This document shows, piece after piece, positions 1-32,914 of a DNA stretch of 32,914 nucleotides. The notes below the pieces were generated by a model that saw nothing but the letters and a program-made list of their open reading frames with translations, had not been told where the DNA came from and made no database searches. Origin of the DNA: a virus (taxonomy: Duplodnaviria > Caudoviricetes); IMG/VR virus record IMGVR_UViG_3300043493_000106, positions 1 to 32,914 of that record. One strand, written 5' to 3'. The position numbers and the translations under genes were made by a program. How positions within the stretch are numbered: position 1 is the stretch's first letter; every line of letters starts with the position of its first letter.

Positions 1-381
1 TCCACTGTCGGATTCCCACCAGATCTGGCCGTTCATCAGTGGCGGCAACGGCGGCGATTCAGCAATCACCACGCCCTGCACGATCAGCGCCTGCAGCGCC
101 TCGGCGGTCAGCCGGTGCGAGGCGATGGTGTTGACGGGGAAGGCACGCGCACCGGTGCTCTCACGACCGCGCGTGACGTTGAGCGACGCGCCGTCACGGC
201 TGTCGCAGTGAACGATCTCCAGGTTGCCAGCGCGGTCGACCAGCGTCAGCGGGAACCACTGCCCGGCGGTTGGCTGGGGAAATTCATTGGCCTCGTTAAC
301 CTGCACGACGATCGTCGTCTGGGTGGCGTCGATCGCCTCAGCCAGGGTCGATGTCGCGTTGTTCCTGAAGGTGACGCTCAT
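1..381 (-). CDS. Tail fibre protein, N-terminal part (runs off the window)
   Basis: Not in the ORF track. Manual translation from ATG 381 gives MSVTFRNNATSTLAEAIDATQTTIVV...LEIVHCDSRDGASLNVTRGRESTGARAF...GQIWWESDSG, a typical phage tail-fibre N-terminal anchor; follows the adaptor genes. Confidence 0.8.
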   Translation of the reverse strand, partial: MSVTFRNNATSTLAEAIDATQTTIVVQVNEANEFPQPTAGQWFPLTLVDRAGNLEIVHCDSRDGASLNVTRGRESTGARAFPVNTIASHRLTAEALQALIVQGVVIAESPPLPPLMNGQIWWESDSG

Positions 382-672
382 CTAGCAATCCCTGATCCGC
401 ATCCTGAAGCAGACGCGCTTGACGCGGCCGAGCGCCGTAAAGGCATCGACGCGGACATCCGACTGCTCGCCGCTGGCGCCACCGCCGACCCACACCTTGA
501 CGACCTCGTCGGTGAATTCGACAAAGCCGACGCTGAACGTGACGTCGGGACTTTCGACCGCCGCCTCGGCGGAGATGACGACGTCGTCGCCATTCAGCCA
601 GCGGATGTAGTCGACGTCGTAGTCGAGCAGGTCGAACGGGTTTTTCTCGACGGTCGCCAGGGTCTGCATCAT
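382..672 (-). CDS. Putative tail fibre-adaptor / virion structural protein
   Basis: 96 aa with KNPFDLLDYDVDYIRWL...VKVWVGGG motif typical of small beta-rich fibre adaptor proteins; sits just before the tail fibre. Confidence 0.7.
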   Translation of the reverse strand: MMQTLATVEKNPFDLLDYDVDYIRWLNGDDVVISAEAAVESPDVTFSVGFVEFTDEVVKVWVGGGASGEQSDVRVDAFTALGRVKRVCFRMRIRDC

Positions 673-872
673 GCCGCCGTCTCCTGGTCCTTCTGCGGCA
701 CCAGCATGCCGCGGCGGTCCTCCGGGACGAGGATACGATGCCCGTCGAACAGGAAATCACCGCAGGCGTAGAAGAAGCTGCCGTCGTCGATCGCAAAGTG
801 GTTCAGCTCGGCGCCGTCGAGCGCGCCGAGATCGATGAAGCAGGAAGAGGTTTCGCGCGTGACCACCGCCAT
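669..872 (-). CDS. Hypothetical virion-module protein (67 aa)
   Basis: MAVVTRETSSCFIDLG...; ATG overlaps the upstream TGA (TGATG) and its stop overlaps the next start. Confidence 0.65.
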   Translation of the reverse strand: MAVVTRETSSCFIDLGALDGAELNHFAIDDGSFFYACGDFLFDGHRILVPEDRRGMLVPQKDQETAA

Positions 873-1510
873 CAGAACCACGCCGCCTGGCTGCGCAGCC
901 TGGCCCCCTGCTGTCCCTTGGTGAATTCGGTCTTGACCGAGGCGATCCTCGAGGTGAAATCGTCGTGCATGACGCCGCCGAGCTGCGGATTGGCCCACTC
1001 CGACGGCGTCATCAGCGCCTTGGCGGCGGCACCGCGGCCGATCACCGTGCGGTGCAGCGCATACAGCCAGTCGGGCAGCACTTGCGCCTCGAGCGACGGC
1101 TGCAGCACCAGCTGCAGCTGCAGCGTCGCCGCCTGGCGCGGGAACACGCTGACGGTGTTGGGGTTGATCTGGAAGACGTAGGACGCCCCGCCGGACGTCG
1201 GATCGTTGACCCAGTTCGGCCGGTTGACGTTGAGCCACGCCATGGTCTTCGGCTCGAGCGGCCGGCCGACGGCGCCATTGTCGTCGAGGATGGCGGCCTG
1301 CTCGATGTCGACGATCTCGGCGTCGGTCGACGTGCCCAAGCTTTCGTAATCAGGTGCGGCAAGGGTTACACTTGCTGTGTCACGCCACAGCCGGGCGTTG
1401 TGGCAGAGGTCGCGCGCCGCCTCGCGGATATACTTCAGCGCCAGCGGCTCGGCGCAGTTGGGCGCGAAGATCAGGACCTCTGGCAGGAAATCATCGATGT
1501 CGCGCATCAC
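872..1510 (-). CDS. Putative head-tail adaptor protein
   Basis: 212 aa, FLPEVLIFAPNCAEPLALKYIREAARDLCHNARLWR; conserved podophage adaptor pattern and position. Confidence 0.7.
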   Translation of the reverse strand: MMRDIDDFLPEVLIFAPNCAEPLALKYIREAARDLCHNARLWRDTASVTLAAPDYESLGTSTDAEIVDIEQAAILDDNGAVGRPLEPKTMAWLNVNRPNWVNDPTSGGASYVFQINPNTVSVFPRQAATLQLQLVLQPSLEAQVLPDWLYALHRTVIGRGAAAKALMTPSEWANPQLGGVMHDDFTSRIASVKTEFTKGQQGARLRSQAAWF

Positions 1511-2205
1511 GGCCTCGCGTTCGGGCTGTGCGACTTCTCGACCTGCAGCTTGAGGCCGATGGCACTGGCGAACTGCTGATAGTGCATCGAGGCGCGGCCG
1601 GCCTGGCCCTCGAGATTGTCCTTCATCTGGCAGCGGTAAAGCACGTAATCCAGCAGCGGCACCGAGTAAGGCTCGGGCAGGCCGACGTCTCCGGTATAGG
1701 AACCGATCGACGCCGGCGGTCCGCTCGCCGCCAGCGGCACCGGCAGCGTGCCGAGTTCGGCTTCGACCATGCCGGTGCCGTCATTGCCGGGGTAGACGTA
1801 GAACTGCAGCGGCACCAGCTCGTCGTAGCAATAGTTGCGCACCTCCTTGCGGAAGCGCGTCCTGACGCGGTCGTGCCAATCGGGGTCGACGGCATCGAGC
1901 ATGGCGCGGTCGGTGCGCTTGATCATGCGGCCGCCGCCGAGCGGCGGCGTGTCGCTGTCGACGTTGCGATTGATGCCGATCAGCAGCTGCGGCTTGACCG
2001 TTCCGACCGTCGCTGGAAGGTTCTGCAGCGTTCCGGCCTGCAGCGGCAGCACGGCGGTGGTCGAGGACGCCGACGGCTTGGCCAGAACGATGGCGCGGAC
2101 GCCCTCGTTCAGCCAGTCACACAGCTCCGCCAGCGGCCAGCGAACATGGTCCGCGTCGTTGAGCAGCGTTGCCGCGCGGTTGAAGATGTCCTGACCACTG
2201 GGCAT
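1507..2205 (-). CDS. Head-tail adaptor protein (DUF6682-like)
   Basis: 232 aa, RAATLLNDADHVRWPLAELCDWLNEG...FYVYP...LLDYVLYRCQMKD motifs. Confidence 0.75.
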   Translation of the reverse strand: MPSGQDIFNRAATLLNDADHVRWPLAELCDWLNEGVRAIVLAKPSASSTTAVLPLQAGTLQNLPATVGTVKPQLLIGINRNVDSDTPPLGGGRMIKRTDRAMLDAVDPDWHDRVRTRFRKEVRNYCYDELVPLQFYVYPGNDGTGMVEAELGTLPVPLAASGPPASIGSYTGDVGLPEPYSVPLLDYVLYRCQMKDNLEGQAGRASMHYQQFASAIGLKLQVEKSHSPNARP

Positions 2206-2208
2206 GCA

Positions 2209-2880
2209 TCATCCCGTCAATGCCTTGGCCTGTTCAATCCAGCCGTCACGCTCGATGCGACCGTTGAGGCCAAGCGCGTCGTCGATCTCCTGCGCTTCCC
2301 GCTTCGACCAATCGGCGATGTCGGCAACGGTGACGCCGCGCTCGGTCAGCTTGTGCGCCAACGCCTTGCCGATGCCGTGGATCTTGGTCAGCGGTACTTC
2401 GTCCTCGGCCAGCTCGCTGTCGTCAGGCAGGCTGCCGAGCGGCGCTGCCGCCTCGGTAAAGGAAAACTCGAGCGGATCGGTCTCGCTGAGATCGTAGCGC
2501 CGCACCAGCACCGGCACGCTGACGACGCCCCACCCGAGCGACGGCTTGACGATGGTGGTGATCTCGGTCTCGGAGACGAACTTGGCTGGCTCGATCTGAC
2601 CGGCGAAAATGATCACCGAATCCGGTGCGAAGCCGGTTCCCGTGCACGTCAGCACGGTGTCCTCGCTGCCGAGCACGGCGCTGGTCGGGTCGATCGACGT
2701 CAGCGTCAGCTCGGCCGGATCGCGCGCGACGACACGGTAGTGAACCACCGACGTCAGGACCTGCGCGTGCTTGCGGTCGTGGACCTCGGCAACGCAGCGT
2801 CCGTATTCGTCCGGCGCGAAAGTGTAGGTCGAACCCATGATCTCGGTCGTGGTCGGCCCGTAGGTGCATTGAACAAGCAT
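2209..2880 (-). CDS. Multidomain protein: phage N-terminal domain + IPT/TIG Ig-like domain + helix-hairpin-helix domain
   Basis: ATG 2880 preceded by AGAGGAAG. LTSIDPTSAVLG...TGTGF...FVSETEIT fits IPT/TIG; LTKIHGIGKALAHKL...IADW...GRIERDGWIEQAKAL fits an HhH domain. Confidence 0.75.
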   Translation of the reverse strand: MLVQCTYGPTTTEIMGSTYTFAPDEYGRCVAEVHDRKHAQVLTSVVHYRVVARDPAELTLTSIDPTSAVLGSEDTVLTCTGTGFAPDSVIIFAGQIEPAKFVSETEITTIVKPSLGWGVVSVPVLVRRYDLSETDPLEFSFTEAAAPLGSLPDDSELAEDEVPLTKIHGIGKALAHKLTERGVTVADIADWSKREAQEIDDALGLNGRIERDGWIEQAKALTG

Positions 2881-2881
2881 G

Positions 2882-3028
2882 TCAGCTCTTCCTCTTTCCC
2901 TTGCGCATGACGCCTTTCGACGCCATCGGCGGCGCCGCCGTCTTGCCAATCTTCACTGTGCCGCCAGTATCGGACTGGTAGGTCTTGCCCTTGATGGGAA
3001 ATGCTGCCGGTTTCTTGGCCATCTTCAT
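2882..3028 (-). CDS. Small basic protein (48 aa)
   Basis: Not in the ORF track. MKMAKKPAAFPIKGKTYQSDTGGTVKIGKTAAPPMASKGVMRKGKRKS; ATGA overlap with the upstream gene and fills the gap exactly. Confidence 0.6.
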   Translation of the reverse strand: MKMAKKPAAFPIKGKTYQSDTGGTVKIGKTAAPPMASKGVMRKGKRKS

Positions 3029-3996
3029 CTCCATATCCCGAGCGTCTTGCGTGGCTGGCCACCCTGCGCGGCGCGCGCCTTGGCGTCAGCTCTGGCCGAG
3101 TTCGCCCTTGCCTTGGCGAGCAGGCCGGCGGTCTTTTCGCGGGCGCTGAACGTGCTGGATGCCGGCGTGGCGCTGCTGGTCGGCTTAACCGCCGCGACTG
3201 GCGACGGCTTGACGGCTGCGACAGCCGACGACGGCTTGACCACGGTCTTGCCGGCCGCCACCACGGCGGGGCGCGGCTGCATCGGCGATGGCACCCGCGC
3301 GGTTGCCTTGCCCGACGGCGTGATGTCGCGCGCCGTGGCCGGCAGGCCGGACGACTTGTTGAGGTTGGAATACTGCGCACCATGCGGCCCAGGCGACGCC
3401 GTCTTGCGGGCGGCGAAGGCGGTCGGCGCCGGCGGCTGGTTGCGCACGAACTGCCGCTTGGCGGCGATGTCCTTGGTGCGCTGCTGCGCCGACTGCATGG
3501 CCTTGTTGGTCGCGATCTTGCGATCTTCGACGCTGCGCTGCTCGGTCGGTCCGAAATAGACCGGTTTCTGGGTCCGCTTGACGCTGGGGGCGCCGACATT
3601 GTCGGGGCGGTTCGACGACGGTGGATACGGCTTGCGCGTCGGCGTCGGAACGCTCGCCGGTTTGACAGCAGCAGGACTGCGTGGCGCGGCCTTGGGCAAC
3701 GGCACGCCCTTGTCCGGCAAGCCGGAGCGCGGCGCTGGCTTTGGCAGGACCGTGGTCTTCTTAGCCAGCGTGGTCGGTCCCGCCGCACCCTTTGGCTTGA
3801 CGGCGGCCATCGTCGACTTGGCCGCGCCACCACTGGCGGTCTTGGTGTTGTAGCTCTTGCCGCCGAACTTGAAGGACTTGGCGCCCTTGGCCTTCTGGCG
3901 CGCGAACTCCTTGTCGAATGCTTTGCCGCCCTTTGATCGCACTTTCGGTTTCCTCGACGCGGCCAGCTCGGCCTCCGTGCCTATGAATATACCCAC
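3025..3996 (-). CDS. Highly basic Lys/Ala/Pro-rich (histone H1-like) protein
   Basis: 323 aa with only about 13 acidic residues; AFDKEFARQKAKGAKSFKFGGKSYNTK motif, AVKPS-like repeats; AAGAGG before the GTG start. Confidence 0.7.
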   Translation of the reverse strand: MGIFIGTEAELAASRKPKVRSKGGKAFDKEFARQKAKGAKSFKFGGKSYNTKTASGGAAKSTMAAVKPKGAAGPTTLAKKTTVLPKPAPRSGLPDKGVPLPKAAPRSPAAVKPASVPTPTRKPYPPSSNRPDNVGAPSVKRTQKPVYFGPTEQRSVEDRKIATNKAMQSAQQRTKDIAAKRQFVRNQPPAPTAFAARKTASPGPHGAQYSNLNKSSGLPATARDITPSGKATARVPSPMQPRPAVVAAGKTVVKPSSAVAAVKPSPVAAVKPTSSATPASSTFSAREKTAGLLAKARANSARADAKARAAQGGQPRKTLGIWR

Positions 3997-4008
3997 GCGA
4001 GCGACCTC

Positions 4009-4521
4009 TTACTTGAAGAAGCCCTTGAGGCCGCTGAAATCGTGGCGCGCGCCGCTCGCCGCGCGCTGCTTCTTGGTCGGGTTCGGCTTGGTGCCGGGGT
4101 CGTAGCGGACCTGCTGCGGCACGTCGCCGCCGCGCCAGCTCTGGACGCCGCGCACGCTGCGCTGCTTCGGCGGGGTGACGGCGGTTGTCGCGGTCGGCCG
4201 TTTGGTCGGCACGACGGTCGTGGTCTGCCGCGTGCTCCTCTTGACAGGAGGCGTAACGGCAGGGGCCTTCGTTTCAACCTTCTTGATGTAGCGGATCGGG
4301 TTGGCGCCGACCGTCTCGCCGCCTAGCTCATCACCCAGCTTGCGCAGCGTGCTGCGCGAATCGGTGGAGCTGCGATCGTCCGGCTCATAGGTGAACTTGG
4401 TGTTCGGGTGGGCCGCGACGTTGGTCGGGTCCTTGGTCTTGTCGGGCGTCCAGCCACCGAACATGCTGCCGATGCCAGAAACGACATCACCCACCGTCCA
4501 GTCGCGCGTCTTCTTGGCCAT
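4009..4521 (-). CDS. Basic hypothetical protein
   Basis: 170 aa, K/R/T/P-rich; strong SD GAGGAG upstream. Confidence 0.7.
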   Translation of the reverse strand: MAKKTRDWTVGDVVSGIGSMFGGWTPDKTKDPTNVAAHPNTKFTYEPDDRSSTDSRSTLRKLGDELGGETVGANPIRYIKKVETKAPAVTPPVKRSTRQTTTVVPTKRPTATTAVTPPKQRSVRGVQSWRGGDVPQQVRYDPGTKPNPTKKQRAASGARHDFSGLKGFFK

Positions 4522-4546
4522 GCCCGTCTCTCCTCTTCAGACTTTA

Positions 4547-4596
4547 CCGGCGACCCGCTGGCCTGTGAGAGGAGGATCAGGCCGGCGGATCGCCGG
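4547..4596 (-). promoter_or_regulatory. 19-bp stem-loop with a C/U-rich anti-SD-like loop
   Basis: mRNA reads CCGGCGAUCCGCCGGCCUG-[AUCCUCCUCUCA]-CAGGCCAGCGGGUCGCCGG in the intergenic gap; no U-tract follows. Confidence 0.65.
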
Positions 4597-4632
4597 GTGC
4601 TTCTTGAACCCCTTGCCCGGATGTGCGCAGGC

Positions 4633-5121
4633 TCAAGTAGTCGCTAACCAGACGCCGAGCGTCACGGTCTGCACCGTCGCAGCGGTCGTGGCGCCGGCCA
4701 GCGTGACGCCGATGCCGCGCTCGTAGGCGACAGGGGCAACCGCGAAGCCGGTCGCCGCGCTCATGCGCGTCGCAGCCGCTGCGGAGAGTGCCGTGGCAGC
4801 CGCGAAGAACTCGGTGCCGCAGGTGCGCGCGGCGAGATCGGCGGCGCTGTTGGAGCCGGGTGGCGCAGGCGGCGTCCGTGAATCCGTAATCACGCCGACG
4901 CCGCAGGTGACGCTGGCGCCAACCACGCTGTTTTCCAGAACCATGTCGACGACACGGCAGTTCGGCGGGATGACGCCGACCTCGAGGCAGGTGGCGACCA
5001 CCGTCGACGCCGGTATCGACATGACGAAGCGGTTGTAAACGACATCGCCAGCCGAGTCGGGATAGGCGACAGCCTGGCTGCCGGCGACCGCAGGACCGCG
5101 CAGAAGTGCAGTAATGGCCAT
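4633..5121 (-). CDS. Putative capsid cement/decoration protein (Bbp16-like)
   Basis: 162 aa Ala/Val/Gly-rich beta-type protein directly after the major capsid gene; SD AAGGAG before ATG 5121. Confidence 0.65.
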   Translation of the reverse strand: MAITALLRGPAVAGSQAVAYPDSAGDVVYNRFVMSIPASTVVATCLEVGVIPPNCRVVDMVLENSVVGASVTCGVGVITDSRTPPAPPGSNSAADLAARTCGTEFFAAATALSAAAATRMSAATGFAVAPVAYERGIGVTLAGATTAATVQTVTLGVWLATT

Positions 5122-5134
5122 TTCAAATCGCTCC

Positions 5135-6235
5135 TTACGGGTTCGGGTCCTTGGCCGCGGTGTCGATCGACAGGACGCCGAAATCCTTGCCGTTAAACCG
5201 CGATTTCTTGATGCCCATGATGACGCCAGCCGCGACCTTCGGCTCGTTGCCGTGGTCGGACATCTCCTCGGTCCAGGTGAACCGCAGGCCGCCAGCCGAA
5301 CCGTAGGCGACGACGCCGGCCTGACGCCCCATGAACAGGGCGCGCGCGGCGAGCACGTTGTTGCCGGCGCCATAGTCGCTGAAGCGGATGACGTTCTCGT
5401 GGGAGTGCAGCACGACGTTGTCGATCATGCCGAGGCCGCCCTTGAAGATCGGGTTGTTGCGGCCTTCCGCCTGCGCTGCAGCCTTCTGGATATCGAGCCA
5501 GCCGCCGGTGTCCGAGACGCGCAGATCGTATTCCTGGAACGGCGACATGACGAGCACGTAGTGCTGCTCGCCATCGATGTTGATGGCAATCATGTTGGCC
5601 GTGGTCGGGTCGGAAGCGCGCATCATCGTCGCCTTGACGGCGGCGCGCTCGACGACGACGCGGGTCATCACGTCGGTGGCGGTGAGGTTGCCCTTGCCGG
5701 TAACGGTGCCGGGATAGATGATGTGGCCGGCATCAGGGGCGTCGATGGTGTTGCCGGCGAAGCCGGCCCAGGTGATGTCCTCGATATAGTCCTGGTTCAC
5801 GCCGCGGGCGCCGGACAGGTAGACGAAATTGAGCTGGTCGATGTACTGCGACCAATAGTCGGAGAGACGGTCGCGGGCGATCGAGCGGATGTTGTGCAGC
5901 GTGCGCTTGCGCGACATCTTGCCGCCGGCGCTGACGCCGTGCCGCATCTGGTCGATGTAGACCTGGTCAGTAAAAAATCTCAAATTCTCTTCTTTTCCTT
6001 CGAGCCGGTTGTCGCCGGTCGTCGGTTTGTTGCGGAGCTGAACCGACAGGTCGAAGCTGATGGTGTCGCCAGCATCGCTCTCGAGATCGGTCAAACGCTG
6101 AATGACGCTGTTGTCCGACTCGGAGACAAACTTTCTGTCGAAGTAACCCTTGGTCAGGATGTCGAGGAAGAGTTGTGAACTCCAGCGCTTGACAGCCTTC
6201 GGGTCGCCGAAAGGAATCGTCGTCGGGCCTGCCAT
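5135..6235 (-). CDS. Major capsid protein, N4-gp56 family (DUF4043-like)
   Basis: 366 aa; DLESDAGDTISFDLSVQL, LEGKEENL, IDQMRHGV, NPIFKGGLG, FNGKDFGVLSIDTA motifs; follows scaffold. Confidence 0.93.
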   Translation of the reverse strand: MAGPTTIPFGDPKAVKRWSSQLFLDILTKGYFDRKFVSESDNSVIQRLTDLESDAGDTISFDLSVQLRNKPTTGDNRLEGKEENLRFFTDQVYIDQMRHGVSAGGKMSRKRTLHNIRSIARDRLSDYWSQYIDQLNFVYLSGARGVNQDYIEDITWAGFAGNTIDAPDAGHIIYPGTVTGKGNLTATDVMTRVVVERAAVKATMMRASDPTTANMIAINIDGEQHYVLVMSPFQEYDLRVSDTGGWLDIQKAAAQAEGRNNPIFKGGLGMIDNVVLHSHENVIRFSDYGAGNNVLAARALFMGRQAGVVAYGSAGGLRFTWTEEMSDHGNEPKVAAGVIMGIKKSRFNGKDFGVLSIDTAAKDPNP

Positions 6236-6243
6236 GGGACGTG

Positions 6244-6273
6244 CCTCCGTGTGAGGGACAGCACATCCTGCGC
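6244..6273 (-). promoter_or_regulatory. Putative tandem CsrA/RsmA-type binding sites in the capsid mRNA leader
   Basis: mRNA GCGCAGGAUGUGC (GGA in a hairpin loop, 6261-6273) and CACGGAGG overlapping the SD (6244-6251). Confidence 0.55.
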
Positions 6274-6328
6274 TTGAAGGGGGATCGCGATTTAATACGC
6301 CGCGCTGGTCAAACCGTCAACGCCGCGG

Positions 6329-6541
6329 CTACGCTACCGACCTGACGTCCTCGAGCACGCGGCGCGGCTGGCTCAATCCGTAGGTGTATTTCGGCGGGAT
6401 CACCCCGAGCGCCAGCGAACGCAAAGGCAGATCCGTAAAGAACGCCAGCTTGGTCGCGCTGCCGCTCTTGTGCTCTACACGCACCACCGCCACATCCCCT
6501 ATTTCCATCGCCTCGCCGGCACGCATTGTTCGACAAAACAT
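6329..6541 (-). CDS. CsrA/RsmA-like (carbon storage regulator fold) protein
   Basis: MFCRTMRAGEAMEIGDVAVVRVEHKSGSATKLAF aligns by eye with the CsrA pattern [22 protein letters not shown]...G.QVRIG; divergent at the C-terminal end. Confidence 0.6.
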   Translation of the reverse strand: MFCRTMRAGEAMEIGDVAVVRVEHKSGSATKLAFFTDLPLRSLALGVIPPKYTYGLSQPRRVLEDVRSVA

Positions 6542-6544
6542 GGC

Positions 6545-7510
6545 TCACGCCCCCATCAGATAGGCTTCACGGTCGACTGGTGACAGCTTCGACAGGGCGC
6601 GCTCGTAATCGGCGCCCTTCAGCTTCTCCAGCCGCGCGAACTTGTTGACGGCGGTGACCGGCGTCTGGTCCGACGCCGGGATGTTGTTGATGCTCGGCGG
6701 CATCTCGCGGCCGTTGCCGTTGGGCTTTTTCACCTTCTTCTTCTTCACGGGCTTGTCCACTGTTTCGACCGCGCCAAGCTCGGCGACGATGCGCTTGTGC
6801 GCCTCGATCAGGAACCTGGCGTCGGTCGGGTTGTTGGGGGATTCCAGCTGCATGTCGCGCACCAGCGCGTCGAGCATGCGATGGCGCAGGCTGCCGTCGA
6901 CATACTCAGGGTGCTCGGCCAGGAACAGCGGCACGGTGCTGCCGAACCATGCGTCCTGGATCACCTGGCTCGACATCTTGGCGACGGCGCGCTTTTCCTT
7001 GAGTGCGTCCAGCTCGGCGATCAATGCTTTCGATTGATCGCGCATCTCCTTGGCGGTGATCTCACCGTCGTCGAACTGCACGGCAATCGCGTCGAGCGCG
7101 GTGTCGATAGCGGAAAACCGTGACTCTTCCGCCGGCGTCAGGCGGATCGCGGTGGGGCCTGACGGCGCCGCGGCGGCGACACGCCGTGGCTCGTCCTCCT
7201 CCGCCTCCTCCGGCTCTTCCACCGCTTGCTGTTCTTCGTCTTCCTCTTCAGCCTCTTCCTCGGCGGGCGGGTCTTCCTCTTCGACAGGCTCTTCCTCGGT
7301 CGCCGGCTCGTCCTCTTCAGCCTCTTCCTCGGGCGGCGGGGCGGCCTCCGGTTCGGGGTCCTCGGGATCGCCAGCCGCGGCGGCGGCGATCATTGCGTCT
7401 TCCTCCGCCGTCTCGGCCTCGAGATCAGCCTGGTATTCCTTCAGCCCGATGCGTTCCTCATCGGTCAAAAGATCGAGTTCGTCGTCCGTCACCTTGGCGT
7501 ATTTGGCCAT
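6545..7510 (-). CDS. Capsid scaffolding protein
   Basis: ATG 7510 with AGAGAGG SD; very acidic N-half, coiled-coil middle, C-terminal FARLEKLKGADYERALSKLSPVDREAYL; lies between portal and capsid. Confidence 0.85.
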   Translation of the reverse strand: MAKYAKVTDDELDLLTDEERIGLKEYQADLEAETAEEDAMIAAAAAGDPEDPEPEAAPPPEEEAEEDEPATEEEPVEEEDPPAEEEAEEEDEEQQAVEEPEEAEEDEPRRVAAAAPSGPTAIRLTPAEESRFSAIDTALDAIAVQFDDGEITAKEMRDQSKALIAELDALKEKRAVAKMSSQVIQDAWFGSTVPLFLAEHPEYVDGSLRHRMLDALVRDMQLESPNNPTDARFLIEAHKRIVAELGAVETVDKPVKKKKVKKPNGNGREMPPSINNIPASDQTPVTAVNKFARLEKLKGADYERALSKLSPVDREAYLMGA

Positions 7511-7523
7511 GATCGTTTCCTCT

Positions 7524-9893
7524 CTATTGCTGTGGCGGCGGGCCACCGGGCGGTCCGCTGATGCCAAGCTGTTGCGATGGATCACCGCCCTGCTGCGGCT
7601 CACCGCCGGGCGGCTGCACGCCTGGCTGCTGCGCGGCTGCGGCCTGTTGCTGCTGAGCGGCCGCGGCCTGCAGCTGCGCCAGCTGGGCGGCGTTCTTGTC
7701 GGTCTGGCTGACGAAGCCGGATTCGGAAAGGATGAAGTCGGCGACCGGGACGATCGCCGGCACGGCGACCGCCACCTGTGCAGCATCCAGCGCCTTCTGC
7801 TGCGCGTCGACGTTGAGACCGGGTATTTCTGCGAGTGTCTTGGCGGCGGTGGTCTTGGACTGCTCGGCCTGGGCAGCCGCCTTGGCGGCGTCGCCCTGCG
7901 CCTTGGCCAGCTGCGCCTGCGCCAGCGCCAGCTGCATGGCCGCCTGTTGCGCCTTCTGCGCCAGCATCTGCTGCTCTTCCGGCGACGGCTCGTCGGCGTT
8001 GGGGTCGAGCTGGCCGGTGACCGAGCGGATGCGCTTGACGATCTCTTCGCGGTTCGGCAGGTCCATGTTCTCGACCGCCAGGTCGAGCAGCAGCATTGCC
8101 ACTTCGGGCGGCAGCTTCTGCATGGCTTCCATCAGCTCGTCGACCGCGGCCTGGCGCAGCGTGGCGTGCCACGCCGTCTCGGAGATCACGAAGTCCGCCT
8201 TGCAGCGGGTGATGTCGTTCTCCGGCAGGCCGTCGTTGACGGTGACATAGTCGGACTTGCCGGACTGCGAGGTGATGCGGAACTGCTTCTCCTCGGTCAT
8301 GAACTGCTCGATGTTGGCGAGCTGCTTCTCGCCGTGCACCTGGTTGGCGAACAGCAGATTGTCGAAGATCTTGGCGGTTGCCAGGCTGCCCTGGTCCTGA
8401 CGGCGCTGGATCGCCACGCCAGAGGTGGCGTTGGTCTTGCGGCCGAGCAGCTCGTCGGTTACGCCTGACGCCTGCTGGATCATCTGGATATCGCGAGACA
8501 TCAGCTCGAGGTGCCATTGGGCAAGATCACGATCAGCGTTGAGGATGATCTCCTTGCCCGGCATCTTGCGGATTATGGCGTCGGGCCTGGAGACCTCCTC
8601 CTGGAATTCCTCGAACGTCATGTCGTCGGGAAGGGCGTCGTAGTCCATTATGATCTTCGACGTCGACAGGATATGAAGCGCCTTGGAAGCGCGTTTGTTG
8701 ACATCTACCTGGATGTCCTTGAGCCGGCGGATGATGCCATACGGAGCGCCATCGCGGCCGCGGCGGAAACCCCAGACAGGGGTTAGCGGGAAGCGGTTAT
8801 GGCGGTACGGTGATTCCGAGAACCACAGCATGCCGGCCTCGGTTAACAGCCCGACATGCATACGCATCGAGGTCTTCTCGACCACCTCGGCGTTGCCGCT
8901 CGACAGCTCTTCCTTGTGGGCGTCGGAGAAGGCGTCGAACATCTCTCCATGAAAGTCGCCGCCGCGCAGCTTGCCCGAGAGCGAAGGCCGCTTGTACCAG
9001 GCTTCGATGATCCTGACGCGCTCGCGTTGGTAGCCCTCGATCACCCGCTGCGACCCCGAGCTGTTCATGACATTCTGCTCGAGCGCCATCTCCTGGCTGT
9101 CCATCGCATCGTCGCCATAGAGGTCGCGCTGGATGAAGTCGTCGCCGTTGACGGCGGCCTGGCGCAGGATGTCCTGGCGCTTCGGGAACATCGCGCTGGC
9201 GATGTCGAGGTCGACCCATTTCGAGCGGAAGATGTAGCGCCCGTCTTCGACATCCAGATTGGTGGCGGCGGTGTCGTGCAGGACGTTGCGCCAGTTCTCG
9301 TAGCGCGTGTAGAGCGGCTCGTCCTCGCCGTCGGCGTCATAGCCGTCCTCGATCCAGCCGATGCCGACGCGGACGGCGTCTTCGAAGGCGCGTGAGACGT
9401 GGAAGCGCTCGCGGCTGGTGTCGTTGATGTACTTCATCAGCGACGTCTTCTTCTCGGCCTGCTTGGCGTGCTCCTTCTTGCGGGGCAGGATCTTAAAATC
9501 GGTCCTGGCGCGCTTCTCGGAACCGGTCACCCAGTCGATGCTGGTCGAGATCACGTTGTAGACCAGCGGCACCTGGCCGCGGTCCTTCAGCGTCTGGGCG
9601 TCATCCGGGGACCACTGGATGTTGTCGTAGAAATCCTCGTCTTCCGCCATCTCGGTGCGGTTCTCGGACTGCCGGTCCAGCTCGTCCGAGTAGCAGGCCA
9701 GCATCTGCCGGTGCAGGTTGATCATGTCGGAGCTGTCGAGATTGGTGCTCTTCGACGATTTGCGCTCCGGCTGCTGCATGGCGGTGCGCGGGTTCTGGCT
9801 GGCCGGCATCGGGTCGCCGTAGCCACCCTTCTCCTTGTCTTTCCTAATGCGGACGCTGCCGTCTTTCGCTTCCAGGTCGAACATGCTGGCCAT
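7524..9893 (-). CDS. Portal protein (P22-like)
   Basis: 789 aa; EDEDFYDNIQW, LKDRGQVPLVYNVI, PYGIIRRLKDIQVDVNKRASK, NATSGVAIQRRQDQG motifs; Gln-rich tail. Confidence 0.93.
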   Translation of the reverse strand: MASMFDLEAKDGSVRIRKDKEKGGYGDPMPASQNPRTAMQQPERKSSKSTNLDSSDMINLHRQMLACYSDELDRQSENRTEMAEDEDFYDNIQWSPDDAQTLKDRGQVPLVYNVISTSIDWVTGSEKRARTDFKILPRKKEHAKQAEKKTSLMKYINDTSRERFHVSRAFEDAVRVGIGWIEDGYDADGEDEPLYTRYENWRNVLHDTAATNLDVEDGRYIFRSKWVDLDIASAMFPKRQDILRQAAVNGDDFIQRDLYGDDAMDSQEMALEQNVMNSSGSQRVIEGYQRERVRIIEAWYKRPSLSGKLRGGDFHGEMFDAFSDAHKEELSSGNAEVVEKTSMRMHVGLLTEAGMLWFSESPYRHNRFPLTPVWGFRRGRDGAPYGIIRRLKDIQVDVNKRASKALHILSTSKIIMDYDALPDDMTFEEFQEEVSRPDAIIRKMPGKEIILNADRDLAQWHLELMSRDIQMIQQASGVTDELLGRKTNATSGVAIQRRQDQGSLATAKIFDNLLFANQVHGEKQLANIEQFMTEEKQFRITSQSGKSDYVTVNDGLPENDITRCKADFVISETAWHATLRQAAVDELMEAMQKLPPEVAMLLLDLAVENMDLPNREEIVKRIRSVTGQLDPNADEPSPEEQQMLAQKAQQAAMQLALAQAQLAKAQGDAAKAAAQAEQSKTTAAKTLAEIPGLNVDAQQKALDAAQVAVAVPAIVPVADFILSESGFVSQTDKNAAQLAQLQAAAAQQQQAAAAQQPGVQPPGGEPQQGGDPSQQLGISGPPGGPPPQQ

Positions 9894-9895
9894 GG

Positions 9896-10303
9896 CTATA
9901 TCTCGACCTCCGTGCGACCGGACAATTCATTATTGATAGACAGCTCGGCGACCGGGTCGGCGTGCTCCCCGGCATCGGGCGGGCGCACCGGCATGGCGAC
10001 GAGGTCCTGCATGCGGCTGTTGACCAGGCCGACCAGCTTGCCGACATTGTCCGGGTTGTGCGGGTCGACGCCGAGGCGAAGCAGGATCTCCTGGGCGTGC
10101 ATGACGGGATCGCCGATCTCGTCGGACCACATCCAGGCGTTCTCGAGCGGAATGACGCAGGGGCGCGGATCGGCGTGGTTGCGCACGATCGCCATGCACG
10201 GCCGCCAGCGGCCGTCGATGCGAACCCACGTTCCGATGATCGTCAGGCCGTAGCGTGAGTGTGACCAGACACGCTTATCCAGGTCGAGGATGTGATCTTC
10301 CAA
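9896..10303 (-). CDS. Hypothetical phage protein
   Basis: 135 aa abutting the portal gene; start codon uncertain (TTG). Confidence 0.7.
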   Translation of the reverse strand: MEDHILDLDKRVWSHSRYGLTIIGTWVRIDGRWRPCMAIVRNHADPRPCVIPLENAWMWSDEIGDPVMHAQEILLRLGVDPHNPDNVGKLVGLVNSRMQDLVAMPVRPPDAGEHADPVAELSINNELSGRTEVEI

Positions 10304-10349
10304 GGCGCGTCGTCCATGTTTCCGGGCAAGGCAAGGCGCGCTTGGTGGA

Positions 10350-10547
10350 CTATTTCCGCTTTTTCTTCGGTTCTGTAAACGGCGTGCGGTAGGTGGCGCT
10401 GAAGCGCGCCGCGTAGTTATGGCCGTCGGCGATCAATTGGTCTGCGCAATGCTGCAGCCAGACGGCGATCTCGGCCCGCCCGGCTGTTGTCATCAGGCTG
10501 GCGTCGTTGATCACCAGGCGGGCGTGCAGGACATCATCGTCATTCAC
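10350..10547 (-). CDS. Hypothetical protein
   Basis: 65 aa; GGAGG SD; overlaps the upstream stop. Confidence 0.65.
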   Translation of the reverse strand: MNDDDVLHARLVINDASLMTTAGRAEIAVWLQHCADQLIADGHNYAARFSATYRTPFTEPKKKRK

Positions 10548-10914
10548 GCTTGTACCTCCACAGGAACAGCGGCGTCATTTCGCCGACCCAGGCGCCGAGC
10601 GTATTAAAAGAGAAGAATTCGGTGGCCTCGTCATAGTCCATGCCGTCGCGCATCATGACCTGGATGCATTTATCCGCGTCGTAGACGGCGAGTGGCGGCT
10701 GGCTGCAGCGTTCGGCGACGCCGATGAAGGCATCTTCAAGCCCATCGGCGAGCAGGATGTCGTCGCTGAAGGCGCCCGCCCACTCGCGCACCTCTTCATG
10801 GCGGTGGTCTTCGGGGATGGTGTTGTCGTCAGGCGCGTTGTCGCTCATCTGGCGCAGCCGCTCGTTGAAATCGGCAACGCTGTCGATGCCGTCGGTCCAG
10901 GCGCGTTGGGTCAT
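10540..10914 (-). CDS. Conserved hypothetical phage protein
   Basis: LLADGLEDAFIGV...AVYDADKCI...EFFSFNTLGAWVGEMTPLF pattern recurrent in phage genomes. Confidence 0.75.
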   Translation of the reverse strand: MTQRAWTDGIDSVADFNERLRQMSDNAPDDNTIPEDHRHEEVREWAGAFSDDILLADGLEDAFIGVAERCSQPPLAVYDADKCIQVMMRDGMDYDEATEFFSFNTLGAWVGEMTPLFLWRYKRE

Positions 10915-11117
10915 TCGGTATCCTCCATGTCGTTGGCGATCGCCTCGGCGACCTCGGCGCGACAGGACAGCGCGCGCGATTCCGGCGATCCGGGGTCGAG
11001 CGTGGCCCGGTGCAGCGCGCGCCAGTAGGCGGCGGTGTTCCTGGCGATCGTCACGCAGCGGACGCGCTCACCGCGTCGCGCCGCCATCTTCAGGAACTCG
11101 ACGTCGGCGTCGTTCAC
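10911..11117 (-). CDS. Hypothetical protein
   Basis: 68 aa with overlapping start/stop on both sides. Confidence 0.55.
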   Translation of the reverse strand: MNDADVEFLKMAARRGERVRCVTIARNTAAYWRALHRATLDPGSPESRALSCRAEVAEAIANDMEDTE

Positions 11118-11314
11118 GGCAAGCCCTCGATCTCCTTGGCGATCACCTCGGCCGTCTCGGCGGCGGTGATGGCGGCGGCACGCGACGCGCCTTGATAAGC
11201 CTCGGCCGCCTCCCTGTAATAGACCGCCATCTTGCGGGCGAGGCTGGCGCAGACGCTGCGCTCGGCGCGGCGGATGGCCGGCGCCATGCGCATGGTGATA
11301 TCGTCGTCGATCAT
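11114..11314 (-). CDS. Hypothetical protein
   Basis: MIDDDITMRMAPAIRR...; ATGA overlap and GGGGGAG SD. Confidence 0.55.
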   Translation of the reverse strand: MIDDDITMRMAPAIRRAERSVCASLARKMAVYYREAAEAYQGASRAAAITAAETAEVIAKEIEGLP

Positions 11315-11541
11315 TGCAGTGTCTCCCCCATCTTTTCCGTTTCGGCCTCGACCAGGTCGAGCATCAGCTTGACGCCCAGATCGACGCTGTGGCTGCAGGC
11401 CCACGAGAGACTGCCGCTCTTCGGCTCGGCGACAATGACGACGAAGGTCAGCCCCTTGTACTGCTCCGGCGCGACCTGCTGGGCAATGTCGATGCCGCGG
11501 GTCAGGCGGTTGAGGACGTCGTCGGTCAACTGGTTGGCCAT
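11311..11541 (-). CDS. Hypothetical protein
   Basis: MANQLTDDVLNRL...; GGAGG SD before ATG 11541. Confidence 0.65.
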   Translation of the reverse strand: MANQLTDDVLNRLTRGIDIAQQVAPEQYKGLTFVVIVAEPKSGSLSWACSHSVDLGVKLMLDLVEAETEKMGETLQ

Positions 11542-11542
11542 G

Positions 11543-11660
11543 AAACCTCCGCAGGCGGTTTTGAACCTTTTGACCCGTTTACGGCTAAGCCATTGATATC
11601 GTGGGGCCGAAAACCTCCGCACTCATTATCGGCCTTTTCGGCCTGATATGCGGGGGTTTT
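11543..11660. repeat. Repeat cluster with an IHF-consensus site
   Basis: AAACCTCCGCA at 11543 and 11611, inverted copy TGCGGGGGTTTT at 11649, tandem TTTTGAACC/TTTTGACCC, and TAAGCCATTGATA (11586-11598) matching YAANNNNTTGATW. Confidence 0.5.
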
Positions 11661-11665
11661 GCGCA

Positions 11666-11869
11666 TCAGCCGTTCCTCCTGGCCTGCAGCAGCTTGCCGA
11701 GCAGCACGCCGAGCCGGCGGCGGCAAAGCGACAAATCGTCCATCAGGCCGGGATGCCAGCCGCCGTCGTTCTGCATGCGCCTGAAGCGGTCCAGCTCCAG
11801 CCACCACATCTCGACGGCCTTGAGCAGGTCGAGCGGGTCGACGTCGTTGTCGTGATCATGGTTCGTCAT
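11666..11869 (-). CDS. Hypothetical protein
   Basis: MTNHDHDNDVDPLDLL...; ATGA overlap with the terL stop. Confidence 0.55.
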   Translation of the reverse strand: MTNHDHDNDVDPLDLLKAVEMWWLELDRFRRMQNDGGWHPGLMDDLSLCRRRLGVLLGKLLQARRNG

Positions 11870-13425
11870 GCTGCTAGCCCTGACCTGTTCTTGCGGGGAA
11901 CCCACATCCCCTTGCTCGATCCAAAACGGAGATGGCGGATCTGCGCGTGTTGTCTGAGCGCATCCGCGGCGTGCTGGTGGCCGTTCTTGGCGATCAGCGG
12001 CATCCACACGCCCATGCGCTCGTTCCACTGCTTGGAGAAGCCATCCAGATGCCTCAGCCCGAGCGCGCACTTCTCCTGGTCGAAGAAATACGTCGTGAAT
12101 GCCTCGCGCAGCTGGTCGATAGCATCCGGTACGTGAGGCGTCCGCTGCACGGTTTCGATGTTCTTGATACCGAGATCACGCAGCAGGTCGACGTAAGTCT
12201 TGAGGTGCTCCGCACCAGGACGACGATGATTGGCGTCGTGCGGAAGATAATGCCAGCCATAGACATAGGGACGCTCGCCCAGCTCGCGGACATAATATGA
12301 AGGCGGCTCGCTGCCCGCCTCGATGTAGTCGATGAAGTGCTGGCGGCCGCCGAAATCCTGATGCAGCCAGATCGCGGTGTCGTCGGCGGTGCCGAGGTCC
12401 CAAAAGCTGTTGACCGGGCGGCCGGGGTCCCACGGCACCTTGGTGATCCTGCGCTCGACGCGGGCCTTGGACATCTGGGCGGACAGCCACAGGCCGTCGG
12501 CGCTGACGGTGAACGCCTCCTCCAGCGTCGAGGGATACTGGCTGAACATCTTTTGCTGGTCGTCGCCGAACAGATTGCGGCGGGTCAGCACGTACCAGGC
12601 GCGCTTGGCGGCCGAGATGTCGCGGTGGACGTCACCTTCGAGCCGGTAGAAATAAGCGTCGTCATTGCTGTCGAAGGCGACGTCGCGCGGGTCGGCTTCA
12701 TACTCCGGCGCATCCCACCAGCTGGCGAAGTGCAGCTTCCACTCGATGGCGCCGGGCTTGCGACCGCTGTCCTCGGCCTGCTGCGCCGATCGCACCATGT
12801 CGGCGAAAATGCCGTAGGGCGTCTCGACGGTGCTCTCGATGCAGATCACGCCGTGCTGGTCGACGGAGGGAAGGCTGCCGGTCTGGATCTCGACGGCGCG
12901 GTCGGGATAGCGCTGGCAGATGCGGCCGTACTCCGAGACATGCAGATACTGCAGCGTCGAGCCGCGGGTCGAGGTGGCGACGATCAGGGAGCTGTCGGTG
13001 TTGAAGGCCAGCTCGGTCTTGGTCAGGTACTTCAGCCCGACCATCTCCTTGACCAGGGTCGGAAGGTTGTCCCAGGCGAAACGGACCTTCTGCTCGAAGA
13101 TCACCCGTGCGGTGTCCTCGTCCTGGGCGATGATCGCGGCCTGGGTGTTGGGCTGAAAGAGACAGGCGTCGAGCATCATCAGCTGGATGACGGTGGAAAA
13201 TCCGCGCTGCCGCGCCTTTGGGATCAGATTGCGGTAGTGAATATTGCTGAGAAAACGCTGCTGCTCGGGCCACGGCCGGAAAGTAACGACCTTGCCGCGC
13301 TTGTCCGTGATCTTGTAAAGATTCGACAAGCGCCAGCCGGCGTCGGCAATCGCTGCTTGCATCTCGGACTGGTCGAGTTTTTCGAACGGCTTGCCGTAAT
13401 AGCTCGGCAGGGTTGCAACGTTCAC
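11866..13425 (-). CDS. terL: Terminase large subunit
   Basis: 519 aa; Walker A-like PKARQRGFST, Walker B LHVSEYG, ESTVE coupling motif, RNase H-like nuclease WDLGTADDTAIW...LPHDA...HAADALR. Confidence 0.95.
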   Translation of the reverse strand: MNVATLPSYYGKPFEKLDQSEMQAAIADAGWRLSNLYKITDKRGKVVTFRPWPEQQRFLSNIHYRNLIPKARQRGFSTVIQLMMLDACLFQPNTQAAIIAQDEDTARVIFEQKVRFAWDNLPTLVKEMVGLKYLTKTELAFNTDSSLIVATSTRGSTLQYLHVSEYGRICQRYPDRAVEIQTGSLPSVDQHGVICIESTVETPYGIFADMVRSAQQAEDSGRKPGAIEWKLHFASWWDAPEYEADPRDVAFDSNDDAYFYRLEGDVHRDISAAKRAWYVLTRRNLFGDDQQKMFSQYPSTLEEAFTVSADGLWLSAQMSKARVERRITKVPWDPGRPVNSFWDLGTADDTAIWLHQDFGGRQHFIDYIEAGSEPPSYYVRELGERPYVYGWHYLPHDANHRRPGAEHLKTYVDLLRDLGIKNIETVQRTPHVPDAIDQLREAFTTYFFDQEKCALGLRHLDGFSKQWNERMGVWMPLIAKNGHQHAADALRQHAQIRHLRFGSSKGMWVPRKNRSGLAA

Positions 13426-13841
13426 GGCTTGGTCTCCAGAGCGAGGCCAAATTTTTCTTCTGCGGCAGCGACCAATGCCGGGTCATGGTTGTCAATCCAT
13501 GCCAGCGCCTCCCGCAGCCTCTCGATTTCCCCCGCCTGCCGAGCAAGAGCAATGGCGGTGTCCTTGGCGTCGACCCGCAACCGCTCGATCTGCGCCTCAA
13601 GGTCTTTGATGCGCTGCACCAAACCGTCGCCAACGACATGGCCAGCGTCGGAGATGGGTTCGTTGTAGTCCCTCACCCGCGTCTCAACTTTCTGAACCGT
13701 GAATTTCACACCTTTGCCATCGCAGTCAGTGCAATGCTTGTCCCGCCAGGCACCTTCTGCATGATCAAACCAACTGATTGTGCCAGTCCCCTTGCAGGCT
13801 TCGCAGTCGTCACAATCTTCGATCTCCTCGTAATCGCTCAC
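13422..13841 (-). CDS. DnaJ-type zinc-finger / coiled-coil protein
   Basis: GTG start 13841; CEACKGTG and CTDCDGKG (two CxxCxGxG) followed by a heptad coiled coil. Confidence 0.65.
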   Translation of the reverse strand: MSDYEEIEDCDDCEACKGTGTISWFDHAEGAWRDKHCTDCDGKGVKFTVQKVETRVRDYNEPISDAGHVVGDGLVQRIKDLEAQIERLRVDAKDTAIALARQAGEIERLREALAWIDNHDPALVAAAEEKFGLALETKP

Positions 13842-14047
13842 GGCTCGGCCTCGAACGCCGACGCGACGATCAACGCGGTGAGGTAACGCTGCTCGGCGTC
13901 GTGCGCGGCCTGCCAGTAGCCGTCGGTCATATGGCTCTTGTCGCGGCCGGCGCCGAGGACGGCGTGGTCGCGCCGAAGTGCGGCGAGGTCGCGCTCCTGA
14001 CGATACCGCTCGACGACGGCGGCAACCACGGGCGGCACCACGGTCAT
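13838..14047 (-). CDS. Hypothetical protein
   Basis: 69 aa with overlapping start/stop on both sides. Confidence 0.5.
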   Translation of the reverse strand: MTVVPPVVAAVVERYRQERDLAALRRDHAVLGAGRDKSHMTDGYWQAAHDAEQRYLTALIVASAFEAEP

Positions 14048-14292
14048 CGGTCGGCCTGGTCGCCGGGAATGCGCCGCGCGGCTGCCTCATAGTACTTGAC
14101 CAGCAGCGCGGCGGCTTGCTGCGTCGCGTCATCCATCGACATGCCCGGCCCGATCAGCAGGCGGCCGTCGCGGGTGATGGTCAGTATGGTGCCGCCGCCG
14201 CCGTCGCCGCCGCTGAACGTCACGTTGAAGGCGTCGGGCTCGGTGAAGACGCCGGCGATGCGGCCGGCAGGCGGTGCGTCTTCGTCAGCCAT
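14044..14292 (-). CDS. Hypothetical protein
   Basis: MADEDAPPAGRIAGVF...; ATG 1 nt after the upstream stop. Confidence 0.6.
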   Translation of the reverse strand: MADEDAPPAGRIAGVFTEPDAFNVTFSGGDGGGGTILTITRDGRLLIGPGMSMDDATQQAAALLVKYYEAAARRIPGDQADR

Positions 14293-14293
14293 G

Positions 14294-14527
14294 TCACTTC
14301 TTCCGCGGCTTGGTCGGCTTGACCTGGTTGTTCCAGCCGCTGCTGCCGGCCTCGCGGTTGGCGAGGCCGCGGTCCAACAGCTCGGTGTTGAGCTTGCGGT
14401 TGGCGTTGCGCAGCTTGTCGACCTCCTTGTTGGCGTAGCGGCCGCCAACATTGGCCTCGGCCTGCCTGAGATTGGCGGTGATGACCTTGCCCGGCTTGAT
14501 CAGCGGGCGTCCCTTGCCTGTCGGCAT
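14294..14527 (-). CDS. Small basic hypothetical protein
   Basis: 77 aa, K/R-rich; GAAGGAG SD. Confidence 0.6.
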   Translation of the reverse strand: MPTGKGRPLIKPGKVITANLRQAEANVGGRYANKEVDKLRNANRKLNTELLDRGLANREAGSSGWNNQVKPTKPRKK

Positions 14528-14528
14528 G

Positions 14529-14768
14529 TCACTCTCCTTCGCGCGGCTTCTTGGTAGCTGCCTTGACAGCCCACATGGCTGCGTCCTCGACGTGCGTTAT
14601 CGCCAACGCCTTCAGCCGCTTGACCTCGGGGTCGCCGCGGTCCTCCACCCACTGGTCGATATGGTCGATCAGCTCGGCGGCGAACCGCTTGATCGAGGTG
14701 ACATTGCTGTCGCCGGAAGGATTGAAGTCCTTGCCGACGCGGTATTCTCCGAGTGTGAGTGTGGCCAT
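14529..14768 (-). CDS. Acb2/Tad1-like helical-hairpin protein (putative cyclic-nucleotide sponge)
   Basis: 79 aa; RVGKDFNPSG...IKRFAAELID...RLKALAITHVEDAAMWAVKAAT; the C-terminal RxxALAxTxxExAxMWxxKA pattern recalls this family; GGAG SD before ATG 14768. Confidence 0.6.
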   Translation of the reverse strand: MATLTLGEYRVGKDFNPSGDSNVTSIKRFAAELIDHIDQWVEDRGDPEVKRLKALAITHVEDAAMWAVKAATKKPREGE

Positions 14769-14821
14769 GAGGTTAACTCCGTTGTGCCAGATCGCCAGGT
14801 AAACTGTCTTCATGATTTGCT

Positions 14822-14897
14822 GCGGGACGGCCGTGCACGTCGAGGCATCACGACCGTCCCGTCGTCCCGCCGTTTCCTTGGAGGGGTCGCGACGGGA
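14822..14897 (-). promoter_or_regulatory. Structured leader with mutually exclusive hairpins
   Basis: 14823-14835 pairs with 14849-14861 (12/13, one G-U in the mRNA); alternatively 14857-14864 pairs with 14890-14897 (8/8). Confidence 0.45.
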
Positions 14898-14939
14898 TGT
14901 GGCTGTGGTAGCACATGCGGGTGGCCTGGCCTAGGGGAG

Positions 14940-15260
14940 GTAATTCGGTTTTTGTTGCTTTAAAACCACCAGAAAAGGGGACCCGTTTTTAGTTAGGTAT
15001 AAGGTCCTATACTTGGAAAAGGGACCCAAATACCAGCAATCTCTGACCTAGTAATCATAGGAATCCGGTGCCGGGACTCCAACGCCAATCCAGTTGCCAC
15101 CCCCGGCCCCCTTGGGCCGGGACCCAGCATCGACTCGTGAGCGAAGCGAACGCCACATGCGCGCGCAGCGCGCCGAGGGCGTAGCCCGAGCGCGAACGAA
15201 GTGAGCAAGACCACTAAAGCGTGAGCGAAGCGAACACACTACGCCGAGCGTAGCGAGGCG
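14940..15260. other. Non-coding structured region: AT-rich block, GGGACCC repeats, G/C tract and six GNA-triloop mini-hairpins (candidate packaging site / genome terminus)
   Basis: GAAAAGGG(G)ACCC at 14972 and 15016, GGGACCC near 15119, CCCCCGGCCCCC near 15100, C-GNA-G hairpins 15136-15260; lies just 3' of terS. Confidence 0.55.
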
Positions 15261-15299
15261 CCTTACGATCTACGGCGCCGCTGCGCCTCTAGGTTGTGG

Positions 15300-15980
15300 T
15301 CACTCCTCCTCGTCCCGCGGGTTTAGCTCGCCTGGGTTGTGCTCGATGGTGCGGATCTCGGGTTCGGCGGGCCGAATAACGTTTCCAGCGATTTGCTTGA
15401 ACAGTTCTTGCAGGGGCGAATCGAGGCCGATTGTCACCTTGTCGCTGAACGCATTTACTTTGATGTGCTTGCCCAATAGTTCCAGTCGCCGGGCGCGGTC
15501 GACCAGGACGACATCCACCTGCTGGCCTATCTCCTCGGAGCGGTTGGCGCCGCGTCCGTAAAGCGTCGTGGTGCGTATCGTGCTGACGAGTCCGCGTCGC
15601 CAAACTTCCGGCCAGGATCTCACCGGCTTAAGCTGATGCGTGACCGGGTCGTAAAGGTCGCCGGCATCGGCGTTCACCTCTTCCAAAAGGCGCCGCAAAA
15701 CGAAGTCCGAATCGACCTTCAAATCGGCAGCGCGCAAGGCTTGTAGCTCAGCCACACGGGCCTGGATTCTGGAATCTACTAGCAAGGCTGGACCTTGCCT
15801 GGACGCATAGGCTGGGGTGTACCCGGCACGCTTCGCGGCCTGGGTAGCGTTCAGATCAACCAGATACTCCAGGACGAACCGTTCTTGCAGCCGTGTAAGC
15901 GGCTTGACGTCCCCGCTGCGGGCCGTAGACGGGCCGCCAGCGCGTTTCGTGGCCTTGGGTGGGGGAATATGCCGGTTCAT
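15300..15980 (-). CDS. terS: Terminase small subunit
   Basis: LTRLQERFVLEYLVDLNATQAAKRAGY...LELLGKHI (Terminase_2 pattern); ATG 15980 overlaps the upstream stop. Confidence 0.92.
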   Translation of the reverse strand: MNRHIPPPKATKRAGGPSTARSGDVKPLTRLQERFVLEYLVDLNATQAAKRAGYTPAYASRQGPALLVDSRIQARVAELQALRAADLKVDSDFVLRRLLEEVNADAGDLYDPVTHQLKPVRSWPEVWRRGLVSTIRTTTLYGRGANRSEEIGQQVDVVLVDRARRLELLGKHIKVNAFSDKVTIGLDSPLQELFKQIAGNVIRPAEPEIRTIEHNPGELNPRDEEE

Positions 15981-16339
15981 GCCTCTCGCGCGTCCTGGGG
16001 CGCCACCGCCGACGAAAGCACGGCCATCCCAGGCCATTCCTTCCACCGCGCAAATCGTGGCGTGCCTGCGCTGTCGTCAACCGTAAGCCCGGCGCCGCGC
16101 TCGATGACAGCGATCAAGCCAATCATCCCGTCGCGATGCCGGAACCCGATGCGCCCCACCGCACCATGCTCGCGCAGCACACGACACGCCTCCAGGTCGG
16201 CATTGATCGCTGAACGAACAATCTCGGCGCCATCGAGCGTCACCCGATAAGGCTGGCCGCGCTCGCGGGCGGCGCCTGTCGGCTCGATATCCGCCACATA
16301 GTCGAGCGTCACTGATCTGCCGCGTATCGTCACTTGCAT
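15977..16339 (-). CDS. Conserved hypothetical phage protein
   Basis: GGAGG SD; ACRVLREHGAVG...IERGAGLTVDD...PRFARW pattern. Confidence 0.7.
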   Translation of the reverse strand: MQVTIRGRSVTLDYVADIEPTGAARERGQPYRVTLDGAEIVRSAINADLEACRVLREHGAVGRIGFRHRDGMIGLIAVIERGAGLTVDDSAGTPRFARWKEWPGMAVLSSAVAPQDAREA

Positions 16340-16375
16340 CGCTTTTGCCTCCTGGTTGCGGGGCCAGGACGCTAG

Positions 16376-16412
16376 CACAAACGAAAGCGCCCGGCACGAT
16401 GTGCCGGGCGCT
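16376..16412 (-). terminator. Rho-independent terminator
   Basis: Perfect 12-bp stem AGCGCCCGGCAC/GTGCCGGGCGCT followed on the minus strand by TTCGTTTG; ends the early leftward operon. Confidence 0.65.
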
Positions 16413-16433
16413 GCTGCGGATCTCGATGGCGGA

Positions 16434-16622
16434 TCAGAACTCGTAAGTGCCCTCGCCATCGGGGAAGTCCTTGCGCACCTGAACGTGCAATTCCTCGCGC
16501 TCGTCCTCCTCGTACTGGTTGCGCACCCATGAGATGGCATGGCTCAAGGTCGGGAAGGTGCAGATATCGCACTCGCCCTCATAGCCGGCGTTCTCGACCA
16601 CGGTGTAACCTACGTTGCTCAT
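16434..16622 (-). CDS. Hypothetical protein
   Basis: MSNVGYTVVENAGYEGE... 62 aa; GGAGG SD. Confidence 0.7.
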   Translation of the reverse strand: MSNVGYTVVENAGYEGECDICTFPTLSHAISWVRNQYEEDEREELHVQVRKDFPDGEGTYEF

Positions 16623-16813
16623 AGCAAGCCCTCCTTCCTGAATTGCTCGAGCTGACGGACCAGCCGGTTGTGCTCGCCGACGATGCCGGCGGCGGTCTGC
16701 TCGCTCAGCCTGGGCGGACAGACGGTGTATCCCTGCGCGGTGACGATCGCCGCGCGCCTGTGCTCGACGCTCCAATGGTAGCGCCATGTGAAGTCCTCGC
16801 GATCGCTGCTCAT
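16619..16813 (-). CDS. Hypothetical protein
   Basis: MSSDREDFTWRYHW... 64 aa; AGGAG SD; ATGA overlap. Confidence 0.6.
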   Translation of the reverse strand: MSSDREDFTWRYHWSVEHRRAAIVTAQGYTVCPPRLSEQTAAGIVGEHNRLVRQLEQFRKEGLL

Positions 16814-17616
16814 GCTGCTAGCTCCTGTGGCTGGAAATGCCCGGCGGTGGCGCCGTGAGCGATGATGACCATCGAGACCTTGGCCTTTGCCGACAGTCCG
16901 CCGCATGCGCGACAGGTCGCGCAATCGGTCCGTTTGCCTGCCTCGGCGGATGCCGGGCAGATCGCCTCGCGCTTGGCCAGGACAGGCTCGGACGCATGCC
17001 TGACGCGGAAAGTGCGCCAACCGGCCGCGTGCGCTGCCTCTAGCTCGAGCACGCTATCGGCGCTGGCCATGCACAGGAAGCGGAACGCTGCGAAGCGTGG
17101 GTCGCGCCATTGGTGCGTGTAGCCATTGATCGCCGCCGCCTTGACGGTGGCGCGCCTCCAAAGCGGATACGGCGCCGCGACGGGGTCGCCATAGGTGCCT
17201 GCGCGGAACGCCAGCCCTTCGAACAGGTCCGGCAATATCGCCGGGTCATAGTCGATGCCTGGGCGGGCATAGCGGCCGTTCAGGAAGGCGCCCCACACCG
17301 CCATGACGCTGCGCCCCACGTTGACGTAGCAGGTGCGCTTGCGCTTGCCTTTGACGATGCGCGGGCGGTGCTGGCAGTCGCCGCAGATGCTGACGTCCTG
17401 GCCGGTGTTCAACGCGGTGATGGGGTCAACGTCGCTGCGGATCACGAACGACTGCGTCATGGCGCCGGTCTTGGCGTTGTCGCTGGCTGTGGTGATGCGG
17501 TTGACGATGACCACGACCGGCGCGCCATCCAGCGCGCTCGGTCCTTCGTAGAGAATGATCCCGCACCACGTCCCCTTGCGCAGGGCGGCGCGCATAGCTG
17601 CTGCTGTCTTGATCAT
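16810..17616 (-). CDS. Cys-rich Gp88-like / radical-SAM-like phage protein
   Basis: 268 aa; NAKTG, ICGDC...CY, RAGTYGDP, GYTHQW, CPAS...CATCRAC...AHG motifs. Confidence 0.65.
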   Translation of the reverse strand: MIKTAAAMRAALRKGTWCGIILYEGPSALDGAPVVVIVNRITTASDNAKTGAMTQSFVIRSDVDPITALNTGQDVSICGDCQHRPRIVKGKRKRTCYVNVGRSVMAVWGAFLNGRYARPGIDYDPAILPDLFEGLAFRAGTYGDPVAAPYPLWRRATVKAAAINGYTHQWRDPRFAAFRFLCMASADSVLELEAAHAAGWRTFRVRHASEPVLAKREAICPASAEAGKRTDCATCRACGGLSAKAKVSMVIIAHGATAGHFQPQELAA

Positions 17617-17620
17617 GATC

Positions 17621-17655
17621 GTGTTTCCTGTTTCGCGTTTCGTGTTTCGTGTTCG
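17621..17655 (-). repeat. 7-nt periodic A-rich leader repeats
   Basis: mRNA GAACAC GAAACAC GAAACGC GAAACAG GAAACAC immediately before ATG 17616. Confidence 0.7.
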
Positions 17656-17659
17656 CTGA

Positions 17660-18565
17660 TTATGGGCGCCCGGTGCTGTCAGGCGCGCGGCGGTACGCTG
17701 TGGCAACGGCGCGAGCATCAGACCATGCACGCCGCCGGAGGATCTCGAAGGCGCAATCACGAAAGATCGCTGCCGTCTCGGCCGGGCTATCGCCGGCCAT
17801 CCAACAATCGTGGGCATGATCGAGGCTGTAACCGTCGGTGACTTGGTTGCCGTCCAGGTCCTCGATGCCTAGCTCGCGCTCTACCGCCGCGCAGAACGCG
17901 AACCATGCGACATCGCTGGTGTCATCGGCGCCGCTCTCATAGGCGATGTTCTCATCGCTGAACGGGTGATCGGACAGATCGACCTCGGCGGTCTCAAGTG
18001 CCGGGGTCGGGTCCATGACGGTAGCCACGAGATTCGCGTCATTGATCATCGCGTCCAGCGTCTCGATCGGGAAGGTTTTCACCGGCGTGACGGTGATGCG
18101 GAACAACGGATGGATGCCCCAGGTATCGACCAGGGTGAGCACACGCTGCGCATCGTGCCACTCGGACGCTATCACGCGCGCCGCCTTCAACGCCCGGCGC
18201 CGATCGCCGTAGGCCGCGTAAACGTAGTTCCCGACGACGAGCACATAACGAATGGCGCGCTCCTCGCGATGCCGCTTGACGTCGGCAACGGTCGACTCGT
18301 GTTCGAGGGCGAGCACGGTGTCGGTGTCCTGCGGCTCGGCCTGGATGTCGTAGCAGCCGTGCTCCTGCAGCATGCCGACGATGGCATCGTAAGGCGTTGC
18401 GTAGCTGCGGCTGCAGCCGAAGCCGGTCAGGCTGACGTAGTAGCGGTCGGCCTTGCCTTCGCCCTGGCGATCGATCTTGACGGTGGCGGGCGTGTTCTCG
18501 CGACGCCAGGACGGCGCGACGTGGTCGCAGGAAACCAGGAAGTGCAGTGCGGTGGACGTGGTCAT
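17660..18565 (-). CDS. Hypothetical multidomain early protein
   Basis: 301 aa; AAGGAGG SD; first gene after the 18632-18660 promoter. Confidence 0.75.
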   Translation of the reverse strand: MTTSTALHFLVSCDHVAPSWRRENTPATVKIDRQGEGKADRYYVSLTGFGCSRSYATPYDAIVGMLQEHGCYDIQAEPQDTDTVLALEHESTVADVKRHREERAIRYVLVVGNYVYAAYGDRRRALKAARVIASEWHDAQRVLTLVDTWGIHPLFRITVTPVKTFPIETLDAMINDANLVATVMDPTPALETAEVDLSDHPFSDENIAYESGADDTSDVAWFAFCAAVERELGIEDLDGNQVTDGYSLDHAHDCWMAGDSPAETAAIFRDCAFEILRRRAWSDARAVATAYRRAPDSTGRP

Positions 18566-18631
18566 TCGGGTGGCCTCCTTGGCCGGGTTGGTGGTCTCGC
18601 CGGCCCGATCGACGACCGGGCCTGGATGTGG

Positions 18632-18660
18632 TCATAGTGCCACATGACGAGGGGAGTCAA
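18632..18660 (-). promoter_or_regulatory. Sigma70-type promoter (leftward early operon)
   Basis: TTGACT-N17-CTATGA with an A-rich upstream tract; overlapped by a GTCAT-N8-ATGAC palindrome. Confidence 0.65.
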
Positions 18661-18735
18661 CCCCTTATTTTGCAAGGCTTTGCCGGTCCTGGCCGGCCGC
18701 GCTCGTCGGCGCGCTCGGGGCGGGCGCGCTCGCGC

Positions 18736-18819
18736 GCCCTCGAGCGCGCGCGCGCGCGCGCGAGGGCCGCCTTCGACAAGTTTGGCGAGCCGAACCCTAA
18801 CTCAAGTTTGGCGAGCCGA
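18736..18819. repeat. (GC)9G tract inside an inverted repeat plus a 17-bp direct repeat
   Basis: GCCCTCG...CGAGGGC flanks alternating GC at 18744-18762; CAAGTTTGGCGAGCCGA at 18777-18793 and 18803-18819. Confidence 0.8.
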
Positions 18820-19206
18820 TTACTGACGGGCGAGGGGCGCCGGGTGACGTATCGGCCTGATCACGCAACCTGGGTCGATGCGCGTCGCCTGCGCTTCCAG
18901 TTTCCTACGCACGAGATCCGGCTTGCTGGTGCACGTCTCACACAAACCGTACGCCACATTCTGCAAACCTTCTTCAATGCCGCCACCGCCGCGCACGATC
19001 TCGTTGAGGACAATCCCTGCGGGTGGCAGCGCCATGCTAAAATCTCGACGGCACTGAAAACAAGCGAGCGGTGGTGTTCGCCGACCGTGTGCCGTGTCCC
19101 ACGCCTCTTTGAGAAGCGGCAGGATGGCCGCCTCGCCGAAATGTTCGATAGCCATGTCGATCGGCATGACGTGACGTATGGCGTGATACTTGAAATCACT
19201 CGACAT
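18820..19206 (-). CDS. Hypothetical protein with CxxC...CxxC zinc-binding motif
   Basis: MSSDFKYHAIRH...CFQC...CETC; start uncertain. Confidence 0.55.
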   Translation of the reverse strand: MSSDFKYHAIRHVMPIDMAIEHFGEAAILPLLKEAWDTAHGRRTPPLACFQCRRDFSMALPPAGIVLNEIVRGGGGIEEGLQNVAYGLCETCTSKPDLVRRKLEAQATRIDPGCVIRPIRHPAPLARQ

Positions 19207-19354
19207 CACTGCGCGGCGACGCTCACGCCGGCCTGCTGAACTTTTGGTCACGGTCTCGTTTTCCTCTCTCCGGTTGGGCACCCTCGCGCGGGCGCGCGTG
19301 GGCGTGCATCGCGCGCCTGCGCGCGCATAGAGGCGTACACATACACCTGTTCAC

Positions 19355-19545
19355 GTTGTGTACTCATTTTATGTGTTTTTATTATTATCTTCATATGACC
19401 TCCCTCACCTCACTCGATACGATTGAACACCATGCACAACAATGGTTTGAGGCCGAGGGAGGCACCTCCCTCACCAACCCGCCTTATCTCACTCACCTCA
19501 CTCGCCTGAGGGAGGTTTTGAGGGAGATCGGTGAGGGAGGTTTTT
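19355..19545. promoter_or_regulatory. Putative replication origin (AT-rich block plus iterons)
   Basis: AT-rich 19355-19397 next to CCTCCCTCA (19399, 19465), CTCACTC variants and inverted TGAGGGAG (19507, 19519, 19532) at the 3' end of the primase-helicase gene. Confidence 0.65.
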
Positions 19546-22068
19546 CATGGCTTCCGCGAGCTTCTCGTCGTGGTCTTGCCTACCCTCTTTTGACACTTCA
19601 CGAACACTGCTTTTTGTGATTTCTCCTTGCAATGTATCGCTGTCCATCGCGTCGCATTCACGCTCGTGCTCACGTGATCTGACGTAAGCTCGCACTTGCC
19701 CCTCCCCGCCGACCCTGACCCGTCTTTCCTTTTTTGGCCTGATGCCTGGTAGCGACAGCCCTACCGTCATGCGTTTGAAAGCCTGCCCGAACTGCACCTG
19801 CCCACTGGTTGATCGCAACAGGTCCGGGTCTTCGACCAGTATGCGTGTTCCCGTCAGCACCTGCGCCCGTGTGAAAGCCTTGCCGCCCATCCCGTTGAGG
19901 GTTTCACGCACTGCGCGATCGACCTCGCCGAGTGACTGTTCGACCATCCGTTCACGCGCCTCTGTGACCATCGGCACGGCCATTGGGTTGTAGTGCGACA
20001 CGTCGCGCGCCATGAGGAAACGATCGAGCGCGGCGATGTTGCCTGGCTGCTTCATCCAGCTGTCCATCTCCATTGCCATCGCCTCGCTCATCTTCTCGCC
20101 GTTCGACAGGATCAGGTAGCGGCGGTCGCTGGCCGGTATCCTGAAGGCGTTGCCGTGGTTGCTGGCGATCAGGTAGGTGCAATTGAGCATCGCCTCGCGT
20201 GGCTTGCCATACTTGGCGCGCACCGTCGCTCGGCGCGCGTCGATGTCGATCATCGACTTGGAGTGCTCGTAAACGCTACGCCCGCCGATGAAGCCGCTGT
20301 TGCTGCTTTCCTTGCTCTCTTCGATGAACGCCATTACCAGGTCGGCCTGCCAGTCGGTGTAGGTCGCTTGGTTGGATATGCCTGCGAAGATCTCGAAATC
20401 GATGATCTTGGCGTAGCGCCACCCGAACAGCCGGATCAGGATCTTGAACAGCGTGCCGCGGCCCGTTCCGCTCTGCTCGTCGCCGAGGTTCTCCTCTGAT
20501 TCCGCGACCATGACGATCGCCGGGCCGGGGATCGCCGACGCCTGCCGTTTCTTGGCGAGCGTGTCCTGGTAGCGTTCGCGTTCCGCGGGCTTTGGTAGCA
20601 GGTGCGCCATGAAACGATGCCACGGCTCGATGTCGCCATCACCTTTGTGGTTGGGCGGTTTGTAGGTGTTCTTGAAGGTCTTGCCGCCCTCGTAGAACAG
20701 CGGCCAATCCATGTCGGGCCGCATGTCGTAACCGTCGATGGCGACCATGTCGGCGTGGCCCAGCCACACCCGCGTGGCGTAGCTCAGCACGCCCGGCCGT
20801 GCGCCGACCCTCTGCTGGCTGTACTTCTGGTAGCGATGATGGAACTCGTTGACCGACATGCCGCTGAGCGGGTCGACGTCATATTTCGGCATCACGAGGT
20901 CGCCCTTGCAATGCACGAAATTCGCGATCATCCAGTCGAGCGCCTCTTGGAAGGTGCCGTCTCGTGCCGACGGTGGCGGCGGCGTGCCGCCCGGCGGCTC
21001 TGGGTCGGCCGCCTGCGCAGCGTCCGCCTTGGCGCGCTCCTCGCGCAGCACCGCCTTCGTCGCTTCGCTCAGCTCGACCGGAGCGGGTGGCTTGTCGTCC
21101 TCCCATCGGTACTGGCGATCGTCCATAAAGTCCTGGATGATCAGCCGCCCGCGCGGTCCGATGAAGGCGTTGCAGTGCGCCTTCGAATCCGACATCGACC
21201 AGCTCTCCCAGTCCATCAGGCCGCGCTGGCCGCTCTCCACGCCCGTCTCGAGACGTGCTTCCAGCTCCTCCAGCGTCTCTTCGTTGCCTTCTTTGCTGAT
21301 GAAGGTCATGCCCGGCACCAGGTCGTAGAAGACGCCGCCTGCCTTGGGCGCGCTGAGCGGTATCGCGGTAAGGTGCTCGGCCAGCACCGCCTCGCACATC
21401 TCGACCAGCTCGTGGATCTCGTCGTGCTCGAATACCGGCAAAGCATCCAGCCTGGTGTTCCACGGCGCCCGCTCCCCGACTGGCGCGTAGAAGCGCCCCG
21501 GCTTTTTATGTGGCCCGTCCCATGCGAAGTAGCGACCGTTGCTGGCGCCGCCGAACACCTCGACCTTCTGGCCGTTCAGCGTCTTCTTGATCGCCTTGCG
21601 GCTCTCCGGCGTCATCGCCTGCTGCAGCTGCGCCAGCAGCTCGGCGTCGGCGGTGTAGCCGTGCGTGCGCGATTGCTTGAACGGCTTGGAGACACGCCCG
21701 AAGAACGCCGTCTTGACGCCGCCGCTGGTCCGCTCGAGCGCCCCGCCCTCGGCGAAGAAGTCCGGCCACCGCGCGTACAGTCGCTCGACGATGGCGTCGT
21801 ACACCTCGGGTATATCCACATCGATGTCGATGACGAAGACGTCGCCTTCGAGCCTGATGCCGGTACCCTTGAGGTTGGGATGCGGACTGCCGCGGCGGTC
21901 CCAACCCTCGATCGCCTCGCGGTCGACCGTCATCGAGGTCCACCCCTCGAGCATGCGCTCCTTGGCCTCGCACGGCACCGGAACCCATCCGTTGTCGAAC
22001 ATGGCGAGCCGTAGCTTGCGTGCGTGGGGATTGCGGGATTTTGAGCGAGGTTGTAATGGTTGCGCCAC
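19498..22068 (-). CDS. Bifunctional primase-polymerase (Prim-Pol) fused to a P-loop helicase (DUF5906-like)
   Basis: 856 aa; N-terminal GWVPVPC...GIRL...IDIDVD; C-terminal GTGRGTL, AFIEES, IASNH, DRRY. Confidence 0.88.
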   Translation of the reverse strand: MAQPLQPRSKSRNPHARKLRLAMFDNGWVPVPCEAKERMLEGWTSMTVDREAIEGWDRRGSPHPNLKGTGIRLEGDVFVIDIDVDIPEVYDAIVERLYARWPDFFAEGGALERTSGGVKTAFFGRVSKPFKQSRTHGYTADAELLAQLQQAMTPESRKAIKKTLNGQKVEVFGGASNGRYFAWDGPHKKPGRFYAPVGERAPWNTRLDALPVFEHDEIHELVEMCEAVLAEHLTAIPLSAPKAGGVFYDLVPGMTFISKEGNEETLEELEARLETGVESGQRGLMDWESWSMSDSKAHCNAFIGPRGRLIIQDFMDDRQYRWEDDKPPAPVELSEATKAVLREERAKADAAQAADPEPPGGTPPPPSARDGTFQEALDWMIANFVHCKGDLVMPKYDVDPLSGMSVNEFHHRYQKYSQQRVGARPGVLSYATRVWLGHADMVAIDGYDMRPDMDWPLFYEGGKTFKNTYKPPNHKGDGDIEPWHRFMAHLLPKPAERERYQDTLAKKRQASAIPGPAIVMVAESEENLGDEQSGTGRGTLFKILIRLFGWRYAKIIDFEIFAGISNQATYTDWQADLVMAFIEESKESSNSGFIGGRSVYEHSKSMIDIDARRATVRAKYGKPREAMLNCTYLIASNHGNAFRIPASDRRYLILSNGEKMSEAMAMEMDSWMKQPGNIAALDRFLMARDVSHYNPMAVPMVTEARERMVEQSLGEVDRAVRETLNGMGGKAFTRAQVLTGTRILVEDPDLLRSTSGQVQFGQAFKRMTVGLSLPGIRPKKERRVRVGGEGQVRAYVRSREHERECDAMDSDTLQGEITKSSVREVSKEGRQDHDEKLAEAMKNLPHRSPSKPPSGE

Positions 22069-22106
22069 TTGATGTCGCCTTTCTTACCAGGTTGGGCCTT
22101 CATGTT

Positions 22107-22139
22107 GGCCGGGTTCGACGTTGCAAGCGTCGCCCGGCC
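22107..22139 (-). promoter_or_regulatory. Stem-loop in the primase leader
   Basis: GGCCGGG-CGACG-[CTTGCAA]-CGTCG-AA-CCCGGCC between VRR-NUC and the primase start. Confidence 0.5.
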
Positions 22140-22155
22140 GCTCTGTTTCTAGGGT

Positions 22156-22482
22156 CTAGGGTGACGCTGAAACGGACGCCCTGTCTACGCCTCCCCCAGC
22201 GTCACGGTCAACCAAATGGTCGACGTCGGCTAAGGTCTTCAGCAGCATGACCTCCGCGCCCAGCGCGCGGTAGGTAGCATGGCGTATCTTCTGGTGCCGC
22301 GACACGCGGCCGCCTTTCGGTTTCTTGCATTCCACGAACACCACGCGGCCGCCCGGCAGCACCACCAGGCGGTCGTAGAAGCCGCGCGTGCCGATCACCG
22401 TCACCTTCTCGGCGACGCCGCCCGCGGCCTGCACACGGCTGACCAGGTAGCTCTCGACGTCAGCTTCTTTTACCGTTGACAT
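22156..22482 (-). CDS. VRR-NUC domain nuclease
   Basis: KEADVESYL...GFYDRLVVLPGGRVVFVECKKPKGGRVSRHQ: PD-(D/E)xK VRR-NUC signature. Confidence 0.9.
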   Translation of the reverse strand: MSTVKEADVESYLVSRVQAAGGVAEKVTVIGTRGFYDRLVVLPGGRVVFVECKKPKGGRVSRHQKIRHATYRALGAEVMLLKTLADVDHLVDRDAGGGVDRASVSASP

Positions 22483-22504
22483 GTGTGTCATAGTGCATCT
22501 ATAC
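22476..22504 (+). promoter_or_regulatory. Sigma70-type promoter for the rightward arm
   Basis: TTGACA-N17-CTATAC at the divergence point; TGACA-N4-TGTCA palindrome over the -35. Confidence 0.7.
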
Positions 22505-22571
22505 CGATGATCTCTGAAAGCGCAAACAGGAAACAGGACATGATCGTTTTGCACCGGGCGGGAGGGTTGAC

Positions 22572-22772
22572 ATGACCCGCGTCCAGATCCCCGCCTACAC
22601 CGACCACTGGCTGCGTGGCGACCGCTACGGCGACGTCCTGCGCATCGACCACCACATCGTCAGCGTCAACGGCGACAGCATCACCACGGGCGTCGAGATG
22701 GCCAGCGTCCGCCTCGACAAGTCGGGCAAGCGCGCCCGCTTCATCCTCGACGACTGCGAGGTGATGTCATGA
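22572..22772 (+). CDS. Hypothetical protein
   Basis: 66 aa MTRVQIPAYTDHWLRGDRYG...; GGAGG SD. Confidence 0.75.
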   Translation: MTRVQIPAYTDHWLRGDRYGDVLRIDHHIVSVNGDSITTGVEMASVRLDKSGKRARFILDDCEVMS

Positions 22773-22864
22773 ACCCCATTGTCGAGCTGCTGTTCGAGAT
22801 CGGCGCTTTTTTCGCCGTGCTCTATTTCTGTGAGTGGCTGTACAACCACAGGCCACGCCAATGA
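22769..22864 (+). CDS. Small membrane peptide (31 aa)
   Basis: Not in the ORF track. MNPIVELLFEIGAFFAVLYFCEWLYNHRPRQ; GAGGTG SD; ATGA overlaps at both ends. Confidence 0.55.
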   Translation: MNPIVELLFEIGAFFAVLYFCEWLYNHRPRQ

Positions 22865-23334
22865 ACCGGCCCGAGCGCGATCTAGACGTGCGAAGGCAAG
22901 TCGCGGGGAGGGGTGGAGACGGTTTAGCGGCCGTCGGTGAAGCCTTGCCCCGCGGCGGCGCTATCCTGACGCTGTGCGTCGCCGCCGCCCTGCTGTCGTG
23001 CGATGCCAAGTCTGAGCCTCGCTGCACGATCGTCACCGACGGCACGCAGGAGATCTTCGTGCACGAGCGCGCCCACTGCCTGGGCTGGGAGCACCCTCCG
23101 TTCGAGGTCGCCTACCCGCCCAAGAAGTTCCGCCACGACTTCCCCGGCCGCCTCACGGTGATCCCCTGTGGCGGCAGCCCCAAGAACCTGCCCAAGGGAA
23201 CCGTCGTCGTGAAGGGCTGCAAATCCGCTCTCAAGATGTGCCGCAAGATGTGGGCCGAGCGTGGCATCGACATGTCGGCCAACGCATCGTCGCCGAACTG
23301 GAATTACGTCAGCGGCTGTCAGTTTTTTGAGTGA
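22861..23334 (+). CDS. Putative exported lipoprotein with an HExxHxxGxxH zinc-binding motif
   Basis: Hydrophobic AILTLCVAAALLS-C (lipobox-like), then VHERAHCLGWEH; several Cys; start uncertain. Confidence 0.6.
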   Translation: MNRPERDLDVRRQVAGRGGDGLAAVGEALPRGGAILTLCVAAALLSCDAKSEPRCTIVTDGTQEIFVHERAHCLGWEHPPFEVAYPPKKFRHDFPGRLTVIPCGGSPKNLPKGTVVVKGCKSALKMCRKMWAERGIDMSANASSPNWNYVSGCQFFE

Positions 23335-23353
23335 AACCTTCAGGAGTAAGACA

Positions 23354-23575
23354 ATGACATCGTACCGTTATGAAGTGCAGGTCGCCGGCCGTTGGTACCC
23401 GAATTCCGTATATTTCGCGACGCGCGAAGAGGCTGATGCAGCCGCCGCGTCCAAGCTGTGGAACTGGACCCAGGCCGAGGACACCCGCGTCGTCGAGAGC
23501 GACGAGCCGGCCAACTATCGTTGGGACGCCGATCGCGGCGCCATCCACATCGCAACCGAAAACACAGGAGCCTAG
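23354..23575 (+). CDS. Conserved hypothetical phage protein
   Basis: 73 aa; AGGAG SD; W..N...FATREEA...DTRVVESDEPANYRW pattern. Confidence 0.75.
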   Translation: MTSYRYEVQVAGRWYPNSVYFATREEADAAAASKLWNWTQAEDTRVVESDEPANYRWDADRGAIHIATENTGA

Positions 23576-23577
23576 AA

Positions 23578-24414
23578 ATGACCGCCATGACCAAGTTCTA
23601 CTCACCACGCCCGCTCGACGACGACCAGCTCGCCAAGATGGTGCCGAGCATCTTCACGCAGACCGCCCACCACAGCCGCTCCGAGCGGTTCGCGCCGATC
23701 CCCACCATCACCGCGGTGCGCGAGCTGCGCCGCAATGGCTTCGCCTGCTACGGCGCCGGCGAGTCCGGCTGCCGCTTCACCGACCGCCGCAACTACGTCA
23801 AGCACATGCTCAAGTTCCGCAAGGAAGGTGACGACAGCCGCCGCATGCGGGTTGGCGACTCGACGCTTGAGGTGATCCTGCGCAACGCCAACGATGGCAC
23901 CAGCGGATACCACCTCGATGCCGGCATCTTCCGGCTGGCCTGCCTCAACGGCATGGTTGTGAAATCGCGCGATTTCGGCTCAGTCAACATCCGCCACACC
24001 GGCGAGCGCCGCCAGACGCTCGACCGCGTCGTGGTCGGCACCCACGAGATCGCCCAGCGCGCCGACCTGGCGCTGGCGGCGCCGCGCGACTGGTCGCGCA
24101 TCATCCTCGACGCGGCACAGCGCGCTGCGTTCGCCGAGGCGGCCCACAAGCTGCGTTTTGGCGACAAGGAAGACCGCCTCGAGCCGCGCCAGCTGCTGAT
24201 CCCGCGCCGCTACGAGGACAGCCGCGGAGATCTCTGGTCGGTGTTCAACGTGGTGCAGGAGAACTGCATCAACGGCGGCATCGCGGCGGTCCGCAACATG
24301 CCCGGAGCGTCGCGGCGCTGGACGACGCGCGGCGTCAACGGCATCGGCGACAATGTGCGCCTGAACCAGAACCTGTGGGAGTTGGCGGAGACCTTCGCCA
24401 AGGAGGCCGCATGA
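23578..24414 (+). CDS. DUF932 (DUF945) family protein
   Basis: PSIF...HHSRSERFAPIPT, KHMLKFR, NANDGTSGY...AGIFRLACLNGMV, DLWSVFNVVQEN...LNQNLW motifs. Confidence 0.88.
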   Translation: MTAMTKFYSPRPLDDDQLAKMVPSIFTQTAHHSRSERFAPIPTITAVRELRRNGFACYGAGESGCRFTDRRNYVKHMLKFRKEGDDSRRMRVGDSTLEVILRNANDGTSGYHLDAGIFRLACLNGMVVKSRDFGSVNIRHTGERRQTLDRVVVGTHEIAQRADLALAAPRDWSRIILDAAQRAAFAEAAHKLRFGDKEDRLEPRQLLIPRRYEDSRGDLWSVFNVVQENCINGGIAAVRNMPGASRRWTTRGVNGIGDNVRLNQNLWELAETFAKEAA

Positions 24415-24728
24415 CCGAGTTCCCACCACACGGAGGCAGCGACACGTCGTTCGATGCAGCGATGAGCATGGAGGAGATCACCGGCTTCCTGCGCAAGCTG
24501 GTCTATGCCGCGATCAAGTTGTTACCGCGAACCTGTGACGAGCTGGAGGTGGCGCTCGACATGCGCCACCAGACGTGCAGCGCCCGCATCTACGAGCTGC
24601 ATCGTAAGCAGTGGATACACGACAGCGGCCGCCGCCGTAGGACGCGGTCCGGCCGCGACGCGATTGTTTGGGCGGTGACGGAGCAACACGATCGCGTCGA
24701 TCAACTGGAAGGAGAAAAGCGTGTCTAA
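24411..24728 (+). CDS. Winged-helix DNA-binding protein
   Basis: DTSFDAA...TCDELEVAL...QTCSARIYEL...DSGRRRRTRSGRDAIVW pattern; AGGAGG SD. Confidence 0.75.
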   Translation: MTEFPPHGGSDTSFDAAMSMEEITGFLRKLVYAAIKLLPRTCDELEVALDMRHQTCSARIYELHRKQWIHDSGRRRRTRSGRDAIVWAVTEQHDRVDQLEGEKRV

Positions 24729-25899
24729 CCACTCAACCATCCTCGGCGGCAGCAACGCCCAGCGTTTGCTCGTTTGTCCGGCATCTTACCAGGAGCTGAT
24801 GCGCAGCCCCGACACCGACGTCGCCTCGAGCTACGCCGATGAAGGCTCGATGCTGCACGACATGAAGGCCGCCGACATCGCCGGCCTGCCGCGTCCGCCG
24901 ATCGAGCTGAGCGCCGAGCAGGTCGAGACGCTCGACAAGGCAGGCGCCATGCTCAAGAAGCTGACCAAGGCGTGGGGCGGCGGCTTCCGCGTCGCAGCGG
25001 TCGAGGAGACTATCCCCTTCCCCGGCGTTCCAGGGTCGTTCGGCACCGTCGACCTGGTGCTGCACTCCAAGACCCACGTCTTGATCGCTGACTGGAAATT
25101 CGGCAGCGGCGTGCCCGTCAGCGCGCTCTACGAGCTGCCCGACGGTTACGACATGGTCAACCCACAGTTGGCCTTCTACGCCATCTGCGCGCGCGCCCAG
25201 CGGCCCAAGCTGTTCAAGGGCAAGAAGATCGTCCTGGTGATCATCCAGCCGCGCCTGGATTCGCTCAGCGAGGTGGTCACCGACCACGAGGAGCTGGACG
25301 ATTTCAAAGCCCGCCTGACCGCCGCCTATTCCGAGGCGATCGGCCGCAACCCGCACCGCGAGCGCGGCGAGCACTGCAGGTTCGCCAGGTGCAAGTCGAC
25401 CTGCAAGCTGTGGACCGGACCGCTGCTCACGCTCGAGGCTCTCGACCCCAACAAGGCGGCGCTGCGCGGCTCGCAGTCGAATGCCGCGGAGGCCGGCTAC
25501 GCGACCTTCCTGTCGACCGCCATGGGCGTGGTCGAGCTGGCCGAGACGTGGGCCGAGGAGATCCGCCGCCAGGCGCACGCCTATCTCAGCGACGGCGGCA
25601 CGGTGGCAGGCTGGAAGCTGGTCCCAAAAAGGGGCACGCGGCAGTGGAAAGACCCGGTGGTGGTGACGACCGATCTAATGCGGATTGGTGCCCTGCCCGA
25701 GGACATCTTCACCGAGCCGCAGCTGAAGTCGGTGGCGCAGGTCGAGAAGGCGCTCAAGCCGCGTCAGATCGACCTGCCGGAGGATCTCTACCAGGTAGTG
25801 TCGAGCGGGACGACGATCGCCCACGACGACGACAAGCGGCCAGCGGCGACGCACGCCACGGCGATTGCCGATCTCAGGACGGCACTCAAGACATTGTAG
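24721..25899 (+). CDS. DUF2800 family PD-(D/E)xK (Cas4-like) exonuclease
   Basis: HSTILGGSNAQRLLVCPAS, EGSMLH, FGTVD, DWKFGSG, NPQLAFYA, IIQPR, GEHCRFARCKSTC. Confidence 0.88.
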   Translation: MSNHSTILGGSNAQRLLVCPASYQELMRSPDTDVASSYADEGSMLHDMKAADIAGLPRPPIELSAEQVETLDKAGAMLKKLTKAWGGGFRVAAVEETIPFPGVPGSFGTVDLVLHSKTHVLIADWKFGSGVPVSALYELPDGYDMVNPQLAFYAICARAQRPKLFKGKKIVLVIIQPRLDSLSEVVTDHEELDDFKARLTAAYSEAIGRNPHRERGEHCRFARCKSTCKLWTGPLLTLEALDPNKAALRGSQSNAAEAGYATFLSTAMGVVELAETWAEEIRRQAHAYLSDGGTVAGWKLVPKRGTRQWKDPVVVTTDLMRIGALPEDIFTEPQLKSVAQVEKALKPRQIDLPEDLYQVVSSGTTIAHDDDKRPAATHATAIADLRTALKTL

Positions 25900-25944
25900 C
25901 GGGCGGGTCGTTCGCTACGATAACGGACGGCGACGTGTCAGGCC

Positions 25945-25976
25945 GCAAACAGGACACAGCAAACAGGAAAAGCAAA
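25945..25976 (+). repeat. 7-nt periodic A-rich leader repeats
   Basis: GCAAACA GGACACA GCAAACA GGAAAA GCAAA directly before the SSB ATG. Confidence 0.65.
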
Positions 25977-26804
25977 ATGGTAAACGATATCAGCAATACC
26001 ACCCAGGGCGGTCGCGCCCTTTCGACGGACTTCGCGGACCGCTTCCGCGCCGGCGTCGCGCTGTCGCGCGCGTCGACCATCCTGCCCGGCGGCAAGCCCA
26101 TCCTTCGCCTCTTGAAGAGTGGCGAGTGGGTCTACGGCCAGAACGACGAGGACGTGCAGAAGGGCAGCGAGTGGGCGATCAATCCCCATTCGATCGCCCA
26201 CGGCTATGTCTGCTGGCTCACCAATCCTGGCGGCAACGCCAAGAACCAGCTGCTCGGCGAGGTCATGTGCTCGGTGCTCGATCCCAAGCCGCCGCTGCCC
26301 GAGCACATCGCCGGCGGCGAGTGGAAGGAGCAGCGTATCTGCGAAATGAAGTGCCTGACCGGCGACGATGAAGGCGTCGAGGTCGTCTATAAGACCCCGA
26401 GTCTCGGCGGCCTGCGTGCCTTCGACAGTCTGCTTGCGGCGATCACCGCGCAGATCGACGCCGGCAATCGCGACCACATCGTGGCGATCGTCCAGCTGCA
26501 CCAGGACTTCTACGTCCACAACACCTACGGGCGGACCTACTTCCCGATCCTCAACATCACGGGGTGGGCCGACATCGACGGCAACCGCCTGACCAAGGCC
26601 GGCAAGCCGGCGGCCGTTGCGGCACCACCGGCCGACGCCAAGCCGGCCAAGAAGACCAAGGCGCCGCTGGCCGCCGTCGGCCAGGCGGCCGAGCAGGCCG
26701 CCCCTGACGCCGACGACACGCTGCCGCAGGTCGATGCCGCTGCCGTGCAGCCGCAGCGTCCAGGCGCGCCGCCGCGTCGTCAGCGTCCGTCCGCCCGCGC
26801 CTGA
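25977..26804 (+). CDS. Putative single-stranded DNA-binding protein
   Basis: 275 aa between exonuclease and PolA (the usual SSB slot); GEWVYGQ, HGYVCW, YVHNTYGRTYFPILNITGW; low-complexity tail. Confidence 0.65.
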   Translation: MVNDISNTTQGGRALSTDFADRFRAGVALSRASTILPGGKPILRLLKSGEWVYGQNDEDVQKGSEWAINPHSIAHGYVCWLTNPGGNAKNQLLGEVMCSVLDPKPPLPEHIAGGEWKEQRICEMKCLTGDDEGVEVVYKTPSLGGLRAFDSLLAAITAQIDAGNRDHIVAIVQLHQDFYVHNTYGRTYFPILNITGWADIDGNRLTKAGKPAAVAAPPADAKPAKKTKAPLAAVGQAAEQAAPDADDTLPQVDAAAVQPQRPGAPPRRQRPSARA

Positions 26805-26805
26805 C

Positions 26806-29004
26806 ATGCTCAGCCGGGTAGACGACCGCGAGCCGGGGGCGACATTCGCCCTCGGCGACATAATGTTCATCGATTTCGAGACGATCGGCGACCTGTCGAT
26901 CCAGTCGGTCGGCGCCGATCGCTACAGCCGCAATGCCGACGCGGTGATGCTGGCGTGGGCGATCGGCGGCAGCCCGGTGACGGTGACCGCGGTGTCCAGC
27001 TTCGACGGCCCGCTCAAATGGTCCGACATGCCCAACCAGCTGCAGCAATTCTACTACCGGGCGACGGCAGGCAGTGGCGTGTTCTGCGCCCACAACGCCT
27101 TCTTCGACCGATCGATCTGGAACAACGCCACATCAGGCTTCCCGTTCATGGAGCCGCGCATGATGATCGACAGCCGCGTCCAGGCGGCCGCCGCCGGCCT
27201 GCCGGCTTCGCTCGAGATGGCGGCGCGCTACGCCGGCGCCGCTGCCGCTCAGCTGAAGGACACGCGCGGCAAGGAACTGATTAAGCTGTTCACGCTGCCG
27301 GACTCGACCGCCACGCCGCAGTCGCACCCGCAGCAATGGCAGGATTTCCAGAATTACGCCGCCCAGGACATCGTCGCCATGCGCGAGCTGTTCATGTCGA
27401 CGCATCAGCTGCCGCTCGCCGAGTGGAAGGAATACTGGGCCGCCGAGCAGATCAACGACGACGGCGTGACGATCGACCTGCCGCTGGTCGAGGCGGCGGC
27501 AAAAATGGCGACGGCCGCGCAGCGGATCTCGGCGCGCGACCTGGCCGAGCTGACGTCCGGCACCGTCACCACCGTCGACCAGGTGGCGCGCATCATCCAC
27601 TGGCTGCACGGCGTGCTGCCGGCCGAGGGCCGCGACATGCTGGTCAAACGCTACGAGGAGGTCGACGAAGAGGGTGTCGTCACGCGGCCCAAGAAGCTGT
27701 CGCTGACGCGCGATCGTGTCGTCAGGCTGATCGCCTACCTCGAGGCTCAGGAAACGCTCACAAACAGCCTCGCCGTGGCGCTGCGCGTCCTGCAGATACG
27801 GCTCTATGGCGGATCGAAGACGCCGGCCAAGTTCGGTAAGCTGCTGCAGCAGCATGTCGACGGTGTGGTGCGCGGTCAGTATCAGTTCAACGGCGCCAGC
27901 CAGACCGGGCGGTTCTCGGCGCGCGGGGTGCAGATCCACAACCTCATGCGCGACGCCAGTCCTTACGAGATCGACGCCATCGATGCGCTGTCCGGCGGCA
28001 TCGATCCCGCCAGCTTCGCCGCGTTCGGCGACGACACGCCGATCTCGCGCAAGCTGTCGTTGTTGATTCGTCCTGCTTTCGTTGCCGAGAAAGGCCACGC
28101 ATTTGTCTGGGGCGACTGGGCCAACATCGAGGCCAGGCTGGTTCCTTGGTTGGCTAACGATCCCGAGGCCGAGGCACGGCTCGACATCTTCAGGGCGGTC
28201 GACGACGGCTCGGAACCGTTCGACATCTACACCCGCACCGCCGCCAGGCTGTCGAACCTGGCGCTCGAGGACGTCACCAAGGAGATCCGCCAGCGCGGCA
28301 AGATCGTTGAACTGGCGTGCGGTTTCGGGGGGTCGACCAACGCGCTGCTGTCGATGGCGGCTGGATATGGCGTGCACATCGAGGAGGGCGTCGCCAAGCA
28401 TTTCGTCGAGACCTGGCGGCAGGAGAACCGATGGGCGCCGCGCTTCTGGGGCCGCCACGACGAACACCGCTCCTATGGCCTGTGGGGAGCGCTGAACACG
28501 GCGATCGAGCGTCCCGGCGTCACCTGCACGGCGGGCCGCATCAACTACTGCTACATCGACAACTACCTCGGCGGATCGCTGATCTGCGTCCTGCCGAGCG
28601 GCCGCTGCCTGACCTACCGCAACATCCACGAGGACTTGGTCGACGAGCTTGACGACAACGACCAGGTGATCGGTGTCAGGCGCGAGCTGCGGTTCTCCAG
28701 GGATATGGGCCGCGTCAAGCTGTGGCCAGGCTTGGCCTGTGAAAACGTTGTCCAGGCGTGCGCCGCAGACCTGCTGCGCGGCACGCTGGTCAGGCTTGAC
28801 GAGGTCGCCGAGTGGATGCCGGTCGCCTTGCACACGCACGACGAGGTCGTTGTCGAGACGCGCGAGCGCGACGTCGAGGACGCCGCCGGCTGCCTGAAGC
28901 TGACCATGGAAGAGGGTTTCGATTGGAGCGAGGGGCTGCCGATCGCCGCCGACACCACGATCGGCCGCTGGTACACAAAACAATCTAAGTCGACAGGGCT
29001 GTGA
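26806..29004 (+). CDS. polA: Family A DNA polymerase with 3'-5' exonuclease
   Basis: ExoI IDFET, ExoII AHNAFFDR, ExoIII YAAQD, TGRFS, motif A DWANIEAR, motif B RQRGKIVELACGFG, motif C HTHDEV. Confidence 0.95.
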   Translation: MLSRVDDREPGATFALGDIMFIDFETIGDLSIQSVGADRYSRNADAVMLAWAIGGSPVTVTAVSSFDGPLKWSDMPNQLQQFYYRATAGSGVFCAHNAFFDRSIWNNATSGFPFMEPRMMIDSRVQAAAAGLPASLEMAARYAGAAAAQLKDTRGKELIKLFTLPDSTATPQSHPQQWQDFQNYAAQDIVAMRELFMSTHQLPLAEWKEYWAAEQINDDGVTIDLPLVEAAAKMATAAQRISARDLAELTSGTVTTVDQVARIIHWLHGVLPAEGRDMLVKRYEEVDEEGVVTRPKKLSLTRDRVVRLIAYLEAQETLTNSLAVALRVLQIRLYGGSKTPAKFGKLLQQHVDGVVRGQYQFNGASQTGRFSARGVQIHNLMRDASPYEIDAIDALSGGIDPASFAAFGDDTPISRKLSLLIRPAFVAEKGHAFVWGDWANIEARLVPWLANDPEAEARLDIFRAVDDGSEPFDIYTRTAARLSNLALEDVTKEIRQRGKIVELACGFGGSTNALLSMAAGYGVHIEEGVAKHFVETWRQENRWAPRFWGRHDEHRSYGLWGALNTAIERPGVTCTAGRINYCYIDNYLGGSLICVLPSGRCLTYRNIHEDLVDELDDNDQVIGVRRELRFSRDMGRVKLWPGLACENVVQACAADLLRGTLVRLDEVAEWMPVALHTHDEVVVETRERDVEDAAGCLKLTMEEGFDWSEGLPIAADTTIGRWYTKQSKSTGL

Positions 29005-29084
29005 TGCTGCCGCGCAGCGCCACTGGAATGTCAGGAGGATGTCAGGAAGTACGAGAAAACTGCCAGATTGTACGATATGGCCAC

Positions 29085-29158
29085 TTGGCAAAATGTAGAT
29101 ACTGTGCGCTTTTAATAGAACGCCGGGTCTAGGCGATCAACCAAAAGACCCGGCGTTC
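29085..29158 (+). promoter_or_regulatory. Putative promoter and 13-bp inverted repeat upstream of the ParB-like cassette
   Basis: AT-rich gap with TTGGCA...TTTAAT; perfect GAACGCCGGGTCT/AGACCCGGCGTTC at 29118-29158. Confidence 0.5.
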
Positions 29159-29200
29159 AAAAGTACCATCAACCCGTGAGAGCCAACGGAGGAATCCATT

Positions 29201-30175
29201 ATGCTCACAGCTACACCTAAGTCTAGCGCCATCGTCGAGATCGAGAGGCTGGGCTTCGCATGGCGTGAAGAAGCGCAATATGATCTCGAGCAGCTGGACG
29301 ACACTGACCGCGTCCAGGTCCGCGACAGCGAGCACTACGCCCCCAAGGCGCAGGTCGCTCAATATGCGGTTCAGATGGGCCAGACGCCCTTCCCGCCGAT
29401 CGTCGTCACCAGCAACCACTGGACGGTAGACGGCAACACCCGCAAGGGCGCTCGCAAGCTCCGCAAGGAGAAGTACACCGCGGCGATCATCCTCGACGCG
29501 GAGTTTGGCAAGAACGCCAAGATCGACGCCCGCCTGCACGCGCTGGCGGCGACGCTCAACCAGACTGGCGGTCAGCGCCTGACGCCAGTCGAAGCCAAGG
29601 CCGCCGCCAAGAAGATGCTGGCCGGTGGCGAAACGTGGAAGCCCGAGCAGATCTCGAGGGCGGTCGGCATCAAGACGGCGACCGTCGCCCAAGTCAAACG
29701 CGAGATGGCGGCCGAGGTGAAGTTCGCCAAGGTCGGCTTCACCGGCGAGGCTAGTATGCCGCGCTCTGTCGTCAACGCTTTCGGCAGCGCTGACATTACG
29801 GTCCTCAACGACGTTCCCTACAAGAAGCTGGCGGAGCTTGCCGTCGACGCCAATCTGGGGGCGTCGGAGGTCAACGAGATCGCCCGCGAAATGAAGGCGA
29901 CCGGATCCGACGCTGGCATGATCTCACACGTCGATGGCAAGCGCGGCGAAATGTCGGAGCGCATCAAGGAGCACGCGCTGTTCGGGTCCGGCAAGCCGGC
30001 GCCGTCGGCGATGCTGCGGCGTTCGCTCGGCACCGTCACCAAGTACGCAGCCACGCCGGCTGCCCTGGTCGAACACGCGCCGGCCGCCGCCGCCGACCAC
30101 CTCAAGGTGCTGCAGGACGTCATCGCGATCCTCCAGGCCGCAGCGGTGCTGCAGCAGGAGGCAATCGATGGTTGA
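29201..30175 (+). CDS. ParB/Srx-like N-terminal domain protein with HTH
   Basis: VAQYAVQMGQTPFPPIVV...VDGNTR (arginine-patch-like), LNQTGGQRLT, WKPEQISRAVGIKTATVAQVKR HTH; GGAGG SD. Confidence 0.75.
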   Translation: MLTATPKSSAIVEIERLGFAWREEAQYDLEQLDDTDRVQVRDSEHYAPKAQVAQYAVQMGQTPFPPIVVTSNHWTVDGNTRKGARKLRKEKYTAAIILDAEFGKNAKIDARLHALAATLNQTGGQRLTPVEAKAAAKKMLAGGETWKPEQISRAVGIKTATVAQVKREMAAEVKFAKVGFTGEASMPRSVVNAFGSADITVLNDVPYKKLAELAVDANLGASEVNEIAREMKATGSDAGMISHVDGKRGEMSERIKEHALFGSGKPAPSAMLRRSLGTVTKYAATPAALVEHAPAAAADHLKVLQDVIAILQAAAVLQQEAIDG

Positions 30176-31244
30176 GAAATCCGCTGACTACGCGCTGATC
30201 ATGCATCACGCGGTACGTCATGTCGGATTGAGACTGGAAGGGGCCGCGCCAGCGGCCCTTTCCATCTCCGACATGGCACGGGATTACGATCCCCCGGTTC
30301 CAGCCGATCTCAACCGCGTCAAGCGGCACGAGCACGTCGGCAGCGATGCCGCCGCTCGTGAGTGGGTGATCCGCTACGCCGTCAGCCTGCTGAGCGACGC
30401 TCTCGTTGTCGACGGCAACATGGTGGTGTTCGCGGACGGCAAAGGTTTCGACGACCTGACGTGGAACGACGGCAAGAAGATGAAAAAGGCGGAGCGCCCC
30501 GCCCCCGACATCTACGCCCAGCTGCGCAATCCGTTCGACCCGATGAGCGGGGCGTTTTCCGAAAACATCCGCATCGACCTGGGCGACCTCACCGAGCTGC
30601 GCCAATCAATGACGGCGTGGGGTTGGATCGACCGGCCGCAATTCCGGGCGCTCGGCAACGCGCGCACCAAGGTGGTCCTGATTGGCCATCGCCGCATCGC
30701 CGTCGCCAAGGAGCTTGGCATCGAATGGGAGAAGCATGTCGACTGGATTGACGTCGGTGACGGTGACGGCGCCGACGCCGAACGGTTCAAGCTGGCGATC
30801 GCCTCTAATATTGGCGCCAAGCCGCTGTCGCCCAACGACCGCAAGCGAATCGCGGCGCACCTCAAAATCGAACAAGGCTGGTCGCAGGCCGCGATAGCCG
30901 AAGCATTGAACATAAACCAAGCGACGGTCAGCCGAGACCTCGGCAGCATTATGCAGACGCATAATGTCGATCGTGGCCTGGACACGCTCGGACGGCGGAA
31001 ATCACCCGGTCGCCCGAAAGGCTCGGGCAAAGGTAAAATCAAGAAATCTCCTGTCGAAGAGCAGGCCCAGCGGTCGGTCAACACGACGCCGGTCGAATGG
31101 ATTCAGTTCAAGGAGAAAGCCGAAGCCGAAGGCTATTCACCGGCCGCCAAGCTCGGCGAACTGGTGCGCCGCGAGGTCACCGAGGTAAAATCCGCACCGC
31201 TTTGCACATGCCCGCATTGCGGCCGTACCCATCAGGGGAAATAG
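30168..31244 (+). CDS. ParB-like protein with N-terminal extension, HTH and C-terminal CPHC zinc ribbon
   Basis: ENIR...LTELRQSM..WG...LIGHRRIAVAKELG...AIASN, WSQAAIAEALNINQATVSRDL, CTCPHCG; AGGAGG SD before ATG 30168. Confidence 0.8.
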   Translation: MVEKSADYALIMHHAVRHVGLRLEGAAPAALSISDMARDYDPPVPADLNRVKRHEHVGSDAAAREWVIRYAVSLLSDALVVDGNMVVFADGKGFDDLTWNDGKKMKKAERPAPDIYAQLRNPFDPMSGAFSENIRIDLGDLTELRQSMTAWGWIDRPQFRALGNARTKVVLIGHRRIAVAKELGIEWEKHVDWIDVGDGDGADAERFKLAIASNIGAKPLSPNDRKRIAAHLKIEQGWSQAAIAEALNINQATVSRDLGSIMQTHNVDRGLDTLGRRKSPGRPKGSGKGKIKKSPVEEQAQRSVNTTPVEWIQFKEKAEAEGYSPAAKLGELVRREVTEVKSAPLCTCPHCGRTHQGK

Positions 31245-31246
31245 CG

Positions 31247-31615
31247 ATGAGACAGAAATCGGAACTTCGCGGCTACCAGGCCGGTTTTAATATGCAGGCA
31301 CACCTGACGCGGCAACGGGAGTGGTCTGAGAAGACGTTCGGTCCAGGTCCGCGCACCCACGGCATCATCGACCACATCACCAAGGAGCTGGTCGAGATCG
31401 CGGCCGATCCGGGCGACGTCAAGGAGTGGCTCGACGTCGTCGTGCTGGCGCTCGACGGCGCTTGGCGGTCCGGCGCCACGCCGGACCAGATCATCGACCT
31501 CCTGGTCGCCAAGCAGGACCGCAACGAGAAGCGGGTCTGGCCCGACTGGCGCACCATGTCGCCGGATAAGGCGATCGAACACGACAGGAGCCACGACCAT
31601 GCGCCTCAAGAGTGA
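31247..31615 (+). CDS. DUF550-like dATP/dGTP pyrophosphohydrolase domain protein
   Basis: REWSEKTFGPG...GIIDHITKELVEIAADPGDVKEWLDVVVLALDGAWRSG...KQDRNEKRVWPDWR...IEH. Confidence 0.85.
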   Translation: MRQKSELRGYQAGFNMQAHLTRQREWSEKTFGPGPRTHGIIDHITKELVEIAADPGDVKEWLDVVVLALDGAWRSGATPDQIIDLLVAKQDRNEKRVWPDWRTMSPDKAIEHDRSHDHAPQE

Positions 31616-32914
31616 TCTGCGCGGTTACCAGAACCGCGTCATCAAGCACCTCTACGAGCACGACAGCGCGCTGGCCGTGCTCAAGATCGGCGCCGGGAAA
31701 ACCATTAGCACGTTAACAGCTATCGAGGAGCTGATCGGCGACGCCGTCATCCGCCACGCCCTGATCATCGCCCCCAAGCGGGTGGCGACATCGGTATGGC
31801 CCAGGGAGATCGGCGACTGGGCGCACACGCGCCATCTCAAGTTCGCCGTGCTCGACCGCACGCCGGCGCACCGCAAGCTGGTGCTCGAGCAGGCGCACAC
31901 GCGCCAGATCACCATCGTCGGCATCGACAATGTGCAGTGGCTATGCGAGCAGCTGAACAACGTCCAGGCCGAGAACCCGATCTTCGACTGCCTGGTGATC
32001 GACGAGACGTCGAAGCTCAAGGACCCCAAGTCGAAGCGCGCCAAGGCGCTGGCCAAGATCGCCGGGCGCTTCAAGAATCGCTGGGGGCTGACCGGGACGC
32101 CCGCCCCGAACTCGCTGCTCGACCTTTACACGCCGCTCAAGATCATCACCGCCGGCAAGCTGTGGCCGGGCGGCTTCTACAGGTGGCAGAAGCAGCATTT
32201 CTACCCGATCGATCGCAACGGCTATCAATGGCGGGTGCTGCCCGGCCATGAGGCGATCATCCAGGCCGACGCGGCGACGGTGTCGATCGCGCTCGGCGAG
32301 GGTGAGATGCCGGACCTCCCGGAACTGTCGATCCTGGTCGACGAGGTCACGCTGCCGGACGCCGCGCGGTCGGTCTACAACCAGATGGAGAGCCGGCTGT
32401 TCGCCGACCTGGACGACGCTGATATCCTGGCGGTGAGCCAGGCGGTGGCGTCGGGCAAGTGCAGCCAGGCGGCGAACGGCTTCATGTATGACGAGGCGGG
32501 GGCCGCCGGCGCGCACGCGCTGCACGCCGAAAAGGAGCTATGGATCTCGGAACTTGTCGATGACCTGCAGGGTGAGCCGCTCATCGTCATATACGAGTTT
32601 CACGAGGACCTCGCCATGCTGCGCCGCCAGTTCGGCGATCTCCCTTACCTCGGCGCTGGGGTGAGCGACGCACAGGCGAACCAGCATATCGATGCTTGGA
32701 ACCGGCGCGAACTCCCACTTCTCGCGCTGCACCCGGCCTCCGGTGGCCATGGCCTGAATCTCCAGTATGGCGGCTCGCGCATGGCGTGGATCGCGCCGAC
32801 GTGGTCGGCGGAACTTTGGGACCAGGCGATCGGCCGCATCCATCGGCCAGGTCAGAATGCCCATGTCATGATCCATGTCTGTGTTGCCAGGAACACGGTT
32901 GACGAACTCAAAAG
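31599..32914 (+). CDS. SNF2-family (SF2) DNA helicase, 3'-truncated by the window
   Basis: Not in the ORF track (no stop). MRLKSDLRGYQ, GAGKT, IIAPKRVA, VIDETS, LTGTPAPN, HPASGGHGLNLQYGG, QAIGRIHRPGQ. Confidence 0.93.
   Translation, partial: MRLKSDLRGYQNRVIKHLYEHDSALAVLKIGAGKTISTLTAIEELIGDAVIRHALIIAPKRVATSVWPREIGDWAHTRHLKFAVLDRTPAHRKLVLEQAHTRQITIVGIDNVQWLCEQLNNVQAENPIFDCLVIDETSKLKDPKSKRAKALAKIAGRFKNRWGLTGTPAPNSLLDLYTPLKIITAGKLWPGGFYRWQKQHFYPIDRNGYQWRVLPGHEAIIQADAATVSIALGEGEMPDLPELSILVDEVTLPDAARSVYNQMESRLFADLDDADILAVSQAVASGKCSQAANGFMYDEAGAAGAHALHAEKELWISELVDDLQGEPLIVIYEFHEDLAMLRRQFGDLPYLGAGVSDAQANQHIDAWNRRELPLLALHPASGGHGLNLQYGGSRMAWIAPTWSAELWDQAIGRIHRPGQNAHVMIHVCVARNTVDELK

Follow-up and report, generated by a model that had tools for sequence, protein, structure and literature searches.

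The DNA examined here (the window, 32,914 nucleotides in full) is a contig of an uncultured soil phage, a Bcep22-like podophage, whose IMG/VR record is linear, estimated to be 58% complete, and 64% G+C. From approximately 22.5 kb down to base 1, genes are read leftward and encode, in this order, a primase/D5-type helicase, the small (terS) and large (terL) terminase subunits, a P22-like portal, a capsid protein, and SU10/GP4-type adaptors. Genes read rightward begin at 22.6 kb and encode a DUF932 protein, a PD-(D/E)XK exonuclease, a family A DNA polymerase, a ParB-like protein, and a SNF2 helicase. Scans for tRNA and tmRNA genes returned no hits. TerL of the window is 40-55% identical to its matches in the TerL regions of Microcystis, Sinorhizobium, Ochrobactrum, Agrobacterium, Ralstonia, Serratia, and Klebsiella phages, several of which are annotated as TerL and several as "hypothetical protein". 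In a complete 65.5-kb relative (G001), the sole giant ORF (3,958 amino acids) encodes a DarB-like polyvalent protein, and giant proteins of this type are a hallmark of Bcep22-like podophages. According to the accessible text of the JC1 paper (PMC9144972), Bcep22-like phages are circularly permuted and probably package by headfuls.

The features of the noncoding gap that follows terS are collected in Table 1 together with the flanking genes. The coordinates given for terS are those of the longest ORF, and the real start possibly lies further inside. The gap holds an array of short hairpin units 44 bp downstream of the terS stop, and a third GGGACCC motif, in addition to the two listed in the table, occurs at 15119. 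The gene for the large, 856-amino-acid primase/D5-type helicase sits 4.2 kb upstream of the array, and matches to its protein are limited to PHROG "DNA primase" and DUF5906, both for the C-terminal half. When positions 14500-16100 were compared with cultured phages by BLAST, the sole match was 52 nt of the terS gene of phage CSP3. The array of a close relative (L142) found no match in the same kind of search, for which low-complexity masking is probably responsible. Two minus-strand ORFs that overlap the array (14993-15214 and 15048-15239) were considered as genes and rejected, given their flat G+C content per codon position (0.58-0.67) and the variable length of the array among relatives.

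Table 1. Genes and sequence features at the terS-proximal gap of the window
Feature	Position	Strand	Evidence or remarks
terL, large terminase subunit	11866..13425	-	phrog_2 and phrog_26724/2472; 1.7 kb downstream of array
Acb2/Tad1 hairpin-domain gene (anti-defence sponge family)	14529..14813	-	PF24729, E = 5e-13; first gene past gap
Noncoding gap, 486 bp	14814-15299		between terS and Acb2/Tad1-like gene
13-bp leader hairpin	14823..14861	-	just upstream of Acb2/Tad1-like gene
A+T-richer segment	14940..15060	.	40% G+C in 64% G+C genome; GGGACCC at 14978 and 15021
Strong GC hairpin, CCCGGCCC-CCTT-GGGCCGGG	15102..15121	.	directly past array in gene sense; no T-run behind
Unit 1, CGT-GA-GC-GAA-GC-GA-ACG	15136..15152	+	sequence, motif scan
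Unit 2, GCGCGC-GCA-GCGCGC	15159..15173	+	perfect hairpin, 6-bp stem, GCA loop, no GA steps
Unit 3, C-GA-GGGC-GTA-GCCC-GA-G	15174..15190	+	sequence, motif scan
Unit 4, GC-GA-AC-GAA-GT-GA-GC	15192..15206	+	inner and outer stems exchanged relative to unit 1
Unit 5, GT-GA-GC-GAA-GC-GA-AC	15221..15235	+	copy of unit 1
Unit 6, CGCC-GA-GC-GTA-GC-GA-GGCG	15242..15260	+	sequence, motif scan
Inverted repeat GGCGCC-(11 nt)-GGCGCC	15257..15279	.	between array and terS stop
Single canonical GCGCAGC mini-hairpin motif	15280..15286	- (gene-sense)	adjoins terS stop; read from sequence
terS, small terminase subunit	15300..16046	-	PF03592 Terminase_2, E = 1.4e-24; phrog_51, E = 3.7e-31

The original prediction described six C-GNA-G units on the + strand at 15136-15260, and a renewed reading of the sequence agrees with it letter for letter. 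The GNA loop is present in all six units (GAA in three, GTA in two, and GCA in one), and five of them carry a GA step that faces another GA step. Every loop is closed by a 5'-C/3'-G pair on at least two stem pairs, with inner stems of GC/GC, AC/GT, GGGC/GCCC, or GCGCGC/GCGCGC. Tandem sheared G.A pairs form where GA lies opposite GA, each in a pyrimidine-GA-purine context, and all 10 GA steps of this array are of the Y-GA-R form (T-GA-G, C-GA-A, or C-GA-G). The array's + strand is purine-rich (36% G, 27% A, and 6% T) and is the template strand for the leftward genes. Therefore, mRNA made across the array would carry the nonfolding complement. The reverse strand of the array region contains no units.

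The chemistry of such hairpins is covered in the accessible text of the review PMC13037366. Among 64 triloops, GNA alone gives a mini-hairpin, and d(GCGNAGC) melts at 70-76 C with N = A as the most stable form, compared to 39 C for the RNA version r(GCGAAAGC). As DNA, the mini-hairpin withstands 3' exonuclease, and SSB binds only poorly to a related construct. The same text places motifs of this kind at the G4 origin, at RSF1010 ssiA (RepB' primase), and at N4 promoters.

To judge how often the units arise by chance, the pattern GA-stem(2-4)-GNA-stem'-GA was scanned over the window. Five units were found on the + strand, all at 15139-15256, and two elsewhere, both on the - strand, which corresponds to five units per 118 nt compared to two in the remaining 65.8 kb (both strands). 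Shuffled sequence does not give such arrays readily. Among 20,000 dinucleotide-preserving shuffles of 15130-15265, 19,591 contained no unit, 405 contained one, four contained two, and none reached three, against five in the real sequence; in 200 shuffles of the whole window, the biggest cluster was two. Units 1 and 5 share an identical 16-mer, indicating that the units are mutual copies rather than six independent events. What the shuffle statistics demonstrate is therefore a family of repeats rather than six hairpins of separate origin. By nearest-neighbour folding, whether as DNA or as RNA, neither strand of the region was exceptional (z from -0.54 to +1.0); models of this type cannot reproduce the stability of the mini-hairpin, as stated in the accessible text of PMC13037366.

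Searches of IMG/VR returned one close relative with TerS as the query and 19 loci with TerL. All five contigs whose TerL is 80-86% identical to that of the window (L138-L142) hold two to six units in the homologous gap, nearly all of them opposite in strand to the genes, and the units are absent from all 14 loci with TerL of at most 56% identity. The layout of the gap is the same in the six genomes, which in gene order have the terS stop and the array, then a strong GC hairpin followed by a short conserved block and an A+T-richer stretch with two to four GGGACCC motifs. Beyond this stretch come a leader hairpin and then a gene that differs between genomes. GGGACCC/GGGTCCC repeats lie at the corresponding place in all five relatives, and the GC hairpin at 15102..15121 has a counterpart at the matching place in L142, L138, and L141. 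Furthermore, the leader hairpin is kept in L003/L142 with a paired change (T-C/G-G versus C-G/C-G). Additional GNA hairpins occur on the gene-sense strand of L142 and L138, in the stretch that separates terS from the main array. A member of the Acb2/Tad1 family is the first or second gene past the gap in L139, L140, and L142, and in four of the six genomes the island opens with an anti-defence gene of this type. Because the array heads this variable island, it may belong to an early survival kit of the phage.

The unit design is conserved in these genomes even where the letters are not. Outside the GA steps, each of the 23 units found in the six genomes has one or more Watson-Crick pairs, and in 22 of them there are two or more. 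The first unit reads GT-GA-GC-GNA-GC-GA-AC in four genomes (N is A in the window, C in L142, C in L138, and A in L141), and in L139/L140 it reads CC-GA-AC-GAA-GT-GA-GG, with both stems changed and the design kept. The compensatory stem variation that had been noticed within the window is therefore seen between orthologous units as well (GT/AC plus GC/GC versus CC/GG plus AC/GT). Every match to GARCGNAGYGA falls within this one cluster in each of the five clade records, and all six matches in the complete (100%) 65.5-kb genome lie in the array cluster. Close relatives differ in unit number, from two to six, and within any one genome the units have been homogenised. Spacers and downstream genes differ among the six clade members, and the position of the array is fixed. 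Within the clade, the array is a single-copy, strand-specific element that is conserved at this one locus.

A wider search of IMG/VR for two GAGCGNAGCGA units within 30 nt gave an estimated 810 stored stretches. Among the 122 loci listed, the fetched stretches range from 33% to 67% G+C. Some matches are coding repeats (e.g., L053) and many are GC-rich islands in noncoding DNA, including islands inside A+T-rich contigs of 33-41% G+C (L036, L063, L121, and L025). In 10 further viral records, units are mostly in one cluster and on one strand. Nor is the motif pair phage-specific, as bacteria and archaea often carry it, in an estimated total of about 22,000 stretches; about half of the 129 bacterial and archaeal clusters examined lie inside long open frames. 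Proximity to contig ends was evaluated as a separate signal and set aside, as 15 of about 79 loci have array matches within 600 nt of an end compared to approximately 8 expected, which is too weak an excess and is confounded by assembly breaks.

From the viral contigs we assembled 334 distinct units and examined covariation at the positions that are not fixed by the search pattern. The first pair outside the GA steps is Watson-Crick in 242 units versus 123 expected under independence (C-G in 149, G-C in 49, and T-A in 40), and the second outer pair is Watson-Crick in 192 versus 103 expected. Slid controls gave 0-33% Watson-Crick pairs, mostly 20-33%. The base that precedes the first GA is C or T in 70% of the units. 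This outer-pair covariation fits a predicted one-strand fold with tandem G.A pairs and not a duplex protein site. That both arms of one strand carry GA, flanked by pairs that covary, likewise suggests a one-strand fold rather than a duplex site with twofold symmetry. The loop base N is A in 181 units, C in 64, T in 45, and G in 44. Two RNA candidates were also rejected, namely a CsrA-type sponge RNA, given that N = G occurs in just 44 of the 334 units, and a hammerhead-like core, for which the CUGA box is absent from the sequence.

The genomic context of the arrays in other phages was assessed by scanning ORFs against PHROG for 69 of the 80 loci with flanks. A first batch covered 21 loci, with 64 of 103 ORFs of at least 110 amino acids chosen by hand, and a second batch covered 48 loci with ORFs of at least 200 amino acids; nine loci without such an ORF and two duplicates (L015 and L093) were left out. 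A terminase gene lies within 2.5 kb of the array in 17 of the 69 loci. In 16 of these 17, the array precedes the terminase start, and in eight (L018, L025, L036, L047, L070, L086, L032, and L044) the two are at most 700 nt apart. Relative to the terminase gene, 11 arrays are antisense and six are sense. Because L018, L070, L025, and L047 are interrelated, the count of 17 overstates the number of independent cases, which we estimate at about six to seven lineages. Furthermore, the largest noncoding space is often just the one that precedes terminase genes. Neither Burkholderia phage CSP3 nor Microcystis phage Mwe-JY25 has the array next to terS/terL, and Pelagibacter phage HTVC027P lacks it there too, even though contig L025, whose TerL is 74% identical to that of HTVC027P, does carry it. 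As judged from sequence, the array is dispensable at the family level. Other motif pairs are associated with replication genes. In an inovirus-like contig (L055), one lies on the gene strand beside a rolling-circle initiator, others lie within "nicking at origin" genes (L019, L057, and L083) or an O-like initiator ORF (L059), and another directly follows a primase-helicase gene (L024).

Conservation, confinement to a single cluster, and covariation uphold part of the original prediction of a functional single-stranded DNA structure on the template strand, in that they point to a constrained, strand-specific single-strand fold; the N4-type promoter use that had been offered among its functions fared poorly (see below). 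The reading that we tentatively prefer, and which we regard as plausible but short of probable, is that the array is a single-stranded-DNA signal of the packaging-start region. It is based on the array being single-copy, on its place beside terS/terL in a probable headful packager, and on its recurrence before terminase genes in several lineages. This recurrence of a terminase-proximal position in other phage groups favors a link to packaging. In a phage group thought to package by headfuls, the duplex near the terminase genes might be opened by a helicase-nuclease that enters from the pac cut, by replication, or by supercoiling. Once opened, the purine-rich + strand would fold into a row of highly stable hairpins, and the pyrimidine-rich complement, which is unable to fold likewise, would remain exposed. 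The hairpin row could mark or shield pac-proximal DNA or could serve terminase as a structural landmark. A marking or shielding role is suggested by the published poor SSB binding and 3' exonuclease resistance of such hairpins. Several observations count against the packaging reading. One assembled contig from each of two sequencing runs spans the whole gap without any difference, passing straight through the array (contigs of two further runs leave portions of the gap uncovered, and none of these contigs bears on termini or expression), and the orientation of the array relative to terminase is not fixed in other phages. Moreover, the roles described for such hairpins in the accessible text of PMC13037366 are priming or promoters, and none is packaging. 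The dispensability of the array at the family level, the interrelatedness of several terminase-adjacent loci, the abundance of the motif pair outside phages, and the lack of a nearest-neighbour folding signal weigh on the same side.

The main rival to the packaging reading is a priming or origin element of the ssi type, which we place on the doubtful side of possible. At such a single-strand initiation or loading site, the hairpins would exclude SSB from the displaced + strand and the phage primase-helicase would start the complementary strand, as has been proposed for G4 and for RSF1010 ssiA/ssiB (PMC13037366, accessible text). The C-GNA-G roles documented in that text (the G4 origin, RSF1010 ssiA with RepB', and N4 promoters) are all on single-stranded templates, and a template-strand hairpin that is unique in its replicon would be found, like the array, on one strand at one locus per record. 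The phage does encode a large primase/D5-type helicase, although its N-terminal domain matched no type in a PDB sequence search or in NCBIfam. The gap has an origin-like layout, with repeated GGGACCC, the 40% G+C segment, and GC hairpins, and the GNA hairpins on both strands (in L138 and L142, and one in the window) recall ssiA/ssiB. However, cumulative GC skew has no turning point at the array in either the window or the complete relative. The motif pairs by or in replication genes at the six loci named above favor the ssi reading, but the array itself sits in the packaging module and not in the replication module. In addition, it is absent from related phages that must replicate too, and known ssi signals need fewer than five or six tandem units. 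We consider it unlikely that the array is a nonadaptive or selfish repeat, in which GC-rich hairpin units expand by slippage or copy-back synthesis at a tolerant intergenic site and persist by descent without a job. Changing unit number, homogenisation within genomes, and the identity of units 1 and 5 are what such a process would leave, as are the sporadic distribution among related phages, the GC-rich islands within A+T-rich contigs, and the abundance of the motif pair in bacteria and archaea. A 151-nt contig from one run, in which 15105-15215 is replaced by 80 other letters, also agrees with it, although the joint is weak, with only 23 letters on one side. Selfish repeats would nevertheless be expected to disperse, and here there is one locus per genome, at a position fixed in six of six clade members despite their differing spacers and downstream genes. 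Compensatory stem changes that preserve the design, and the recurrence of arrays upstream of terminase genes, also argue against a jobless repeat.

The remaining explanations have less in their favor. An element acting on transcription is improbable in our view, whether as the 3' end or insulator of the terS transcript (e.g., a Rho-loading stretch before the GC hairpin) or as a + strand small RNA. Tandem G.A pairs form in RNA as well as in DNA, and all six genomes have the order terS stop, array, strong hairpin, A+T-richer region, leader hairpin, and next gene. Sense RNA over the array is less structured than its shuffles (z = +1.0) and has more C (36%) than G (30%), but 30% G is high for a Rho site, and units in the mRNA sense give C.U mismatches. 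No intrinsic terminator (GC-rich stem plus T-run) was scored on either strand of 14400-15700, where the 15102..15121 hairpin did not score, and no sigma-70 consensus promoter was scored in the gap region. Rfam covariance models gave no hit to the window at gathering score, chance-level matches only for 14700-15400 at E up to 10, and unrelated RNAs only on 13 array loci. The RNA mini-hairpin is also far less stable than the DNA form (PMC13037366, accessible text), and one array per 65-kb genome would be odd for a terminator class. Given the mixed orientation in other phages (11:6) and the lack of an Rfam match, a role at the DNA level is the better reading. A still poorer candidate, to which we give little credence, is a set of repeats that TerS or a regulator would bind as duplex DNA, folding playing no part. 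About six short repeats over 125 bp by terS do resemble repeat-built pac and cos sites, and the core can be read as a tandem AGCGN-AGCGA pentamer. However, GA on both arms of one strand lacks twofold symmetry in a duplex, the outer positions covary as pairs and ignore the pentamer period, units such as GAACGAAGTGA and GAGGGCGTAGCCCGA break the pentamer yet keep the hairpin, and phages whose terminases are unrelated carry the identical core. Promoter hairpins of the N4 kind, which a virion RNA polymerase would read, are extremely improbable. The accessible text of PMC13037366 reports that N4 mini-vRNAP reads a template-strand hairpin containing GCGGAGC, and our units are on the template strand of the leftward genes, but they point away from the downstream gene starts. 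No PF00940 match was found in three relatives, one of them complete, and this blank is a weak one because control genomes were silent too. Furthermore, the sole giant ORF is DarB-like, and its match to the vRNAP PHROG is limited to residues 508-736 versus profile positions 212-422.

A signal at the start of packaging would bear on a general problem, as the marking of the headful packaging start and the survival of DNA ends against host nucleases are poorly understood in most phage groups. A signal that exists only as a folded single strand would escape ordinary annotation and standard folding programs; the GA-stem-GNA-stem-GA pattern is simple to search. Should the array instead serve priming, the G4/RSF1010 paradigm would then apply to large double-stranded DNA phages as well. 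A broader proposal, which we put forward as speculative though possible, is that the arrays are undescribed, widespread, strand-specific cis elements of tailed phages that act only as single-stranded DNA. On this view, every array would keep SSB off and withstand exonucleases, and would serve as a landmark placed a single time in a genome, where the packaging (or replication) module begins. One possibility is that it halts helicase-nucleases (e.g., RecBCD) coming in from the terminase cut, which would make it a structure-based analogue of Chi that does not depend on the host. The other is that synthesis of the complementary strand starts from it once its own strand has been displaced.

Several known systems share features with the array. 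One is the d(GCGNAGC) mini-hairpin of Hirao, Miura, and colleagues (PMC13037366), with which the array shares the C-GNA-G triloop and a closing C-G pair on G-C, and all six units comply. N = A, the form reported there as most stable in vitro, is also the commonest in our wider survey. The array adds the GA/GA step and one to four pairs, in five to six repeats at one locus of a double-stranded DNA phage, and no such array appears in the accessible text of PMC13037366. Likewise, no published description of such arrays was found in the open-access full-text literature. The structural motif itself is known, and that literature yielded no single-locus, G.A-clamped array beside terminase genes.

The complementary-strand origin of G4 and RSF1010 ssiA/ssiB resemble the array in that each has, at a single cis site, hairpins confined to one strand and capped by GNA-type loops, along with a replicon-encoded primase. 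Those sites work only in single-stranded DNA and lie in replication origins of single-stranded DNA phages and plasmids with one to three hairpins, whereas the array has five to six units between terS and terL. Early promoters of N4 likewise use a template-strand hairpin with a three-base, GNA-type loop, but the stems of the array are interrupted by G.A steps and do not precede early genes, and no vRNAP was found in the complete relative. The P1 pac hexamers, SPP1 pacL/pacR, and the R sites of lambda cosB are repeat-built, duplex protein-binding sites. They share with the array a unique site of 120-160 bp with several short repeats by the terminase genes, and differ in that the conserved features of the array are those of a one-strand fold. 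REP/BIME elements and the GC clusters of yeast mitochondria are also GC-rich imperfect palindromes with fast-changing copy number and a patchy distribution among relatives; these have many dispersed copies, in contrast to one locus in every clade record examined (five of five). Finally, Chi is a host-specific sequence of 5-8 nt that is read by RecC/AddB. Like the array, Chi is strand-specific and orientation-dependent, and it acts on DNA unwound from an end such as a terminase cut. Unlike Chi, which is not a hairpin and is tied to its host, the hairpin core of the array is found in phages of 33-67% G+C.

The non-coding gap between terS and the Acb2/Tad1-like gene carries sequence features other than the mini-hairpin array. 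A 13-bp leader hairpin immediately upstream of the latter gene is conserved in the close relative whose TerS is 77% identical, and its stem there differs by a paired change. It therefore probably forms a genuine structure, at the RNA or DNA level, that controls the downstream operon. Three of the four GGGWCCC matches in the window also cluster in this gap, flanked by A/T runs. All five relatives carry two to four copies of the motif at the equivalent place, and in Pelagibacter phage HTVC027P, as well as in viral contigs L047 and L025, GGGGTCCC lies upstream of TerL too. We regard the motif as a candidate, either for a regulator site or for an element of a late promoter. Coordinates of these and other features are collected in the table.

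Features of the window, its relatives and other motif-bearing loci
Feature	Location	Strand	Remark
236-aa protein gene	window 13422-14132	-	CXXCXGXG zinc-finger stretch
Acb2/Tad1 hairpin-domain gene	window 14529-14813	-	
Same gene, relatives	L139:949-1170, L140:3853-4080, L142:4082-4378		
Leader hairpin	window 14823-14861	-	
GGGWCCC matches	window 14978-14984, 15021-15027, 15119-15125		in gap
Mini-hairpin units	L138:3650-3700	+	back-to-back with next
Mini-hairpin units	L138:3722-3798	-	
DarB-like polyvalent protein, 3,958 aa	G001 (L285:49-11922)	-	
GC-rich block	L018:2250-2800, L070:900-1380		upstream of TerL
Motif pairs	L019, L057, L083 (around 2501-2535)		
Motif pair	L055:2501-2534		
Motif pair	L059:2501-2535		
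GOLLD RNA; tmRNA-like match	L088:4691-5036; 4196-4278		
OTKONC RNA	L063:454-623		

The Acb2/Tad1 hairpin-domain gene, a member of the anti-CBASS/anti-Thoeris sponges, is the first or second after the gap in four of the six clade genomes; in relative L138, a gene of the N4 gp49/Sf6 gp66 family replaces it. Between terS and terL lies a variable island, and an anti-defence gene stands at its opening. In the 236-aa protein encoded here, the CXXCXGXG zinc-finger stretch weakly matches the DnaJ central domain, anti-TRAP and a Q-like antiterminator PHROG; this protein may regulate the late operon. The giant DarB-like protein of the complete relative G001 combines cell-wall hydrolase, M15 peptidase, methyltransferase, ART-PolyVal and LPD39 domains, and its equivalent would sit past the left end of the window.

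In two pelagiphage-like contigs, the palindrome GCGACAAAATGTCGC stands three times, together with a GGCGCC-TGC-GGCGCC hairpin, ahead of the mini-hairpin units located upstream of TerL; HTVC027P lacks this entire GC-rich block and retains nothing but the adjoining GGTACC and A+T-rich sequence. Motif pairs also fall within genes of the phrog_91 family (“nicking at origin of replication”) at three loci, within an O-like initiator ORF (L059), and, in an inovirus-like contig (L055), 146 nt ahead of a rolling-circle initiator gene, the pair there being on the gene strand. Such places, in or beside initiator genes, are known sites of replication origins in model phages. Two large arrays (L088 and L063) have structured RNAs nearby. 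Bacterial and archaeal genomes often carry the same pattern of two units, in an estimated 22,000 or so stretches, and these matches include non-coding arrays of up to nine units in genomes of 39-49% G+C (e.g., L203, L207, L218 and L243).

In the complete relative (locus L138), two units (CCGAGCGCAGCGAGG) on the gene-sense strand adjoin four on the opposite strand, and this back-to-back arrangement is reminiscent of paired ssi signals.
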